64,000 bases of DNA, from positions 22,987-86,986 of the forward strand of contig DNFT01000032.1 in assembly GCA_003486385.1 (NCBI GenBank), in the 5' to 3' direction. This document shows, in pieces, positions 1 through 64,000 of the stretch. Below the pieces are notes generated by a model. That model was not told where the DNA came from. It ran no database searches and worked only from the letters and a program-made list of their open reading frames with translations. The first letter of the stretch is position 1; the number at the start of each line of letters is the position of its first letter. Source of the stretch: Eubacterium sp. (GTDB lineage: Bacteria; Bacillota; Clostridia; Lachnospirales; Lachnospiraceae). The position numbers and the translations under genes were made by a program.

Positions 1-71
1 AGCCGGGACATACCTGCCCCGGCTTCACAATTGCTTTGTTATTGCTTCACAATTGTGAAGCAATAACAAAG
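1..71. repeat. Two tandem stem-loops at the window edge: a hairpin AGCCGGG-N10-CCCGGCT at 1-24, and a 38-nt perfect palindrome CTTTGTTATTGCTTCACAA|TTGTGAAGCAATAACAAAG at 34-71. They lie just 3' of the kduD stop codon.
   Basis: Inverted repeats read directly from the sequence. Positioned where a terminator or REP-like element would sit; no U-tract follows. Confidence 0.5.
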
Positions 72-89
72 TGAAAGTATAGCTCTCTA

Positions 90-887
90 TTACTGTGGCT
101 GCTTTCCTATGTATGCAAGGATACCGCCGTCAACATAGAGGATGTGTCCGTTAACTGCATCAGATGCATCTGAGGCAAGGAATACAGCAGGACCTGCAAG
201 CTCTTCAGGCTTAAGCCATCTCTCAGCAGGTGTCTTTGCAATGATGAAGGAATCGAAAGGATGTCTTGAACCATCAGCCTGTCTCTCACGAAGAGGAGCT
301 GTCTGAGGTGTCTCAATGTAACCAGGTCCGATACCATTACACTGGATGTTGTATCTGCCGTACTCAGAACAGATGTTCTTTGTAAGCATCTTAAGACCGC
401 CCTTAGCTGCAGCGTAAGCTGAAACTGTCTCACGGCCGAGCTCTGACATCATTGAGCAGATGTTTATAATCTTACCATGACCCTTCTTGATCATAGAAGG
501 GATAACAGCCTTAGATACGATGAATGGAGCGTTGAGGTCAACATCGATAACCTGTCTGAACTCTGCTGCTGTCATATCGCACATAGGTATTCTCTTGATG
601 ATACCTGCATTGTTTACAAGGATATCGATTACGCCGACTTCCTTCTCAATCTGTGCAACGAGTGCATTAACCTGCTCCTCATTGGTAACATCACATACAT
701 AACCGTGAGCCTCTATACCAAGCTCCTTATATGCTGCAAGTCCCTTATCTACTAACTCCTGCTTAATATCGTTGAAGCAGATTGTCGCTCCTGCCTTTGC
801 GTATGCGGAAGCAATTGCAAAACCGATACCGTAAGAAGCACCTGTAACTAAAGCTATTTTGCCTTCAAGTGAAAAATTAACTGACAT
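90..887 (-). CDS. kduD: SDR-family oxidoreductase, probably 2-dehydro-3-deoxy-D-gluconate 5-dehydrogenase
   Basis: TGASYGIG Rossmann motif and a YAAAK catalytic motif (YxxxK). Sits directly downstream of kduI. Confidence 0.7.
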   Translation of the reverse strand: MSVNFSLEGKIALVTGASYGIGFAIASAYAKAGATICFNDIKQELVDKGLAAYKELGIEAHGYVCDVTNEEQVNALVAQIEKEVGVIDILVNNAGIIKRIPMCDMTAAEFRQVIDVDLNAPFIVSKAVIPSMIKKGHGKIINICSMMSELGRETVSAYAAAKGGLKMLTKNICSEYGRYNIQCNGIGPGYIETPQTAPLRERQADGSRHPFDSFIIAKTPAERWLKPEELAGPAVFLASDASDAVNGHILYVDGGILAYIGKQPQ

Positions 888-949
888 TTTTCATTCTCCT
901 TTTTATGTAATATATATTCGGCATAACTGATATGCCATGAAAATCCTTA

Positions 950-1792
950 TTATCTAAGGTCTTTCATATCAACGTCATCCATATCGTCGAAATCCTGATT
1001 CTCGCCAACCATGCCCCAGATAAATGTATATGCATGTGTAGCGGAAGCTGAATGGATTGACCAGCTTGGTGAAATCACAGCTTCCTCATTTCTCATAACG
1101 ATATGTCTTGTCTGCGTCGGCTCACCCATATAGTGGAATACGACATCATTCTCAGGAACTTCGAAATAGAGGTATACCTCCATTCTTCTGTCATGTGTGT
1201 GGCATGGCATCGTGTTCCATACGCTGCCCGGCTCAAGTGCGGTCATACCCATCTCAAGCTGACAGCTCTCAACCTGTCCCGGAAGAATATACTTGCGGAT
1301 AGTTCTGTGGTTAGCATTCTCAAGACAGCCAAGCTCCTTCTTATTCTCAGGAAGGATATCCTTCTCAGGGTTAATGAATACAGTAGGATAAGTCTTATGT
1401 GCCGGAGCACTGTTAAAGTAAAACTTAGCAGGATTCTCTGCATCGGCACTCTCAAAAATAACTTCCTTGGTACCCATGCCTATATATATTCCATCCTTAT
1501 AATCAAAATCATACTTGACACCGTCTAAGGTCATTGTTCCCTTGCCACCGATGTTGATGACACCCATCTCTCTTCTCTCAAGAAAGTATGCTGCTCTGAG
1601 CTCATCGCCCGCTGTGAGCTTAAGTGCCTTGCCTGCAGGTGTGGCAGAACCAACAATAATTCTATCAATCTGGCTGTAGATAGTCTTTATCTCGCCCGGT
1701 ACAAATACATCCTGAATTAAGAAATCATGTCTCAGTCTGTCTGTATCGTAATTCTTTACATCATTAGGATTAGCTCCCGGTCTGACTTCCAT
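950..1792 (-). CDS. kduI: 5-dehydro-4-deoxy-D-glucuronate isomerase
   Basis: 280 aa, the expected length for KduI, with the characteristic N-terminal region; paired with kduD. Confidence 0.8.
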   Translation of the reverse strand: MEVRPGANPNDVKNYDTDRLRHDFLIQDVFVPGEIKTIYSQIDRIIVGSATPAGKALKLTAGDELRAAYFLERREMGVINIGGKGTMTLDGVKYDFDYKDGIYIGMGTKEVIFESADAENPAKFYFNSAPAHKTYPTVFINPEKDILPENKKELGCLENANHRTIRKYILPGQVESCQLEMGMTALEPGSVWNTMPCHTHDRRMEVYLYFEVPENDVVFHYMGEPTQTRHIVMRNEEAVISPSWSIHSASATHAYTFIWGMVGENQDFDDMDDVDMKDLR

Positions 1793-1889
1793 AGTAATAT
1801 CTCCTTTACCAAAAATTCACTGATAATTATATTAACACATAAAAATAAAATAATCAATTAACGATATTTTATTCACAAAGTATGACAAT

Positions 1890-2639
1890 TTATTCACAAA
1901 CTATTGCTTCAAGTGTCTCTCCAATGGGCTCCCTTATAATCAGATCCGCCATGCTGTCGCTGGAGGTAGGTGCCTTGTTGATAAGGACAATGTGCCTGCC
2001 GGAGAAATATCTGATAAGCCCTGCCGCAGGATACACCGTAAGTGAGGTTCCGCCTATAATCAGCATATCGGCATTCCGGATATGCTTTATCGCACCGCTC
2101 ACAACATTATCGTCAAGTCCCTCCTCATACAGGACAACCTTGGGCTTGATAATTCCGTTGCAGACACCTCCGGTCTCATCCTTGACCTGACATCTTGGTA
2201 TTCCCCTGCTTTCGATAATAGTTGAAAGAGGGTACTCCCTGCCACATCTGGTGCAATAATTTTTCATTATTGTGCCGTGAAGCTCATAGACAGATTTGCT
2301 TCCGGCTGCCTGATGCAGTCCATCAATATTCTGGGTTATCACAGCCTTGAGCTTTCCCTGCTTCTCAAGCTCTGCAAGAGCGTAATGCGCCTTATTCGGT
2401 TTTGCCTCTGTATAAATCATCTTATCGCGGTAGAAATCATAGAACTCCTTCGGCTTTTGTACAAAAAAGCTGTGGCTCAGTATAGTCTCCGGCGGATACT
2501 TGTATTTCTGGTTATACAGTCCATCTGTACTCCTGAAATCCGGGATATTGCTCTCGGTGGAGACACCTGCCCCACCGAAGAATACAATATAATTGCTCTC
2601 GTCAATCCATTTTTTTAGTGTAATCTGTTCATCTGTCAT
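1890..2639 (-). CDS. cobB: NAD-dependent protein deacylase (Sir2 family)
   Basis: GAGVSTESNIPDFRS sirtuin motif and a Zn-binding CxxC pair. I prefer the MTDEQ start because GGAGG lies 8 nt upstream. Confidence 0.85.
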   Translation of the reverse strand: MTDEQITLKKWIDESNYIVFFGGAGVSTESNIPDFRSTDGLYNQKYKYPPETILSHSFFVQKPKEFYDFYRDKMIYTEAKPNKAHYALAELEKQGKLKAVITQNIDGLHQAAGSKSVYELHGTIMKNYCTRCGREYPLSTIIESRGIPRCQVKDETGGVCNGIIKPKVVLYEEGLDDNVVSGAIKHIRNADMLIIGGTSLTVYPAAGLIRYFSGRHIVLINKAPTSSDSMADLIIREPIGETLEAIVCE

Positions 2640-2708
2640 ATCAATGCCTCCATTCAACAGATATTAGAACTGTACATTAAAATAACGAAAAATATATTTC
2701 AGAGCAGT

Positions 2709-5102
2709 TTATTTTACATCAAGCTCTATGCTATATGTCTTTCCAAGTGACTTGATTGTGAGCTTGCCGCTGCCGCTCTGCCCCATTGTCTTAACGTATG
2801 TTCCTGCTGCGCCACCTATAAATGGCACTACACAAGGTCCGATAATCTCAACAGGTCCCTCAACAGAAAGCTCAACAGGCGCATTGCAATAGTACAGACG
2901 GTTTCCGTTCTCGTCAACCGCTTCCATACGGATTGAAGCCACATCGTAGGTTGAAGCCTCGACAAGCTTTGTCTTATCGATTTTCACAATAAAATCCGCC
3001 GAGGTCATCGGCTGCTTCTTAACAACCGCAACGACTTCTCCGTTTTTGACCGCCTCAAAGCGATAGGTGGTTGCTAAATCTCCCCAGTTGCCTACATAGG
3101 TATTATACATGCGGCTGATATCCTTGAGCGTCAATCCTGAGGTCTTCATTATAAAATTCCTTTTAAGCCTGAGTGCTGCTGAAAGATTGCCGTCTGCGCC
3201 GCCTTCATCCACCATTGCAAACATAAGCTGTTTAAGCGCTTCTGATGTCTCGTGCGGAAGACCTTCGTTAGTCTCGAGAAGGTTGCCGACACGGTCATTG
3301 ATAAGAATAGGTGGATTTACCATATTAGTGAACGGTGAATCTGCATGGGTATATTCGCGAATCATCTGCTCATTCTTATACAGGCGCACGCTGTCTGCAT
3401 TAGTAAGGACATAGAAATCACCTACTGTACATGATGGATGGTCACCTATCTCGACAGATGACGTGACGTAGAGTACATCATTTTTATTACCCTGACTGGC
3501 ATATACATAGGCGGCTGCCTTCGGATTGCGGAACATATCCATAACTCCGTGATAACATATTCTGTCACCGCTTCCAAAATCCCTGTGAGTGTTATAATCA
3601 TTCATGCACCATCCGAAGCATCCTGCTATATCATCCTGCCCAAGCATATCATTTATTACTCTCGCATGTCTTACAGCGTGTGAAAGTCTATGCTCTTCAT
3701 CGTCAAATGATTTCGTAGGGTACATATGTCCGCCATACTCTGAAATCAGGTAAGGCTTTTCAACATCTGAGGTCGCCTCAGACTTTGGTATAACACCCGG
3801 ATTATTTCCGACATGTGAAAAATCATTGTAGGTATATACATCCTCGAGCAGATGGCTCTTCTTAAAGCAGCGCACTCCGCCGGTTGCCCTTGAACGGTCA
3901 AGTGAATGAGCGATTTTATTCGTTCTCTCGTAAAATACATCATCGTCACCTGATTCATTTATGCGGACGCCCCATATAATTATTGAAGGGTGATTACGGT
4001 ACTGCTTTACCATCTCAGACACACTTTCACATGCGATGCGCTTCCAGTTCTCATCACCGACATACTGCCATCCCGGAAGCTCGGTAAAGACAAGCAGGCC
4101 AAGCTCGTCACATTTATTTATAAAATGCTGTGACTGCGTATAGTGTGATGTCCTGACCGCATTCACACATAACTCATTTTTGAGGATGACCGCATCGTTT
4201 TCCTGAACAGACTTCGGCATGGCATATCCGACATACGGGTAGCTCTGGTGTCTGTTAAGCCCGATAAGTCTTAACTTCTTTCCGTTAAGATAGAAGCCAT
4301 CCTTTTTAAATACTGCTGTTCTGAAACCGAATTGTACAGTCTTTTCATCAAGAACTTCGTCCTTTCTTAAAAGCTTGATTGTAAGGCTGTAAAGTACAGG
4401 ATTATCAACACTCCAAAGGCTGATATTATCCACTCTTCTGTTAAGGTGCATGACATTCTTCTTTACAGGTGCCCTGAGAGAGAAGAGTTCATTTCCATCC
4501 TTGTCATTCAAGTATGCTTCCGCCGCATAGTCATCCGAGGCTTCAATATTATTCTTAAAATTGAATGTAATCTCCGATTTCAATATTGCAGGTTCTATCT
4601 CTGTAATGACATATACATCCTCCACATAGTCCTCAGACCTGATGTCAAGATATACCTCTCTGTAAATTCCGCCATATGTCATATAATCAATAACCTTGCC
4701 AAACGGAGGAATATTAAGATTCTCCCTGCTGTCACATACGACCGCAAGGACATTATCGCGGTCCTTTACAAGGTAAGGTGTGATATCTACCGTAAATGCG
4801 GTGTATCCACCACAGTGGGTTTCGCAGAGAATGCCATTTATGTACACATCTGCCTTATGTCCAACAGCTTCAAACGTAAGTAATGCCTTCCTGCCCGTCA
4901 TATCTTCATCAATGCTGAACCTCTTGCGGTAGATAGCTATTTTCTGGTAAATTCCCTCGTCAAAATAATTATAAGGAGTCTCGATTACCGTATGAGGAAG
5001 ACGCACTTCCTCGAATTCGGCATCATTAAACCCCGGCTGTTCCATCTCTTCTTTATAGTCCTGACAAAACTTCCAACCATTATTAAAATTGATACGTGAC
5101 AT
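2709..5102 (-). CDS. Glycoside hydrolase family 2 (beta-galactosidase/beta-glucuronidase-like)
   Basis: 797 aa with GH2 architecture (NGWKF N-terminus, TIM-barrel acid/base region). Confidence 0.75.
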   Translation of the reverse strand: MSRINFNNGWKFCQDYKEEMEQPGFNDAEFEEVRLPHTVIETPYNYFDEGIYQKIAIYRKRFSIDEDMTGRKALLTFEAVGHKADVYINGILCETHCGGYTAFTVDITPYLVKDRDNVLAVVCDSRENLNIPPFGKVIDYMTYGGIYREVYLDIRSEDYVEDVYVITEIEPAILKSEITFNFKNNIEASDDYAAEAYLNDKDGNELFSLRAPVKKNVMHLNRRVDNISLWSVDNPVLYSLTIKLLRKDEVLDEKTVQFGFRTAVFKKDGFYLNGKKLRLIGLNRHQSYPYVGYAMPKSVQENDAVILKNELCVNAVRTSHYTQSQHFINKCDELGLLVFTELPGWQYVGDENWKRIACESVSEMVKQYRNHPSIIIWGVRINESGDDDVFYERTNKIAHSLDRSRATGGVRCFKKSHLLEDVYTYNDFSHVGNNPGVIPKSEATSDVEKPYLISEYGGHMYPTKSFDDEEHRLSHAVRHARVINDMLGQDDIAGCFGWCMNDYNTHRDFGSGDRICYHGVMDMFRNPKAAAYVYASQGNKNDVLYVTSSVEIGDHPSCTVGDFYVLTNADSVRLYKNEQMIREYTHADSPFTNMVNPPILINDRVGNLLETNEGLPHETSEALKQLMFAMVDEGGADGNLSAALRLKRNFIMKTSGLTLKDISRMYNTYVGNWGDLATTYRFEAVKNGEVVAVVKKQPMTSADFIVKIDKTKLVEASTYDVASIRMEAVDENGNRLYYCNAPVELSVEGPVEIIGPCVVPFIGGAAGTYVKTMGQSGSGKLTIKSLGKTYSIELDVK

Positions 5103-5134
5103 ACATACCTCCCGATTTTTTCCGAATAGTACTG

Positions 5135-6439
5135 CTATTTTATGATTGTCTTTATAAGCTTCGGTCTTTCTACAGGTTCAGCCGAATAGCTGTAAGACTG
5201 TTCAAGCTCCGATATTGCAGCCGACAGCTTATCATCGTCATTGGCATAGAGCGTTGCAACAGGCTCACCTTTTTTAACTGCATCTCCTACCTTCCTGCGG
5301 ATAAGTATTCCGACCGATAAATCGATACTGCTTTCCTTTGTTTCCCTGCCGCCGCCAAGCTTCATGGCACTTATTCCGACCCTGTCTGACTCAATATGTG
5401 ATACATAGCCGTCCATAGGTGCATATATTTCTTTTACTATTGAAGCCTTAGGTAACAGAGCTGTATTATATACAGGCGCACTGTCCCCGCCCTGAGCTTC
5501 CACAAACTCTGCAAATTTCCTGAGTGCGGAGCCGTCATTCAGCTTCTCAAGCAGGAGCTTTCTCGCCTCATCAATATCTGCTGCCCTGCCCGTTCCAACT
5601 GCCATGAGCGAACCTATTGTAAGACACAGCTCCAGCAAATCCTGCGGACCGTGGCCATTGAGGGTATCTATGGCCTCCTTGACCTCAATTGCGTTTCCGA
5701 CTGCATAGCCCAGAGGTTCATCCATATCAGAAATTACAGCTAAGGTCTTTCTTCCAACATTATTGCCAATCTTGACCATCTCCTTAGCAAGCCTGACGGA
5801 ATCCTCCTCCGTCTTCATAAAAGCGCCGCTTCCGGTCTTGACATCAAGAACAATAACATCTGCGCCTGCAGCAAGCTTCTTGCTCATGATACTGCTTGCG
5901 ATAAGAGGGATACTGTCAACTGTTCCTGTCACATCGCGGAGAGCATACAGCTTCTTGTCGGCAGGAACCATGTTCTTGGTCTGCCCGGCTATCGCAATGC
6001 CGATTCTGTTCACATTGTCGATAAACTGTTCCTCGGAGATTCCGGTTGTGAAGCCCGGAAAGCTCTCAAGCTTATCGATTGTTCCTCCTGTGTGTCCGAG
6101 ACCACGTCCGGACATCTTGGCAACCGGTATTCCAATGGAAGCCGCAAGCGGTGTGAGAACTAATGATGTCTTATCGCCTACGCCGCCTGTGCTGTGCTTA
6201 TCTGCCTTAAGTCCCTTGATTGCGGATAGGTCAAGCATATCACCGCTGCGGGCCATCTCCATTGTAAGGGCTGCAGTCTCTCTTTCGGTCATTCCCATAA
6301 AATATATAGCCATCAACAGAGCAGAAGCCTGATAATCCGGTATGCTTCCATCTGTATAGCCCTTTATGAAAAATGCTATCTCCTCATCTGTGAGAGCTTC
6401 CCCATTTCTCTTTTTGATTATAATATCGTACATTCTCAT
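5135..6439 (-). CDS. pdp: Pyrimidine-nucleoside phosphorylase
   Basis: 434 aa with the canonical Pdp/DeoA N-terminus (KKRNGEALTDEEI...), followed by deoB. Confidence 0.9.
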   Translation of the reverse strand: MRMYDIIIKKRNGEALTDEEIAFFIKGYTDGSIPDYQASALLMAIYFMGMTERETAALTMEMARSGDMLDLSAIKGLKADKHSTGGVGDKTSLVLTPLAASIGIPVAKMSGRGLGHTGGTIDKLESFPGFTTGISEEQFIDNVNRIGIAIAGQTKNMVPADKKLYALRDVTGTVDSIPLIASSIMSKKLAAGADVIVLDVKTGSGAFMKTEEDSVRLAKEMVKIGNNVGRKTLAVISDMDEPLGYAVGNAIEVKEAIDTLNGHGPQDLLELCLTIGSLMAVGTGRAADIDEARKLLLEKLNDGSALRKFAEFVEAQGGDSAPVYNTALLPKASIVKEIYAPMDGYVSHIESDRVGISAMKLGGGRETKESSIDLSVGILIRRKVGDAVKKGEPVATLYANDDDKLSAAISELEQSYSYSAEPVERPKLIKTIIK

Positions 6440-6471
6440 GTCGTTTTCCTCATTGTCAAAAATATTTCCGG

Positions 6472-7638
6472 TTACATTATTTCCTTAAGGAAGCTTTCGC
6501 CTATCACGATAGGCTCTGCACCAAGGTACTCAGCAATCGTCTGTCCGATATCAGCAAAGGATTTTCTGATATGGAGGCTTGCAGGCCTGACATTCTTTCC
6601 ATATACAAGAACCGGAATATACTCCCTTGTATGGTCCGTTCCCGGAGTTGTAGGGTCGCAGCCGTGGTCAGAATTGATTATAAGTATGTCATCCTCCTTC
6701 ATCGCCGCAATGATTTCAGGAAGTCTTGCATCGAAATCCTCAAGCCCCTTGCCGTATCCCGCAGGATCATTTCTATGTCCCCACTTAGAGTCAAATTCTA
6801 CAAGATTGGTAAAAATAAGTCCCTTGTTATCTTCCCTCATATAGCTCACAGTTCTGTCAACACCATCCATATTATCCTTGGTGTGGACTGCCTCGGTTAT
6901 TCCGACACCTGCGAAAATATCCTCAATCTTGCCTACACCTATGACATCCTGCCCGGCATCCTTAACGTGCACAAGCAGATTATTCTGAGGAGGAAGAATG
7001 GCATAATCTCTTCTGTCCGGTGTCCTCTCATAATTGCCCTTTGTGCCTTTAAACGGTCTTGCGATAACTCTTGAAACATTGTGCTCACCATGAAGCAGCT
7101 CTCTCGCAATGCGGCATAGTTCATAGAGTCTCTCAAGAGGTATGACATCAATGTTGGCTGCAATCTGGAAAACGCTGTCGGCCGATGTATATACTATAGG
7201 CTTTCCGGTAGCGGCATGCTCTTCACCCAGCCTCTCGATAATCTCTGTCCCGGAAGCAGTACAATTTCCAAGCACACCCGGTACACCTGTGCGCTTCACA
7301 AATTCATCTATGACCTCAGCCGGAAACCCCTTCGGATATGTCGGAAAAGCAACCTTCGTCTCAATACCAACCATCTCCCAATGTCCGACTGTCGTGTCCT
7401 TACCGTCTGAAAGCTCCGCACACTTGCCGTATGCAGCCGTAGGTACCTGCGTTGTGTCAAGTGCCTTCATACCCTCAATGTTTCCAAGTCCCATTTTAAT
7501 CAGATTAGGGATTTTAAGTCCATTATTATACTCCCATACATGTGCGAGTGTATGGGTGCCAACATCACCGAATCTGGCCGCATCCGGCTGTTCACCCATT
7601 CCAACGCTGTCCAGAATAATCCATATTACTCTCTTCAT
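6472..7638 (-). CDS. deoB: Phosphopentomutase
   Basis: 388 aa, alkaline-phosphatase-superfamily metal ligands, VIWIILDSVG N-terminus. Confidence 0.9.
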   Translation of the reverse strand: MKRVIWIILDSVGMGEQPDAARFGDVGTHTLAHVWEYNNGLKIPNLIKMGLGNIEGMKALDTTQVPTAAYGKCAELSDGKDTTVGHWEMVGIETKVAFPTYPKGFPAEVIDEFVKRTGVPGVLGNCTASGTEIIERLGEEHAATGKPIVYTSADSVFQIAANIDVIPLERLYELCRIARELLHGEHNVSRVIARPFKGTKGNYERTPDRRDYAILPPQNNLLVHVKDAGQDVIGVGKIEDIFAGVGITEAVHTKDNMDGVDRTVSYMREDNKGLIFTNLVEFDSKWGHRNDPAGYGKGLEDFDARLPEIIAAMKEDDILIINSDHGCDPTTPGTDHTREYIPVLVYGKNVRPASLHIRKSFADIGQTIAEYLGAEPIVIGESFLKEIM

Positions 7639-7963
7639 CTATTATCATTCCTTTCATATCAGATACTTATTCGATACACTGCGATTGATATTCCAGCGTT
7701 TTATCCTTATGCAGCATATAAATAGCTATAAGGCGAAATACCCCATTTATATATATTATAACTTACTTTTTGCTTTTATTCAATTAAAATACGATTAAAA
7801 GCATAAAATTCATCAAGAAACAAATATAATCCGACATTTGCATTTTACACGTTAACATGTTATCATAATTCATAAAATATATAATCAGGTAGGTTATATT
7901 CACCAAAGGCTTCTACGAATGTCACTTTTGATAATATCATCCGCTTGAAGAAACGAGGATAAA
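7639..7963. promoter_or_regulatory. Divergent AT-rich promoter region between deoB (minus) and aroF (plus)
   Basis: 325-nt non-coding AT-rich spacer between two divergent start codons. I did not see a T-box or riboswitch consensus in it. Confidence 0.3.
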
Positions 7964-8992
7964 ATGGGATTTGAATATGTAAAAGAGCTTCCTTCACCAC
8001 AGGTTGTAAAAGAGCTTATTCCGGTGAATGAAGAGCTCGCCAATATAAAGCGCGAACGCGATAAGGAGATTGCCGATATCATCACAGGCGATTCATCTAA
8101 ATTTCTGGCAATAGTCGGTCCCTGCTCTGCAGACCATGAGGATCCTGTGTGCGATTACGCATGCCGCCTTGCCAAGGTTCAGGAAAAAATAAAGGATAAG
8201 GTTCTTATCGTTCCGAGAGTATATACCAACAAGCCGCGAACCACGGGAGAGGGCTACAAGGGAATGTTACATCAGCCGGATCCTGAAAAGAAGCCTGATA
8301 TGCTTGCAGGCATAATGGCTATCAGAAAAATGCATATCCGTGTCATGAACGAGACTCACCTCACACCTGCGGATGAGATGCTCTACCCGGAAAACTATGA
8401 TTTTTTATCGGATATTTTGTCATACGTTGCTGTGGGAGCACGTTCGGTCGAGGATCAGCAGCACAGACTTACCGTAAGCGGAATGGACATTCCTGCCGGA
8501 ATGAAGAATCCTACAAGCGGTGACTATACAGTCATGCTCAATTCTGTCGTGGCTGCACAACACGCACATTCCTTCATATATAGAGGCTGGGAGGTAAAGA
8601 CGGACGGAAACCCCCTCACCCACACCATTCTGCGTGGCGCAACAAACAAGCACGGCCAGAACATTCCTAACTATCACTACGAGGATCTTGTAAGGCTTTA
8701 TGAAATGTACAGCCAGAAGAATCTCAAGAATATGGCGACAATCGTGGATTCAAACCACAGCAACTCAAATAAGCAGTATGCTGAGCAGGTGCGTATTGTA
8801 AAGGAAGTATTGGAAAGCAGAAAACACTCCGCCGATGTCAGCAGCCTTGTAAAGGGCGTTATGATAGAGAGCTATATTGAACCTGGCAACCAGAAGATTG
8901 ATGAACATATCTATGGCAAGTCAATCACCGACCCTTGCCTTGGATGGGAGGATACCGAAAAGCTTCTCTACTACATTGCAGAAAATTGCTGA
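7964..8992 (+). CDS. aroF: 3-deoxy-7-phosphoheptulonate (DAHP) synthase, class I
   Basis: 342 aa with the LAIVGPCS motif and KPRT region typical of AroF/AroG. Confidence 0.9.
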   Translation: MGFEYVKELPSPQVVKELIPVNEELANIKRERDKEIADIITGDSSKFLAIVGPCSADHEDPVCDYACRLAKVQEKIKDKVLIVPRVYTNKPRTTGEGYKGMLHQPDPEKKPDMLAGIMAIRKMHIRVMNETHLTPADEMLYPENYDFLSDILSYVAVGARSVEDQQHRLTVSGMDIPAGMKNPTSGDYTVMLNSVVAAQHAHSFIYRGWEVKTDGNPLTHTILRGATNKHGQNIPNYHYEDLVRLYEMYSQKNLKNMATIVDSNHSNSNKQYAEQVRIVKEVLESRKHSADVSSLVKGVMIESYIEPGNQKIDEHIYGKSITDPCLGWEDTEKLLYYIAENC

Positions 8993-9017
8993 TTAGATAA
9001 AAACCCACCTTCTTGAG

Positions 9018-9105
9018 TAGAACAAAAAGCTCACCCTCTCGGATAGAGCAAAAAGCTCACCCTCTCGGATAGAGCAAAAAGCTCACCCTCTCGGGTGAGC
9101 TTTTG
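9018..9105. repeat. Three tandem copies of a 26-nt unit (AGAGCAAAAAGCTCACCCTCTCGGAT). The third copy is an intact bidirectional terminator hairpin, AAAAAGCTCACCC-TCTC-GGGTGAGCTTTT, at 9075-9105.
   Basis: Direct repeats read from the sequence. The last unit has a 10-bp stem flanked by A-run and T-run. The xerD stop codon (9083-9085) lies inside the stem. Confidence 0.7.
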
Positions 9106-9970
9106 TGTATACATCCCGCAATCTTGAATTGGAAAAGGTTGAATATACCTGCGTTGCAGAAACATCAAGATGTCCAAGCAGCTCTGATACTGCATATATG
9201 TCTGCACCATTACTTATCATATGTGCGGCGAAGGAATGTCTGAGTGTATACGGAGTAATATCCTCCTCTATCCCCGCTTTTCCGGCATAAGCCTTAATAA
9301 TCTTCCAGAAGCCCTGACGACTCATAGCCCCACCCCTGATATTAGTAAAAAGATATTCGCTGTCATCCGCGCCGACTAAGGCTCCGCGTCCATCCTTAAG
9401 ATATCGTATCAACGCCTGCTTAGCCTCATTTCCAAATGGAATAATCCGGTCATGCATGACCGTCCTGCAGTTGACGTATCCTATCTGCAAATTGATATCA
9501 TCCATCTTAATGGCGACAAGTTCCGACACCTTTATCCCGGTGGCATAAAGAAGCTCTAACATCGCACGGTCCCGCAGTTGCTTCGGGGAATCGCCATCAG
9601 GTGCGGTTAATAGCTTTACAACATTATCAACCGATATTACTTCAGGTATTTTCTTTTCATGTCTTGGCGGCTTTATATTTAATGCCGGTTCATCAGATAT
9701 TTTACCATTTCTGTGACAATATTCAAAAAAGGCTTTTATTGAAACCACATGCCTTGCAACCGTGGATGGCGCACACCCTTGGCTCTGCAGATACAAGATA
9801 TAAGAATTGATATCCGTCTCTGTAACCTGCGCCCATTCTTCAAGTTTTATTTCAGCCTTTAAGTAATTCATAAGCTTATATAAATCGCTCTTGTATGAAG
9901 CAATTGTATTGTCGGATTTACCTCTGTTTCTTCCGATATATTCTATGTATTCGTCAATTTCCTGTTCCAT
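9083..9970 (-). CDS. xerD: Tyrosine recombinase XerD (chromosome dimer resolution)
   Basis: C-terminal R..HxxR..Y catalytic region (TLRHSFAAHM..GHLDVSATQVY). It sits in the conserved nudix-spoIIM-xerD context. Start chosen at MEQEID, which has an upstream GAAGGA. Confidence 0.85.
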   Translation of the reverse strand: MEQEIDEYIEYIGRNRGKSDNTIASYKSDLYKLMNYLKAEIKLEEWAQVTETDINSYILYLQSQGCAPSTVARHVVSIKAFFEYCHRNGKISDEPALNIKPPRHEKKIPEVISVDNVVKLLTAPDGDSPKQLRDRAMLELLYATGIKVSELVAIKMDDINLQIGYVNCRTVMHDRIIPFGNEAKQALIRYLKDGRGALVGADDSEYLFTNIRGGAMSRQGFWKIIKAYAGKAGIEEDITPYTLRHSFAAHMISNGADIYAVSELLGHLDVSATQVYSTFSNSRLRDVYTKAHPRG

Positions 9971-10039
9971 GATATTCCTTCGTTCTTTCAAGTTGTAAAT
10001 GATATTATAAATAAACAATAACATAAAATCAATATGTTT

Positions 10040-10636
10040 TTACGCCATCTGTTCAAGTACCCATGGCATTACACTTACATTTATATATGACTCAGCCATT
10101 ATTCCTGCCACAATCATCATAGCGGCGAATAAAAAAACGAGGAGAAATGTAACATCAATTCCTTTTGAGGTAACAGTCCTTCTAAGAATTTTGTATAACA
10201 TCATTATAATTCCGGCTGTATAAAATATGAAATGCGGAAACAAAAGAAAAAAACATATCCTGATGCCATTTATTCCATGCTCCATCAGAATTATTGAACT
10301 AATCATTCCCCATGCTGCACCAATATATGCCGGAATAATATACAGAAGCTTCTTGGCGAATGGAGTCATCATTACAAGAAACAATCCTATCATTATCAAA
10401 CCGCGGATGCGCAGCAGATAGCGGAACATTGTAGAATATTTTACAGTTTTCGACATAAAAGCGGTTATATAATCTGCACTCCATACATTCATAGCCTGAA
10501 CCCACGAAAAAGGAATAAGATTGGCAATTATTGACCCAACCATGATTCCAAAGAAAAAAAGAATAACAAGCTTGTCTGCTCCTGCCGGTTCAATTGATTT
10601 TCTCTGCATAAAAAAATCCCACATCCTTTCTGTCAA
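10040..10636 (-). CDS. spoIIM: Polytopic membrane protein, probably stage II sporulation protein M
   Basis: About 200 aa with 5 predicted TM segments. The position between nudix and xerD matches the Bacillus/Clostridium spoIIM locus. Confidence 0.5.
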   Translation of the reverse strand: MTERMWDFFMQRKSIEPAGADKLVILFFFGIMVGSIIANLIPFSWVQAMNVWSADYITAFMSKTVKYSTMFRYLLRIRGLIMIGLFLVMMTPFAKKLLYIIPAYIGAAWGMISSIILMEHGINGIRICFFLLFPHFIFYTAGIIMMLYKILRRTVTSKGIDVTFLLVFLFAAMMIVAGIMAESYINVSVMPWVLEQMA

Positions 10637-10679
10637 CTATGGACAAAACAAGATATGAGACTTTTTCAAGCTTTATTAC

Positions 10680-11216
10680 TTATTTTGCATATTTCAGCTT
10701 ATATGCCATTATAGCAGCCATTGTCTTTCCGTCCTGAAGCTTCCCCGCATAGATCATATCAATCAGTTCATCAACATCATACGCTTCAACCTCAACACAT
10801 TCATCCTCATCGAGATGCTGATGTGTCTTTTTAAGATTTCTGGCAACAAAGACGTCAATTTTTTCATTGCAGAATGCGACTGTTGTCTGTACAGATATGA
10901 GGAACTCAAGGTTGTCAGATCTGTACCCGGTCTCCTCCTCAAGTTCTCTTGACGCACATGTAATATAAGGTTCATCCGTTGTATCTCTTCCGCCTGCCGG
11001 CACCTCTATTGTCATTCTGTCAAGTGCATTCCTATATTGCTTTACCATCAGGACACGCCCATCATCAAGAACCGGCACCACAGCCGCAGCACCCTTGTGT
11101 CCTATAAAATCCCACTCTGCGATATGACCGTTCTGAACCTGAACTGTATCCCTATACATATTGATGACTGTACCCTTGTAGACAAGTTCACGATTAAGAC
11201 GTTTAATAATTTCCAT
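10680..11216 (-). CDS. NUDIX hydrolase (ADP-ribose pyrophosphatase-like)
   Basis: Nudix box GGRDTTDEPYITCASRELEEETGY. Confidence 0.8.
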   Translation of the reverse strand: MEIIKRLNRELVYKGTVINMYRDTVQVQNGHIAEWDFIGHKGAAAVVPVLDDGRVLMVKQYRNALDRMTIEVPAGGRDTTDEPYITCASRELEEETGYRSDNLEFLISVQTTVAFCNEKIDVFVARNLKKTHQHLDEDECVEVEAYDVDELIDMIYAGKLQDGKTMAAIMAYKLKYAK

Positions 11217-11257
11217 AATAATTCCTTTTCACATGAATAGTATATTTTGTAAATATA

Positions 11258-12055
11258 TTACTTTATCCCATTGCATTTGTCAAAGCATGCATCCACAGCC
11301 TTGATAACAGAATTTCTGAAGCCATGCTCCTCAAGTGCTGCGACACCCGCAATAGTTGTTCCTCCGGGTGAGCACACCTTATCCTTTAACATTCCGGGAT
11401 GTTCATTAGTCTCAAGAACCATCCTGCCTGCGCCTACAACAGTCTGCGCAACGAACTCATACGCGGACTGACGTGGCATTCCATGCTTGACACATGCATC
11501 TGCCATGGCTTCAATAAACATATATACATAGGCAGGTGAACTCCCGCTTGCACATGTGACGGCGTTCATAAGTTTTTCATCTACCAGCCTGTATGTACCA
11601 AATGACTTAAAGAAGTTATCTAATACTTCTTTTTCATCAAAGGAAAATTCCATTGCGTCATAAGCTACTCCGGTCATGGCTTCTCCTATAAGTGCGGGCG
11701 TATTCGGCATTGCGCGCACCACACGGACCGGCTTCTCGAACTTTGCCTTGAGTGCATCTATCGAATGGCTGGGTGAAAGTGAGATAATTATATGTTCCTC
11801 CGTCACAACATACATGAGATTCCTGATAACAGCATCATACACCTGTGGTTTTACTGCAAGGATAATGTATTTTGCACTGTTAGCACATTCAGCATTTCCG
11901 GAAGCAGCCCTCACTCCTGTCTCATCGCTTACTGTCACCCTCTTTTTATCCGTAGCACATGAAAAGACAATATCAGCGGGAGAATAAGTTTTTAAAAGGC
12001 CTTTTAACATGGCATATCCCATATTGCCCATTCCGATAAATCCAAATGTACTCAT
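11258..12055 (-). CDS. proC: Pyrroline-5-carboxylate reductase
   Basis: FGFIGMGNMG NAD(P)-binding N-terminus; 265 aa. Confidence 0.9.
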   Translation of the reverse strand: MSTFGFIGMGNMGYAMLKGLLKTYSPADIVFSCATDKKRVTVSDETGVRAASGNAECANSAKYIILAVKPQVYDAVIRNLMYVVTEEHIIISLSPSHSIDALKAKFEKPVRVVRAMPNTPALIGEAMTGVAYDAMEFSFDEKEVLDNFFKSFGTYRLVDEKLMNAVTCASGSSPAYVYMFIEAMADACVKHGMPRQSAYEFVAQTVVGAGRMVLETNEHPGMLKDKVCSPGGTTIAGVAALEEHGFRNSVIKAVDACFDKCNGIK

Positions 12056-12124
12056 CTTCTCATTTTCCTCTCTAAGGTTAAAATTATCATAAACTGAACT
12101 TTCAAAACAAATTTATTTAAGGTT

Positions 12125-13417
12125 CTATCTGTCTAACAGCTTTTCAACACTTACAAGCTTAACACAAAGAGTAAACAAAAGTGCTGCCTTCTTCATCTCG
12201 TCAACAGTCGGGAAAGACGGAGCTATTCTGATATTGGAATCCTCAGGATCTTTTCCATAAGGGAATGTGGCACCAGCTCCCGTAAGCACCATTCCTGCCT
12301 CTTTGCATTTTGCTACTATAGCCTTAGCGCAGCCAGGCATTGCGTCAAATGATATAAAATATCCTCCAAGAGGCTTAGTCCAGGTTCCGATACCAAGACC
12401 TGAAAGCTCATTGTCAAGAATCTCCTCGACTGCCTCGAACTTAGGTCTTAATATTTCAGCCTGCTTCATCATATGCTCCATAATACCCTGCTTGTTCTTA
12501 TAGAACCTTATATGTCTTAACTGATTCAGCTTATCATAACCGATTGTCTGGATTGTCAATGACTTCTTAACTTCCGCAATGTTAGCCTTCGATGTGGCGA
12601 GTGCGGCAATTCCGGCTCCGGCAAAGCTTATCTTGGATGTTGAGGCGAATTCATAAACCATGTCAGGATTACCTGCCTTCTCACATTCAGTAAGTATATC
12701 AAGAATCTGAGGCTGGTTGTCCTCATAAAGATAATGAACAACGTAAGCATTATCCCACATTATCCTGAAATCCTTCGCAGCAGGCTTAAGTGCAGCCATT
12801 CTCCTGACAACCTCATCCGAATACACACATCCACCCGGGTTGGAAAATTTAGGTACGCACCATATACCCTTGATACTCTCATCCTCTGAGACGAGCTTCT
12901 CAACCATATCCATATCAGGACCGTCCTCTTTCATAGGGACGTTAATCATCTCAACTCCAAAATGCTGGGTAATGGCAAAATGTCTGTCATATCCCGGTAC
13001 CGGACACAGGAACTTAACCTTGTCAAGCTTGCACCAAGGTGTGCAGCCACCTGTTCCCTCGAGCATAAATCTGGAAATAGTATCGTACATAATGTTAAGA
13101 CTTGCATTGCCGTAGACAATGACATTCGACGCATCAACACCCATGATATCTGCCATAAAATGTTTTGCCTCCGGTATTCCGTCAAGACCTCCATAATTAC
13201 GGCAATCAACCCCGTCCTCCGATTTATAATCGGATGTACTGCTCACCGCATCTAAAATTCCCATTGCAAGGTCTAACTGAGCCGGTGCCGGCTTTCCTCT
13301 GGACATATCAAGCTTAAGTCCTAAATGCTGTGCCTTGGCATACTCTTCTTCGAGAGCTGCTTTAATTGACTTTAGCTCCTCTTTGCTTAACATTTCGTAC
13401 TTTTCCATATTGCTCAA
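12125..13417 (-). CDS. PLP-dependent aminotransferase, class I/II (aspartate-aminotransferase-like)
   Basis: 430 aa with an MSRGKP N-terminal motif and a lysine-containing SKxxxxAG region typical of fold-type I aminotransferases. Confidence 0.7.
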   Translation of the reverse strand: MSNMEKYEMLSKEELKSIKAALEEEYAKAQHLGLKLDMSRGKPAPAQLDLAMGILDAVSSTSDYKSEDGVDCRNYGGLDGIPEAKHFMADIMGVDASNVIVYGNASLNIMYDTISRFMLEGTGGCTPWCKLDKVKFLCPVPGYDRHFAITQHFGVEMINVPMKEDGPDMDMVEKLVSEDESIKGIWCVPKFSNPGGCVYSDEVVRRMAALKPAAKDFRIMWDNAYVVHYLYEDNQPQILDILTECEKAGNPDMVYEFASTSKISFAGAGIAALATSKANIAEVKKSLTIQTIGYDKLNQLRHIRFYKNKQGIMEHMMKQAEILRPKFEAVEEILDNELSGLGIGTWTKPLGGYFISFDAMPGCAKAIVAKCKEAGMVLTGAGATFPYGKDPEDSNIRIAPSFPTVDEMKKAALLFTLCVKLVSVEKLLDR

Positions 13418-13603
13418 ACCTCCGTTAGTTAACTTTTAAAGAATATATTAGCATTGAATTTCACAAGTTGCAACATATTTTTTAATAAATTGACTTGTTA
13501 AAGTGAAGAACAAAAAAAACAGAACCAATCCCGCTGCTGATCAGCCCTGTTTTCCACTATCTTTATTTTATGTTTTTGAAATCTGCATCCAGGTCATTCT
13601 GTA

Positions 13604-15052
13604 CTAATACCCAAGAAGATTATCGTAGAGCTTCTGGTATTTCTTAGCGGAGCTTGCCCACGAGAAGTCCTTTAACATTCCACGGTCTACAATCTTATTC
13701 CACTCTCTCTTATTATTATAAAAAACATGCTTTGCATAGTTGATTGTATTCATCATCTCATGAGCATTGTAATTGGCAAATGAGAAGCCTGTTCCTGTAC
13801 TCTCATACTCATTATATGGTTCAACCGTATCCTTAAGTCCGCCTGTTTCACGCACAATCGGTACAGTGCCGTAACGAAGCGACATCAGCTGGCTGAGTCC
13901 GCAAGGCTCAAAAAGAGATGGCATAAGGAATGCATCACACGAAGCATATATCTTATGTGACATATCCTCTGAATAATATATGTTAGCAGATACTCTGTCC
14001 GGATATTTCCATGCAAAATGTCTGAACATGTTCTCATACTGTGATTCACCCGTACCTAAGATAACAAGCTGTACGTCCTCGGCACATATCTGATCCATCA
14101 TATATGCAATAAGATCAAGCCCCTTCTGGTCAGTAAGTCTTGATACAATTCCTATCATAAACTTCTTATCATTGACCTCAAGACCAAGCTCCTGCTGAAG
14201 AGCTTTCTTATTCTTCGGCTTCTCTTTGCGGAAAGTCTTCTGGTTATAGTTGGAAACTATTCTGGTATCTGTAGCCGGGTTGAATTCTTCATAGTCGATT
14301 CCGTTTACAATACCAGTCAGGCAATTGGAACGTGCTCTCATAAGTCCATCGAGATGTTCTCCGTAAAATGGTGTCTTTATCTCTTCAGCATAACTGTCGC
14401 TTACCGTGGTAACGGCATCAGCATATACTATACCGCCCTTAAGATAATTGGCATCGCCATATGCCTCAAGCTTATCTGATGTAAAGAAATAAGGCGGAAG
14501 CCCTGTAATGTCCTTAACCTTCTTAAGATCCCAGATTCCCTGAAACTTAAGATTATGTATCGTCATGATGGATTTCATATCACGGAAAAACTCGCCATCA
14601 TGGAAACGTTCCTTCATATAAACAGGAACAAGACCTGTCTGCCAATCATGACAATGGACTATATCAGGCTTAAAACCTAAAAGTGGCATTGCTGAGAGTG
14701 CTGCTTTACTGAAAAAAGCAAACTTTTCTATATCTTCGTGTATATAGCCATAAGGCTTCGGCCCCGCAAAGTAAAATTCATTGTCAATGAAGTAATAGTG
14801 TACTCCCGCATACTCCATCTCCAATACTCCTACATACTGGCTTCTCCATGCCAGATCCATATAAAAATGTGTAACATACTTCATCTGGCTGCGCCATTTT
14901 TCCGGAATGCACAGATACTTTGGCAGCATGACACGCACATCATAGTGTTCCTTATCGAAATACTTCGGAAGAGAACCCGCCACATCAGCAAGGCCACCCG
15001 TCTTGATAAACGGAACTGCTTCTGATGATACAAAAAGCACATTTTTCTTCAT
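13604..15052 (-). CDS. glgA: Glycogen synthase
   Basis: KTGGLADV motif at the N-terminus; 482 aa. Confidence 0.9.
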   Translation of the reverse strand: MKKNVLFVSSEAVPFIKTGGLADVAGSLPKYFDKEHYDVRVMLPKYLCIPEKWRSQMKYVTHFYMDLAWRSQYVGVLEMEYAGVHYYFIDNEFYFAGPKPYGYIHEDIEKFAFFSKAALSAMPLLGFKPDIVHCHDWQTGLVPVYMKERFHDGEFFRDMKSIMTIHNLKFQGIWDLKKVKDITGLPPYFFTSDKLEAYGDANYLKGGIVYADAVTTVSDSYAEEIKTPFYGEHLDGLMRARSNCLTGIVNGIDYEEFNPATDTRIVSNYNQKTFRKEKPKNKKALQQELGLEVNDKKFMIGIVSRLTDQKGLDLIAYMMDQICAEDVQLVILGTGESQYENMFRHFAWKYPDRVSANIYYSEDMSHKIYASCDAFLMPSLFEPCGLSQLMSLRYGTVPIVRETGGLKDTVEPYNEYESTGTGFSFANYNAHEMMNTINYAKHVFYNNKREWNKIVDRGMLKDFSWASSAKKYQKLYDNLLGY

Positions 15053-15167
15053 AGACTCTACCTCACATATTATGTTAGTGAATTTTTTGAAAATTCCAAA
15101 AACCTTGATACATTTTTATAAATTATAACACAAAAAGATTAAAAATGAAAGATTTTTTATTATTAGT

Positions 15168-15968
15168 TTATCTCACCTTGTACTGTAAACGAAGCTTATC
15201 CGCTATAAGTGCAATAAACTCTGAATTGGTTGGCTTACCCTTTCCGTTGCTTACCGTATATCCGAATAATTCTTCTATAGTCTCCATTCTTCCACGCTCC
15301 CATGCAACCTCAATTGCATGTCTGATAGCACGTTCAACCCTGCTGGCGGTTGTATCGTATTTCTTAGCTATCGTCGGATAAAGAACCTTAGTAATGCTGT
15401 TAAGAATATCCGAATCTTCTATAGCCATTATTATTGAATCGCGCAAATACTGGTACCCTTTGATATGAGCCGGGATTCCTACCTCATGAATCATATTGGT
15501 AACATCGGTTTCTATGCTCACCTTCTGGTTTTCATTATTGATATCCGCTGCAAATCTTGTGCTGTTACCGGCTGCAGGATGACGTCCCATATTACTTCTT
15601 ACATACCTTATTCGATTAAGGAGTGTGTTATTGTCAAACGGTTTCATTATGTAATAATTGGCTCCAAGATTGAACGCATCCTCCGTAATTCCCTCCTGGC
15701 CAATAGCTGTTATAATTATAAAAGCCGGCTTCCTCTTTATTCGTGAATCTGAATGTGTTTTTTCCATAACAGTGAGGCCGTCAAGCTTCGGCATAACAAT
15801 ATCAAGCAGAACAACATCCGGTTGCAGTTCACGTACCAAGCTTAGGCATATTTCGCCGTTTTCCGCCTTGCCGACAACCTCCATGTCCTTATCCGTCCTA
15901 ATGATATCTTCCAGAAGCTGCAGCATACGTTCATTGTCATCTGCAATAACAATTCTAAGCTTTCCCAT
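15168..15968 (-). CDS. spo0A: Sporulation master regulator Spo0A
   Basis: REC domain (D..DxxMP) plus the Spo0A-specific C-terminal DNA-binding domain ([15 protein letters not shown]). Start chosen at MGKLRIV. Confidence 0.9.
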
Positions 15969-16185
15969 GTTCCCTCTCACATCCCTATATATAATTTTAT
16001 TTTGCCTGTTCTGTATATCTTCCTGAACAAGCCGGCACCGACCGTCAATAAGTTTATCAATGACTTACTTATATCATCCGCCAATAGCCGCATGCTGTCA
16101 ATACAACACTTAGTTAATATTATAATAGTCATATACTGAGAGTTCAACAGCTTTTTTTAGGATTATGTGAAGATTTAATTCTGAT

Positions 16186-16743
16186 TTAGTCGAATTTTGT
16201 CGAAAGTGAAACTTTCTTATAGTCCAGCCCTTCAATATCTTTCCATATAAAGCTTCCATCTTCATATATCATATAGCTATGCGGGCTGTTTTCCTTAGGA
16301 ATTGATACAGAACCCGGATTTATATACCACATGCCATTCTCACAAATACATGCCGGGACATGTGTATGTCCGTGAAGAAGTACATCGCCCTCCTTATGTG
16401 GTGGCAGGTTCCGGAGATTATAGTGATGTCCATGAGTGGCAAAAATAGTTGTATCTCCATCGAAAATCATACTGTATTCCGCCATTATAGGGAAATCAAG
16501 CACCATCTGGTCAACCTCACCATCGCAGTTGCCCCTCACACATAATATATCGTTTTTTATAGGGTTAAGCATTGAAATGACTTTTTTCGGGTCATATTCA
16601 CGCGGAAGGTCATTCCTTGGTCCATGATAAAGAATATCGCCAAGCAGAAGAAGTCTGTCTGCCTGCTCCCTTTTATATGCCTCAACCATTTTTTCACAGT
16701 AATAAGCCGAACCGTGAATGTCCGATGCTATCATAAGCTTCAT
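16186..16743 (-). CDS. YfcE-family metallophosphoesterase
   Basis: DIHG...GDILYHG...GNCD...GHTH calcineurin-like motifs. GGAGG lies 10 nt upstream of the MKLMIAS start. Confidence 0.8.
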   Translation of the reverse strand: MKLMIASDIHGSAYYCEKMVEAYKREQADRLLLLGDILYHGPRNDLPREYDPKKVISMLNPIKNDILCVRGNCDGEVDQMVLDFPIMAEYSMIFDGDTTIFATHGHHYNLRNLPPHKEGDVLLHGHTHVPACICENGMWYINPGSVSIPKENSPHSYMIYEDGSFIWKDIEGLDYKKVSLSTKFD

Positions 16744-16959
16744 AATTATATTTCCTCCATACATCTTATATATCACAATCTGCTATTGCCAATGCTGCCT
16801 GTGTCTTATACACATTATAATTGACATGATTATTATACATCGTTATGGGGAAGCGTCAATTGGAAATTATGCTTTTCTAAACGTATATGTTTTATTTTTT
16901 GTCAATACATTTTTTAAGAAACTAAAAAAGAAGGTATATTACAACCTTCTTAAATGTGC

Positions 16960-17937
16960 TTATTGTTTCTGTTTATATTCATTCAACAACTGCCTTATTT
17001 CATTCGGAAGCAAATCCCTGTCTGAATCATTTATTTTTTGTCGAATAAAGCGTTTTTCATCGTTAGTCCAGCGGAAATCTTTTTTCATATAGGGTAAATA
17101 TATTTTATCTAATGCATCTAACTGTAGCAGGTCATAATGTTTCAAAATATCGTCATTTGTACAATCTTTTATTGCCTGTTCATCAATTGTTCCATCCTTC
17201 AAGGTATATCTATCTTTGAGCCTTTTATAATGCTTATTCTTTTCTAATGCTTTCCATACCTGCCGCCAATATATTTCAAAGAACAGGTCACTATTTTTAT
17301 TTTTTCTCATAATAGAACATGGCAAGACACTCTCCTGATTTTCTATGTAATCATCATCCAGACGAAAGAAAAAGGTGTTTGGATAGTTTACATCGCTTTC
17401 TTTTCCGGAAGCCATAAAACCAATTCCGAAATATCCGTATTTATTATTTTTATCTTTATACCGCTTCCAAAACAGATACTCTATCTTATCTAGCTTCGTG
17501 GAAAAGTTTTTTATCTTTGAGTAATCAAACCTTACTATTTGCCTTGCATGAATTATATCCAAAATCAACTCACTACTAAAATATTGTATTCTCACATTAA
17601 ATAACTCATTGAAATATGCACTATTTTCAAATTCATTCGTATCAATCGCATCATCGCCATCGCTACACATTCTATGGTACAATTCGGTGGCACTCAAACG
17701 TTTTTCACTGTACTCAAATAGAATAGGATTATCGACAAGATGTTGCAAGCCTAACAAATGCGGCAAATCCTGTGGATTAAATGTAAATCTTATAGTGTCT
17801 CCGTTGCTTAATGGTATCTGGATACTTGTCTTTATCAGCTTTTCATAATCGGCAATAATATTTTTTATTATATCCAAAGGCTTCCTCCAAAAAAAATAAA
17901 TGTCTCCCGGCAAAAACCAGAAGACACTTATAGGCAT
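16960..17937 (-). CDS. Hypothetical protein (325 aa) inside an AT-rich island, with no recognisable domain
   Basis: Long ORF flanked by non-coding AT-rich DNA at 16777-16959 and 17938-18220. It is K/D/N-rich, and no catalytic motif could be assigned by eye. Confidence 0.5.
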   Translation of the reverse strand: MPISVFWFLPGDIYFFWRKPLDIIKNIIADYEKLIKTSIQIPLSNGDTIRFTFNPQDLPHLLGLQHLVDNPILFEYSEKRLSATELYHRMCSDGDDAIDTNEFENSAYFNELFNVRIQYFSSELILDIIHARQIVRFDYSKIKNFSTKLDKIEYLFWKRYKDKNNKYGYFGIGFMASGKESDVNYPNTFFFRLDDDYIENQESVLPCSIMRKNKNSDLFFEIYWRQVWKALEKNKHYKRLKDRYTLKDGTIDEQAIKDCTNDDILKHYDLLQLDALDKIYLPYMKKDFRWTNDEKRFIRQKINDSDRDLLPNEIRQLLNEYKQKQ

Positions 17938-18220
17938 TTTTCACTTTTTCCTCCGGAGAGTAAGATACTGTTGGCTCAATGCATAAACCAACGTGAAGAC
18001 CTCCATTTGCATTTGGTATCGCTCACACAAACTTCATCAGTCAAGAGATTCTCTGCCCGTAAGCTAAAAGAATCTTATTTAATATATGCATAATGTATAC
18101 AAATTATTAACTTTATCATACTTTGTCATACCTTATGACACTTTTGATGGTAACATAAACATGTTGATAAGTCAACAGAATTGATATAATTTTCTTATAA
18201 ACTATATAAAATACAACAGT

Positions 18221-18406
18221 TTACCTCTGCCCTATAGCTCCCACCGGGCAGTTATTCATGACGTTCTCAGCATCGGCAGCATCTTCAATCTTTACCTCTT
18301 CATCGACTGCCTTCGCAACACCATCATCCGTCATGTCAAACACAGCCGGACAGATTCCGTTGCACATTCCACAGCCGATACAATTTTCATTTACATAATA
18401 CTTCAT
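18221..18406 (-). CDS. 4Fe-4S ferredoxin
   Basis: CIGCGMCNGICP and CP cluster-ligand motifs; 61 aa. Confidence 0.8.
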   Translation of the reverse strand: MKYYVNENCIGCGMCNGICPAVFDMTDDGVAKAVDEEVKIEDAADAENVMNNCPVGAIGQR

Positions 18407-18431
18407 ACATATACCTCTTTTTATATTTTTA

Positions 18432-19970
18432 TTATCCCAATAACTTCTTTAAATCCTCTTCCGGGGTTGAGATTGGACCTATATTGTAATTATCCACAAG
18501 CACCTTCAACACATTCGGAGAAATGAATGCAGGCAGAGAAGGTCCAAGCAAAATGTTCTTGATTCCAAGGTGAAGCAATGAGAGCAGAATACATACCGCT
18601 TTCTGTTCATACCATGAAAGAACCATGGAAAGAGGAAGCTCATTCACTCCACACTCAAATGCGCCTGCAAGTGCGACCGCAACCTGAATAGCACCATAAG
18701 CGTCATTGCACTGTCCCATGTCTAGGATTCTAGGGAACGGTCCGATTTTTCCAAGGTCAAGGTCATTGAATCTGTATTTGCCACATGCAAGTGTGAGAAT
18801 AATGCTGTCCTGCGGGGTCTGCTTGACAAACTCTGTGTAATAGTTTCTTCCCGGCTTTGCACCATCGCAGCCTGCAACAAGGAAGAAATGCCTGATTGCT
18901 CCCGCCTTCACAGCTTCGACAATCGTGCCTGCATTTTCAAGAACAGTATTTCTTCCAAAACCGGTCATTACTGTCTTTCCGCCATTGATTCCTGTAAACA
19001 CTGTATCCTCAACAAATCCGCCAAGCTCCAGTGCCTTTTCGATGACAGGTGTAAAATCCTTGTCCTCGCCGACATGTATTATTTCAGGATAGGACACCAC
19101 CTCCGTTGTGAAAACGCGGTCTGAATAGCTCGCCTTAGGTGGCATAAGGCAGTTGGTTGTATAAAGGATAGGCGCCGGGAGATTTGCAAATTCCTTCTGC
19201 TGGTTCTGCCATGCAGTTCCGAAATTTCCTTTTAAATGGGAGTATTTCTTAAGCTCCGGATATCCATGTGCCGGAAGCATTTCGCCGTGGGTATATACAT
19301 TGATTCCCTTATCTTTTGTCTGCTCTAAGAGCTGCTTTAAATCATAAAGGTCATGTCCGGTTATCACAATAAACGGACCTTTTTCAACGGTAAGTGTAAC
19401 CTCTGTCGGCACGGGATTTCCGTAAGTCTTAGTATTAGCTTCATCAAGAAGTTCCATACATGTGAGGTTAATCTCGCCTACCTTGAGGACAAGTGAAAGC
19501 AGTTCATCCATACTCATATCCGAACCGACTGCGCGCAATGCCTCATAGAAGAATGCGTTCACTGTCGCATTCTCATAGCCTAAGACCTGAGCATGGTATG
19601 CGTAAGCCGCGATACCTCTTATTCCAAAAAGAATGAGAGATTTTAATGACCTGATATCTTCATCCGCATGCCATACCCTGTTCATGTCATAGTCCGCGTT
19701 ATTTCCTGAGGCCTCATGCACCTCATTAATCAGCTTCGTTATTGTTTCCTCATTGAAATTTACATTGGTGATAGTTGTAAAAAGGGACTTGATGATAAGA
19801 GCATCATTTGCTTTATTCATCTCGTTTTTCTCTGCAAGTCTTATGACTGCGCCGGTAAGCTTATCCTGAAGATTCGCAATCACTGGTGTCTTTCCGCACA
19901 CACCGCTCCTTGTACAGCCTGTACATCCGGCTGTCTGTTCACACTGAAAACAAAACATATTGTTATCCAT
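18432..19970 (-). CDS. hcp: Hydroxylamine reductase / hybrid-cluster protein
   Basis: N-terminal CFQCEQT...CTGC cysteine motif; 512 aa. AAGGAG RBS upstream. Confidence 0.9.
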   Translation of the reverse strand: MDNNMFCFQCEQTAGCTGCTRSGVCGKTPVIANLQDKLTGAVIRLAEKNEMNKANDALIIKSLFTTITNVNFNEETITKLINEVHEASGNNADYDMNRVWHADEDIRSLKSLILFGIRGIAAYAYHAQVLGYENATVNAFFYEALRAVGSDMSMDELLSLVLKVGEINLTCMELLDEANTKTYGNPVPTEVTLTVEKGPFIVITGHDLYDLKQLLEQTKDKGINVYTHGEMLPAHGYPELKKYSHLKGNFGTAWQNQQKEFANLPAPILYTTNCLMPPKASYSDRVFTTEVVSYPEIIHVGEDKDFTPVIEKALELGGFVEDTVFTGINGGKTVMTGFGRNTVLENAGTIVEAVKAGAIRHFFLVAGCDGAKPGRNYYTEFVKQTPQDSIILTLACGKYRFNDLDLGKIGPFPRILDMGQCNDAYGAIQVAVALAGAFECGVNELPLSMVLSWYEQKAVCILLSLLHLGIKNILLGPSLPAFISPNVLKVLVDNYNIGPISTPEEDLKKLLG

Positions 19971-20109
19971 TATTAAAACTCCTTATTAATATTTTATTTT
20001 GGAACATCCGTCCCCTGTAGTAATTTCCTCTTTCTGTGTAAAATGCTGCCTTGTGGTTTCCTTTCTTTTTTATTACAAATGCATTTTATCGTTTACAGCT
20101 CAAAAATTC

Positions 20110-20125
20110 TGTTGCCATGGCAACA
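20110..20125. promoter_or_regulatory. Perfect 16-bp palindrome TGTTGCCATGGCAACA in the hcp/hcpR divergent intergenic region; candidate Crp/Fnr-family (HcpR-like) operator
   Basis: Palindrome read from the sequence, about 150 nt upstream of the hcp start. Confidence 0.35.
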
Positions 20126-20347
20126 ATTTTAATAGTATAATTTTAATCAAAAATACAATCATCATATATTAAACAGGTGCGAATATGGCGGTAAGTTGTC
20201 TATGCACGCGTTGACAATATAAAAAACAAATCTTCACCATTTTGAAGTGATATCCAATCTGCCATATAGAGGATAATTATTGTAATAAACAGCTGGTGAA
20301 TATTTCTTTTGCGAATATCTGAATTATCGTATTTACGGAGGAGCGTT

Positions 20348-21034
20348 ATGAGTGAGAAAGTTTCTTATACTGAATATATAGATACAATTGCAGAATGTCC
20401 TTTATTTAAGGATATCCCTGTTGAAAAAATTGAAGAAATGATACTTTTTCTTAATGGTTTTGCAAAGACCTTTAAAAAAGGGGAAACTCTTGTAAGGCAC
20501 GGTGAACCCTTTAGATACGCCGGAATTATACTCAAAGGAAAAGTTGAAGTCTCGTATACCAATTACCAGTTTGATAAGTTAAATGTAAATCATTTCACAG
20601 CTCCCAATGTCTTTGGTGAGGCTCTCGCAATAAAAAAAATCAGCTATAGCCCAATTCAGGTTGATGCCATAGCTGACTGTATTATTCTTTTTATTGATTT
20701 GAATTATCTGATGTGTTCAAAGGAAAGATGTTGTTCTGCATGCACATTCAATCATCAGTTATTGTTAAATCTCACAAGCCGCATGGCTGACCAGAACATC
20801 TTTACCAACCTTAAACTTCGGATTCTCAGCCAGAAGTCGCTCCGTGACAAAATCATTGTATATCTCTACAGCTTACAGCCGGACAATAACAACGTGAGGA
20901 CAATCCCCTTCTCGCAGACCGCACTGGCTGAATTTTTAAACGTCAACAGAAGTGCCCTTTCAAGGGAATTGGGTAGAATGCAGGATGAAAATATCATCCG
21001 GTTAAACGGAAAGGCTTGTGTCATTTGCGAATAA
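20348..21034 (+). CDS. Crp/Fnr-family transcriptional regulator (HcpR-like, divergent from hcp)
   Basis: N-terminal cNMP-binding beta-barrel and a C-terminal HTH (NVNRSALSRELGRM). GGAGGAG RBS before ATG at 20348. Confidence 0.8.
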   Translation: MSEKVSYTEYIDTIAECPLFKDIPVEKIEEMILFLNGFAKTFKKGETLVRHGEPFRYAGIILKGKVEVSYTNYQFDKLNVNHFTAPNVFGEALAIKKISYSPIQVDAIADCIILFIDLNYLMCSKERCCSACTFNHQLLLNLTSRMADQNIFTNLKLRILSQKSLRDKIIVYLYSLQPDNNNVRTIPFSQTALAEFLNVNRSALSRELGRMQDENIIRLNGKACVICE

Positions 21035-21145
21035 TATGTATTTTCATCCATAAGTAGCATTGTGCTTCCTTACAGCTTCTACAGCATATAGTTTTAAAAT
21101 CTATAACACTGTGCAGACAATATATGTTTTTGGCTGTAAACAAGT

Positions 21146-21451
21146 TTACATGTCCTTCTGCCTCATAATGTCCAGATGATGATTCCGCACCCAAAGGCAC
21201 ATATCAATTATTACTGCGGTCATGTTGATGAAATAAAACACAAAGCCAAGAATAAATATCCAGTCCAAAGCTATTCCCTGTGATACCTGCAGGCTTTTTC
21301 TTATAATTCCACAGATATAACCTATAAGAATAAAGACTTCAAACACAATGCTTTTTCCCTTAGCTGTTCTGGAAATATAAGATTTATGAATGGAGATAGG
21401 CCATGACAGTCCCCAGCAAAAAATCATAATTGCTTCTAAAAGATTAATCAT
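21146..21451 (-). CDS. Small (about 101 aa) 3-TM membrane protein
   Basis: Hydrophobic ORF. The start ATG is 9 nt downstream of the AGGGG inside repeated element A. The longer annotated ORF would be an artefact of translating that element. Confidence 0.45.
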   Translation of the reverse strand: MINLLEAIMIFCWGLSWPISIHKSYISRTAKGKSIVFEVFILIGYICGIIRKSLQVSQGIALDWIFILGFVFYFINMTAVIIDMCLWVRNHHLDIMRQKDM

Positions 21452-21530
21452 TGTTATACCCCTGCATACTGCAAGCATAGCTTGCAGTACTGCCACCAAT
21501 AAGTTGTTTGAAAGTTTCACTTTCAAACTT
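21452..21530 (-). promoter_or_regulatory. Structured leader/intergenic element, copy A. It contains the perfect palindrome TTTGAAAGT-GAA-ACTTTCAAA (21507-21527), a second hairpin, and the RBS.
   Basis: About 85% identical to 42365-42440. It begins 2 nt after the pcp stop codon. Confidence 0.5.
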
Positions 21531-22185
21531 ATACACCTGCCAGATAATCAATCATAATCTGGATTCCCTTCACCATATCATCAAGCTCCATCGAATAGCG
21601 GTTGTCAAGTTCCTTTTTACCCTGTAGCTGCTCCGGCAAAAACGGGACATGTACAAAGCCCGAAATCATATTCCCTGATTTTGAGGCAAGGTGTGCACCG
21701 ACGTACATCACATGATTGCACACATAGGTTCCGGCTGAATAGGAGGCGCGGCAGCCTATCCCTGCTTCATTCACTTTTCTTATCAAATCCCATACCGGCA
21801 AGGTCGAAAAATATGCATTTTCTCCTTCCGGGTATATTACACTATCCACCTTTTCAACTCCCGCAGAGTCCGCTAAAACTGCAGTTCCGTCCGAATACAT
21901 GCCGTTGTCCATATTGATGGCTACACGCTCAACATGGATATACGGCGAATTCCCGGCTTGTCCAAGTGACAAAATAATGTCCGGGCTTTCCTTTTTTACA
22001 AGCTCTTCCAAAATTCCGGTGGTACGGTCAAACTCAACCGGAAGAATCCGCTTAATAAGCTGTATACCCTCCGGTGCTGTTATTCTCTCAACTATAAGCT
22101 GGGATGGATTTAGTGTCCTGCCGTTGAATGCCTCGAAACCGGTCAGTAATATTTTTTTAGATGCTTTGATGTTTCCTTTTTCCAT
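21529..22185 (-). CDS. pcp: Pyrrolidone-carboxylate (pyroglutamyl) peptidase I
   Basis: GFEAF...GQAG...C..V Pcp motifs; 218 aa. Confidence 0.85.
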   Translation of the reverse strand: MEKGNIKASKKILLTGFEAFNGRTLNPSQLIVERITAPEGIQLIKRILPVEFDRTTGILEELVKKESPDIILSLGQAGNSPYIHVERVAINMDNGMYSDGTAVLADSAGVEKVDSVIYPEGENAYFSTLPVWDLIRKVNEAGIGCRASYSAGTYVCNHVMYVGAHLASKSGNMISGFVHVPFLPEQLQGKKELDNRYSMELDDMVKGIQIMIDYLAGV

Positions 22186-22417
22186 ATTTTTTTGTAAACT
22201 CCTCCGTCATTGGCAGCTTAAGTAATCATTCCTTCTGTAATTTAAAAAATATATTTCTAAGAATATATATAATCACATTTTCGAACATTTTCAATATTAC
22301 TTCATTTTCACCTTAAAATCAACTTTAATATTACTTCAGACAATCTTTATTAGGTGCTGAATTCTAAAATAAGAGGACAGATTTCTCCATCCTCTCAAGT
22401 TTTCCGCTAATACTGCT

Positions 22418-23725
22418 TTATTTCTCCAACATCTCCTCAATGAATATCCCATACCCTTTAGCCGGGTCATTGACAAGCACATGGGTCACGGCACCTATCA
22501 CAGAGCCGTCCTGGATAATCGGGCTGCCGCTCATTCCCTGAATTATTCCTCCTGTAAGCTCTAACAGCTCCTTGTCCGTTACGGTAAATGAAATCCCTTT
22601 ATTGACATTATTGTTCGATAAATCCGCACCGGTTATATATATTTCGTAATCGCGCACAGCTCCGTCTATGAAGCTTCTTATATATGCCCTGCCCTTTTTT
22701 ACATCCTGCTTGTATTTCACAGGCAGAGCATAGCTGTCAATGTACTTGTAAATATTCTCATGGCAGGTGCCGTAGATTCCGATTTCGGTGTTGTTCTCTA
22801 TTTTCCCCAGAAAATATTCACTGCTGTAATTGATTGAACCTACAACCTCACCCGGGATTCCTGCTTTTCCCTTGACAATCGACCATATCCTTGCACAGTA
22901 TAATCTTCCTCCGCCTGAGGAGACAAGCTTGCCGGTATCTATATCGCTGATGCCATGTCCTAATGCCCCGAAGCGCCCATTCTTATCTATATATGTGAGG
23001 GTTCCAAGTCCCTGACAGTCATCACGAACCCATGTTCCGATTCTAGCCTTGCCATCCTTATCTATAACAGGTGTTATGCGCACCTGTATATAGCTTCCAT
23101 TGCGGTACAGTCCGATATTGACATGCTCACTTCCTTGCGATACTTGAAGGTTTAACTGGTTTATAAGCTCCTCCTTTGTCGCAACACTGTTATCATTCAC
23201 GCTTACTATATAATCTCCCGGCCACAGCACCTCTGAGGCGGGACACCTGAGTGTTCCATCGGTAAGAGTGATGTCACCTATATCGACAACCATAACACCC
23301 TTTGTCTCAATATAGATTCCTACCGGGATGCCACAGGGAATGACAAGAACTTCATCACATACATTCAGCTTAACATTCTTTAAATTTATGATTCCCAAAA
23401 GCCTGAAATTAAGATTATAATTTCCGCTCTCACCCGTGCTTATATTCAATGTGTCAAGAAGATTGACATTGACAGCTTTTACATTTGTCGCGTATGCCTG
23501 CACAGCTTCACTATCATCTCCTGTCTCCTTCTGTTCAACCGTTCCGACAAAAGGAACATTAAAATTCAGCCTCTCGACCGAATTCTTATTTAAATTGATT
23601 GTATCAGGAATTAAGTTTTTGACAGCATATATATAATAGACTGCACACCCGATTATCCCTGCGGCGAGGAGCCATATAAGAAATCGTCTGTATTTTTTCC
23701 TGCAATCAGTGCATACTCTTTCCAT
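22418..23725 (-). CDS. spoIVB: Stage IV sporulation protein B (S55 serine peptidase with PDZ domain)
   Basis: N-terminal TM, a PDZ region, and a C-terminal GTLTYIDKNGRFGALGHGI S55 signature. Located next to recN. Confidence 0.85.
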   Translation of the reverse strand: MERVCTDCRKKYRRFLIWLLAAGIIGCAVYYIYAVKNLIPDTINLNKNSVERLNFNVPFVGTVEQKETGDDSEAVQAYATNVKAVNVNLLDTLNISTGESGNYNLNFRLLGIINLKNVKLNVCDEVLVIPCGIPVGIYIETKGVMVVDIGDITLTDGTLRCPASEVLWPGDYIVSVNDNSVATKEELINQLNLQVSQGSEHVNIGLYRNGSYIQVRITPVIDKDGKARIGTWVRDDCQGLGTLTYIDKNGRFGALGHGISDIDTGKLVSSGGGRLYCARIWSIVKGKAGIPGEVVGSINYSSEYFLGKIENNTEIGIYGTCHENIYKYIDSYALPVKYKQDVKKGRAYIRSFIDGAVRDYEIYITGADLSNNNVNKGISFTVTDKELLELTGGIIQGMSGSPIIQDGSVIGAVTHVLVNDPAKGYGIFIEEMLEK

Positions 23726-23775
23726 AATAACCCTCATTTCTGAGCGATTTAAAGCAAAATCACGATGGAAACATT
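23726..23775 (-). promoter_or_regulatory. Conserved leader shared with tlyA (CATCGT..TAAATCGCTCRGAAATGAGGRTTAYT-ATG)
   Basis: About 45 nt upstream of the spoIVB ATG and nearly identical to 27794-27840 upstream of the tlyA ATG. Confidence 0.4.
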
Positions 23776-23894
23776 ACAAAAGACCATCCCAATCCATCAT
23801 CATGGCAATCTGTTTTCGCTCGAAACGGATTGCCTGTATTGAAGCCTTGTTATGGTCTTAGTATGCAACACATATTTATTTTAAAACAGACAGA

Positions 23895-25559
23895 TTATGG
23901 TGTGTATCTTTTAAGCTCTCTTGCATTGGATACTGCGGTATCCGTAATTGAATCCCCGCCAAGCATTCTGGCAAGCTCCATAACCGAACCATCATAATCA
24001 AGTTCAGTTATATTGGTTACTGTCTTATTATCCCTTATTGATTTGATTATTCCAAAATGTTTCTTTGCCATCGCAGCTATCTGAGGAAGATGGGTTATGC
24101 ATATTACCTGACGTTTTTTAGCAATCTGATCAAGCTTGTTCGCTACCATCTGTGCAGTTCTGCCGCTTATGCCCGTGTCTATCTCATCAAAGATAAGCGT
24201 ATCTATCTCATCCTGATCTGCGAGAACAGTCTTGATTGCAAGCATTATTCGTGAAAGCTCACCTCCTGAGGCAACCTTGGCAAGAGGCTTCGGCTCCTCT
24301 CCCGGATTCACGCTGATGAGGTACTCAACATGATCCATTCCGTTTGCAGAGGGTTTTTCAAGCGGTTTAAAATCAATTCTGAAATCAACACTCAAAAAAT
24401 TAAGCTCCATGAGCGCCTGAGTGATTTCTTTTTCAAGTCCTGCCGCGGCTTTTTTTCTTATTTTGCTTATATTATCTGCTGTTTTTACAAGTTTATCATA
24501 AGATTTTTCAAGTTCGGCAAGTACAATTCTGCGATTGGCTTCATACTCATTAAGGAAATCATATTTCTGTTTCTTTGCCTCAAGTGCCGCAAGAACACTC
24601 TCTATACTGCCGCCGTGCTTCGCCTTTAGGTTGTTTATCACATCAAGTCTTTCCTCAAGCTGTGAATATTTTTCCTCGTCAAATTCAAGCCCCGACATAT
24701 ATGCTGACAGCTCCCTCTCAAAATCTGATATAAGGCTCTCTATATCCGATAGCTGCGAGGCTAAGCCCTCCATCGCCTCATCATACTGCATAACCTCACT
24801 TACCGCTTTATACGCCCTGCCGATAAGCTCGGTTGCATTATCACAGTCATCCGAATTGACACATTCCTCCGCCTGTGCGAGTGCCTCAGCGATTTTTCTT
24901 GAATTTTTCGCTCTGCGGTACTCAGCTTCGAGACTCTCATCTTCTCCGGGATGTATCGCCGCCGCCTCAATCTCATTTATCTCATATTCAAGAAAATCGA
25001 GATTTCTCTTTCTCTGTTCCTCGTCCATGTCAAATTCGGACAGCCTGTGCCCAAGCGTCCTGTACTCCTCATAAGCCCTGGAATACTCCTTCATGGCTGG
25101 CTCAAGCTCATGCCTTGCATATCTGTCAAGTATCTGCAGGTGGTTAGCAGGATAGATAAGTGACTGGTGCTCATGCTGACCATGTATATCAATGAGGAGC
25201 GACGTTATATCACGGACTGTTGCCAGAGTGACATTCTCACCGTTTATCTTCATAATATTTCTGTTTTCAGTGAATTTTCTGGAAATCAGAACCTGATTAT
25301 CTGTGACAAAGATATCTTTTGCGGCGAGCGCCGACACAGTGGAAGCATCAACCTGAAACAAAAGTTCAACACTTGCATAGTCCCCATGCTTTCCAAGAAT
25401 ATCGCGTGAAGCTTTTGCTCCCAGTGCAAGATTTATGGAGCCTAATAAAATAGATTTACCGGCTCCCGTTTCACCTGTAAGAATGTTAAGACCTTCATCA
25501 AAAAAGACATCCGCTTCGTCAATAAGGGCAAGATTCTTAACATGCAAATTAATTAACAT
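23895..25559 (-). CDS. recN: DNA repair protein RecN
   Basis: N-terminal Walker A (GETGAGKS) and coiled-coil SMC-like architecture; 554 aa. Confidence 0.9.
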   Translation of the reverse strand: MLINLHVKNLALIDEADVFFDEGLNILTGETGAGKSILLGSINLALGAKASRDILGKHGDYASVELLFQVDASTVSALAAKDIFVTDNQVLISRKFTENRNIMKINGENVTLATVRDITSLLIDIHGQHEHQSLIYPANHLQILDRYARHELEPAMKEYSRAYEEYRTLGHRLSEFDMDEEQRKRNLDFLEYEINEIEAAAIHPGEDESLEAEYRRAKNSRKIAEALAQAEECVNSDDCDNATELIGRAYKAVSEVMQYDEAMEGLASQLSDIESLISDFERELSAYMSGLEFDEEKYSQLEERLDVINNLKAKHGGSIESVLAALEAKKQKYDFLNEYEANRRIVLAELEKSYDKLVKTADNISKIRKKAAAGLEKEITQALMELNFLSVDFRIDFKPLEKPSANGMDHVEYLISVNPGEEPKPLAKVASGGELSRIMLAIKTVLADQDEIDTLIFDEIDTGISGRTAQMVANKLDQIAKKRQVICITHLPQIAAMAKKHFGIIKSIRDNKTVTNITELDYDGSVMELARMLGGDSITDTAVSNARELKRYTP

Positions 25560-25613
25560 ATATTTCCTCCTTCTGACAGAATCTCTCTGTATAAAAGGTA
25601 TCCCCCGTGAGTT

Positions 25614-26066
25614 TTACTTGTTTACCAGTTTATGTATCTTATCCATGAGATCCTTCGTATCCTCAACTGTTCTCACCGCACACATTACAGTGTCATCACC
25701 GGCTATACAGCCGACAATCTCATGCCATGGCATTGCATCTATCGCAGCGGCTACCGCCATTGCCATTCCCGAAACTGTCTTGACAACAAGAATATTCTGC
25801 GCCATATCAACTGATATATACGCTTCCTTGAGAATACGGATAAACTTATCACTCATAGAGCTGTCTTTACCATCAAGAATTACATATTTCTGCTTTCCGG
25901 CTCCATTAGAAACCTTTGTCAGCTTTAGCTCCCTTATATCTCTTGAGACGGTTGCCTGCGTCACATTATAGCCTTCACTGTTAAGCCTGTCCGCAAGATC
26001 TTCCTGCGTTTCTATATCATACCTGCGTATGAGTTCAATAACCTTGGCGTGGCGTTCAGCCTTCAT
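25614..26066 (-). CDS. argR: Arginine repressor
   Basis: 150 aa with a winged-helix N-terminus (QATVSRDIREL) and C-terminal oligomerisation domain. Confidence 0.9.
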   Translation of the reverse strand: MKAERHAKVIELIRRYDIETQEDLADRLNSEGYNVTQATVSRDIRELKLTKVSNGAGKQKYVILDGKDSSMSDKFIRILKEAYISVDMAQNILVVKTVSGMAMAVAAAIDAMPWHEIVGCIAGDDTVMCAVRTVEDTKDLMDKIHKLVNK

Positions 26067-26098
26067 ATTTAATCCCCGCTTTCATTTTATATATGCGT

Positions 26099-26959
26099 CT
26101 ATATCACACTCATTTTCTTTCCCAAAACCTGAAAGAAGCTAAGCTTGCTTGTCTTTACAATCTTCGCCTTTTTAGGTGCCCTTGTAATAATAACCTTATC
26201 TCCCGAAATAAGATTGGTATGCAGCTCTCCGTCAAATGAGGCAACTCTCTCCTCCTGATTTGAACGGCTCTTACTCATCTTCACACAGATTTCATCGAAC
26301 GAATCAAGGATAATGCTTCTCTGATTGATTTTATGCGGGCATACAGGTGTGAGAATAATAAGCTCTGAGTTCGGCTGCGCAATCGGTCCTCCGGCTGAGA
26401 GATTATATGCGGTGGAGCCGGTAGGCGTGGAAATGATAAGTCCGTCCGCCGTATAGGAGGTCAGATATTCATCATTTACATATATATCGAAATCAATTAC
26501 CCTGAGTGCTCCGCTTCTGTTAATAACAATATCATTTAAAGCAACATTGGTATAAATAAGCCTGCCATCCCTGTATGCTTTGCCTTCAAGCATCATTCTC
26601 TCGTCTATCTCATAGTCCCCTCCGAGAACACAATCAATAGCCGGAAAGGCCTGATCCTTATCTATATCAACAAGGAATCCCAATGTTCCTATATTAATTC
26701 CAAGAAGCGGAAGCTCCAGCTGGCTTAAATCTCTTGCTGCCTGAATAAGTGTTCCATCACCGCCAAGTACAATAACGCAGTCCGTATCAGCCGGAACAAG
26801 ATCAGCATTTGTATAGTTATAATCAGTATTATTCACAGCCTCTCTTGTCTGCGTATAACAAGTCTTTCCCTTAGACTCCAGATAATCTATTATGCTGTTG
26901 GTAAAAACTAAATCCTTATCCTTTGCCGTGTTGGTGACAATAAAAAATTTTTCCATCAC
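26099..26959 (-). CDS. nadK: NAD+ kinase
   Basis: GGDGT motif and NE/D region; 286 aa. Confidence 0.9.
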   Translation of the reverse strand: MMEKFFIVTNTAKDKDLVFTNSIIDYLESKGKTCYTQTREAVNNTDYNYTNADLVPADTDCVIVLGGDGTLIQAARDLSQLELPLLGINIGTLGFLVDIDKDQAFPAIDCVLGGDYEIDERMMLEGKAYRDGRLIYTNVALNDIVINRSGALRVIDFDIYVNDEYLTSYTADGLIISTPTGSTAYNLSAGGPIAQPNSELIILTPVCPHKINQRSIILDSFDEICVKMSKSRSNQEERVASFDGELHTNLISGDKVIITRAPKKAKIVKTSKLSFFQVLGKKMSVI

Positions 26960-26995
26960 TGTAGCCTTACCCTTCTGTAAAAAATTATATATATG

Positions 26996-27793
26996 TTACA
27001 ACATTTCATGTGCTTTTTCAACAATTTCGCGAATATTAAACGGAAGTTCACCCGGCTCCTCATCACTCTTTCTAAGATGAAGCAGATATTCGATGTTCCC
27101 CTCCGGCCCCTTTATAGGTGAAAACTCAAGGTTAAGCGGAATAAATCCGTTAGCCGCTGCAAATGCCGTCACGTTCTCAATAACCTCAATATGGACTGCC
27201 TTATCCCTCACTACACCTTTCTTTCCTACTTTCTCCCTTCCTGCTTCAAACTGTGGCTTGATAAGTGCCGCAACCTCTCCACCGTCCCTTAACAGGGCAC
27301 GCACAGGCAGAAGAACCTTCGTCAACGAAATAAAAGAGACATCAATACTTGCAAAATCAATAACATCAGCTATATCCTCCGGTGTCACAAACTTGATATT
27401 CGTCTTCTCCATCACAACAACACGTTCATCCTGACGGAGTCTCCAGTCAAGCTGACCGTGGCCTACATCAACGGAATACACCTTCACGGCACCATTCTGC
27501 AGCATACAGTCTGTAAAGCCGCCGGTTGAGGCACCTACATCCATACATACCCTGCCCTCCAATGATATATCAAAATGGGTCATGGCCTTTTCAAGCTTAA
27601 GTCCGCCTCTGCTTACATATTTCATCGTAACACCATGTATTTCTATCTGGCTTGTGACGTCAAACATGGAGCCTGCCTTATCTTCACGCTGACCATTCAC
27701 GAACACATTGCCCGCCATGATGATTGCCTTAGCCTTTTCCCTCGAATCGGCAAGCCTGCGTTCAACAACAAGCACATCCAGTCTTTCCTTCAT
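26996..27793 (-). CDS. tlyA: TlyA-family 16S/23S rRNA (cytidine-2'-O)-methyltransferase
   Basis: S4 domain followed by an FtsJ-like methyltransferase (GASTGGFTD). Start at MKERLD, with GAGGA upstream. Confidence 0.8.
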   Translation of the reverse strand: MKERLDVLVVERRLADSREKAKAIIMAGNVFVNGQREDKAGSMFDVTSQIEIHGVTMKYVSRGGLKLEKAMTHFDISLEGRVCMDVGASTGGFTDCMLQNGAVKVYSVDVGHGQLDWRLRQDERVVVMEKTNIKFVTPEDIADVIDFASIDVSFISLTKVLLPVRALLRDGGEVAALIKPQFEAGREKVGKKGVVRDKAVHIEVIENVTAFAAANGFIPLNLEFSPIKGPEGNIEYLLHLRKSDEEPGELPFNIREIVEKAHEML

Positions 27794-27879
27794 AGTAATC
27801 CTCATTTCCGAGCGATTTATCATCTGACGATGCCATAACAGCAACCTGCTCCCGCTCAACAGCAAATCGCATATACAGC

Positions 27880-29730
27880 TTAATAGCTGTCCAGTTTTTC
27901 TATGATTGCTTCAGGGGTAAATCCATATACCTCCTTAAGCTTATTCACTCCGCCATGCTGAATATACTCATCAGGAAGAGCAGCATTTATAACCTTTAAA
28001 TTAATTCTGTTCTCATTTACCGCTCGCAGGACATTCATTCCAAAACCACCTGCAGAGATGTTCTCCTCTATTGTGAGCAGCTTTTCATGCTTATTTTCAA
28101 GCTCCTTAATGAGTCCTATATCTATAGGATTTTCAAATCGCGCATTGATAAGTGATGGGTTTTCCCCTCTTTCCTTAAGCAGCTTATACACCTGCGTTCC
28201 TTCCTCGATGGAAGCACCTATAGTTAATATGGCAGTCCCCTCTCCATCGTAGATTCGTTCAGCTTTTCCATAAGAAACCTCGTTTTTAATATCCGAAAAA
28301 ATATCCGAAACACTACCCCTTGGATATCTGATTGCGACAGGTCCATCAAAGCTGTTCGCAAATTCCATCATATCCATGAACTCCAGCCTGTTCTTAGGAG
28401 CCATAACCGTCATCCCCGGTATAATATTCATATATGAATAGTCATATATGCCCTGATGTGTCTCACCATCACTCCCCACCAGACCTGCCCGGTCTATCAT
28501 AAAGACTACCGGGAGTCCCTGGATACAGACGTCGTGTAAAATCTCATCGAAGCCTCTCTGCAGAAATGAAGAGTATACGGCAAAATAAGGCTTGAGACCG
28601 CCTGCTGCCAGACCTGCCGCAAATGTTACGGCATGCTCCTCCGCTATTCCGACATCAAAAAATCTCAGCGGAAATCTTTTCTGGAATCTGGAAAGACCGG
28701 TTCCTGCTGCCATTGATGCCGTGATGGCTACAATTCTATTATCCTTCTGTGCCATATCACAGATTTTTCTGGAGAAAACCTCCGTATAGCTTGTCTTAGC
28801 TGCGGCAACAGGCTTGCCGGTTACCACATCGAAAGGACTTACACCATGAAATTTCTCCGGCTTCAGTCTTGCCGGTTCATAACCTCTTCCCTTCTCGGTG
28901 ATAACATGCACAATGACAGATGTGTTCATTTTCTTTGCAATCTTAAACAGCTTGCACAGCTTACCTATATCGTGACCGTCAACCGGTCCAAGATATGTGA
29001 TTCCCATATCCTCAAATTTCATGCCAGGGAGAAAAAGCTGCTTTATTCCGCTCTTTGCCTTCTGCACCTGTGAAACTATCTTGTCACCATATACAGGAAT
29101 TTTTTTCAGTGAGCTCTTTACATTGTCATTGATATCCCTGTAGGCATTGTCACCCCTGATGCCTGTCAGCAGCGATGAAATGGCACCTACATTCGGCGAA
29201 ATAGACATATTGTTATCATTTAAGACAATTATAAAATTACTCTGGTTCTCTGCAGCATTATTAAGTGCCTCAAGTGCAAGCCCTCCTGTGAGCGCACCAT
29301 CACCTATAATGGACACAACATAATTATGCCCACCCGACAAATCCCTTGCCTTGACATATCCAAGTCCTGCTGAGATTGATGTGGAGCTGTGGCCTGTGTC
29401 GAAGCTGTCACATTCGCTCTCACGCCTCTTAGGAAATCCGCTCATCCCGCCATACTGTCTGAGTGAATCAAAGCCCTCCTTGCGTCCTGTAAGCAGCTTA
29501 TGTGTGTATGCCTGATGTCCGACATCCCACACAAGCTTGTCCTCGGGAAGGTCGAATGAAAGGTGCATAGCCATCGTAAGCTCAACCGTGCCAAGGTTAG
29601 AGGCTAAATGTCCGCCCGTATGGCTGATATGCTCTATCAGAAATTCCCTGATTTCAGAAGCTAACAGCGGCAGCTCCTCGACAGGAACATTTTTTATATC
29701 ATTTGCCTTATTTATTGAATCCAATACCAT
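27880..29730 (-). CDS. dxs: 1-deoxy-D-xylulose-5-phosphate synthase
   Basis: TPP-binding GDG...N motif and a transketolase-like architecture. Start moved to MVLDSI to avoid overlap with ispA. Confidence 0.85.
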   Translation of the reverse strand: MVLDSINKANDIKNVPVEELPLLASEIREFLIEHISHTGGHLASNLGTVELTMAMHLSFDLPEDKLVWDVGHQAYTHKLLTGRKEGFDSLRQYGGMSGFPKRRESECDSFDTGHSSTSISAGLGYVKARDLSGGHNYVVSIIGDGALTGGLALEALNNAAENQSNFIIVLNDNNMSISPNVGAISSLLTGIRGDNAYRDINDNVKSSLKKIPVYGDKIVSQVQKAKSGIKQLFLPGMKFEDMGITYLGPVDGHDIGKLCKLFKIAKKMNTSVIVHVITEKGRGYEPARLKPEKFHGVSPFDVVTGKPVAAAKTSYTEVFSRKICDMAQKDNRIVAITASMAAGTGLSRFQKRFPLRFFDVGIAEEHAVTFAAGLAAGGLKPYFAVYSSFLQRGFDEILHDVCIQGLPVVFMIDRAGLVGSDGETHQGIYDYSYMNIIPGMTVMAPKNRLEFMDMMEFANSFDGPVAIRYPRGSVSDIFSDIKNEVSYGKAERIYDGEGTAILTIGASIEEGTQVYKLLKERGENPSLINARFENPIDIGLIKELENKHEKLLTIEENISAGGFGMNVLRAVNENRINLKVINAALPDEYIQHGGVNKLKEVYGFTPEAIIEKLDSY

Positions 29731-29747
29731 AGTATACCTCGTTTCAT

Positions 29748-30674
29748 CTAATACATACGTTTTACGAGGCTTTCTATCAGCCATAAGAGAAACTTCTTTT
29801 CGTTCTCATCTGCTGAATCGACATTCTCAAGTGTATGCCTTGCATTCTCCGAAAGTCTTTCCACCTCAGCTCTGGCTGTATCTATACCAAATAAAGTCAC
29901 ATAGGTTGTCTTGCCATTCTTTTCATCACTGTTAAGAGGCTTTCCAAGCAATGCAGCATCACCGGTACAATCCAGAATATCATCCTGAATCTGAAAAGCC
30001 ATTCCAACGCTGCGTCCTATATCCTCAAACTGTGCAACACTCTCGTTACCGGCGCCTGCCAGTATGGCACCCATCATCATTGACGCCTCAATAAGTGCAC
30101 AGGTTTTTAATCTGTATATATAATCAAGTCTTTCCTTCTCCGGGTGCTTTCCCGTAAAAAGAACATCAACGGACTGACCTCCAAGCATGCCATGCGGACC
30201 GGATTTCTCTGCAAATACGGACAATGCATGAACAGCTGCGTCCATGGTCTTAGCAGCATCAGCATATAAAAAAGCCTTCATAGCTGTCTGGGTTGACCAA
30301 TGTAGAAGCCCATCCCCTGCCAACAGCCCGCATGCCTCGCCATATTTCCTATGTGTTGTAGGCTTTCCTCTGCGAAGCTCATCATTATCTATTTCCGGCA
30401 TATCATCGTGTACAAGAGAATATGTGTGAAGATACTCCATCGCTGCCATGAAAGGCTCGCGGATTTCACTTTTACCACCCATAAGTCTATATACACTATC
30501 AATAAAAACCGGTCTTAATCTCTTTCCGCCTACCATAACACTATAGTTCATAGCCGAGACGAGTTCTGTTAAATATCCTTCTTCCACAGGAAGATACTTC
30601 TGTATTACCTCATTGGCATACTCCGTTCTGCTACGAAGCTGCTCCTGATAGTCTGATATATTAGTTCCCATCAA
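29748..30674 (-). CDS. ispA: Farnesyl-diphosphate synthase (polyprenyl synthetase)
   Basis: LVHDDMPEID (DDxxD) first aspartate-rich motif and a second DD motif. Confidence 0.85.
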   Translation of the reverse strand: MMGTNISDYQEQLRSRTEYANEVIQKYLPVEEGYLTELVSAMNYSVMVGGKRLRPVFIDSVYRLMGGKSEIREPFMAAMEYLHTYSLVHDDMPEIDNDELRRGKPTTHRKYGEACGLLAGDGLLHWSTQTAMKAFLYADAAKTMDAAVHALSVFAEKSGPHGMLGGQSVDVLFTGKHPEKERLDYIYRLKTCALIEASMMMGAILAGAGNESVAQFEDIGRSVGMAFQIQDDILDCTGDAALLGKPLNSDEKNGKTTYVTLFGIDTARAEVERLSENARHTLENVDSADENEKKFLLWLIESLVKRMY

Positions 30675-30902
30675 TTAATTTTCATCTCCATCTGAAGCCT
30701 GTGAATCAGCTTCATTTCTAAGTGTTATCAACTGTTTTTCTACCTTATCAAGCTGCTTTGAGCATTGCGCTGTCAGCTTAATACCTGTTTCATATACCTT
30801 AAATGCCTCCTCAAGAGATAATTCATTGCTCTCGAGACGGCCTATAATATCTTCTAGTTGTTCAAAATTCTCTTCTATGCTGACACTCTTTGTCTTAGCC
30901 AT
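30675..30902 (-). CDS. xseB: Exodeoxyribonuclease VII small subunit
   Basis: 75 aa acidic coiled-coil protein located directly downstream of xseA. Confidence 0.8.
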   Translation of the reverse strand: MAKTKSVSIEENFEQLEDIIGRLESNELSLEEAFKVYETGIKLTAQCSKQLDKVEKQLITLRNEADSQASDGDEN

Positions 30903-30905
30903 TAT

Positions 30906-32162
30906 CTACATCTTCTCCTTATCCGCAACGGCCGCACTGATACTTCCGTCAGACACTATGATTTTTATATACTCTCCGCGCTCAACATCCTCTATCGACC
31001 TGATTGTCTTTCCCCGTGAATCCTCGAGATATCCAAAGCCTCCGCTGATTTTTGAAAGCGGAGAAAGTCCGCTTAATCTGGTCGCGGACAGCTTGAATCT
31101 ATGACGGTAATTCTCCATCATTCTGTCCATACAGTTGTCAAGACGTAACCGGAGCGAATCAAGATACTGCTTATTATCAAGCAGCCGGCGCTCAGGTGCG
31201 CTGTTTCTAAGCTCCATATTAAGTGAAGCAAGCCTGTTTCTATATGCGCGTATTTTCTCAGACATCGCTCTGTAGAGCGTATCTTCATACTGCCTGATCC
31301 GTTCACACCACTGCGCATAGTCAAATACAGCCAATTCCGCTGCAGCTGATGGCGTGGGCGCACGCATATCAGCAACGAAATCTGCTATTGTAAAATCGGT
31401 CTCATGACCTACGGCGGAGATAATCGGTGTATTACACTCAAAAATTGCCCTTGCAACACATTCCTCATTGAAAGCCCAGAGATCCTCTATGCTTCCTCCG
31501 CCTCTGCCTATGATTATTACGTCAGGATTCATCGCGTCAAGCGTCCTGATACCTTCACAAATAGTCTCAGAGGCTCCTTCGCCCTGTACCTTGGCAGGAT
31601 AAAGATATATCTGTACATACGGGTTGCGTCTGTACGCGACATTCTGTATGTCGTGGATTACCGCACCGGTCTGTGCAGTGACGACACCGATATTGAGTGC
31701 ATACTTCGGAAGAGGCTTTTTATATGAGGCATCGAACATTCCCATCTCCTCAAGCTCCGTCTTAAGTGCAAGATAACGCTCATACAATGCTCCTGCACCA
31801 TCCCTCTGTACGGACTTGACATATAGCTGGTATTTTCCGTCTCTTTCATATACACTGATACGCCCGGAAGCTATAATCTTCATTCCATCGTCCAGTGTAA
31901 ATTTCATACCCGCCCTGTCACCGGCATACATGACACATGCAAGGGCACCCGCCTCATCCTTGAGGGTAAAATATATATGCCCTGAGCTGTGATACTTGCA
32001 GTTGGAAACCTCCCCCGTGACACGCACATTCCTGAGCAGAAAGTCTGTCTGGAACATATTTCTGATGTATTGATTTATTTTACTTACGCTATATGCCTCC
32101 GAACCAGCCACGTTTCCAAACCCTTTCCCAGCAATATCGTCTATTGGTATATTTATAATCAA
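30906..32162 (-). CDS. xseA: Exodeoxyribonuclease VII large subunit
   Basis: 418 aa with an OB-fold N-terminus and catalytic core; conserved nusB-xseA-xseB-ispA-dxs order. Confidence 0.85.
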   Translation of the reverse strand: MIINIPIDDIAGKGFGNVAGSEAYSVSKINQYIRNMFQTDFLLRNVRVTGEVSNCKYHSSGHIYFTLKDEAGALACVMYAGDRAGMKFTLDDGMKIIASGRISVYERDGKYQLYVKSVQRDGAGALYERYLALKTELEEMGMFDASYKKPLPKYALNIGVVTAQTGAVIHDIQNVAYRRNPYVQIYLYPAKVQGEGASETICEGIRTLDAMNPDVIIIGRGGGSIEDLWAFNEECVARAIFECNTPIISAVGHETDFTIADFVADMRAPTPSAAAELAVFDYAQWCERIRQYEDTLYRAMSEKIRAYRNRLASLNMELRNSAPERRLLDNKQYLDSLRLRLDNCMDRMMENYRHRFKLSATRLSGLSPLSKISGGFGYLEDSRGKTIRSIEDVERGEYIKIIVSDGSISAAVADKEKM

Positions 32163-32183
32163 AGCTGTATCATAATTGATATA

Positions 32184-32597
32184 TTACTTTGTGAGCTTTC
32201 CAAGTATTCCGTTTACGAATGACGGTGAATCATCTCCGCCATACTTCTTGGCAAGCTCTATAGCCTCATTGATTGCCACCCCGGCAGGAACATCATCGTC
32301 ATATAAGGCTTCATATATTGCAAGCCTTAAGATTGTAAGCTCAACCTTACCTATACGTTCCTTCTTCCAGCCTACAGAAAGCTCTTCTATCTTCTTATCT
32401 ATTTCCGGGAGCTTATCCTCTATAAGCCTGGTTCTGTCGCTTATAAGCTTCCTGTGCTCCGGTGTCAGCTCAAGCGGCTCAAAATATAGCTTGTCCTGCT
32501 CCGCTAACTCAGCCGCATCATGAAATTCCACACGGAATAACAGTTTAAATACATGCTCTCTTATTTCACTTCTTCTCATATCTGAAAATCCTTTCAA
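32184..32597 (-). CDS. nusB: Transcription antitermination factor NusB
   Basis: 137 aa all-helical protein with NusB motifs. Confidence 0.85.
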
Positions 32598-32655
32598 TTC
32601 AGCAACAATGAAGGCCCCGAAATGCTCAAGGCCTTCATCATGCTCTGCTTATGTT

Positions 32656-33039
32656 CTATTTATTGTTTTCAACCTTAACGCCGGCAATCTTAATATTGAC
32701 CTCAGCAACAGTAAGACCTGTCATAGTCTCGATTGCACTGGCAACTCGTTCCTGAATCTTTTCGCTGACCTCCGGTATTGAATAGCCATACTTAAGAATA
32801 ACCGATATATATACAACCGCTGTCTTATCAGTTATCTCAACTGTAACTCCCTTGGACAGTACCTTCATGCCAAGCTTGCTTACAAGTTCATTGGTTATGT
32901 TGCCCGACATACATTCAACACCTTCAACCTCTGTGGCTGCAAGACCTGCAACTATACATACAACCTCATCCGCAACCTGTATATTACAAATTCCTTTATT
33001 CTCACATATTGTATATGTGCTTTCACTATTATTTGACAT
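32656..33039 (-). CDS. Asp23/Gls24-family alkaline-shock protein
   Basis: 127 aa, the Asp23 family (DUF322), located between spoIIIAH and nusB as in Bacillus yqhY. Confidence 0.8.
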   Translation of the reverse strand: MSNNSESTYTICENKGICNIQVADEVVCIVAGLAATEVEGVECMSGNITNELVSKLGMKVLSKGVTVEITDKTAVVYISVILKYGYSIPEVSEKIQERVASAIETMTGLTVAEVNIKIAGVKVENNK

Positions 33040-33195
33040 ACGTCCTCCAATCTGCCCCCATCACGGAAGCCTGCAATACGGTAATATACATATATTATAT
33101 ATAATCCTTCCCTTTTTTGCAATTAGAAAATACACAACATCATTACTTCCTTTAAATCGTATTGCCGGTGGAGCATTTTTTTCTACCGCCGCACT

Positions 33196-33933
33196 TCAGG
33201 ATACAGGCTGTGTTTCGCCATATGTTCCCTCCTCAGCACTGTCCGTCTCTGTCTGTCCCGGCACAGCTTCATCGTCCTTAATATCTGCCGATGTCTTGGC
33301 ATCCTCAGCCTCCTGCTGCGTCTGTGATGTAAGGCTTACGGAAGATATTGTTATATTTTCTACACTGACACCCGACTTTCTTTTTATTATGTCCTCAATC
33401 TGTGCCCTCTCAGTATCGGAAAGACTTGATTTATTTACCACGACATCCGCCTGCCCATCCGTTATAGAGACAATCACATCCACGAACCCCTTTGCCTCTA
33501 AGAGAAGCTCTGCCGCCGCCTCTCTTTCTGCTATATCCGTAAGCTCTATCATCTTATTGACCGCCTGAGCCTTGTCGGCTTCATCAAGAGAGGTATTATT
33601 TATTATTCCCAGAAGAGACTCTTTATTCGCAGCACGGACCTGTTCCCTGTCAAGTTTGGCACTTATGATGAAATCCGACTGTGCCACCCCTAAATTTCCT
33701 GTGAGAACGGTTGCTCCAGGATCCGTGACCGAAAAATCGTCCGGCTCTGCATCGTTGCTTAACAAATCTCCCGTCTGAGCATCCGTTTCCCCCAGTGCCA
33801 GGCTGACATTTGTCTGCCTGGCATCCTTAGCATGCTTAGATACAAGATCCTTATAGTTTATGTATCCTGCAACTGCAATCATTATTGCAAGTGCTGTTAT
33901 AATAATCTGGTTTTTCTTTAAAATACGTTTCAA
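33196..33933 (-). CDS. spoIIIAH: Stage III sporulation protein AH
   Basis: N-terminal TM anchor followed by an acidic extracytoplasmic domain; last gene of the spoIIIA operon. Confidence 0.6.
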   Translation of the reverse strand: MKRILKKNQIIITALAIMIAVAGYINYKDLVSKHAKDARQTNVSLALGETDAQTGDLLSNDAEPDDFSVTDPGATVLTGNLGVAQSDFIISAKLDREQVRAANKESLLGIINNTSLDEADKAQAVNKMIELTDIAEREAAAELLLEAKGFVDVIVSITDGQADVVVNKSSLSDTERAQIEDIIKRKSGVSVENITISSVSLTSQTQQEAEDAKTSADIKDDEAVPGQTETDSAEEGTYGETQPVS

Positions 33934-33937
33934 AGGC

Positions 33938-34519
33938 TTATCCCTCCATTTTCATAACTTTTATTTTATTTATTTCTATCCCAAGGACAGCGCTGACTGC
34001 TTCCGTAAGCCTTACCGTCACACCTGCATCGGAGGCTCCCTGCGCAAGAACAAGAACCCCGCTTATTTCAGGATATATGGTTTTTGTCACATACGGAGTC
34101 AAACTGCCATCGCTTTTCTTACTGAAAACCACCTTCTCCTCCCGCTTTTTCTCTCCCAACCTTTCTCCATCTCCTGTAATGCCATCCGTCTTAGTGTTCT
34201 CTGTTATGTCACTTTTCACTACAGTCTCTCCCGAATCCTTGAAGGTGATAAGGACGGCAACCTTTCCCGCCCCATCAACCTGCGATAGTATAGCAGACAG
34301 TCTGGCTTCAAGTTCTGTTGTGTAATCTGATATATCTGCATATTCGTATTCAATGGCTTCTCCTGTATCCCTTGAGTCCGCTGTATTATCAGCTTCGTTT
34401 TTTCCCTTCACCGGGAGTGATATTATTACAAGAAGTACCCCTCCAAGCAGGATTAACAGTAGTTTATCCTTAGAAAGCTGAAGATTTTTCAGCGTTGAGA
34501 AAATATTATTGATTTTCAC
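33938..34519 (-). CDS. spoIIIAG: Stage III sporulation protein AG
   Basis: Single N-terminal TM plus a ring-forming C-terminal domain; operon position. Confidence 0.6.
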   Translation of the reverse strand: MKINNIFSTLKNLQLSKDKLLLILLGGVLLVIISLPVKGKNEADNTADSRDTGEAIEYEYADISDYTTELEARLSAILSQVDGAGKVAVLITFKDSGETVVKSDITENTKTDGITGDGERLGEKKREEKVVFSKKSDGSLTPYVTKTIYPEISGVLVLAQGASDAGVTVRLTEAVSAVLGIEINKIKVMKMEG

Positions 34520-34528
34520 CCTTCTACC

Positions 34529-35179
34529 TCAGTTCTCAATTCCCTCCTTATTATCCTGCCCATCATATATGTTAATATATATATTAGCGCGTGGGATATT
34601 ATAGAAGTTGGCCAAATAATTTTTTAATGTCACCACATCATAATCATAAAAACCTGAATCATTTCCCATATACAGCTTATCCTCTTTCTTCAACGCGATA
34701 TCCAGCATAATAATCCTGCCATATTCATCACTCCCCTCATCAAGATTAATCTTTGTATCACAGCTTATAAGTTGATAACCGGTTTCCGAAAGATAATTCT
34801 GTATCTGCTCCTCCACACTGCTGCAGTACATATTTATCAGCTCCTCATTGCGCCCTTTCTCCGCTTTTAAAATATCGGCATACACCTCATCCGAAATCTC
34901 AAAATCAAAGTAACCGATATCAATTGTATCGTTTCCACTGCCCCACAAACCCAAAACCGGTTTAATCACAATAAAAATCATAACTATTCCGCCAAATAGT
35001 CTAAGGTATTTTGCGTACTTTTCATTTGACACTATATTTTCGATTATGCTCAATATGACATAAACACAGAACACATTCCCTATATAATCCTTCAGCTGCT
35101 CCATTTTATTTCCGTTCCAACAGACCTCCCTCATAAGTTTTATGTTCCTGAAAAGAAAGCCGCGTTTGTCGAGGCACAC
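34529..35179 (-). CDS. spoIIIAF: Stage III sporulation protein AF (the true start is probably at MEQLKDY, around 35104)
   Basis: Two N-terminal TM segments; operon position. Confidence 0.55.
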   Translation of the reverse strand: MCLDKRGFLFRNIKLMREVCWNGNKMEQLKDYIGNVFCVYVILSIIENIVSNEKYAKYLRLFGGIVMIFIVIKPVLGLWGSGNDTIDIGYFDFEISDEVYADILKAEKGRNEELINMYCSSVEEQIQNYLSETGYQLISCDTKINLDEGSDEYGRIIMLDIALKKEDKLYMGNDSGFYDYDVVTLKNYLANFYNIPRANIYINIYDGQDNKEGIEN

Positions 35180-36270
35180 ACGATTGCCAGTGTGACAAGA
35201 AACATTATTCCCGCATTCATCGAGCTCACCATAAGCAGTTTCACACCCTCATGCATGCCATTGATGCACTCCGTATAGTTTTTTTCTGCTACAGGTTCTA
35301 AAAATGCTCCTGCTGCCTTACATCCGTATGCAAACACAAAGAGCTTTATCACCGGAATTGCACACAGCATTATTATCACAAGCATCGCGGCAACCCCCAT
35401 ACTGTTTTTGATAAGCGCACCCGAACCAAGAATCACTCCGGTGACAGCGTCAACCGCCGTTCCGGCACCCGGAATCATCCCCACAAGTCTGGTTATCGCC
35501 GTTCCCTTTAGAGAATCAAGCATTGGACTTATAAGTCCCTTTATAGCATTCAGACCAATGACCGTTCCCAAAAGAACCTTGTTTGTCCATTCAAGCAGCT
35601 CCTTGATAAGCTCAGAAAGCCTGCCAAATATATTATCTCTCGATATATAGTTCATCATATTTACAAGCATATATACTGTCGTTCCGGGCAGAACCACATG
35701 CAGCAGCACCTTGTCCACAATCAGTATAAGGAACATGGCAAGTTCGTAGAATGCTATTGCACCCGAGCTTCCGCAGCCGGCAGTTATCACAACAGCGTAT
35801 GTCGGAATAAGCACCTGCATAAATTCAACTATACTGTCAAGCACATTGCGTGCCACGCCTGCTGCCCAGTACATTCCGGATGTAAGCACCGCCATCAATG
35901 CAATCTGAATTATATAGCTCCCCGTTCCGGCAATCCCCGCTTCAAAAAAACCTGCTGCAAGATTTTTGAATACCGCACCAACAATCCCCAGAAGAAAAAG
36001 CTTCAAAAAGATTGTCTTCTGCTCATAAAATTCATCGAATACCCCGGATACAGCCGATATCGACGCTGCCCTGAGCGCCTCAGAATACTTACCTGCCATG
36101 ACAAGCTCTACAAGATATTTAAAATCAATATCATATTCCTCAATGCTGGTATCTATCTCATCATAATTGTAGTCATCAGGTGTGGCAGCATGTACTAAAC
36201 ATGTATATGACATTGTAAATATTACAGCACACATCATAGTTAAGAACAGATTCCGGCACCCTCTTCTCAT
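35140..36270 (-). CDS. spoIIIAE: Stage III sporulation protein AE (polytopic membrane)
   Basis: Signal peptide plus multiple TM segments; 376 aa. Confidence 0.7.
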   Translation of the reverse strand: MRRGCRNLFLTMMCAVIFTMSYTCLVHAATPDDYNYDEIDTSIEEYDIDFKYLVELVMAGKYSEALRAASISAVSGVFDEFYEQKTIFLKLFLLGIVGAVFKNLAAGFFEAGIAGTGSYIIQIALMAVLTSGMYWAAGVARNVLDSIVEFMQVLIPTYAVVITAGCGSSGAIAFYELAMFLILIVDKVLLHVVLPGTTVYMLVNMMNYISRDNIFGRLSELIKELLEWTNKVLLGTVIGLNAIKGLISPMLDSLKGTAITRLVGMIPGAGTAVDAVTGVILGSGALIKNSMGVAAMLVIIMLCAIPVIKLFVFAYGCKAAGAFLEPVAEKNYTECINGMHEGVKLLMVSSMNAGIMFLVTLAIVCASTNAAFFSGT

Positions 36271-36659
36271 AGCATTTCACCAACCATTTCTAAAAGCCTC
36301 ACCACAATCGGGCAGCTTAAGAATAGAAGTGAGAGCTTTCCAAAATTCTCAATCTGCACCGCCAGAGCCGAATATCCCATATCCCTGCATAGCGAGCTTG
36401 AAAATTCTGCAATATATGTAAGTCCCGCCATCTTGAGCATAATCAGAATATAATCCGAATCAATATCCACATATTCGGTCATAAATTCAAGCTGTGAGAC
36501 GATTCCCGAAAGTCTGGCTGCAAGATATAGCATTATAAGCACGCATGCGGACAGATTGATGTACGTAGCGAACTCTCCCTTTGCACTTTTGAGGGCTAAA
36601 GCAAGCAGTGAGCCTATGGTTCCTATAACAGCTACCTTTATCATATCCATAATCATCAA
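36267..36659 (-). CDS. spoIIIAD: Stage III sporulation protein AD
   Basis: 130 aa 4-TM protein. Confidence 0.65.
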   Translation of the reverse strand: MMIMDMIKVAVIGTIGSLLALALKSAKGEFATYINLSACVLIMLYLAARLSGIVSQLEFMTEYVDIDSDYILIMLKMAGLTYIAEFSSSLCRDMGYSALAVQIENFGKLSLLFLSCPIVVRLLEMVGEML

Positions 36660-36663
36660 CCCT

Positions 36664-36858
36664 TTACAGCGAAAATAAATCCTTTATTGTCTCAAAAAGC
36701 TCATAAATATACGGAACTATCCAGAACAGCACTAGCAGCAGGCCGGCAAGACTTGTCAGAAAAGCATGTTCCTCCCTTCCGCTATGCTTTAAAATCTGGG
36801 AGATTACCGAGACAAGTATTCCTACGGCAGCAATTTTAAAAATAAGGCTTACCTCCAC
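36664..36858 (-). CDS. spoIIIAC: Stage III sporulation protein AC
   Basis: 64 aa 2-TM protein. Confidence 0.65.
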   Translation of the reverse strand: MEVSLIFKIAAVGILVSVISQILKHSGREEHAFLTSLAGLLLVLFWIVPYIYELFETIKDLFSL

Positions 36859-36872
36859 TTAACCCCCACCCT

Positions 36873-37424
36873 TCATATCAATATTATGGTAAGAAAAAGC
36901 CCCGCCATCACTCCAAGGCTCATGTACATTCTGCTGGTCTGCTCGTATTTTCCCGAAAGAGCTTCGATGCTCTCATCAACGCTCTGAAGATACAGTTCAA
37001 TATTATTGGTCTGCTGCGTCAAATCCAGATACCCCAGACTATCGGCAACAGCTATCAAATTGTCACATTCATTGCCATTTAAGTGGGCTGTGGCGGACAG
37101 CTTCTTTGCTTCCTCCTCCCAGACTTCCTTTAGAATACTTCCATTTTCAGTCTTAAGCCTGTTCCCGGTGTTCCAGAAAAAATCTCTCACTGTTTCCTGT
37201 CCGCAGCTACACCTTTCCCCCACATGCATAAATGCAGAGGGTAGCGTCTCAACACCATATCTAAGTTCACCCTTCAATGTTGTAAAGCTCTGTTTAATTG
37301 CCTTCAACGCCGCTATCCGGCAGGCCAGTTCATTTACCAGTCCTCTTGCATACAATGTTGTTGCACCTGTTATGCATACAGTACCTGCTATTTTCAACGC
37401 CAACATTCTAAATATCCTCCTCAT
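36873..37424 (-). CDS. spoIIIAB: Stage III sporulation protein AB
   Basis: 183 aa; N-terminal TM segment, as in SpoIIIAB; operon position. Confidence 0.6.
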   Translation of the reverse strand: MRRIFRMLALKIAGTVCITGATTLYARGLVNELACRIAALKAIKQSFTTLKGELRYGVETLPSAFMHVGERCSCGQETVRDFFWNTGNRLKTENGSILKEVWEEEAKKLSATAHLNGNECDNLIAVADSLGYLDLTQQTNNIELYLQSVDESIEALSGKYEQTSRMYMSLGVMAGLFLTIILI

Positions 37425-38406
37425 TCAATTGTAGATTCTGTTCATACAACAGATGTAATTCACCGTCATACACCCTGCATTTCCTGTCATTGGTCAGTTG
37501 GATATATCTCTCAAATATTTTTTCTGCAACAACCGCCTGTTCGAAGCTGTTTTCATCTGAGTGCATGGTACATAGCAGTGCTGCGCCGCATGAGCGTGCT
37601 GAGCGTATAGCCGCGATGTCCTCATTACGGTTTATTTCGTCTACCGCAATCACCCGCGGTGACATGGCGCGCAGCATCATCATTATCCCCTTGCTTTTAG
37701 GAATCATGTCCATAACGTCCGTGCAGTCTCCGACATCATTCTGCGGTATTCCCTTATAGCATGCCGCAATCTCCGAGCGTTCGTCGATAACAGAAACTGT
37801 TATTCCACTGTCCGAGATATTCCTCACTATATCTCTTAACAGCGTGGTCTTTCCGCAGCCCGCCGGCGACAGGATAAGCGTGCTGTAAATCCCTCCGCTC
37901 CTGATAAGATGTGCGGCAAGTTCATCCGCAATCCCTATGTGCTGGCAGGCAAGCCTGAAATTCATGGAGCTTATATTTTTTATATGCTTGACCTCACCCT
38001 TATCGCACACTGCCTGTCCGCATATACCGACACGATGTCCTCCGGGAAGTGTTATGAAGCCATTCTTCAGTTCCTCGTTAAATGCATAGAGTGAGTAGTC
38101 GCTCATAAGCTCAAGGCATCGGTCAAGCTCTTCGCGGTGGCATATCACAACATTCGCCGACTGCTTTTTCAGTTCTCCCGCCGTACCTAAAAAATATATT
38201 TTTCCTTCCCTGAGTATTCTTACAGGTCTGTTCACCCTCAGCCTGATTTCCTCTACCCCCTTATATGCCGGAGATAGTACAAGAGCGCCCACCGCCTGCT
38301 TGAGCATGCCGGTAAAATATATTTCTATACCCATTGTTCTCCTTTCCGTTTCAGGTATGTCCTGTTGTTTATCACATACTATGCAGAGCATGTTTTTTTC
38401 ATTCAA
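37408..38406 (-). CDS. spoIIIAA: Stage III sporulation protein AA (secretion-type ATPase)
   Basis: Walker A (SPAGCGKTTLLRD) and Walker B (VIAVDE) motifs. Confidence 0.8.
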   Translation of the reverse strand: MNEKNMLCIVCDKQQDIPETERRTMGIEIYFTGMLKQAVGALVLSPAYKGVEEIRLRVNRPVRILREGKIYFLGTAGELKKQSANVVICHREELDRCLELMSDYSLYAFNEELKNGFITLPGGHRVGICGQAVCDKGEVKHIKNISSMNFRLACQHIGIADELAAHLIRSGGIYSTLILSPAGCGKTTLLRDIVRNISDSGITVSVIDERSEIAACYKGIPQNDVGDCTDVMDMIPKSKGIMMMLRAMSPRVIAVDEINRNEDIAAIRSARSCGAALLCTMHSDENSFEQAVVAEKIFERYIQLTNDRKCRVYDGELHLLYEQNLQLNEEDI

Positions 38407-38539
38407 AAAAAGTTTCAGCTTTTTATTAATATTTCTTAGCCGAAATATAGGTTGAACAAAATTCCATATAAGGTTATAATAAAAAAGTTCATGCGTTATA
38501 TTAATAGCATGGGTAAAAAAAAAGAAATGAGGATTAACA

Positions 38540-39429
38540 TGAAATTTTTAATTGACCTTTTAAAAGGAATGGTAGTGGGTATTGCCAACATCATTCCTGG
38601 CGTCAGCGGCGGAACCATGATGGTTTCAATGGGCATCTATGAAAAAATCATAGGCGCTATCAACAATCTTTTTAAGCATTTTAAGCAGTCTATTCTCACC
38701 CTTATTCCGATTGGAATAGGAATGGTTGCCGGAATCGGAGTGTTCTCTTACATACTTCCGTACTGCCTTGAGAACCAGCCGCTTCCTACAAGCCTCTGCT
38801 TTATCGGTCTTATCCTTGGCGGTGTGCCTTTTATAGTCAAGCCTGCCAAAGACAGCCTCAAAAAGGACGGAAAGCATATATCCCTCCAGCATGTGACTGC
38901 ATTTCTTATATTGTTCGGGATAGCTGTCGCAATGGCATTTATGAGTGAGACAGAGTCACACTCTGCCAGCTTTAATCTGAACGCACTTCTTATTGTAAAG
39001 CTGTTCATCATCGGTGTAATCGCCTCCGCAACCATGGTTGTTCCGGGTGTCAGCGGTTCACTTGTGCTCATGCTGCTTGGCTACTATTCGGGAATCATTG
39101 AGACAATAAGAGATTTTATAGATTCTCTCATAGCATTCAATGCCCCAGGTATTCTTCATTGCGTTGGAATACTTCTTCCATTCGGTATCGGTGTGGTTGT
39201 CGGAATCTTCGCCGTGTCGAAGCTTATTGAATGGCTTTTTGAAAAGCACCCATCGGTTACATACAGCGCCATTCTCGGACTCATCCTTGCATCGCCTATC
39301 GGCATTCTCGCAAAGATGGGACACAACAATATCAATGCTGTGTCTATAATCGTCGGAATCGTATTGCTTGCAGGAGCCACATGGTTCACCTACTGGTTCG
39401 GCAAAAAAACTGAAAATATTGAGGAATAA
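38540..39429 (+). CDS. DUF368-family membrane protein (PopT-type putative undecaprenyl-phosphate translocase)
   Basis: Duplicated PGVSGG / PGVSGS signature motifs characteristic of DUF368. Confidence 0.75.
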
Positions 39430-39466
39430 AAAAGCGGTGACAACCGCGTCATCACCTTAAATAAAA

Positions 39467-39516
39467 CCGGGGAAATCATCCTTAATAAATCACAGGATGA
39501 TTTCCCCGGTTTCATT
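39467..39516. terminator. Strong bidirectional intrinsic terminator (16-bp perfect stem CCGGGGAAATCATCCT / AGGATGATTTCCCCGG)
   Basis: Perfect inverted repeat with a T-run; it lies between the convergent DUF368 and ABC-F genes. Confidence 0.7.
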
Positions 39517-39685
39517 TAAAAAAGAGGACGGACTTCTCCATCCTCTGTATTGATTATTTTCTGTAGGATAGGAAAAATATCCATACCTTAAAGTCATATT
39601 TTCTATACGAGGTTCTTTTTATAGCATACATATTCCCCGACACACTTAAAGCCAAGATGTGTTCGCATTGCTGCTCTATTTTAAT

Positions 39686-41226
39686 TTAATTTCTTTCCAT
39701 GTGCAAAACACCGGTAGCTATAGTCTCCTTAAATCGCACATCATGTTCCACGAAAAGCATCGTAGGCCGAAATGCCAGAAGCAGCTTCTCAATCTGCATT
39801 CTGGTATACACATCAATGTAATTTAACGGCTCATCCCAGATATAAAGGTGTGCCGGAGTAAGCAGGCTTGAAGCAATCAGCACCTTTTTCTTCTGGCCCT
39901 CAGAGTACAGCTCCATGTCTTTGTCAAACAGCACCCTCTCAAAATCAAGCTGGCGCAGGAGTGCTAACAGGAGTGTGTAATCCAATCTTTTCTCCCTGGC
40001 AAAATCTCTCAGGCTGCCCTTTAAATGCGAGGTATCCTGGCTGATATATGATATTATCAGGTTCTGCGGCACCTCCAGAATTCCTGTGGTTTTATAATCT
40101 GATGATACCGCTTCACCATCCTTATTACAAGCTAAAATTGCTTTAACCAGACTGGTTTTCCCACAGCCGTTTGCACCGTCAAGCGCAATCCTGTCGCCAT
40201 TCTTAAGCTCAAAGGTGACATTTCTTACCGCGTTAGCTGCTGCGTCACAGTACCTTAGGGAAAAGTCTGCTGTGCGCAGCAGCCGGTCTTTATGGTAACG
40301 AAGCGGCATAAGCTTCAAATCCTGCGTTTCCTCGATGTCCTTGAGCAGCCCTTCTTTTTCTTCTATTTCCCTCCTGATACGATTTTCATAGGTTTCCACA
40401 CGCTTCTGCATTTTCTTTGTCTTAGCTCCGATATATGCCCGTGCATCTTTTCTCCTGTCATGTTCCTTTACAGGGTCAAAGCCTATCTTGGTGCGCTCAC
40501 TACGTTCTGCCCACCTGCCGGCTCTGTCTGCCGCTGTTTCAAGCTTCTCTATCTCCCTTGCGTGTTTTTCATTCTCTGCCCTTGCATTCTTATCCGCCTT
40601 TTCCTTGTTCTCCCACCAGCTTGAAAAGTTCCCTGCCTGGACCTCTATGGTTGCCCTGTTTAATACAAGTACATGGTCTATACATGCGTCAAGTATATCC
40701 CTGTCATGCGATACAAGGATAAATCCTTTTTTTCTGTTAAGATAATTCTTCACTATCTGTCTCGCCTCATTGTCCAGATGATTAGTCGGCTCATCAATCA
40801 GAAGAAACTCATTCTCCCCGGAAAACAGTACCGCAAGCATCAGCTTAGTGCGCTCACCAAAGCTCAGTTGACCAAACGGTCTGTACAGAAGCTCCGGCGC
40901 AATTCCAAGCTGAGGAAGCTCACACAGAACCCTCCAGCTCTCCACATTCGGTTTCCAGCGCTCCATCAACTCATCGGCCGTATTGTTATAATCTTCCTCA
41001 GAAACCTTGTATGGAAAATAGTCAAATATCACACTGCTGTTTATCGTTCCGCTGTACTCATACTTTCCCGACAGAAGATTTAAAAATGTTGTTTTTCCCT
41101 TTCCGTTTCTCCCAATAAATCCCAGTTTCCAGCCTGTGTCAATTGAAAAGGATGTATCCGTAAAGACTTCATCAAAACTGCCCTCATAGGCAAAGGTCAA
41201 ATGCTCTACACTTATCTGTGCCATAA
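39686..41226 (-). CDS. ABC-F family ATPase (two NBDs joined by a roughly 85-aa charged linker; possibly ribosome-protection/ARE type)
   Basis: Two Walker A / signature / Walker B sets (GRNGKGKT...LIDEPTNHLD; GANGCGKT...IWDEPLNYID) and no TMD. True start is MAQISVEH, with AGGGAGG upstream. Confidence 0.85.
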
Positions 41227-41530
41227 AAACGCCTCCCTTTACCCTGCAAAAGCAACATAAAAGGTCTATCCTGCATACGCAAAATAGACCCGCAAAAATA
41301 ATCCTTCCGTATAAACAGCCCGATACAAAAGGAAAATGCGAATTGCGATAATCTAATTTAAGCGTACACAAAACAGCCTGCTATTGCAGGTTATAAAATC
41401 AATATGTGTCCTACTTAAATCAAACTATCTAATAATCATCTTCCCACCTTGCACCGACTGTGCTCTTTCTGTTTATTTGTCCTTTATTCACGGACATATT
41501 TATAATAGCATAGTTATGTTTCGTTTGCAA
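41227..41530 (-). promoter_or_regulatory. ABC-F promoter and roughly 300-nt leader, with a terminator-like attenuator hairpin at 41254-41291
   Basis: TTGCAA-N17-TATTAT promoter on the minus strand (41502-41530). Attenuator hairpin GGTCTAT-N14-ATAGACC followed by UUUUAUGUU sits about 30 nt before the RBS. Confidence 0.45.
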
Positions 41531-41611
41531 TTACTTAATTTTCATCTATGTAAATAAGCGTATTTAATACTAAATGCTTTAATCATTTTTTGCTGTTTTA
41601 TCTTCATAATT

Positions 41612-41637
41612 GGGACAGGGGACCAGACCCCTGTCCC
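41612..41637. repeat. GC-rich hairpin GGGACAGGGG-ACCAGA-CCCCTGTCCC, copy 1
   Basis: 10-bp GC stem in AT-rich DNA, 4 nt after the yjjW stop. A near-identical copy is at 44752-44776. Confidence 0.55.
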
Positions 41638-41641
41638 GCAG

Positions 41642-42364
41642 TTATACAACTATAGTTTTCTCATACCCAAGCTCACTCAAAATACCAGCAAGCTCATTCA
41701 TGTAGTCCGTTCCGGGTGTGAGCATGCGGGCATACTCCGCCCGGACTCCCATCGGCCTATAGGAAATTAACTTGAAATGAAAAGAATCCGGCTTGTACAA
41801 GTCGCGCATCATCTCTCCAATAGCCCTCACAGAATGCTTTCCGTCATAAAGCGACGGGCAGATTACGCATCTTATCTCCTCAAGCCTGCCGATTGTAGCT
41901 AACAGTCTGGCATTGGCAATCACAGTTTCATTGCCTGTCCCGGTAATTTTCCTGTGGATATCGCTGTCATAAGCCTTTATGTCCAGAAGGACGCCATCCG
42001 TCACGTCAAGTAAATCCTGCTTGCCGGCAAAATCAATGGTACCATTGGTATCTATCATAGTGCTCAGCCCCAGCTTTTTGGCCTTTGTGAACAGCTCGGT
42101 CAAAAAATCGTACTGGAGCATACATTCACCGCCGGAGACAGTAATACCTCTCACAAAAGGAATCTGCTTTTTGACCTGTTCAAGCACCTCATCGGAGGAC
42201 ATCTCTGTCACAGTTGTAATATTTTTATCGCCGTACTTATCCCTTGTCTCAGGATTGTGACAATACAGACAATTGATATTGCAGCCTTGCAAAAAGATTG
42301 CTGTTCTGTTTCCGGGTCCGTCAACCGATGAAAAAGGAATAATTTTATTAACTCGTGCTCTCAT
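41642..42364 (-). CDS. yjjW: Glycyl-radical enzyme activating protein (YjjW family, radical SAM)
   Basis: CNINCLYCHN radical-SAM motif, paired with a YjjI-family gene. Start chosen at MRARVNK, 6 nt after the AGGGG in element B. Confidence 0.8.
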   Translation of the reverse strand: MRARVNKIIPFSSVDGPGNRTAIFLQGCNINCLYCHNPETRDKYGDKNITTVTEMSSDEVLEQVKKQIPFVRGITVSGGECMLQYDFLTELFTKAKKLGLSTMIDTNGTIDFAGKQDLLDVTDGVLLDIKAYDSDIHRKITGTGNETVIANARLLATIGRLEEIRCVICPSLYDGKHSVRAIGEMMRDLYKPDSFHFKLISYRPMGVRAEYARMLTPGTDYMNELAGILSELGYEKTIVV

Positions 42365-42440
42365 GTTATACCCCTGCATACAGCAGGCACTGCTTGCTGT
42401 ATTGCCAATAATAAGTAGTTTGAAAGTTTCACTTTCAAAT
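42365..42440 (-). promoter_or_regulatory. Structured leader/intergenic element, copy B (palindrome TTTGAAAGT-GAA-ACTTTCAAA at 42419-42439)
   Basis: About 85% identical to 21452-21530. It starts 2 nt after the yjjI stop codon and ends at the yjjW RBS/ATG. Confidence 0.5.
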
Positions 42441-42441
42441 T

Positions 42442-43986
42442 TTATCTAACCTTACGCTCCAATATTCTGCCATTCTTCTTTGCACCCGTGCCAAGCTGGG
42501 TGGTGTTCTGCAGTACAGCATTGCCCTGCTCATACTTCTCAATCTCAGATCTCTTTACCAGATATCCTGTGATTCTGATTACATCGCTGTCCGATGAGTA
42601 AAATGAAAGGTATCGGATGTCCTTTTGCCATGAGCCCTTAATAATGTCAAGCACATACTCCGGATTCTTATGTACTGTCAAATCCACCGGGAAAATATCT
42701 CCTGTACCCGAAACAAAATACTTGTGGAAATTGCTGATTACATTGAGATGGTCTACAAGCTCCTCCGGCTCCTCACCAATCGGAATACGTGTCCCCGGTG
42801 CAATCCCCTTGTCCTCCGCAATACCAACCTGAGCATGAAGCAGGAAATGGCTGCCTGTACCCTCACAATATTTATTAAAATGATTATTATTAAATTCATT
42901 TATGATATCCATAATCTCAACACCAAGCTGTGTAGCGGCATCCGAATGACCGAATCTGTCATCCTTACCCTCTTTAGTCATAAGGACATTGACCGCATCC
43001 GCAAGACCGACAAGTCCAAACATTCCGGTGAAGCTGTCCCTATGAATAAGCCCCTCTTTTGCAAGGAAATTCGATTCAAAAAAGCCTGACTGCTCTACCT
43101 CAAACGCAATACGTGCATCCATATATTTTGCCATGACATCCATAACATAAGGAAGCTGGTTGTTTTTAAAATCTTCAATTCCTGCAGAGCGCTCGGCAAT
43201 ATGTCCCAGAATCAGACGGCAGAGCGTGTAAGCACCACCACCAAGCAGCAAGCCATTATAACAGCTTGCAATGACGTAATTCTCACCCAGTTCATTTTTG
43301 AACATCCGGTGATTTGCAAAACTAGGCTTGGCTGTCTTAAGCGCACACTTGACACAGGCAAGTGCAAAATCATCATCTGTAATCTCCGGGTCATACTTCA
43401 TTGAAATATTTGGAATTGCATTTTCAAGTTCAGCTTGAACCTCCAAAATCAGATAGCCGGCTCTGGTAGCCTTCGGTCCAATATCCGCATGTGAAAACGA
43501 ATCAAGCACCGTACGGTCAACATTTGTAAAGAAAAGCTTAAGGTGCTTCTTAACCGTCGCATCATCCATATCCGTGATAAACGGCTCTAAAAGATAGTCA
43601 AGCTGTCCTAAATAAACCGGATAATTTGTAATGCTAGGCACATGCTTATATATAATCAACAGGTCATTAAGTGCCTCAAAAAAATCTGTTGGCGGTTCAA
43701 GCTGCAAAAATTCAGAGCCATTCTTAAAAAACTTCTCATAGTCCGGGATGATATATCTAGGTCTCATCGGTGCATGACCTTCAAAAAGATCACAAATACA
43801 ACGGTGTTCATCATCACAGTTAAGCAAATCGTCCAGTCCCTCCGGAACGTCAAGTACCTCAAGCATACCATCCGCCGCATTGGCAAGATTGGTGAGCTTC
43901 TGCTCATGCGTAAGCGCCTTATTTGTAATAATACCAAGAATATTTTCTCTTGTTTTTTCAACTCTTTCCATTGATATAGGTCTCAT
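42442..43986 (-). CDS. yjjI: YjjI-family (DUF3029) putative glycine radical enzyme
   Basis: About 515 aa and collinear with a radical-SAM activase, as in E. coli yjjI-yjjW. Start chosen at MRPIS (GGAG upstream). Confidence 0.7.
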   Translation of the reverse strand: MRPISMERVEKTRENILGIITNKALTHEQKLTNLANAADGMLEVLDVPEGLDDLLNCDDEHRCICDLFEGHAPMRPRYIIPDYEKFFKNGSEFLQLEPPTDFFEALNDLLIIYKHVPSITNYPVYLGQLDYLLEPFITDMDDATVKKHLKLFFTNVDRTVLDSFSHADIGPKATRAGYLILEVQAELENAIPNISMKYDPEITDDDFALACVKCALKTAKPSFANHRMFKNELGENYVIASCYNGLLLGGGAYTLCRLILGHIAERSAGIEDFKNNQLPYVMDVMAKYMDARIAFEVEQSGFFESNFLAKEGLIHRDSFTGMFGLVGLADAVNVLMTKEGKDDRFGHSDAATQLGVEIMDIINEFNNNHFNKYCEGTGSHFLLHAQVGIAEDKGIAPGTRIPIGEEPEELVDHLNVISNFHKYFVSGTGDIFPVDLTVHKNPEYVLDIIKGSWQKDIRYLSFYSSDSDVIRITGYLVKRSEIEKYEQGNAVLQNTTQLGTGAKKNGRILERKVR

Positions 43987-44028
43987 AATTGTCTCCATTT
44001 GTTTCATAATATTTATGTAATAATCTAA

Positions 44029-44226
44029 TTAATTATTTGCTTCCGGTTTCGGATTCCAATGATATCTGTCATACATGAAATGTCCATATAACAAATCTTG
44101 TATCAGATGTAGATAATAACCAAAATACAAATCATCAACTTTCAATAAATTTCCAAATTTTTCCTTATATTCTGTTAAATTATATGAACGCTTCCCCGTA
44201 TCACTTCTTATATTGTCCGGCATCAA
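44029..44226 (-). pseudogene. Short (65 aa) ORF, possibly the remnant of the HEPN-type partner of the adjacent nucleotidyltransferase
   Basis: Begins with TTG, lacks a clear RBS, and is about half the normal HEPN size. Sits immediately 3' of an MNT-domain gene. Confidence 0.3.
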
Positions 44227-44285
44227 GCAAAATTCTTGCAGAGCGTAATTTTTCTTCTGACATATTTAATCTATAAGACGAAAGC

Positions 44286-44624
44286 TCATCCAACCTTAAT
44301 TCCCTCCTTCTCGATATTCATATAATAAGGTAATATCTCCCTATATTTTTCAAATTCATCAAAAGGAACTACTGTCGGTGATACAACTACATCATTCTCA
44401 AGCCCAATATCCGCTGATATATCCCATACTATTTTCAGTTTTTTCTGTAAGTCCAATCTATTTCCCTTTACAATGGCAACAATATCTACATCTGACTGGT
44501 CTGTCTCTTCGTTTCGTGCATAAGAACCATAAAGGAGAATCTCTACTATATCATCACCATATATGTTGCGATATACGTCTACAAGTTGCGATGTTATGTC
44601 TTTTAATTGTGCTCTGGTACACAT
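44286..44624 (-). CDS. Minimal nucleotidyltransferase (MNT) domain protein (antitoxin-like partner of HEPN/MNT modules)
   Basis: LYGSYARNEETDQSDVDIVAIV: GS...D.D nucleotidyltransferase motif. Confidence 0.75.
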   Translation of the reverse strand: MCTRAQLKDITSQLVDVYRNIYGDDIVEILLYGSYARNEETDQSDVDIVAIVKGNRLDLQKKLKIVWDISADIGLENDVVVSPTVVPFDEFEKYREILPYYMNIEKEGIKVG

Positions 44625-44751
44625 ACAGTCAATAATCTCCTTTCTATAAATGTTTCTTTAAATATATCATTTACAGCGTAAATTTACAATATCTATATAA
44701 GCTCACAATCCATTATAACCATATATGAACACCATTATTTATACCCTTTTT

Positions 44752-44776
44752 GGGACAGGGGTCTGACCCCTGTCCC
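44752..44776. repeat. GC-rich hairpin GGGACAGGGG-TCTGA-CCCCTGTCCC, copy 2
   Basis: Same stem as copy 1, 3 nt after the rlmH stop. Confidence 0.55.
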
Positions 44777-44779
44777 AGA

Positions 44780-45259
44780 CTATTTGTGGTACGGTTCCCC
44801 GGCAATAATACGGTATGACCGGTACACCTGCTCAAGCAGTATCACCCTCATAAGCTGGTGCGGGAATGTCATCGGTGAGAAGCTGAGCTTATAGTCGGCT
44901 CTCTTCAGCACTCTCTCGTCAAGCCCTAATGAACCGCCGATGACGAAGGCGATTGAGCTCTTTCCTAATATTCCAAGCTTATTGATTTTGTCGGCTAATT
45001 CCGTGGAGGATAACTGTTTTCCTTCTATTGCAAGTGCAATGACGTACATATCATCCTTGACTGCCGAGAGAATCCTGTCACCTTCCTTGGACTTTATTAT
45101 TAGCTCCTGCGCTTCGGAGGCATTGTCCGGTGTCTTCTCGTCTGCCACCTCAATAATGTCAAGCTTGCAGTACTTTGAAAGGCGTTTTTCAAATTCCGCT
45201 ATCGCGTCCCTGTAAAATTTCTCCTTCACCTTTCCAACTGCTATTATCGTTATTCTCAT
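44780..45259 (-). CDS. rlmH: 23S rRNA (pseudouridine1915-N3)-methyltransferase
   Basis: About 159 aa SPOUT-fold RlmH with [11 protein letters not shown]-terminus. Confidence 0.85.
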
Positions 45260-45419
45260 GCACACACTCCTTTTCATTCACCATTTTCTATATCACCATA
45301 TCAACTCAAAACTCCCAAAGAATAAAACAAATGTATCCTCCGCACCACGCATCGGATACATTCACTTAATCATTTATCGGTCTTTATAAAATAAGTTCTT
45401 ATTATTCTCGTGTGCATTT

Positions 45420-46181
45420 TTATTCTGCATACAACTCATTGTAAACCATATCTGTCACATACTCAAGATAGTCCGCAGCAAGTTCCGGATATTCACCTGT
45501 TATCTGCTTCTCAATAAAATGATATCTGAGATTCCATTTTTCGTATGTATCTATCTCATCTGTCACTCCACAGGCATTATCGATTCCTTCAGTGGTATAC
45601 AAATCATGTATAAAGGTCTTAATCTGCTCTGTCAGCGCTTCTTCAGTGAGTGCCTCTCTCTTATATCTGGCACTATTTCTTAAAGAAATAACGCCGACTA
45701 TGAGAAACCCAGCAAAAAGTGCACCCATCACGGTGTTGGTCAACATCTTAGAGGTTGCGGAAAGGTTAAAGTCAAAAACTCCCAATATGTGAAGCAGAAC
45801 CAGTACAGCACCCACGCCGCCTACAAGGAAAAATGTATATGCGCTTGATTTATTATCTTCATAGCGCGTGCGCTTAGGAACATACGCCGGTGTTACATCT
45901 TTCCCTTTAATATCCTGTATATCGTCTGTTACATCACCGGACTTTGTATTCTCTCCGTCAGCACTGTTCTGATTATCCATTGAATCTATCTCATCTTCAC
46001 CATCATCGGTGCCGAAAGCCTCCTTACCTGCCTCAGACATTTCGGATTGTACGCTGTCAAAAAAATCTTCTGCATCGTTTTCCAGCTTTGCATCGTCAAG
46101 CTTCTCAACAAGCTCACAGCCACAATCTGCACATACCTTTATACCTTCACGGTATTCATATTTACATTTTGGACACCACAT
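45420..46181 (-). CDS. Zinc-ribbon protein with an acidic linker and 2 TM segments
   Basis: CPKC...CADCGC zinc ribbon at the N-terminus, followed by a D/E-rich linker and two hydrophobic helices. GGAGG lies 9 nt before the MWCPKC start. Confidence 0.5.
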   Translation of the reverse strand: MWCPKCKYEYREGIKVCADCGCELVEKLDDAKLENDAEDFFDSVQSEMSEAGKEAFGTDDGEDEIDSMDNQNSADGENTKSGDVTDDIQDIKGKDVTPAYVPKRTRYEDNKSSAYTFFLVGGVGAVLVLLHILGVFDFNLSATSKMLTNTVMGALFAGFLIVGVISLRNSARYKREALTEEALTEQIKTFIHDLYTTEGIDNACGVTDEIDTYEKWNLRYHFIEKQITGEYPELAADYLEYVTDMVYNELYAE

Positions 46182-46216
46182 AATATCATCCTCCATATTA
46201 TAAGTTATTGCTGATT

Positions 46217-47125
46217 TCACATAACATTGTCCCTGTATTTTTTAAGTTCCTCAATATACCTGTTACCAAGCTTCGATAGATTGATACCCTTTCTTGTCAC
46301 ATAACCTATGGTCATCTTCTCATCGCTGTCAAGCGGAACCGCACTGTAATCACTGCCGTTGAGCTCCTCACATATAATGCCCGAACAGAGCGTGTACGCA
46401 TTCATGCCAACCATCAGATTGAGTGCGGTTGCCCTGTCATTTACCTTGATAATCTTCTTATAGTTGTAGGTACTAAGCACCTCCTCAGAAAGATAGAATG
46501 AATTGTTAAGTCCCTGCTCAAAGGAAAGGCATGGGTACTCCTCCAGCTCCTTCATCGTTATCTTTTTGTTTTCTGCCAGCGGATGACCGTTCCAGAGATA
46601 TACACAGGTGTTACAGGTAAAAAGTTCGTGGAAATCCAGCTCATTTTTATCAAGAAGCTTGTCAAGAACCTTTGCGTTAAAATCATTGCGATATAAGATA
46701 CCGATTTCGCTCTTAAAGTTCTTGACATCCTCTATGACAGCAGCCGTCTTAGTCTCCCTGACGGCAAATTCATACTCATCAAAGCCGAACTCCTTGGCTA
46801 CAACCACGAATGCCTTGACCGCAAATGTATAGTGCTGCATTGAGACGCAGAACTTCTTTCTGCTGTTGGTATGGCTTATATATTTGTCATCAAGCAGCTG
46901 ATACTGCTCAACAACCTGTCTGGCATAGGAAAGAAATTCCTCGCCCTCCATCGTTGTCCTGATACCTCTGTTGGTTCGGATGAACAGTTCAATACCTATC
47001 TCCTCCTCAAGACTCATAACCGTCTCAGACAGACTCGGCTGCGACAGATAAAGCTGCTTCGCCGCCTCGTTCATCGAACCGCAGTCCGCAATGGTAATGA
47101 CATATTTTAATTGTTGTAAAGTCAT
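46217..47125 (-). CDS. LysR-family transcriptional regulator
   Basis: N-terminal HTH (LQQLKYVITIADCGSMNEAAKQLYLSQPSLS) and a LysR substrate-binding domain. Confidence 0.85.
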   Translation of the reverse strand: MTLQQLKYVITIADCGSMNEAAKQLYLSQPSLSETVMSLEEEIGIELFIRTNRGIRTTMEGEEFLSYARQVVEQYQLLDDKYISHTNSRKKFCVSMQHYTFAVKAFVVVAKEFGFDEYEFAVRETKTAAVIEDVKNFKSEIGILYRNDFNAKVLDKLLDKNELDFHELFTCNTCVYLWNGHPLAENKKITMKELEEYPCLSFEQGLNNSFYLSEEVLSTYNYKKIIKVNDRATALNLMVGMNAYTLCSGIICEELNGSDYSAVPLDSDEKMTIGYVTRKGINLSKLGNRYIEELKKYRDNVM

Positions 47126-47152
47126 GCTTTAACCTCTTTAAATGACAATTTA

Positions 47153-47353
47153 TCATTTATCTTTCTTCAGATATAAACTGCAGTTAACAACAATGCATAT
47201 TATCCATACAATAACACTTACAATATCAAACACGAGAATAAGTGGACTAATTTTATCTATTCCATAACTGAAATCAATAAAAACGCGGATTATCGAAATA
47301 ATTAAGGTCATTATAAACACAATAATTGCGGACAGTCTAACTTTCTTATTCAT
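47153..47353 (-). CDS. Possible small (about 66 aa) 2-TM membrane protein
   Basis: The hydrophobic C-terminal part of a longer ORF that otherwise overlaps the peptidase gene. It has no independent support. Confidence 0.25.
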   Translation of the reverse strand: MNKKVRLSAIIVFIMTLIISIIRVFIDFSYGIDKISPLILVFDIVSVIVWIICIVVNCSLYLKKDK

Positions 47354-47390
47354 AAGCACATCCCAAGCCTCCGATTTACTATCAAATATG

Positions 47391-48434
47391 CTACTGCGCA
47401 AGATAAGCTGCCAACAATTGCATTGTCGCAAACGCTCCCGCCCTATGGCTTCTCTCATATCCATGTGACGCATACACACCCGCACCGATAAGTCCATGTC
47501 TCACATCGTGTCCTGATTTTAAGGTTACATCGACATCCGAACCGTAGAAAGGATAGATGTCCACCGCATAGTCGATATTGTTGGCTTTTGCCGTGTTGAC
47601 AAGTGCTGTGACAACATCATAATTGTATGGTCCGGCGCTGTCCTTTGCACAGATGGATACCTGTGTCTCCTTACACTGCAAGCCGTCACCGACACAGCCC
47701 ATGTCTACAGAAATAATCTCCTTGACACCTTCCGGCACCGTTGCCGCAGCACCATGTCCGACCTCCTCGTAGACTGTGACATGCTGGTAAAGCTTTCTTT
47801 TAGGCGTAATTCCCTCATCCTTTAAAAACCTGGCAAATCCAAGCAGTATCCCTACACTCAGCTTATCGTCAAGGAATCTGCTCTTGATGTAGCCCGATGG
47901 AGTTATAACCGTTCTTGGGTCGAAGCATACAATATCGCCCACATCAATGCCAAGCTTCCTGGTATCATCCTTTGTGGAAACCATCTCATCTAAAAGCACT
48001 TCCATACATGCGAAGCTTCTCTTCTTTTCGCTGTATTCCTTGTTGACATGCACGGAGGCGTTGTCAAGCTGGAACACTCCTGTATAAATCTTTCCATCCC
48101 TTGTCACTACACGCACGTTCTCCGCCTCAGTGTTGTTCGCATTGAGACCGCCTATCGGAACTATGCGCAGATTGCCGTCAGCCTTAATCTCCGACACCAT
48201 GCCGCCAAGCGTGTCAATATGTGTGTCAAGCATGACAGCATTACTCTCATCCTCACCGCCAAGGTCGACTAGGACACCGCCCTTTATTGTCATATCCGCC
48301 TTGTAACCAAGCTTATGATATTCCTCCATCACATACTCAGCCACATTTTTTGTATACCCTGAAGGACTGTCAATCTCAAGAAGCTTCTTTGTCTCCTCTA
48401 AGATATAGTCTGCATATTTCTCTGATATCTTCAT
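47391..48434 (-). CDS. M42-family aminopeptidase (glutamyl aminopeptidase / FrvX-like)
   Basis: 347 aa with M42 metal-ligand pattern (H..D...EE..G...H). Confidence 0.8.
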   Translation of the reverse strand: MKISEKYADYILEETKKLLEIDSPSGYTKNVAEYVMEEYHKLGYKADMTIKGGVLVDLGGEDESNAVMLDTHIDTLGGMVSEIKADGNLRIVPIGGLNANNTEAENVRVVTRDGKIYTGVFQLDNASVHVNKEYSEKKRSFACMEVLLDEMVSTKDDTRKLGIDVGDIVCFDPRTVITPSGYIKSRFLDDKLSVGILLGFARFLKDEGITPKRKLYQHVTVYEEVGHGAAATVPEGVKEIISVDMGCVGDGLQCKETQVSICAKDSAGPYNYDVVTALVNTAKANNIDYAVDIYPFYGSDVDVTLKSGHDVRHGLIGAGVYASHGYERSHRAGAFATMQLLAAYLAQ

Positions 48435-48567
48435 CTTTTTCTCCTCACTATTTTATATAGTCATAGATAATTGCCAAACACAATTCCGCAAAATCCCCCA
48501 ATTGGCTGCGGCACAGCTATACTAATGCACTGCCGCACACCGGGCTTCACGATTATCCATGTATCAA

Positions 48568-51474
48568 TTACGCCTGCTTCAGGTCAAACTGCAGAAGATA
48601 TTTCTCATAGTCTGCCATCGGCATAGGCTTTGAATAGTAATATCCCTGAATAATATCACATTCTATCTCTCTTAAAAACTCGACCTGCTCTTTTCGCTCA
48701 ACGCCCTCGCACACTACCCTTATGTCAAGTCCATGAGCCATCTGAACAATTTTCTCAATAATATAGCGGCTTCTCTTAGAATCATCCGTGCTTTCAAGAA
48801 ACTCCTTATCAATCTTCAGTTCATCAACAGCCATATCCTTTAGCAGGTTAAATGATGAATAACCGCTTCCGAAATCATCCATTGAGAAGCTGAAGCCAAG
48901 TGCCTTCATCTTGTTGATAAGCCCTACCATTGTTTTTGAATCCTCTATAAATGCACTCTCTGTAATTTCAAAAACAACCATGTTCATAGGAATGTTGTAT
49001 TTGTTTAACATATCCTGAAGCATGCTGAGATACATCCTGTCATTTACGTGAAGTCTCGACTGGTTGACATTGACCGGAAATACAGGAAGACCTTCATCCA
49101 TGCGTCTTCTTAACATTCTGCATACCTGCTCAAGGACAAAGAAATCAACCTCCGTGACAAATCCGTTCTTCTCAAAAAGAGGAATGAAATCTCCCGGCGC
49201 GATAAATCCCTTCTCAGGCGAAATCCATCTTACAAGAGCCTCACAGCCAACCGGAATCTCAGAATTGATGTCAACCTTAGGCTGAAGATAGACTGTAAAC
49301 TCATTATTTTCAAGAGCTTTTTTCATGCTCGCGGTCATTTCCTGATTTTTAATAAATTCTGCGTTCATCGCTTCATCATAAAGCATGATAGGTGTCTTGG
49401 CATCATCCCTTGCTCTCTTTTCCGCAATAGAAGCCTTATCAACCATATCTCTTACGCTTCCGGCTTCATTTTCTGCAAGGTATACACCACAGGTACTCTT
49501 TACAATAACCGAATCAGCAAAGCCTGAAATATTGATTTCTATGTTAGAAATATAAGTTTCAAAATTATACTTCAAAGTCTCATAATCAATATAAGGTGTT
49601 AAAAATACGAATCTGTCCGCCAGCACTCTTGCATATATACCATCGGGCTGCATCATATCATCAAGCATCCGGCTCATAAATTTAAGTACAAGGTCTCCTT
49701 GTTCTCTTCCATAAAAATCGTTTATGTATTTAAAATTCTCGATATTTATATAGCCAATAGCATATTTTCCCTCGTCAAACTTAATTTTTTCAGTCTCTTT
49801 ATAAAACTTAAACTGGTTCCACCCTCCTGTCACATTGTCTGTATATGCAAGCTTTTCAAAAACCTCTGTTTTTTTTCTTTTAGTAGTGATGACTAATGTG
49901 GTTATTGTGACTATCAGTACAGCAAGAACCAGACATATCTGAAGCCGGAACCTTACAATAATATTGACAAATGGATTGCTTCTTTCTTCAGAAAATAATA
50001 CACCGTTTATAATCCTGTTTTTTGACAGCTCAGGAGATATTGCAGCAATCGCCTTATTGATTATGCTGTTAAGCGAGACTTTATCATAACTCATACCTGT
50101 CATGGCGCCCAGCGGTATATACTCATCCTTATATGTGGCCTCAAGCATGGAATATGTAGGTTTATCCGAATAAATCATCCACGAATAGCTATTGATATAT
50201 GCCGCATCAACCTCTCCGTTCTTGACCGCATCCAGACAGGCAACAACATTGTCATAATTTGTAAATTGTAAATCCTGCGAATATGTCTGACCGCTGACTG
50301 CAAAGATTGATGTCATGCCGACGGTCTTAGTCTTACTCTTCAAATCAAGCTTAACCTCATATACCGGCACCTGAAGATACCAGTCCGTTATACTTAGCGA
50401 GTTCTTCCTTGCCCACTCACGGTAATAAGGAACAAGTGCAATCATATCAAGCTTACCATCAAGCAGATCCTGTTTGCATTTGCCTGAATCGGCATATTCA
50501 TGATACATGAAGCTGAACCCGGTATACTCAGAAAAATAATCAAAAAATCTTCTGGAAATCCCACCGAATCTTCCCTCATCATCCGTATACTGCAATGGAT
50601 ATGAATTTTTTAAATACCCGACATGTATAATCGGGTGGTCAATAACATACTCATGTTCCTCCCGCGTAAGAGCGACATAGCTTGCCTTGCTCTGCCAGTA
50701 CTCGGCATCATAAAGACTCTGTATGTATGTGTTGTTCTGCATATTATAACAGGTTATAGTGTTATCCAGTTCATCTATAATCGGCTGCATATTTGAAGCA
50801 CCGACAAAATAGAACTCGTGTTTACCGAACGTAGCGACATTTTTTACATTCTCATCTACATAAGTTAAGGTACCTGATACAGCAGCATCAATTATTCCAT
50901 ACTCTACATCTGCAAGCATCTTATTCTCATCATCATAGTATCTTCCCGCATAACTGAACCCATTCTGAGCCGCATATTCATCAAGCTCCTCCTCCGTCGT
51001 TGAATAGCGGTACATACCTATTGTCAAGCCATTGAACTTCTCAAATTCTTCAAAATATATATCTGCATCCTCTTCCACATAGAGGACATTATTTTCCCAA
51101 AAAACAGCTGCCTTAGAAATGCTGTACCCTGAGTATGATTTCAAATCCTCACATGTCAATATCAAATCACATTCAGAAGGAATCACCTCCTCCGGTCTCA
51201 GACCTTTATCAATAAGCAGCACATCAATATTATAGCCGGCATCTGAGCCGAGCTGTGCAAGGTAATCTATGGCATAGCCTGTAAGGCTTCCGTCAGAATT
51301 ACTCTCGGCAAAGCCCTCCTGTTCGCACACACCTATGGTTATCTTTTTAAGAGTTTCACTGTTCTCGTCAGCTGCAAACACTGTTGCAGCATTTAAAAAA
51401 AACATCACAAATATTGTTAGTAAAGCAATCCGTCTCTTCTTCAATGTATCATACCACCCAAACATAAAAATCAA
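48568..51474 (-). CDS. Membrane signalling protein: two periplasmic solute-binding (SBP_bac_3-like) domains, a TM segment, a degenerate GGDEF domain, and an EAL domain
   Basis: Signal peptide, a TM at about residue 510, a GGDEF fold in which ADRFV replaces GGDEF, and an intact EALVRW EAL motif. Confidence 0.8.
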   Translation of the reverse strand: MIFMFGWYDTLKKRRIALLTIFVMFFLNAATVFAADENSETLKKITIGVCEQEGFAESNSDGSLTGYAIDYLAQLGSDAGYNIDVLLIDKGLRPEEVIPSECDLILTCEDLKSYSGYSISKAAVFWENNVLYVEEDADIYFEEFEKFNGLTIGMYRYSTTEEELDEYAAQNGFSYAGRYYDDENKMLADVEYGIIDAAVSGTLTYVDENVKNVATFGKHEFYFVGASNMQPIIDELDNTITCYNMQNNTYIQSLYDAEYWQSKASYVALTREEHEYVIDHPIIHVGYLKNSYPLQYTDDEGRFGGISRRFFDYFSEYTGFSFMYHEYADSGKCKQDLLDGKLDMIALVPYYREWARKNSLSITDWYLQVPVYEVKLDLKSKTKTVGMTSIFAVSGQTYSQDLQFTNYDNVVACLDAVKNGEVDAAYINSYSWMIYSDKPTYSMLEATYKDEYIPLGAMTGMSYDKVSLNSIINKAIAAISPELSKNRIINGVLFSEERSNPFVNIIVRFRLQICLVLAVLIVTITTLVITTKRKKTEVFEKLAYTDNVTGGWNQFKFYKETEKIKFDEGKYAIGYINIENFKYINDFYGREQGDLVLKFMSRMLDDMMQPDGIYARVLADRFVFLTPYIDYETLKYNFETYISNIEINISGFADSVIVKSTCGVYLAENEAGSVRDMVDKASIAEKRARDDAKTPIMLYDEAMNAEFIKNQEMTASMKKALENNEFTVYLQPKVDINSEIPVGCEALVRWISPEKGFIAPGDFIPLFEKNGFVTEVDFFVLEQVCRMLRRRMDEGLPVFPVNVNQSRLHVNDRMYLSMLQDMLNKYNIPMNMVVFEITESAFIEDSKTMVGLINKMKALGFSFSMDDFGSGYSSFNLLKDMAVDELKIDKEFLESTDDSKRSRYIIEKIVQMAHGLDIRVVCEGVERKEQVEFLREIECDIIQGYYYSKPMPMADYEKYLLQFDLKQA

Positions 51475-51526
51475 TATAGCCGCCCCTGTGGCAGCACAGC
51501 CTCAGGGACAGCTTATATGCATGTTA

Positions 51527-52909
51527 TTACTTATTGCTTAAATAGTCATCAATTCCCTTAGCTGCCGCTTTTCCGGCTCCCATCGCAAGTATAACGGTGG
51601 CTGCACCTGTAACCGCATCGCCTCCGGCATATACTGCCTGCTTAGTTGTAAGACCATTCTCATCTGCAATTATACAACGGTGCTTATTAATATCAAGTCC
51701 TTCTGTCGTTGAAGATATCAACGGATTAGGAGAAGTACCGAGTGACATAATGACTGTGTCAAGCTCAAGCTCGAACTCTGAACCCGGTATCTCAACAGGT
51801 CTTCTTCTTCCCGAAGCATCCGGCTCGCCAAGCTCCATGCGGATACATCTCATTCCTCTTACATGTCCATTGTCGTCCACCAATATCTCTACCGGGTTAG
51901 TCAGAAGGTCAAATATAATGCCCTCCTGCTTAGCGTGATGAACCTCCTCCACTCTTGCCGGAAGCTCCTCCTCGCTTCTTCTATATACGATATGAACCTC
52001 TGCTCCAAGACGGAGTGCTGTACGTGCTGCATCCATTGCAACATTTCCACCGCCTACAACAGCTACCTTATGTCCTGCCGCAATCGGTGTATCATAGTCA
52101 TCAGAGAAAGCCTTCATAAGATTGCTTCTTGTGAGGTACTCGTTAGCTGAGAACACACCATTAGCATTCTCACCAGGTATTCCCATGAACTTCGGAAGTC
52201 CGGCTCCTGAGCCGATAAATACAGCATCAAAGCCTTCCTCATCTAAAAGCTCATCAATCGTAACTGATTTTCCAACAACAACATTCGTCTCAATCTTAAC
52301 GCCAAGCTTCTTCACATTCTCAATCTCAGCCTTAACTACAGTCTGCTTTGGAAGTCGGAACTCAGGTATACCATATACCAATACACCACCCGCTTCGTGA
52401 AGAGCTTCAAATATTGTGACATCATATCCAAGCTTCGCAAGATCTCCGGCACATGTAAGACCAGATGGACCTGAACCGATAACAGCTACTCTCTTGCCGT
52501 TAGGAGCTGCCGGAGCCTCAGGCTCCACATTATGCTCTCTTGCCCAGTCTGCAACAAATCTCTCAAGCTTACCTATAGATACCGGCTCACCCTTGAAACC
52601 TCTGATACACTTTCCCTCACACTGGCTCTCCTGTGGACATACTCGGCCGCACACAGCCGGAAGAGCCGATGACTTTCCTATAACCTTATAGGCTTCGGAA
52701 AAGTTGCCATTCTTAACCTCATTGATAAACTCAGGGATATGTATTGCTACAGGACAGCCCTTCATACACTGCGCATTTTTACAGTTAAGGCATCTTGAAG
52801 CCTCTTCCTTAGCCTCTTCCTCATTATATCCTAAACATACTTCTTCAAAATTCTTTGCTCTGACAGCAGGTTCCTGCTCTCTTACAGGTACTTTCTTCAA
52901 TACATCCAT
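51527..52909 (-). CDS. nfnB: NADH-dependent reduced ferredoxin:NADP+ oxidoreductase large subunit (GltD-like)
   Basis: Cys-rich N-terminal Fe-S region plus FAD/NAD(P)-binding GSGPSG; paired with a PyrK-like small subunit. Confidence 0.8.
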   Translation of the reverse strand: MDVLKKVPVREQEPAVRAKNFEEVCLGYNEEEAKEEASRCLNCKNAQCMKGCPVAIHIPEFINEVKNGNFSEAYKVIGKSSALPAVCGRVCPQESQCEGKCIRGFKGEPVSIGKLERFVADWAREHNVEPEAPAAPNGKRVAVIGSGPSGLTCAGDLAKLGYDVTIFEALHEAGGVLVYGIPEFRLPKQTVVKAEIENVKKLGVKIETNVVVGKSVTIDELLDEEGFDAVFIGSGAGLPKFMGIPGENANGVFSANEYLTRSNLMKAFSDDYDTPIAAGHKVAVVGGGNVAMDAARTALRLGAEVHIVYRRSEEELPARVEEVHHAKQEGIIFDLLTNPVEILVDDNGHVRGMRCIRMELGEPDASGRRRPVEIPGSEFELELDTVIMSLGTSPNPLISSTTEGLDINKHRCIIADENGLTTKQAVYAGGDAVTGAATVILAMGAGKAAAKGIDDYLSNK

Positions 52910-52910
52910 C

Positions 52911-53798
52911 CTAGTTACCTCCACACTGGCCGCATCCACCGTGATGTGTAGCGCCTTCCTTTAATTTGAGCATTGCCCTGCCCTCTTCTGTCTTATACAT
53001 CTGCTGTCTCTTCATCGCCTCATCAAAGTTGACAAGATGTCCGTCAAACTCAGGTCCGTCAACACATGCAAACTTAACCTCACCGCCAACGCTTACACGG
53101 CATGCCCCACACATACCTGTACCGTCAACCATAATAGGATTAAGACTCACAACAGTCCTGATTCCAAGCTCCTTGGTAAGAAGAGCCACGAACTTCATCA
53201 TAATCATAGGTCCTATCGCAACACAGACATCATACGTCTTATGCTCATCATTGACAAGTGACTTGATAACCTCTGTAACCATACCCTTGCGTCCATAGCT
53301 TCCATCATCAGTAGTGATATAAAGATTTCCCGCTACAGCCTTCATCTCATCTTCAAGAATGAGAAGCTCTTTATTCTTGGCACCGACAATGACATCTGCA
53401 GCAATGCCATTTTCATGGAGCCATTTCACCTGTGGATATACCGGTGCGGTACCAACACCACCTGCCACAAAGAGAATCCTCTTGTTCTTAAGCTCCGACA
53501 AATCCTCCTTGACAAGCTCAGAAGGCATTCCAAGAGGACCTGTGAAATCCCTGAAGGAATCTCCCGCCTTCAAATGTGACATTCTTTCTGTGGAAGCTCC
53601 AACTATCTGGAATACTATAGTTATTGTTCCCTCCTCGCGATTATAATCGCAGATTGTAAGAGGAATTCTCTCTCCATGTTCATCCATCTTAACGATGACA
53701 AACTGCCCCGGCATACATCTCTTAGCAACCCAAGGGGCTTTCACATCCATAAGGAATATTTTGTCAGCAAGCTGTCTTGCCTTTGTTATTGCATACAT
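52911..53798 (-). CDS. nfnA: NfnA / sulfide-dehydrogenase alpha-type subunit (PyrK-like ferredoxin-NADP reductase fold)
   Basis: FAD/NAD-binding domain plus C-terminal [2Fe-2S] cysteines (CGACRV). Confidence 0.8.
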   Translation of the reverse strand: MYAITKARQLADKIFLMDVKAPWVAKRCMPGQFVIVKMDEHGERIPLTICDYNREEGTITIVFQIVGASTERMSHLKAGDSFRDFTGPLGMPSELVKEDLSELKNKRILFVAGGVGTAPVYPQVKWLHENGIAADVIVGAKNKELLILEDEMKAVAGNLYITTDDGSYGRKGMVTEVIKSLVNDEHKTYDVCVAIGPMIMMKFVALLTKELGIRTVVSLNPIMVDGTGMCGACRVSVGGEVKFACVDGPEFDGHLVNFDEAMKRQQMYKTEEGRAMLKLKEGATHHGGCGQCGGN

Positions 53799-53889
53799 AG
53801 CATACCTCCTAATTCTTCATTACTTTATTTTAATATATTAAAGCGGAAAAGACAACTAATTAATTATTTTTTCTAAAAAACTTATATAA

Positions 53890-53937
53890 TTTAAAAATGG
53901 GACGTCTGAGGCTGCAAAGCACACCTCAGATGTCCCA
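53890..53937 (-). terminator. Intrinsic terminator after the TPR gene (13-bp stem GGGACGTCTGAGG / CCTCAGATGTCCC followed by a U-run on the minus strand)
   Basis: Inverted repeat with one G-U pair, followed by AAAAA on the plus strand. Confidence 0.55.
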
Positions 53938-53992
53938 ATCCTTCGGATATAAATGTCTGTAAAATCATACATTGTTTATGCAATTAAATTTT

Positions 53993-55546
53993 CTAATATA
54001 TGACTTCATCCAATGTATACACACCATTATTTTCATATACCGTGTAAACGTACGAAGACTCACTATCAACACCCATCTGGTAATTAGCCTTCATATCCCC
54101 CTGCTCTGTTGTGACATATATATCAAATACCCATATAGAGCTTCCTGATATATTTTTCTTCTCATCAAGCACAAGCTTAACCGGTTCACCATCTGATGAA
54201 AGATGCTCAGAATTCACCATATTTTTATGTTCCATTGCCTGCCACAATATTTCAAGTGCACGTTCCTGCGAAACTTTATCCTCAAGCTTTAAAACGTAGT
54301 TGCGCTTTACCACGGAGCTTTTCTGTCCATTCTTATTATATGTCACAACCGAGAGTACATTGTTGCCTGATGGCATTTCAAAAGGTCCTGTGTACAGAGT
54401 CGACTTGTTGGTAGGAGTTGTATTATCAAGTGTATAATACGCCTTTCCACCTGCCGGAATATTACCAATGACAATAAGCTGCTCCGTCTCATAGTTACCG
54501 CTTCTTGGACTGATTGTAGGTGCATCAGGTGCTTTATACTCGACCTTATATTCTGCTGATGCTACACTGCTTGCGATATTATACTGATTAACCGCAATAC
54601 ACTGCAGCTTGGTTGTCCCCTCGGTTATCTCTAGCTTGTTCTTATATAGAGCACTATTAATTGTAGGTTCACTTCCATCAACCGTATAATAAATGTCATA
54701 GCCATAATCCGAGGTAAGCTTAACCTCCAAATCAGTTGTATATTCTCCGCTCTCGACGCTTACCGCAGGAGCCTCAACATAATACTTCGCAACCGCATCG
54801 GCAGCCTGTGTATCCTTATATTTGTTGTACAGCTCGACAAGTGCCTCTGTAACCCCTGCCTTTTCATAATAATTTTCAAGATAAACTATTGCCTCGAGAT
54901 TATACTGATCCACCTGCAAAATGTTATAAAGCATGCTTATAGCTTTTTCTGTGTCGCCGGTAGCTGCATAGCAGTCATAGAGGCTGAATCTTAAGTTAAC
55001 CTTGCCGGCTGCTTCAGGAAATGTGAGTGCCTTTTCAAGGTAAGGTATTGCCTCAGCGTTTTTTCCATTCTGAATATAAGCAATACCTGTATTATTGTAA
55101 TAAGCAAAATTATTCTGAGCTTTCTTTAAAACAGAATTGATTGTAAAGAAAGCAAGCCCTATCAAAGCTGCAACACAGACTATAACAACACACACTATAG
55201 CAGCAATTTTACCACCATTATTCTTTTTCTTTTTGACCGGTTTTTTCGTTGAAGCACTTTTCTGAACCGGCTGTGTCCGTTGTCTGTCTGAACTTCGCTG
55301 TGATACTCCTAACACATCTGTTTTATTCTTAGATTCCGCATTTTTCTTATCTAAATTACCCTGCATCTGCTTTACATATACCTGTGCATCCTCAGTCTCA
55401 TTCTCAACAATCTTGGCGATTGACTGTGCAAGCTGCTCCTCAAGTTCAATATCCTCAGCCTTCTTTTTTGCAACCGGCTTACCGCAGACATCACATATTC
55501 TCTGGTTACTGTTCAATGTATGACCGCAATTTTCACAACGTATCAT
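53993..55546 (-). CDS. Zinc-ribbon / TM / TPR-repeat protein with C-terminal beta-rich extracellular domains
   Basis: N-terminal CxxC...CxxC, a K-rich linker, a TM segment, TPR-like helices (AIPYLEKAL.., AISMLYNIL..), then Ig-like repeats. Start at MIRCEN (GGAGG 8 nt upstream). Confidence 0.6.
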   Translation of the reverse strand: MIRCENCGHTLNSNQRICDVCGKPVAKKKAEDIELEEQLAQSIAKIVENETEDAQVYVKQMQGNLDKKNAESKNKTDVLGVSQRSSDRQRTQPVQKSASTKKPVKKKKNNGGKIAAIVCVVIVCVAALIGLAFFTINSVLKKAQNNFAYYNNTGIAYIQNGKNAEAIPYLEKALTFPEAAGKVNLRFSLYDCYAATGDTEKAISMLYNILQVDQYNLEAIVYLENYYEKAGVTEALVELYNKYKDTQAADAVAKYYVEAPAVSVESGEYTTDLEVKLTSDYGYDIYYTVDGSEPTINSALYKNKLEITEGTTKLQCIAVNQYNIASSVASAEYKVEYKAPDAPTISPRSGNYETEQLIVIGNIPAGGKAYYTLDNTTPTNKSTLYTGPFEMPSGNNVLSVVTYNKNGQKSSVVKRNYVLKLEDKVSQERALEILWQAMEHKNMVNSEHLSSDGEPVKLVLDEKKNISGSSIWVFDIYVTTEQGDMKANYQMGVDSESSYVYTVYENNGVYTLDEVIY

Positions 55547-55821
55547 AACCAATCCTCCATAAATCAAATTATAACATCTATTACTCCCTTAAAAAGCTCA
55601 CTACTTTAATCTTGACTAATATAGCATAATTTATTTTAAAATTCAACTGATTGATTTAAATGTAATTATTTTGTTACATTTTGCATATTAATTCATTTTC
55701 TTTTTATAATTTTTTCCCTATTATTTTACTTGTTATACACAAATACGTCACAACATATATTTATAATAATATTCGGATAGCAAAGTTAATGCTTTCTATC
55801 TCCCCCCTCATATTTAAAAAC

Positions 55822-55931
55822 CAGAAGCCCCGGTCTAATCCCCCGGGGCTTCTAGTTTTTATTATATGCTTTTGCAATAAATAAAATACCCTATAGCAGA
55901 TACTAAGCTCTATCTGCTATAGGGTATTTTT
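55822..55931. terminator. Two tandem bidirectional terminator hairpins (55822-55862 and 55888-55931) downstream of the large surface-protein gene
   Basis: AGAAGCCCCGG...CCGGGGCTTCT followed by TTTTT; ACCCTATAGCAGATA...TATCTGCTATAGGGT followed by ATTTTT. Confidence 0.55.
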
Positions 55932-55942
55932 ATCTTAACATA

Positions 55943-58900
55943 TTAAGGCTTTTCGTTAGTCTTATTTATAAATTTACCCGGATCAATTGAGCGGACAATG
56001 ACGTTACATGTAACCGTCTTTCCATCCACGGTCGCCGTAATTGTACATTCTCCAGGCATACGTGCTGTCACAATACCTCTCTGTGTTACAGTAGCAATTC
56101 TAGGATTGCTGCTTCGCCATGATACAGCCGCCGTAGAAGGTGCACCATCAACATACAGATTAAATGTATCGTATTGTTCAAGTGTAGTCGATGACTTGCT
56201 TATAGCCATAGAATAAACCATACATGTATCCTGTATCGTTCCATACGTTGTATATGCCGTAACCTGACAGCTGCCAGGTCCAACTGTTGTAATCTGACCA
56301 TTGCTGTCAACAACTACTACTGACGTATCCGATGAAACCCATTTAACTGTCTCTGTTGAATTGATTGGGAATAATCTTGCTGTTAAGGTTCTCACCTTAC
56401 CTGTAAGCATCAAAATCTCATGTGAATTGATTGTGACCGAGGTTGCGCTTACTATCTGTTTAACTATGATTGTACATTCTGCCACAACATTATTTCCATC
56501 GGTTGATGTTGCATATACCTTACATCGTCCTACTCCGACAGCCTCAACATCTCCATCATCATATACTTTTGCAACGGTAGGATCCGATGATGTCCACTCA
56601 AGCTTCTTAACCGAAGCATCAGCCGGTTCGACAGTTGCTACAAGGTGGAATACATCACCCACATACAATGTTATCTTAGATTTAGACAGTTTAATATCAG
56701 TTACCGGTCTGATAACCTGAACTATACATGAAGCACTTACTCCACTTCCATCCGCCGCTGTTGCAGTAACAACCGCAGTGCCATATCCAACGCCTGTCAT
56801 GGTTCCGTACTGATTAACAGTAAGTACCGATTCATTGCTCGAGGTCCAGATGATTCCCTTATCCGAAGCACTCTCCGGTTCTACTTTTGCACTCAATGTA
56901 TATGAAGAACCATGGTTTAAGTAACGCTTTTCATCGGACAATGTGATGGAGGTTACATATTCCTTAACTGCAATCACACACTTCTGTGAGAAGCTTCCTT
57001 CCTCAGTTGTTACAACGATTTCACATATACCACCCTTAACTGCAGTGATAACACCCTTTTCGTCAACTGTTGCTATATCGTTATCACTTGACCAGAAAGT
57101 TACTTTCTTATTAGATGCCGTTGAAGGCTCTACTATAGGAAGAAGTACAAACTTCGTACCCTTTACCATATTCTGATAATAAGTATTAAGCGAAAGACCT
57201 GTGAGCGGCTCCAGTACAACAACCGTACAGGATGCTGCAACCTTGGACGCCGGGTTAGTTGCCGTAATAATACACTGGCCAACTCCTATGGTTGATACCT
57301 TACCATCACTTGAAACAGTCGCAATAGCCGAATCGCTCGTTGACCAGGCTATTGTCTTATCATCTGCTGTATCCGGGATAACAGAGGCATTAAGATAAAA
57401 TTCCGTTCCCTTTCTGACCGTCATTTCTGAATTGCTCAGCGTTATTCCTGTTACAGGCTGAAGAACTCTGACATTACAGTATGCCATAAATCCACCATCA
57501 TTGGTTTCGGCGAAAATAGTTGCACTACCGCTTCCTACTGCGGTAAGGAGATTCTCATAGCTTGTAGAGTTCTCTACAGAAACTACCGATGGATTAGAGG
57601 ATGTCCAAACCATAGTCTTATCATAGGCATTGTCCGGATTAACCGTAGCCGTAAGTCTGTAAGTATCACCTACGTTAAATGTAAGCTGTGTCTTATCAAG
57701 CTTGATTCCATATACATCCTGTGCAACCTCAATATGACAATAAGCTGTTATGCTTGGGTCAACTTCTGATGTAGCACATATCTCTGTCGAACCAGGAGCA
57801 ACCAAGGTTACAAGACCTGTGTTACGGTCTACCGTCACGACATCAGTATTAAGTGATGTCCAGATAATTGACTGCTCACAGCCATCTGTTGCCGAATGGA
57901 CATAACCTGTAAGCTGATATTGCTTCTGAGACATCGCAACAACTACATTAGTATCTGAAAGCTCAATAGATGTAGGTCTCTCTGTTATAAAAATATCAAG
58001 GTTTACAATCTGGCTGTTATCCTTAGAGTAAACAGTAAGTGTTGTATTACCAAGTCCCTGTGCGGTAACATCGCATGACTGATGTACGCCGGTGGTTATC
58101 ACAGGATTCAGTGAGATAAGTGACTGTGCCTGCGCTGAACCTGAAGCTTCCCAGATAAGTTCCGTGTTATCCGGTACATTATTGTCACTGTACTGTAAAT
58201 CTGCATATATGGTCAATGTCTGACCAAGGTACATCGTAAGATGTGATTTACCATTCTGAGGCTCGCTAAGTGTGATTCCATCTACGGGAATTGTTACCGT
58301 CAAGTCCATTGAAGCAACCTTGACAACTCCGTTAACCGTCTGGTATGCATAAATCTTTGTCTTACCTTTACTGATACCGGTGATGGTCACATCCAATGCT
58401 GATTCAAACGAGGAATCATCCCACTCAACAGTAGCTATACTCTCATCTGCACTCTTCCATGTTACATTGGAAACCTTAGTTGTATCAGTGCTTGTCGGAA
58501 TAGCCGATATCTGTGTTTTTGCTCCGACATTAATAGAAGCCTCCGACTTCGACAGCATGAGCTTATCAATAACCTGAATCTTGGCATAAACCGTCTCAGT
58601 CTTTACCGTAACACCGTTCTCGACTCGCTCAATTACAACCTTAATGATTGCCGTACCTTCCTTAACAGCCTCATAAAGACCTGTTCCAATCTGGTTAACC
58701 GCACCCTCATTGTTGTATTCATAGGAGTATGTAACATTGCTGTCAAATGCCGTTGTATATAGTGGAATATTATCACCTATGCTTACAAGTATATTTTCTG
58801 AAAACTTAAGTCCGTAAGGAACCTCTACTTCTATTCCGGAAGCATACTCTGTCTTAAGCGAACCATCTGTGTTATAGCTCTCATTCATTGGCTTACAGCT

Positions 58901-59995
58901 TGCGTATACGGTTGTCTTACCTGCATATTTTCCTGTTATTACACCGGAATCCGATACATCCACAACATCTACAAGAGTAAGTGAAGAATCAACCGATTTC
59001 TGTCTGTCCTGAAGTGTCCAGAAATACACATTCTTATTGCCATCTAAATCCTCATAGCCAAAGTTACCTGTAAGTATGTTGGTATAGCCCTCGCTGAGTG
59101 AAACATAAGAGCCCTGCTCAACAGTGATACCGGCATCACCCTTAGAGGTATTCTTAACACCTACATACACCTGCTCGGAAAGCTTATACTGGGTTCCGTC
59201 AACCGTAGCCCAGATTCCTGATGAACCACCACCGATTGTACTGAATGATGTAACTCCCGCACCGCTCGTAAATGTAGAAGCAGACTGTGCAAGTACGCTC
59301 GGATTATATGTAAATGATACTGTATGATAATCATTGTGATATGTAGAATCAATCTGATCCTGATTCGTATATGCATTATATCTTATATCAAATACATTGG
59401 CACTTACAATAAAAGTATTGTTGGCTGCAGTCATAATGTCTGAGCCGACATAGCCAACCATGCGGAGTGGAACTCTCACGGTGAAGGTATTCTGGGAATT
59501 TGCTACAAGTTCATGGTATGTCAGACCGTCAGTATTAGAGCCGACGTTTGCAGGCTCTTTTATATTGCCATCCGCATCTGTATAATAAGCGTCCTTATAT
59601 GTAGCTGTAAGGTATGATGTACCTGCACCCACTTCACTGAGAACAGCTATACCCGGAGTTGCCTGCGAATCTCTTATCGTAAATACAGGCTGATTATTAT
59701 CATCGCTGACTGTCCAGCTATACTTAGAAGGATTAAAACGACTTGCAAAATCAGCCGGCAAAGTACCAAGCTGAGGTTCAATCTTAGCTCTGGCATCCGT
59801 CTTGGATACCGTTGAGAAATCAGTCTGCATGCTTATGCTGAACAAAAATTCCGCATCCGCCTGTACATACGCCCTGTATCCTAAAAAGGCTCCTCCCATA
59901 ATAAGCGCTAACACTGCACCTGTCGCAACCCATCTTAAATTCTTTTTCAAAATGTTCTTCAATTTACCCATTTCGGATTCACTCTCCTGTGCCAT
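55943..59995 (-). CDS. Large (1350 aa) cell-surface protein with multiple Big_2 (bacterial Ig-like) repeats
   Basis: N-terminal TM anchor. Recurring repeats of about 80 aa with a G..T(I/V).A(T/V) ending typical of Big_2. No LPxTG motif. Confidence 0.75.
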   Translation of the reverse strand: MAQESESEMGKLKNILKKNLRWVATGAVLALIMGGAFLGYRAYVQADAEFLFSISMQTDFSTVSKTDARAKIEPQLGTLPADFASRFNPSKYSWTVSDDNNQPVFTIRDSQATPGIAVLSEVGAGTSYLTATYKDAYYTDADGNIKEPANVGSNTDGLTYHELVANSQNTFTVRVPLRMVGYVGSDIMTAANNTFIVSANVFDIRYNAYTNQDQIDSTYHNDYHTVSFTYNPSVLAQSASTFTSGAGVTSFSTIGGGSSGIWATVDGTQYKLSEQVYVGVKNTSKGDAGITVEQGSYVSLSEGYTNILTGNFGYEDLDGNKNVYFWTLQDRQKSVDSSLTLVDVVDVSDSGVITGKYAGKTTVYASCKPMNESYNTDGSLKTEYASGIEVEVPYGLKFSENILVSIGDNIPLYTTAFDSNVTYSYEYNNEGAVNQIGTGLYEAVKEGTAIIKVVIERVENGVTVKTETVYAKIQVIDKLMLSKSEASINVGAKTQISAIPTSTDTTKVSNVTWKSADESIATVEWDDSSFESALDVTITGISKGKTKIYAYQTVNGVVKVASMDLTVTIPVDGITLSEPQNGKSHLTMYLGQTLTIYADLQYSDNNVPDNTELIWEASGSAQAQSLISLNPVITTGVHQSCDVTAQGLGNTTLTVYSKDNSQIVNLDIFITERPTSIELSDTNVVVAMSQKQYQLTGYVHSATDGCEQSIIWTSLNTDVVTVDRNTGLVTLVAPGSTEICATSEVDPSITAYCHIEVAQDVYGIKLDKTQLTFNVGDTYRLTATVNPDNAYDKTMVWTSSNPSVVSVENSTSYENLLTAVGSGSATIFAETNDGGFMAYCNVRVLQPVTGITLSNSEMTVRKGTEFYLNASVIPDTADDKTIAWSTSDSAIATVSSDGKVSTIGVGQCIITATNPASKVAASCTVVVLEPLTGLSLNTYYQNMVKGTKFVLLPIVEPSTASNKKVTFWSSDNDIATVDEKGVITAVKGGICEIVVTTEEGSFSQKCVIAVKEYVTSITLSDEKRYLNHGSSYTLSAKVEPESASDKGIIWTSSNESVLTVNQYGTMTGVGYGTAVVTATAADGSGVSASCIVQVIRPVTDIKLSKSKITLYVGDVFHLVATVEPADASVKKLEWTSSDPTVAKVYDDGDVEAVGVGRCKVYATSTDGNNVVAECTIIVKQIVSATSVTINSHEILMLTGKVRTLTARLFPINSTETVKWVSSDTSVVVVDSNGQITTVGPGSCQVTAYTTYGTIQDTCMVYSMAISKSSTTLEQYDTFNLYVDGAPSTAAVSWRSSNPRIATVTQRGIVTARMPGECTITATVDGKTVTCNVIVRSIDPGKFINKTNEKP

Positions 59996-60098
59996 ATTTC
60001 GTTTACCATATCCATTCTCACGGATAACTGTATATAAACAATCACATTTATTACAAAGTCTGCCTTATTATAACACAATTATTTTATATCGTCCATAT

Positions 60099-60125
60099 AA
60101 ATATGAGAAAAAAAGGCGCCGCATA
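60099..60125 (-). terminator. Intrinsic terminator of eda (GGCGC-N10-GCGCC followed by a U7 run on the minus strand)
   Basis: Hairpin plus A7 run on the plus strand, 45 nt after the eda stop. Confidence 0.65.
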
Positions 60126-60168
60126 AGCAGCGCCCAAAAGAAATATAGTTATCTTTTCAATATAGCAA

Positions 60169-61128
60169 TTACTTCTGTACAAGATGTACTCCGAAGCCGC
60201 CGAACTCGCCCTCGAAGTAGATAGCCTTAAGCTTGCCGTCCTTAACAACAGCAGAATCCTTATCGAACTTGAAGCCTCTTCTCTCAAGATGGTAGATAGC
60301 TCTCTCAATATAGTTAGTTGCAATAGCGATATGACCATGTGTTCCACGTCCGCCATTCTTCATAAGCTCGAAGCCTGTGCCTGAGAATATTGAGCTGTTG
60401 CCAACCTTCTTCTCAAAACCGAACATATCAGCAAACTTATCTGCAAGCTCCTCAGCCTCAGCCTCGCTTGCAAGGTTAACGCCCACATGTCTAACCTCAA
60501 AGCCAAGCATTTTCTCTACAGCCTGTCTTGTGAGCTTAGTAATCTCATCGAACTTACCTGCTGCAACAAGATCCTTCTTAACCATCCATGAACCACCGCA
60601 AGCGATAATCTTCTTGAAATCAAGGTATGATGTAAGGTTATCTGCGTTGATACCGCCTGTAGGCATGAACTTCATGTTAACATAAGGAGCTGACATAGCC
60701 TTAATCATAGCAAGCCCACCAGCCTGCTCTGCCGGGAAGAACTTAACAACTTCAAGACCAAGCTCTATAGCCTGCTCAACATCACTTGGGTTGGATGTAC
60801 CAGGTGTTACAGGGATACCCTTGTCAACACAGTACTTAACAACCTTAGGATTAAGGCCAGGGCTTACGATAAACTTAGCTCCTGCCTCAACTGCTCTGTC
60901 AACCTGCTCTGTTGTAAGAACGGTACCGGCACCAACTAAAAGCTCAGGGTACTTAGTTGTCATAATCTTGATTACATCTGCTGCACATGCTGTACGGAAT
61001 GTTACCTCTGCACATGGGATGCCACCCTCAACAAGTGCCTTTGCAAGAGGCTCAGCGTCCTTTGCATCATCAAGTGCTATAACAGGAACAATACCAATCT
61101 TACTAATCTCTTCTAATACTGCGTTCAT
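60169..61128 (-). CDS. eda: KDPG / KHG aldolase (Eda) with an extra C-terminal domain of about 105 aa
   Basis: N-terminal 210 aa is a canonical Eda TIM barrel (GIVPVI..., KFFPA, GG). A C-terminal extension with H/E-rich motifs (HVGVN...HGHIAIAT) is not part of a standard Eda. Confidence 0.75.
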   Translation of the reverse strand: MNAVLEEISKIGIVPVIALDDAKDAEPLAKALVEGGIPCAEVTFRTACAADVIKIMTTKYPELLVGAGTVLTTEQVDRAVEAGAKFIVSPGLNPKVVKYCVDKGIPVTPGTSNPSDVEQAIELGLEVVKFFPAEQAGGLAMIKAMSAPYVNMKFMPTGGINADNLTSYLDFKKIIACGGSWMVKKDLVAAGKFDEITKLTRQAVEKMLGFEVRHVGVNLASEAEAEELADKFADMFGFEKKVGNSSIFSGTGFELMKNGGRGTHGHIAIATNYIERAIYHLERRGFKFDKDSAVVKDGKLKAIYFEGEFGGFGVHLVQK

Positions 61129-61333
61129 TTTATCCTCATTTCTGTGCTGCCTTATATATTACCGCATGTATGTATGCAGCACTGACATGCATGCGGTTAA
61201 TTCTCATAAAATACATATATTGTATTCCATATCTGATTTGATTATAAAAAAGCCTACTTTTTTTGTCAAGTTCTCTTATTAATACAAGTTAGTACAGGCA
61301 TATAATAAAGGAATATACCCATAAAGCCGACAA

Positions 61334-62821
61334 TTACAGTGTAACTCCCTGCTTGAATATTGCCAAATCGTGGAAGCCGGCAAGCTCCGCTTTAACCCTC
61401 CTGCCTGATGCCACATCGAGAACAAGCTGGAATAACTCATCAGCAAGCTGCTCCATCGGAACATCATCTGTAACAAGACGTCCTGCATTAAAATCAATCC
61501 AGTTGCCCTTCTTGCCTGCAAGTCTTGAATTGGTCGCAATCTTGACTGTAGGTACAGGTGAAGCAAACGGAGTTCCACGCCCTGTTGTGAAAAGAACAAT
61601 CTGTGCTCCTGCTGCAGCACATGCTGTTGAAGCGACAAGGTCATTTCCCGGTGCGCTTAAAAGATTAAGTCCCTTATTCTGTACTCTTTCTCCATAAGCA
61701 AGTACGCCCTTAACCAGTGATGAGCCTGACTTCTGCGTACAGCCAAGTGACTTATCCTCAAGAGTGGTTATACCGCCATCTTTGTTTCCCGGCGAAGGAT
61801 TCTCATAAATCTCCTGACCGTTCTTTATGAAATACTCCTTAAAGTCATTGATAAGGCATACCGTCTTGTCAAAAAGCTCCCTGTTGGCGCATCTGTCCAT
61901 AAGGATTGTTTCAGCACCGAACATCTCAGGAACCTCTGTAAGTATAGTTGTTCCACCCTTTGATACAAGCATATCCGAGAAAAGACCGACTGTAGGGTTG
62001 GCAGTAATTCCTGAAAGACCATCTGAACCACCGCACTTCATTCCTATTACAAGCTCCTTTGCGCTGACCTTCTCACGCTTGAAGGCAGCTGCATAGTTCA
62101 TGAGTTCTTCCATAATCTCTGCGGCAGCCTCCTGCTCATCCTCAACATCCTGAACCTGTAGGAATTTAACTCTGTCCGGATTAACCTCTCCGATATAGTT
62201 TTTAAGAACCTCTATACGGCTGTTCTCACATCCGAGTCCAAGTACAAGAACCGCTCCCGCATTAGGATGATTGATGAGATCGGCAAGAACCGTTCTGGTG
62301 TTCTCCTGATCCTCTGTTGTCTGTGAGCATCCGTAAGGGTGTGTAAAGGCAACAACTTCATCTACACCTTCCGGCTTGTTAAGTCTTGCTGTTGCCTCAA
62401 TAGCTCTTGCTATTGAATTGACACATCCGACTGTAGGGATAATCCACACCTCATTGCGGACACCCACCTTGCCGTTCTCTCTCATGTAGCCCTCAAAGTA
62501 AGCCTCATCTGTAGGTTCAACATCTTTATGGCCTTCCGGATTATAAGTATAATCAAGAAGCTCCCCAAGAGCTGTCCTGAGGTTGTGTGTATGAATCCAT
62601 CCTCCAACCTCAACATCTGCCTGTGCATAACCGATTCTGAAGCCGTACTTTATAACAGCATCGCCCTTTTTAATCGGCTTTATAGCGAACTTATGTCCCT
62701 GAGGAACATCCTCAAGAGTTGTAACATCCGTTCCCGCAACATTCACCGTTGTGCCCTTGGCAATAGGCTTAAGGGCAACGGCAACATTATCATCTTTGTT
62801 AATCTTTATAAAATCCTGCAT
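61334..62821 (-). CDS. uxaA: Altronate dehydratase
   Basis: 495 aa with an N-terminal SAF domain plus a dehydratase domain; adjacent to uxaB. Confidence 0.9.
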   Translation of the reverse strand: MQDFIKINKDDNVAVALKPIAKGTTVNVAGTDVTTLEDVPQGHKFAIKPIKKGDAVIKYGFRIGYAQADVEVGGWIHTHNLRTALGELLDYTYNPEGHKDVEPTDEAYFEGYMRENGKVGVRNEVWIIPTVGCVNSIARAIEATARLNKPEGVDEVVAFTHPYGCSQTTEDQENTRTVLADLINHPNAGAVLVLGLGCENSRIEVLKNYIGEVNPDRVKFLQVQDVEDEQEAAAEIMEELMNYAAAFKREKVSAKELVIGMKCGGSDGLSGITANPTVGLFSDMLVSKGGTTILTEVPEMFGAETILMDRCANRELFDKTVCLINDFKEYFIKNGQEIYENPSPGNKDGGITTLEDKSLGCTQKSGSSLVKGVLAYGERVQNKGLNLLSAPGNDLVASTACAAAGAQIVLFTTGRGTPFASPVPTVKIATNSRLAGKKGNWIDFNAGRLVTDDVPMEQLADELFQLVLDVASGRRVKAELAGFHDLAIFKQGVTL

Positions 62822-62847
62822 GGATTACCTCCGATTTATTATGGCTA

Positions 62848-64000
62848 TTACTTTACAAGGTCATCAACAACAGCTCTCATTCCTCTGTTTCTTACATCAT
62901 CAATGTAACCGGCAACAGTGTCAACAAGACCATCAATCTTAGATAAATCCTCACCGCCGAAGAACTTAGTATTGCTAAGGTATGCCTGTGCGAACTCCTT
63001 AGCAGGCTTAGCTGAGTTAGCAAGGAAGAAATCAAGCACAGCCTGATCATCACGGATAGCGTACTCATCATTTCCTCTTGTACCGATAAGGCATCTTCCT
63101 CCGTTAACCTCGCCCTCCTTCTGTGTTGAGTAGAAGCACATAAGCGCTGCGATTGAGAATGTAAGGTACTTAGGAAGCTTGTTGAACTTCTTAACATAGC
63201 CTAAGAATGAAGGCATACATCTTGCCTCCCACTTAGAAACTGAGTTAAGTGAGATATCCAAAAGCTTATGCTTGATATATGGGTTCTGGAATCTTGCCGT
63301 AACCGCATCAGCGAACTCCTTGCACTCCTCTGCCGGAAGTGAAAGTGTAGGAATAATCTCATCTGAGAGAGTCTCCTCCATATACTCGCGGATAACAGCG
63401 TCATCCATTGACTGCTTAACAAGGTCATTGCCTGCAAGGTATGAAGCAAGTACGAAGGATGTGTGGGCACCGTTGAGGATACGAACCTTTCTCTCCTTGT
63501 ATGGGTGATGATCCTCTGTAAATACTACAGGAAGACCAGCCTTATCAAATGGAAGCTCCTTCTTAAGCTGCTCAAGCGGAAGATTCTTGTCTCCCTCAAT
63601 TACCCAGAGACCGAAAATCTCAGCTGTATCGATGAGCTGATCCTCATAGCCGAACTCCTTGCAGAGAGACTCTGCCTCATCTCTAGGATATCCAGGAACA
63701 ATTCTGTCTACAAGTGTCGGGCAGAATGAACATGCTGTGTCAACCCAGTTCTTGAAATCATCACCTAAGTTCCAGAGCTCGATGAACTTAACGATACACT
63801 TCTTAAGCTCAATACCATTGTCTGCGATAAGCTCACAAGGAATCATGATAAGACCCTTATCGGCTGCTCCGTTAAAATGTTCATATCTTTCATATAAGAG
63901 CTTGGTAAGCTTGCCCGGGAATGTCTTAGGCGGCTTAGCGGCAAACTCGTCTGTCTCATCAAATACAATGCCTGCCTCTGTTGTATTAGATACAACAAAT
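62848..64000 (-). CDS. uxaB: Altronate oxidoreductase (tagaturonate reductase), partial: the N-terminus lies beyond the window edge
   Basis: Mannitol-dehydrogenase-family C-terminal domain. The reading frame stays open to position 64000. Confidence 0.8.
   Translation of the reverse strand, partial: FVVSNTTEAGIVFDETDEFAAKPPKTFPGKLTKLLYERYEHFNGAADKGLIMIPCELIADNGIELKKCIVKFIELWNLGDDFKNWVDTACSFCPTLVDRIVPGYPRDEAESLCKEFGYEDQLIDTAEIFGLWVIEGDKNLPLEQLKKELPFDKAGLPVVFTEDHHPYKERKVRILNGAHTSFVLASYLAGNDLVKQSMDDAVIREYMEETLSDEIIPTLSLPAEECKEFADAVTARFQNPYIKHKLLDISLNSVSKWEARCMPSFLGYVKKFNKLPKYLTFSIAALMCFYSTQKEGEVNGGRCLIGTRGNDEYAIRDDQAVLDFFLANSAKPAKEFAQAYLSNTKFFGGEDLSKIDGLVDTVAGYIDDVRNRGMRAVVDDLVK

Follow-up and report, generated by a model that had tools for sequence, protein, structure and literature searches.

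Conserved tandem 0A boxes upstream of spo0A, and a palindrome beside them that is most likely coincidental, in an uncultured gut Lachnospiraceae

Predicted Spo0A boxes and promoter of spo0A

In the 64-kb stretch of DNA analyzed here (the window), which comes from the uncultured human-gut Lachnospiraceae 'Eubacterium sp.', two tandem predicted Spo0A-binding sites lie upstream of spo0A, and one of them overlaps a 15-nt palindrome that matches a hairpin of a repeat element found elsewhere in the window. We consider it likely that the tandem sites are the functional part of this region and serve spo0A feedback, and that the palindrome is functionless and matches the hairpin by coincidence. The spo0A gene (15168 to 15968, minus strand) encodes 266 aa with the Pfam domains Response_reg and Spo0A_C, and upstream of it lies the gene for a yfcE-like metallophosphoesterase of 185 aa (16186 to 16743, minus strand), whose last 10 codons span the 15-mer and both 0A boxes. 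The promoter-distal box (box 1) is a perfect consensus heptamer, TGTCGAA, at 16198 to 16204 on the plus strand, present exactly as the earlier note had claimed, and the second, 0A-like box (box 2; AGTCGAA, 16188 to 16194, plus strand) keeps G2, C4, and G5 and lies directly against the stop codon of yfcE. The core sequence of the 0A box is TGTCGAA, in which the contacted bases are G2, C4, and G5 (PMC3485338). The two boxes, AGTCGAA-TTT-TGTCGAA (16188 to 16204), are arranged head to tail, 3 bp apart and in a 10-bp register. The pattern GTCGAA-N4-GTCGAA is unique in the window, with 0.11 occurrences expected at one mismatch or fewer. Because the single heptamer TGTCGAA shows no enrichment in the window (9 occurrences, with 5.8 expected), the case for the 0A boxes rests on their tandem arrangement together with their conservation.

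Conservation was assessed by comparing the spo0A loci of lineages with Spo0A proteins 98, 93, 89, 87, 83, 77, and 75% identical. The box pair was kept in six of these related lineages (L134, L133, L012, L011, L013, and L014; Spo0A 98 to 77% identical), where box 1 on the gene strand is TTCGAC[A/G/T] and the pair reads TTCGAC[A/G/T]-AAA-TTCGACT. A consensus scan predicted a sigma-A-type spo0A promoter, TTGAAC-17-TATAAT, at 16119 to 16147 on the minus strand (10/12 matches). This promoter is conserved in the window, L134, L012, L133, and L011, and in all five the first base of the box pair precedes the -35 element by exactly 57 bp, whereas the distance is 58 bp in L013 and 47 bp in L014; the -10 element of L012 is TATACT instead of TATAAT. 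The 57-bp offset is fixed despite a promoter-to-ATG distance that varies from 81 to 179 nt. Relative to the predicted spo0A start, the pair is located at about -93 to -77. The spo0A leader (15969 to 16118) of this species and that of L133 are approximately 90 to 100 nt longer than those of L012 and L011. A second sigma-A-like match is present in this leader (TTGACA at 16101, a spacer of 17, and GATGAT ending at 16073), and public gene calls place there a 51-aa ORF that is probably spurious.

The effector domain of Spo0A (residues 149 to 265) aligns end to end with PDB 1LQ1 and 1FC3 (E of ~1e-49), which are the B. subtilis and B. stearothermophilus structures, and its recognition helix is identical, matching that of the B. 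subtilis DNA complex. We infer that Spo0A binds at this site: a phosphorylated Spo0A dimer would occupy the two head-to-tail boxes at 16188 to 16204, and the bound Spo0A~P would feed back on the predicted spo0A promoter 57 bp downstream. The upstream position of the boxes suggests activation, and repression is also possible. That Spo0A autoregulation might overlap the site had been proposed before, and the tandem 0A boxes, conserved in sequence, in their 3-bp spacing, and in their distance from the promoter, argue in its favor.

Related arrangements are known. The spo0A gene of B. subtilis is autoregulated via boxes 0A1 to 0A4, and C. difficile Spo0A binds with high affinity to its own upstream region (PMC3485338). 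As in these two species, the boxes described here are of the TGTCGAA type and lie upstream of spo0A, near the promoter. Unlike in those species, they lie upstream of a single sigma-A-like promoter rather than between or downstream of promoters, they overlap the last codons and the stop codon of the upstream gene, and no sigma-H promoter was recognized. A footprinted Spo0A site consists of two boxes 3 bp apart (PMC2731898). Site 0A-1 of phage Nf/phi29 resembles the present pair in having two head-to-tail heptamers 3 bp apart in a 10-bp register. The abrB site in the 1LQ1 complex also contains two head-to-tail heptamers 3 bp apart. Both the 0A-1 and abrB sites overlap or follow core promoters and repress, whereas the pair described here is centered near -85. 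The boxes would be a further example of a known arrangement, with Spo0A autoregulation as its likely role, in this uncultured gut bacterium, and conserved tandem 0A boxes of this kind could be an anchor for predicting Spo0A regulons in gut spore-formers.

A two-hairpin repeat element that carries the palindrome

The 15-mer GAAAGTGAAACTTTC, with 6-bp arms and a 3-nt center, has three exact matches in the 64-kb window, at 16202 to 16216 on the plus strand and at 21510 to 21524 and 42422 to 42436 on the minus strand. The latter two, previously described as leader elements, belong to one stretch of about 75 to 80 nt that is common to the two sites. This repeat element was modeled with a covariance model (CM) built from 14 type-A copies and run with filters off. 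Copy 1 (21454 to 21528, minus strand; CM score, 108 bits; boundary ambiguous by up to ~6 bp) carries the second 15-mer and is inserted after the stop codon of pcp and ahead of the ATG of a small membrane ORF. Copy 2 (42361 to 42442, minus strand; CM score, 99.7 bits; coordinates of the CM match, with the yjjW ATG included) carries the third and lies between two minus-strand genes, the yjjI-like gene (Pfam YjjI-like; 42442 to 44007) and the yjjW-like gene (Radical_SAM; 41642 to 42364). The element consists of hairpin 1 (TTTGAAAGT-GAA-ACTTTCAAA), a spacer, a 13-bp hairpin 2, and GCAGGGG-TATAA, after which comes the start codon of the next gene. Hairpin 2 shows compensatory differences between copies 1 and 2, and the RNA fold of copy 1 has an energy of -29.1 kcal/mol (z = -5.3), with -10.2 kcal/mol (z = -3.65) for hairpin 1 alone. 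No Rfam match to the element was obtained, either with the whole window at the gathering threshold or with the leader region at E up to 10.

The window was compared with ten loci of conspecific strains, in all of which Spo0A is 100% identical. The element was present at the pcp/small-ORF junction in nine of them and absent from strain L003, in which the empty site reads GGCAGGTATATAA joined to CAATG, so that the pcp stop stands directly before CA-ATG and the filled allele represents a clean 75-bp insertion. This one empty site defines no clear target-site duplication and leaves a boundary ambiguity of ~5 to 6 bp (TATAA). The supposed leader elements are copies of a dispersed and probably mobile repeat, as judged from this polymorphism and from the copies in other genomes. 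Since both sit in the same dispersed repeat, the two copies of the palindrome are not independent of each other. Identities as a TIR-type MITE or as an IS200/IS605-type element were considered and rejected: the element lacks terminal inverted repeats, its two hairpins are dissimilar, and the left flanks are not a constant target.

One genome per species was scanned for the pattern TTTGAAAGT-N3-ACTTTCAAA. At least 15 copies of the element were found in the Lachnospiraceae MAG CAKRJT01, some of them in head-to-tail tandem, and further copies were found in at least seven other Clostridia assemblies; several foreign copies are identical end to end to window copy 1 and lie at unrelated loci. Loci with the ~75-nt element are L022, L031, L035, L039, L044, L057, L060, L064, L075, L076, L080, L082, L094, L106, L113, L119, L130, and L131. 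All copies keep one orientation, immediately following the stop codon or Shine-Dalgarno sequence of the gene upstream and mostly 1 to 6 nt before an ATG; the element carries its own Shine-Dalgarno sequence, GCAGGGG, and the ATG is mostly that of the host gene. Downstream of the copies lie genes for a methyltransferase, a TypA-like GTPase, a 2HCT transporter, an aldo/keto reductase, FlgK, an aminoglycoside acetyltransferase, Dus, ClpX, ribosomal protein S8, and a radical-SAM activase. These genes are functionally heterogeneous and form no coherent regulon; the earlier note had envisaged a set of genes controlled together, and the genes downstream of the element elsewhere have no common function.

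Variants of the element keep hairpin 1 (AAGTTTGAAAGT-NNN-ACTTTCAAAC) and have a 3' module that is different and also highly structured. They were assigned to type B (L051, L052, L055, L069, L096, L099, and L107), type C (L018 and L045), and type D (L089, L109, and L117). Across types A to D, hairpin 1 is conserved in sequence, beyond its structure, which hints at a partner that recognizes this sequence. A pseudoknot is possible in types B and D, where base pairing could occur between the loop GCAGCAGGC and GCCTGCGGC, the latter beside the Shine-Dalgarno sequence.

Partial copies were observed as well. An orphan right half of the element (GCATGCTTGCAGTATGCAGGGGTATAA) occurs in two different genomes, at L076 (7190 to 7285) and at L035 (minus strand, beside tandem copies), where it immediately follows the conserved 3' end of an AAA_14/DUF4143-like ATPase gene. 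It may reflect either a gene inserted into the element or a larger unit with the same right end, and it was the only structure seen in a search for a longer autonomous element. In a Lachnospiraceae MAG (L100, ~3950 to 4010), a solo full-length hairpin 1 (TTTGAAAGTCTGACTTTCAAAC) lies between the S14 and S8 ribosomal protein genes without the second hairpin. A scan of IMG/VR for hairpin 1 gave two matches. Unrelated, longer palindromic repeats of the form CATGTAA-TTTGAAAGT-NNN-ACTTTCAAA-TTACATG, frequently accompanied by another, partial copy close by, were found in Bacteroidota (Algoriphagus, Pedobacter, and relatives), at loci including L019, L023, L029, L030, L034, L038, L068, L098, and L108, among others.

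A description of the element was searched for in the literature and not found, and searches on MITEs in Lachnospiraceae returned nothing relevant. The closest described analogues of the element that we found, which do not concern the copy of the palindrome beside spo0A, are Neisseria REP2 and Borrelia IR, which are dispersed repeats with two 5' stem-loops and a ribosome-binding site just upstream of genes (PMC3184786). Like them, the Lachnospiraceae element has no terminal inverted repeats, contains two internal stem-loops and a ribosome-binding site, and adjoins genes. It differs from them in lacking an evident promoter and in lying inside operons, right after the upstream stop codon; its sequence is not similar to theirs, and no coordinated regulation is known for it. 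The element is the more interesting object of the two discussed here, as its insertions seem to fall behind one gene and ahead of the start codon of the following one, and it brings a ribosome-binding site of its own.

The copy of the palindrome upstream of spo0A

The earlier note was correct in reporting an exact copy of the 15-mer near spo0A, within the last codons of the yfcE-like ORF; its position is 16202 to 16216, one base off from the 16203 to 16217 given there, and it does lie upstream of spo0A, at 234 to 248 nt from the ATG (15968) rather than at approximately 225 nt. On the gene-sense (minus) strand, the 15-mer reads GAAAGTTTCACTTTC and codes for part of K-K-V-S-L-S in the yfcE-like tail ...KKVSLSTKFD*, inside the last 10 codons of an ORF whose stop codon is at 16186 to 16188. 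It shares 3 nt with box 1 (16198 to 16204). Its center is GAA where that of the other two copies is TTC, so relative to gene direction this copy is inverted.

Against the CM of the element, the spo0A-side site aligned at model positions 7 to 21 only, with 12.9 bits (E = 1.3), compared to 108 and 100 bits for the true copies. It was rejected as a copy of the element, as the second hairpin and the GCAGGGG-TATAA ribosome-binding module are absent by this model. Only 6 of the 9 stem pairs of hairpin 1 (TTTGAAAGT/ACTTTCAAA) are present, those of GAAAGT/ACTTTC; the outer TTT/AAA pairs are missing, with GTC and TTA as flanks, and identity to the element copies stops at 15 nt on both sides. Its placement is also unlike that of the element, being inside yfcE codons, inverted, 234 nt from the spo0A ATG, and without an indel relative to L133 and L012.

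The alignment of L134, L133, and L012 with the window is colinear at this site, keeps the reading frame, and contains no indels. The gene strand of the window reads AAG AAA GTT TCA CTT TCG ACA AAA TTC GAC TAA (15/15 matches to the 15-mer); L134 (Spo0A 98% identical) is identical across the 15-mer (15/15) and differs by a single A-to-G substitution in the spacer of the box pair. The corresponding sequences are AAG AGA TTT TCA CTT TCG ACG AAA TTC GAC TAA in L133 (89%; 13/15) and AAA AGA TTT ACA CTT TCG ACT AAA TTC GAC TAA in L012 (93%; 11/15). In both, the arms are no longer complementary, and the palindrome is absent from L011, L013, L014, and L015. G5 of the 15-mer, in codon GTT, which completes the stem, is derived in the species of the window because L133, L012, and L011 (87%) have TTT, and a second difference from the nearest relatives is AGA in place of the AAA of the window. 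By this comparison, the exact 15-mer contains one or more bases that are new to the lineage of this species, and the TTT-to-GTT substitution together with the AGA/AAA difference would have turned a 13/15 match into an exact one. Apart from its right part, GAAAG, the 15-mer would be made up of codons for the C-terminal tail of the yfcE-like protein, which is poorly conserved. The 15-mer is fixed among all strains of the species that were examined. The assembly of L012 carries a repeat element with the same GAA-loop hairpin (L060); L012 thus has the element and lacks the palindrome at spo0A, and the two do not travel together. The earlier note had suggested that the palindrome is an operator of a dimeric regulator controlling spo0A, yjjW, and the small membrane protein together. 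This interpretation is not supported, given the lack of conservation of the palindrome upstream of spo0A in sister species and the membership of the two leader copies in a dispersed insertion element, which a conspecific strain lacks.

None of the dinucleotide shuffles of the window gave three matches to the 15-mer, even at two mismatches. Because homology within one repeat accounts for two of the three hits, only one further match calls for an explanation, and the expectation of about 1e-4 on which the three hits had been declared nonrandom does not hold for nonindependent hits. In simulations with Markov models of order 1, 3, and 5, fitted to the window, the probability of finding any 15-mer from either element again at another place in the 64 kb was ~0.01 to 0.04. 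Such a recurrence is uncommon, yet well within reach when many windows and motifs are scanned. The GAAAG part of the 15-mer belongs to the 0A box as its A-rich flank, and the relatives have it as well. The 15-mer beside spo0A is most likely a species-specific coincidence without a function of its own, and the palindrome motif should not serve as a regulon signal, with two copies in a seemingly mobile repeat and the third most likely due to coincidence. Counting against the reading that we prefer, a coincidence at 1 to 4% is still uncommon, the 15-mer is fixed in the species, and the promoter is a consensus match only.

These same observations bear on an alternative that we regard as improbable, in which the palindrome would be a DNA operator, or an RNA or single-stranded DNA hairpin, for a protein that also binds hairpin 1 and so links spo0A with the element-bearing genes. 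An exact 15-nt identity with a chance of 0.01 to 0.04, the retention of the hairpin 1 sequence across types A to D, and the fixation of the 15-mer within the species would all be accounted for by such a protein. However, the site has only 6 of the 9 stem pairs, without the outer TTT/AAA, in the orientation opposite to that of the element copies, and the palindrome was not kept in sister species, one of which bears the element. The heterogeneity of the downstream genes also argues against a shared protein, as does the finding of no other core-only copy of the 15-mer in 510 kb of Clostridia loci, most of them element bearing.

Very improbable, in our estimate, is that the element once inserted in reverse orientation between yfcE and spo0A and has since decayed to the 15-mer. 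The element does insert beside stop codons at gene junctions, the site is at the end of yfcE, and L133 retains 13 of the 15 positions. A remnant is nevertheless hard to derive from loci that are colinear, in frame, and free of indels in the window, L133, and L012, and from a similarity that ends at 15 nt on both sides; moreover, the match improves in the derived lineage, with G5 being new, which is the reverse of decay.

The 6-bp spo0A-side hairpin, folded as RNA, has an energy of -4.0 kcal/mol (z = -0.74). It was rejected as an intrinsic terminator, since the fold is weak, no T-run follows, and the terminator scan did not report it. There is scarcely any likelihood that a hairpin in the yfcE mRNA is a 3'-end stabilizer, or a terminator insulating spo0A from read-through, for although the 6-bp stem is perfect and stands at the very end of the yfcE ORF, this fold has little stability and no U-tract, was unreported by the scan, lies within the ORF before the stop codon, and is not kept in the relatives. 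We would give hardly any credence, either, to the 15-mer being the recognition core of hairpin 1 in an undescribed dispersed leader element of Lachnospiraceae, with the copy beside the 0A boxes as a functional solo site for a hairpin 1-binding protein, be it a mobilizing enzyme or a host factor, that modulates or competes with Spo0A autoregulation. The preferred explanation of this region is still one of functional tandem Spo0A sites next to a palindrome without function.

Neighboring genes and a CRP-type palindrome

The genes concerned on the minus strand are spo0A, the yfcE-like gene, a PBECR4 nuclease gene, hcp, the small membrane ORF, pcp, spoIVB, and the yjjW-like and yjjI-like genes, and a Crp/Fnr gene lies on the plus strand. 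The adjacent Crp/Fnr protein had been named as a candidate regulator acting through the 15-nt palindrome, a role that is unlikely: the geometry differs, and the Crp/Fnr gene has its own CRP-type palindrome at 20110 to 20125. The 15-mer was rejected as a Crp/Fnr operator on the basis of its 6-N3-6 geometry, which is not 5-N6-5 or 5-N4-5. The palindrome at 20110 to 20125, TGTTGCCATGGCAACA (TGTTG-CCATGG-CAACA), is perfect over 16 bp and is located between hcp and the divergent Crp/Fnr gene. It is likely an operator of an HcpR-like Crp/Fnr regulator, unrelated to the 15-mer.

A weak CM hit at 44734 to 44777 was found to be an ordinary G+C-rich terminator hairpin and not a copy of the element. The interval from spoIVB to the yfcE-like gene (window positions 16744 to 22417) was observed to be an insertion hot spot when L011, L012, L001 to L010, and L134 were compared. 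Nothing is inserted there in L011, an AAA ATPase gene occupies the interval in L012, and this species has pcp, the small ORF, crp, hcp, a ferredoxin gene, and the PBECR4 gene in it. Among strains, a GH26 gene is present or absent in this interval, and the PBECR4 gene is intact or split.

Follow-up and report, generated by a model that had tools for sequence, protein, structure and literature searches.

REP2 (CREN) of Neisseria and a similar inverted repeat of Borrelia plasmids are described as interspersed repeats without terminal inverted repeats, and both lie directly 5′ of unrelated ORFs, in the orientation of the ORF (Delihas 2011, PMC3184786). The start-associated sequence (SAS) of Cluster K mycobacteriophages is a conserved block containing a Shine–Dalgarno (SD) sequence, placed 3–7 bp ahead of the start codon in many genes that are unrelated to one another; half of the blocks stand behind an inverted repeat whose spacer varies (ESAS). 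SAS occurs in a single orientation, its function is unknown and its authors found no support for RNA pairing (PMC3203893). MIRU repeats are 40–100 bp long, lie between the genes of operons, are oriented with translation and are transcribed within the polycistron. REP/BIME units are built on an imperfect palindrome of 20–40 nt that starts with GTAG, and copies flank a RAYT gene. The palindrome-associated elements of the IS200/IS605 type (HUH, single-strand transposition) carry similar subterminal hairpins at both ends, which are recognised by one TnpA, and the integron attC site is a single long imperfect hairpin with R″/L″/L′/R′ boxes and a GTTRRRY core.

The window analysed here, a stretch of 64,000 nt from a Eubacterium sp. 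contig, contains two closely similar gene spacers, one between pcp and a 101-aa ORF and the other between yjjI and yjjW. Both are very probably copies of a small non-autonomous mobile interspersed repeat that supplies a replacement ribosome-binding site (RBS). The family is spread through Lachnospiraceae-like gut Clostridia, with a unit of 75 nt here and of 80–100 nt in other subfamilies; literature searches returned no description of this repeat family in Lachnospiraceae.

A 22-nt segment, TTTGAAAGTGAAACTTTCAAAC, has exact matches at 21506–21527 and 42418–42439 of the window, and a 17-nt segment, GTATGCAGGGGTATAAC, at 21453–21469 and 42365–42381; no match is expected by chance for either, the former value being taken from shuffles. 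Both copies lie on the minus strand and are 87% identical, differing at 10 of 77 aligned positions, which bears out the two similar minus-strand copies reported by the initial annotation in the pcp and yjjI–yjjW spacers. The 77 nt that it gave as the length of the element is the length of the spacers, and the repeated unit itself measures 75 nt (21454–21528 and 42366–42440). Similarly, the onset that it placed exactly 2 nt after the stop codon is correct for yjjI, and for pcp the TTTG onset lies 1 nt past the stop codon. Its other anatomical statements, on perfect 9-bp palindrome arms, a partly compensatory second stem, the identity of the flanking genes, and an AGGGG ribosome-binding site with start context provided by the element, agree with the structure described below.

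Each unit consists, in order, of hairpin 1, a short linker, a second hairpin and a single-stranded tail, GCAGGGGTATAA, which contains the SD and a spacer. Copy 1 is the full unit GTTTGAAAGT...GCAGGGGTATAA and separates the stop codon of pcp from the 101-aa ORF. Judged from sequence and fold, its hairpin 1 spans 21506–21528 (GTTTGAAAGT / GAA / ACTTTCAAAC); the fold and pair counts place hairpin 2 at 21464–21493 (GCA-G-TACTGCAAGC / TAT / GCTTGCAGTA-TGC). The tail (21454–21463), AGGGG followed by a TATAA spacer, is unpaired in the predicted fold and precedes the ATG at 21449–21451 as its putative SD, from which the ORF for a 101-aa protein with three membrane helices (21146–21451, minus strand) would be translated. 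Copy 2, ATTTGAAAGT...GCAGGGGTATAA, constitutes the intercistronic region between a yjjI-type glycyl-radical enzyme gene on its 5′ side (42442–44007, minus strand) and a yjjW-type radical-SAM activase gene on its 3′ side (41642–42364, minus strand). It comprises a hairpin 1 with 9-bp arms in which the first G is replaced by A (42418–42439), a hairpin 2 with one A·C mismatch (GCA-A-TACAGCAAGC / AGT / GCCTGCTGTA-TGC, 42376–42405) and the tail AGGGG plus TATAA (42366–42375), which is the putative yjjW ribosome-binding site (ATG at 42362–42364). An SD-like AAGG is found at the 3′ end of yjjI, 12 nt ahead of copy 2. Pfam searches identified the flanking genes as Peptidase_C15 (pcp, pyroglutamyl peptidase), YjjI-like and radical-SAM activase genes, and gave no match for the 101-aa ORF.

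Both copies are predicted to fold as two hairpins with AGGGG left unpaired. Hairpin 1 has perfect arms of 9–10 bp and a GAA loop in each. Between the two copies, hairpin 2 shows one fully compensated pair (U-A to A-U) in addition to the A·C mismatch of copy 2. The mismatch is not present in the orthologue from a sister species (L016) and is a recent mutation, since that orthologue has a perfect stem; the hypothesis of a plus-strand RNA, in which this A·C would be read as G·U, was rejected. No terminator-like site was found within the element.

Among known systems, REP2, MIRU and SAS/ESAS come nearest to the element. In architecture, sequences aside, it resembles REP2/CREN and the Borrelia repeat, in which an RBS and an ATG come after two internal stem-loops (PMC3184786); no likeness of sequence to REP2 would be expected because the phyla differ. 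REP2 as described there is about twice as long and has its own promoter, whereas a consensus scan of the sense strand of both copies gave no sigma-70-type promoter match. Many of the present copies are, unlike REP2, intercistronic, and the insertion polymorphism and target mimicry described below were not found reported for REP2 in the parts of PMC3184786 considered here. MIRU shares with the family its filled and empty sites and its variable tandem copies, which here have a 75-nt period and one- versus two-copy alleles. In MIRU, translation is maintained by small ORFs overlapping the flanking stop and start codons, whereas here a new SD is introduced; the reading frame through the unit is not conserved, as copy 1 has it in phase but copy 2 and other subfamilies do not. 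In addition, MIRU has tetranucleotide direct repeats, in contrast to the present family, in which the element's own tail is repeated. A palindrome and an SD block ahead of start codons are also what SAS/ESAS has, but SAS/ESAS is phage-encoded, is composed of 13 bp plus 17-bp inverted repeats and is kept per gene family, and its mobility has not been demonstrated.

Resemblance to REP/BIME and to the IS200/IS605 palindrome-associated elements lies in the lack of terminal inverted repeats, hairpins near the ends, orientation-specific placement, insertion beside a short motif without clear duplication, and possible roles in intercistronic mRNA stability. However, the element has no GTAG head, and no RAYT gene occurs in the 8-kb flanks of the copies. 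Unlike the IS200/IS605 type, it has two hairpins of unrelated sequence, the first of them directly at the 5′ junction, a right-hand junction that varies from copy to copy, and no TnpA gene within the 8-kb flanks. Like a MITE, the element is short, non-coding and multi-copy, with filled and empty sites, but comparison of its 5′ end (GTTTGAAAGTG...) with the reverse-complemented 3′ end (TTATACCCCTGC...) revealed no terminal inverted repeat, and neither a parent insertion sequence with the same ends nor a recurrent protein was found in the 8-kb flanks. An integron attC site was rejected on account of the two separate hairpins, the junction GTTTGAA with T as its fourth base, and an empty site without GTT; a dif-like reading was rejected on anatomy. 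The element does not show the features by which MITEs, REP/RAYT, elements derived from IS200/IS605 and attC sites are defined.

The hairpin 1 pattern TTTGAAAGTNNNACTTTCAAA was scanned against one genome per species and found in many Lachnospiraceae and Clostridia MAGs, with several matches in each. After the hairpin, the Clostridia matches have the linker, second hairpin and GCAGGGGTATAA tail that are seen in the window; other MAGs have different 3′ modules, which nevertheless close with an SD positioned a few bases ahead of an ATG. Built on 18 copies, a covariance model detected only the two known copies within the 64-kb window; in the loci fetched from MAG CAKRJT01 it found at least 14, some of them with a decayed hairpin 1. 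A metagenome scan added at least 119 further stretches carrying the element, mostly from human gut. Tandem arrays with a period of 75 nt are present, one locus has 1-copy and 2-copy alleles across metagenome samples, and many copies directly follow either a full copy or a 5′-truncated one. The initial annotation had named the existence of only these two copies as the outcome that would speak against a real element; with many copies in related genomes and metagenomes, this is not the case. Thirteen conspecific contigs, covering 41 kb, contain no copy beyond the two known. No element match was obtained in IMG/VR and PLSDB. Two GenBank records labelled 'Bacteriophage sp.', L266 (MT836421) and L267 (MT839524), carry the element. 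A phage or plasmid vehicle was rejected, these two matches being regarded as bacterial chromosomal DNA; L266 at least is bacterial DNA in a virome, because it encodes an ABC transporter and histidine kinases.

The sequence of the hairpin 1 arms, (AA)GTTTGAAAGT/ACTTTCAAAC(TT), is kept across subfamilies over 10–12 bp, and the 3-nt loop is free (GAA, AAA, AAT, ATT, TTT or CTG). Every subfamily is predicted to fold into hairpin 1, a second structured domain and a free SD, with z-scores of −2.3 to −5.4. Hairpin 2 is swapped for different stable stems in other subfamilies, and within the window subfamily it contains two compensated pairs. One subfamily has a compensated G-C to A-T pair in the hairpin 1 arms. 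The hairpin 1 pattern is compatible both with a structural role, as single-stranded DNA or RNA, and with recognition by a protein.

At the pcp site, filled and empty alleles could be aligned. The site is empty in 10 conspecific loci (L118–L121 and L131–L136) and in two sister lineages, L264 and L265, whose protein identities are 97% and 86%; all of these read GCAGGTGTATAA|CAATG. It is filled in four independent assemblies, namely the window, L122, L202 and L214; the possibility that L122 represents a variant pcp allele was rejected, as it has the same insertion with sequencing errors. The empty allele is CTGGCAGGTGTATAA|CAATGATT, where the bar marks the place of the 75-nt unit; in it the pcp stop codon and the ATG are 2 nt apart, and the empty-allele contigs encode an identical 101-aa protein. 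Because two sister lineages are also empty, the empty site is considered ancestral, and copy 1 is evidently a derived, recent insertion; these outgroups also argue against reading the empty site as a deletion. The 12 nt before copy 1, GCAGGTGTATAA (21529–21540, minus strand), form the end of pcp including its stop codon and, in the filled/empty alignment, correspond to the target motif and an orphaned resident SD. They agree with the element tail GCAGGGGTATAA at 11 of 12 positions, and GTATAA, which is also the constant element tail, stands on both sides of copy 1. The covariance score of copy 1 (107.5 bits) equals that of copies in other MAGs, and recent activity of the family is suggested by the fact that copy 1 is identical to copies elsewhere in such MAGs.

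From a TTG where hairpin 1 begins, an open frame extends across the element and continues, in phase, as the 101-aa ORF (21146–21526, minus strand). Public gene calls lengthen the 101-aa protein through the element to 124 aa, which is an annotation artefact of the insertion. The hypothesis that this signal-peptide-like TTG frame, in phase in copy 1, is coding was rejected because copy 2 and other subfamilies preserve neither the phase nor the peptide.

All seven conspecific loci contain copy 2, as do the sister species L016 and L049, whose genomes are ∼92% identical in DNA to the window species. Among these three genomes the 80-nt yjjI–yjjW spacer has 3–4 differences, as against a divergence of 18–26% at fourfold-degenerate sites of yjjI and yjjW (binomial P≈5e-6). 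All the differences fall in hairpin 2 or adjoin the ATG; hairpin 1 is unchanged at 21 of 21 positions across the three species, and the intergenic region past yjjW is unalignable among the same genomes. The contrast between spacer and fourfold sites suggests that copy 2 is under purifying selection. Homogenisation by gene conversion is unlikely because copy 2 retains lineage-specific differences from the family consensus, and purifying selection appears the simpler reading. Copy 2 is thus, as far as these alignments indicate, an old insertion that is fixed and now a constrained part of the yjjI–yjjW operon.

Copies of the family are oriented with the downstream gene and lie directly 3′ of a resident SD or of the upstream stop codon, the resident SD often being inside the end of the upstream cistron. 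In about two thirds of the copies an ATG that opens an ORF of >100 aa follows within the next 1–3 nt. An SD-like 4-mer occurs within 13 nt upstream in 20 of 32 independent copies versus a background of 17% (P=8.5e-9). This excess of upstream SDs together with the downstream ATG indicates that the element lands between a resident SD and its start codon. By this reading of the junctions, the old SD is orphaned and the putative element SD takes over. The genes that follow are unrelated and include those for the membrane ORF, the radical-SAM activase, dusB, alr, a dnaC-like protein, an aminoglycoside acetyltransferase and a response regulator. At L061 a solo tail serves as the putative RBS of a response-regulator gene, with acetyltransferase and AAA ATPase genes between a full copy and this tail, and at L020 two full units directly follow the same solo tail.

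Insertion follows ...TATAA or ...AAA(G) in one orientation, with a variable right-hand junction. A second filled/empty pair is provided by L199, which is filled, and L156, L208, L216 and L227, which are empty. The L199 insertion brings together an SD-like stretch, the unit and a further ∼80 nt that contain an ORF of 19 codons, and both of its junctions lie within SD-like microhomology. Hybrid SDs are found at the right-hand junction of L024 and L098; L199 and L266 have additional donor-like sequence, short ORFs included, with an out-of-frame ATG in L266. GGTGTAA stands on both sides of the copy in L091; other copies share 3–5 nt only. For the dusB and dnaC-like copies the sister lineages have unrelated spacers at the corresponding place, and the boundaries are unreadable. 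Because the right-hand junction varies, recombination fits better than a precise transposase cut, and some 'empty' alleles could therefore be deletions between SD-like repeats. In an all-vs-all ORF comparison of the 8-kb flanks no protein recurs in the element-bearing loci; no transposase, RAYT or TnpA gene lies near any copy within these flanks, and the neighbours tested are ordinary genes. Some metagenome contigs, L180, L230 and L212 among them, link the 5′ flank of one locus, such as the pcp end, through a copy to the 3′ flank of a different locus. These contigs reflect either real recombination between copies or assembly chimeras and, being possible chimeras, were left out of the evidence.

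As judged from its sequence contexts, the element is duplicative or mobile. Target choice would depend on likeness to the element's own tail, because the junction lies inside the shared GTATAA, the pcp target matches the tail at all but one of 12 positions and many copies follow a full or partial copy. Were targeting to work by tail likeness, the family would spread by one of two mechanisms. A trans-acting nuclease or recombinase, either rolling-circle/HUH-like or site-specific, might recognise one motif shared by the 3′ end of the donor and the target. Alternatively, short-homology template switching or gene conversion might proceed out of a tail–unit–tail array. The junctions fit either a trans-acting enzyme or template switching/gene conversion, and neither is preferred. 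Once inserted, the element would be read through within the mRNA, where its hairpins may stabilise or insulate the downstream cistron, and hairpin 1 may be bound by a conserved protein.

The initial annotation had offered three readings, of which a miniature intergenic mobile repeat carrying its own translation signals is the one upheld by the many copies, the filled and empty alleles and the tandem arrays. A cis-regulatory RNA (riboswitch, attenuator or protein-binding leader), with the copies forming a regulon and not reflecting mobility, appears quite improbable. Rfam searches of the whole window, of the element at a relaxed threshold and of 10 related loci yielded no family overlapping any copy, so that the known motif for which such a check had been proposed did not emerge at gathering or relaxed thresholds. 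A riboswitch or attenuator would further be at odds with the lack of a terminator, an SD that is unpaired in the predicted folds and not sequestered, and downstream genes that are functionally unrelated, with no link to a single gene family and no expression platform. The stable folds (z-scores down to −5.4), the few compensated pairs and the co-orientation of copies with genes whose start codons they adjoin do speak for an RNA, as does the selection on copy 2, which covers hairpin 1 and the linker, both dispensable for SD function; linker-to-loop pairing is permitted in the CAMJPM01, RUG11784 and L017 subfamilies, as seen by eye from the sequences. Yet insertion polymorphism and tandem and partial units go against a regulon without mobility, as do the near-identity of copies, inside one genome as well as across genomes, and the wholesale exchange of hairpin 2 from one subfamily to another. 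A regulatory RNA can be entertained in addition to mobility, as a mobile regulatory cassette, and not instead of it.

The remaining suggestion, an operator fused to an RBS, would make hairpin 1 a double-stranded DNA site for a dimeric transcription factor or recombinase-type protein and the rest of the unit a passenger, with the family labelling the genes to which this protein binds. The part of it that stands is the pattern of hairpin 1: the arm sequence is kept in all subfamilies around a 3-bp centre that is free and even flipped (AAA/TTT, AAT/ATT), the hairpin is combined with quite different 3′ modules and occasionally occurs almost alone (L085 and L172 type), and all 21 of its positions are unchanged in the fixed copy across three species. 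The insertion polymorphism, the tandem units and the conserved tail are left unexplained, however, no promoter was found in or beside the element, and many copies lie inside operons right after a stop codon. The compensated G-C to A-T change in the arms of one subfamily favours pairing over a base-specific reading, and no candidate protein was found, all of which renders an operator very improbable. Chance resemblance, a local duplication in one genome or an assembly artefact would be in keeping with just two copies in the 64-kb window, but is barely credible given that no chance matches are expected, that the unit is present in dozens of independent assemblies and loci, which refutes all three, and that the filled pcp allele occurs in four of these assemblies.

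The mobile RBS-supplying repeat, preferred on these grounds, would be harmless inside translation-initiation regions because it brings a new SD, a solution that has so far been described just loosely, for REP2 and MIRU. The interest of the family lies in this placement, in the mimicry between tail and target, and in the selection on a fixed copy; the apparent targeting of tail mimics and the selection on the old copy hint at an enzyme or a host function not recognised so far. For annotation, the element creates false N-terminal extensions, as in the 124-aa call, and also misleads searches for RNA motifs. For genome evolution, tandem expansion often takes place at copies of the family, and rearrangement possibly does too, in Clostridia that abound in the human gut; the family also provides strain-level presence/absence markers. 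A further and rather unlikely reading is that of a self-targeting 'RBS cassette', in which hairpin 1 is the handle for a conserved protein that would wire unrelated genes into one post-transcriptional circuit. Such a cassette would find RBSs through their likeness to its 3′ tail, insert between SD and start codon and replace the SD, and the protein would be either a new kind of transposase/recombinase or an RNA/DNA-binding regulator. If this were true, the purifying selection on the yjjI–yjjW copy would be the signature of a domesticated function.

Several observations were made beside the element. The TTTGAAAGTNNNACTTTCAAA scan also picked up unrelated palindromes in Bacteroidota, of which TGTAATTTGAAAGTTAAACTTTCAAATTACA, a longer one, has 9-bp arms in common with hairpin 1. 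TGTAATTTGAAAGTTAAACTTTCAAATTACA was found at L004, L008, L014, L015, L019, L023, L083, L093 and L113 and in other Bacteroidota; it recurs in Pedobacter, Algoriphagus and Chitinophaga, in many cases accompanied by another, partial copy ∼30 nt off, and sits 5′ of genes whose products start with MIHRTLE or MIERL. It resembles a distinct system of operator or repeat type. A second repeat of ∼50 nt, ...GTCAAAAC-ATGCTGATTTAATGTACGAGTGTATAA..., occurs in the same gut metagenome genomes (L164, L171, L180–L184, L192, L234, L242, L253 and L256), sometimes abutting the element tail; it is not found in the window, and no transposase lies beside the one copy examined.

The interval between rlmH and yjjI (window 44029–44750) contains an MNT nucleotidyltransferase gene (44286–44624), alone or accompanied by a HEPN partner. 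The MNT block is absent from L016 and L049 and the HEPN gene is variably present among conspecific contigs, a variation that suggests a strain-variable insertion of the toxin–antitoxin type. One conspecific contig (L127) lacks the ABC-F ATPase gene that lies downstream of yjjW in the window (39686–41371) and has two tiny ORFs instead. Very short ORFs of 5–19 codons, in place of a long gene, follow the copies in L045 (4986–5018), L060, L065, L067, L116 and L199, one of them encoding the Cys-rich MKNRCGCCGL; these ORFs may be small genes, or remnants of the beginnings of donor genes that travelled with the unit. In L060, Rfam identified an S10 ribosomal-protein leader at 839–919 and a TwoAYGGAY RNA (RF01731) at 2329–2492, the latter ∼600 nt downstream of a tandem element pair.
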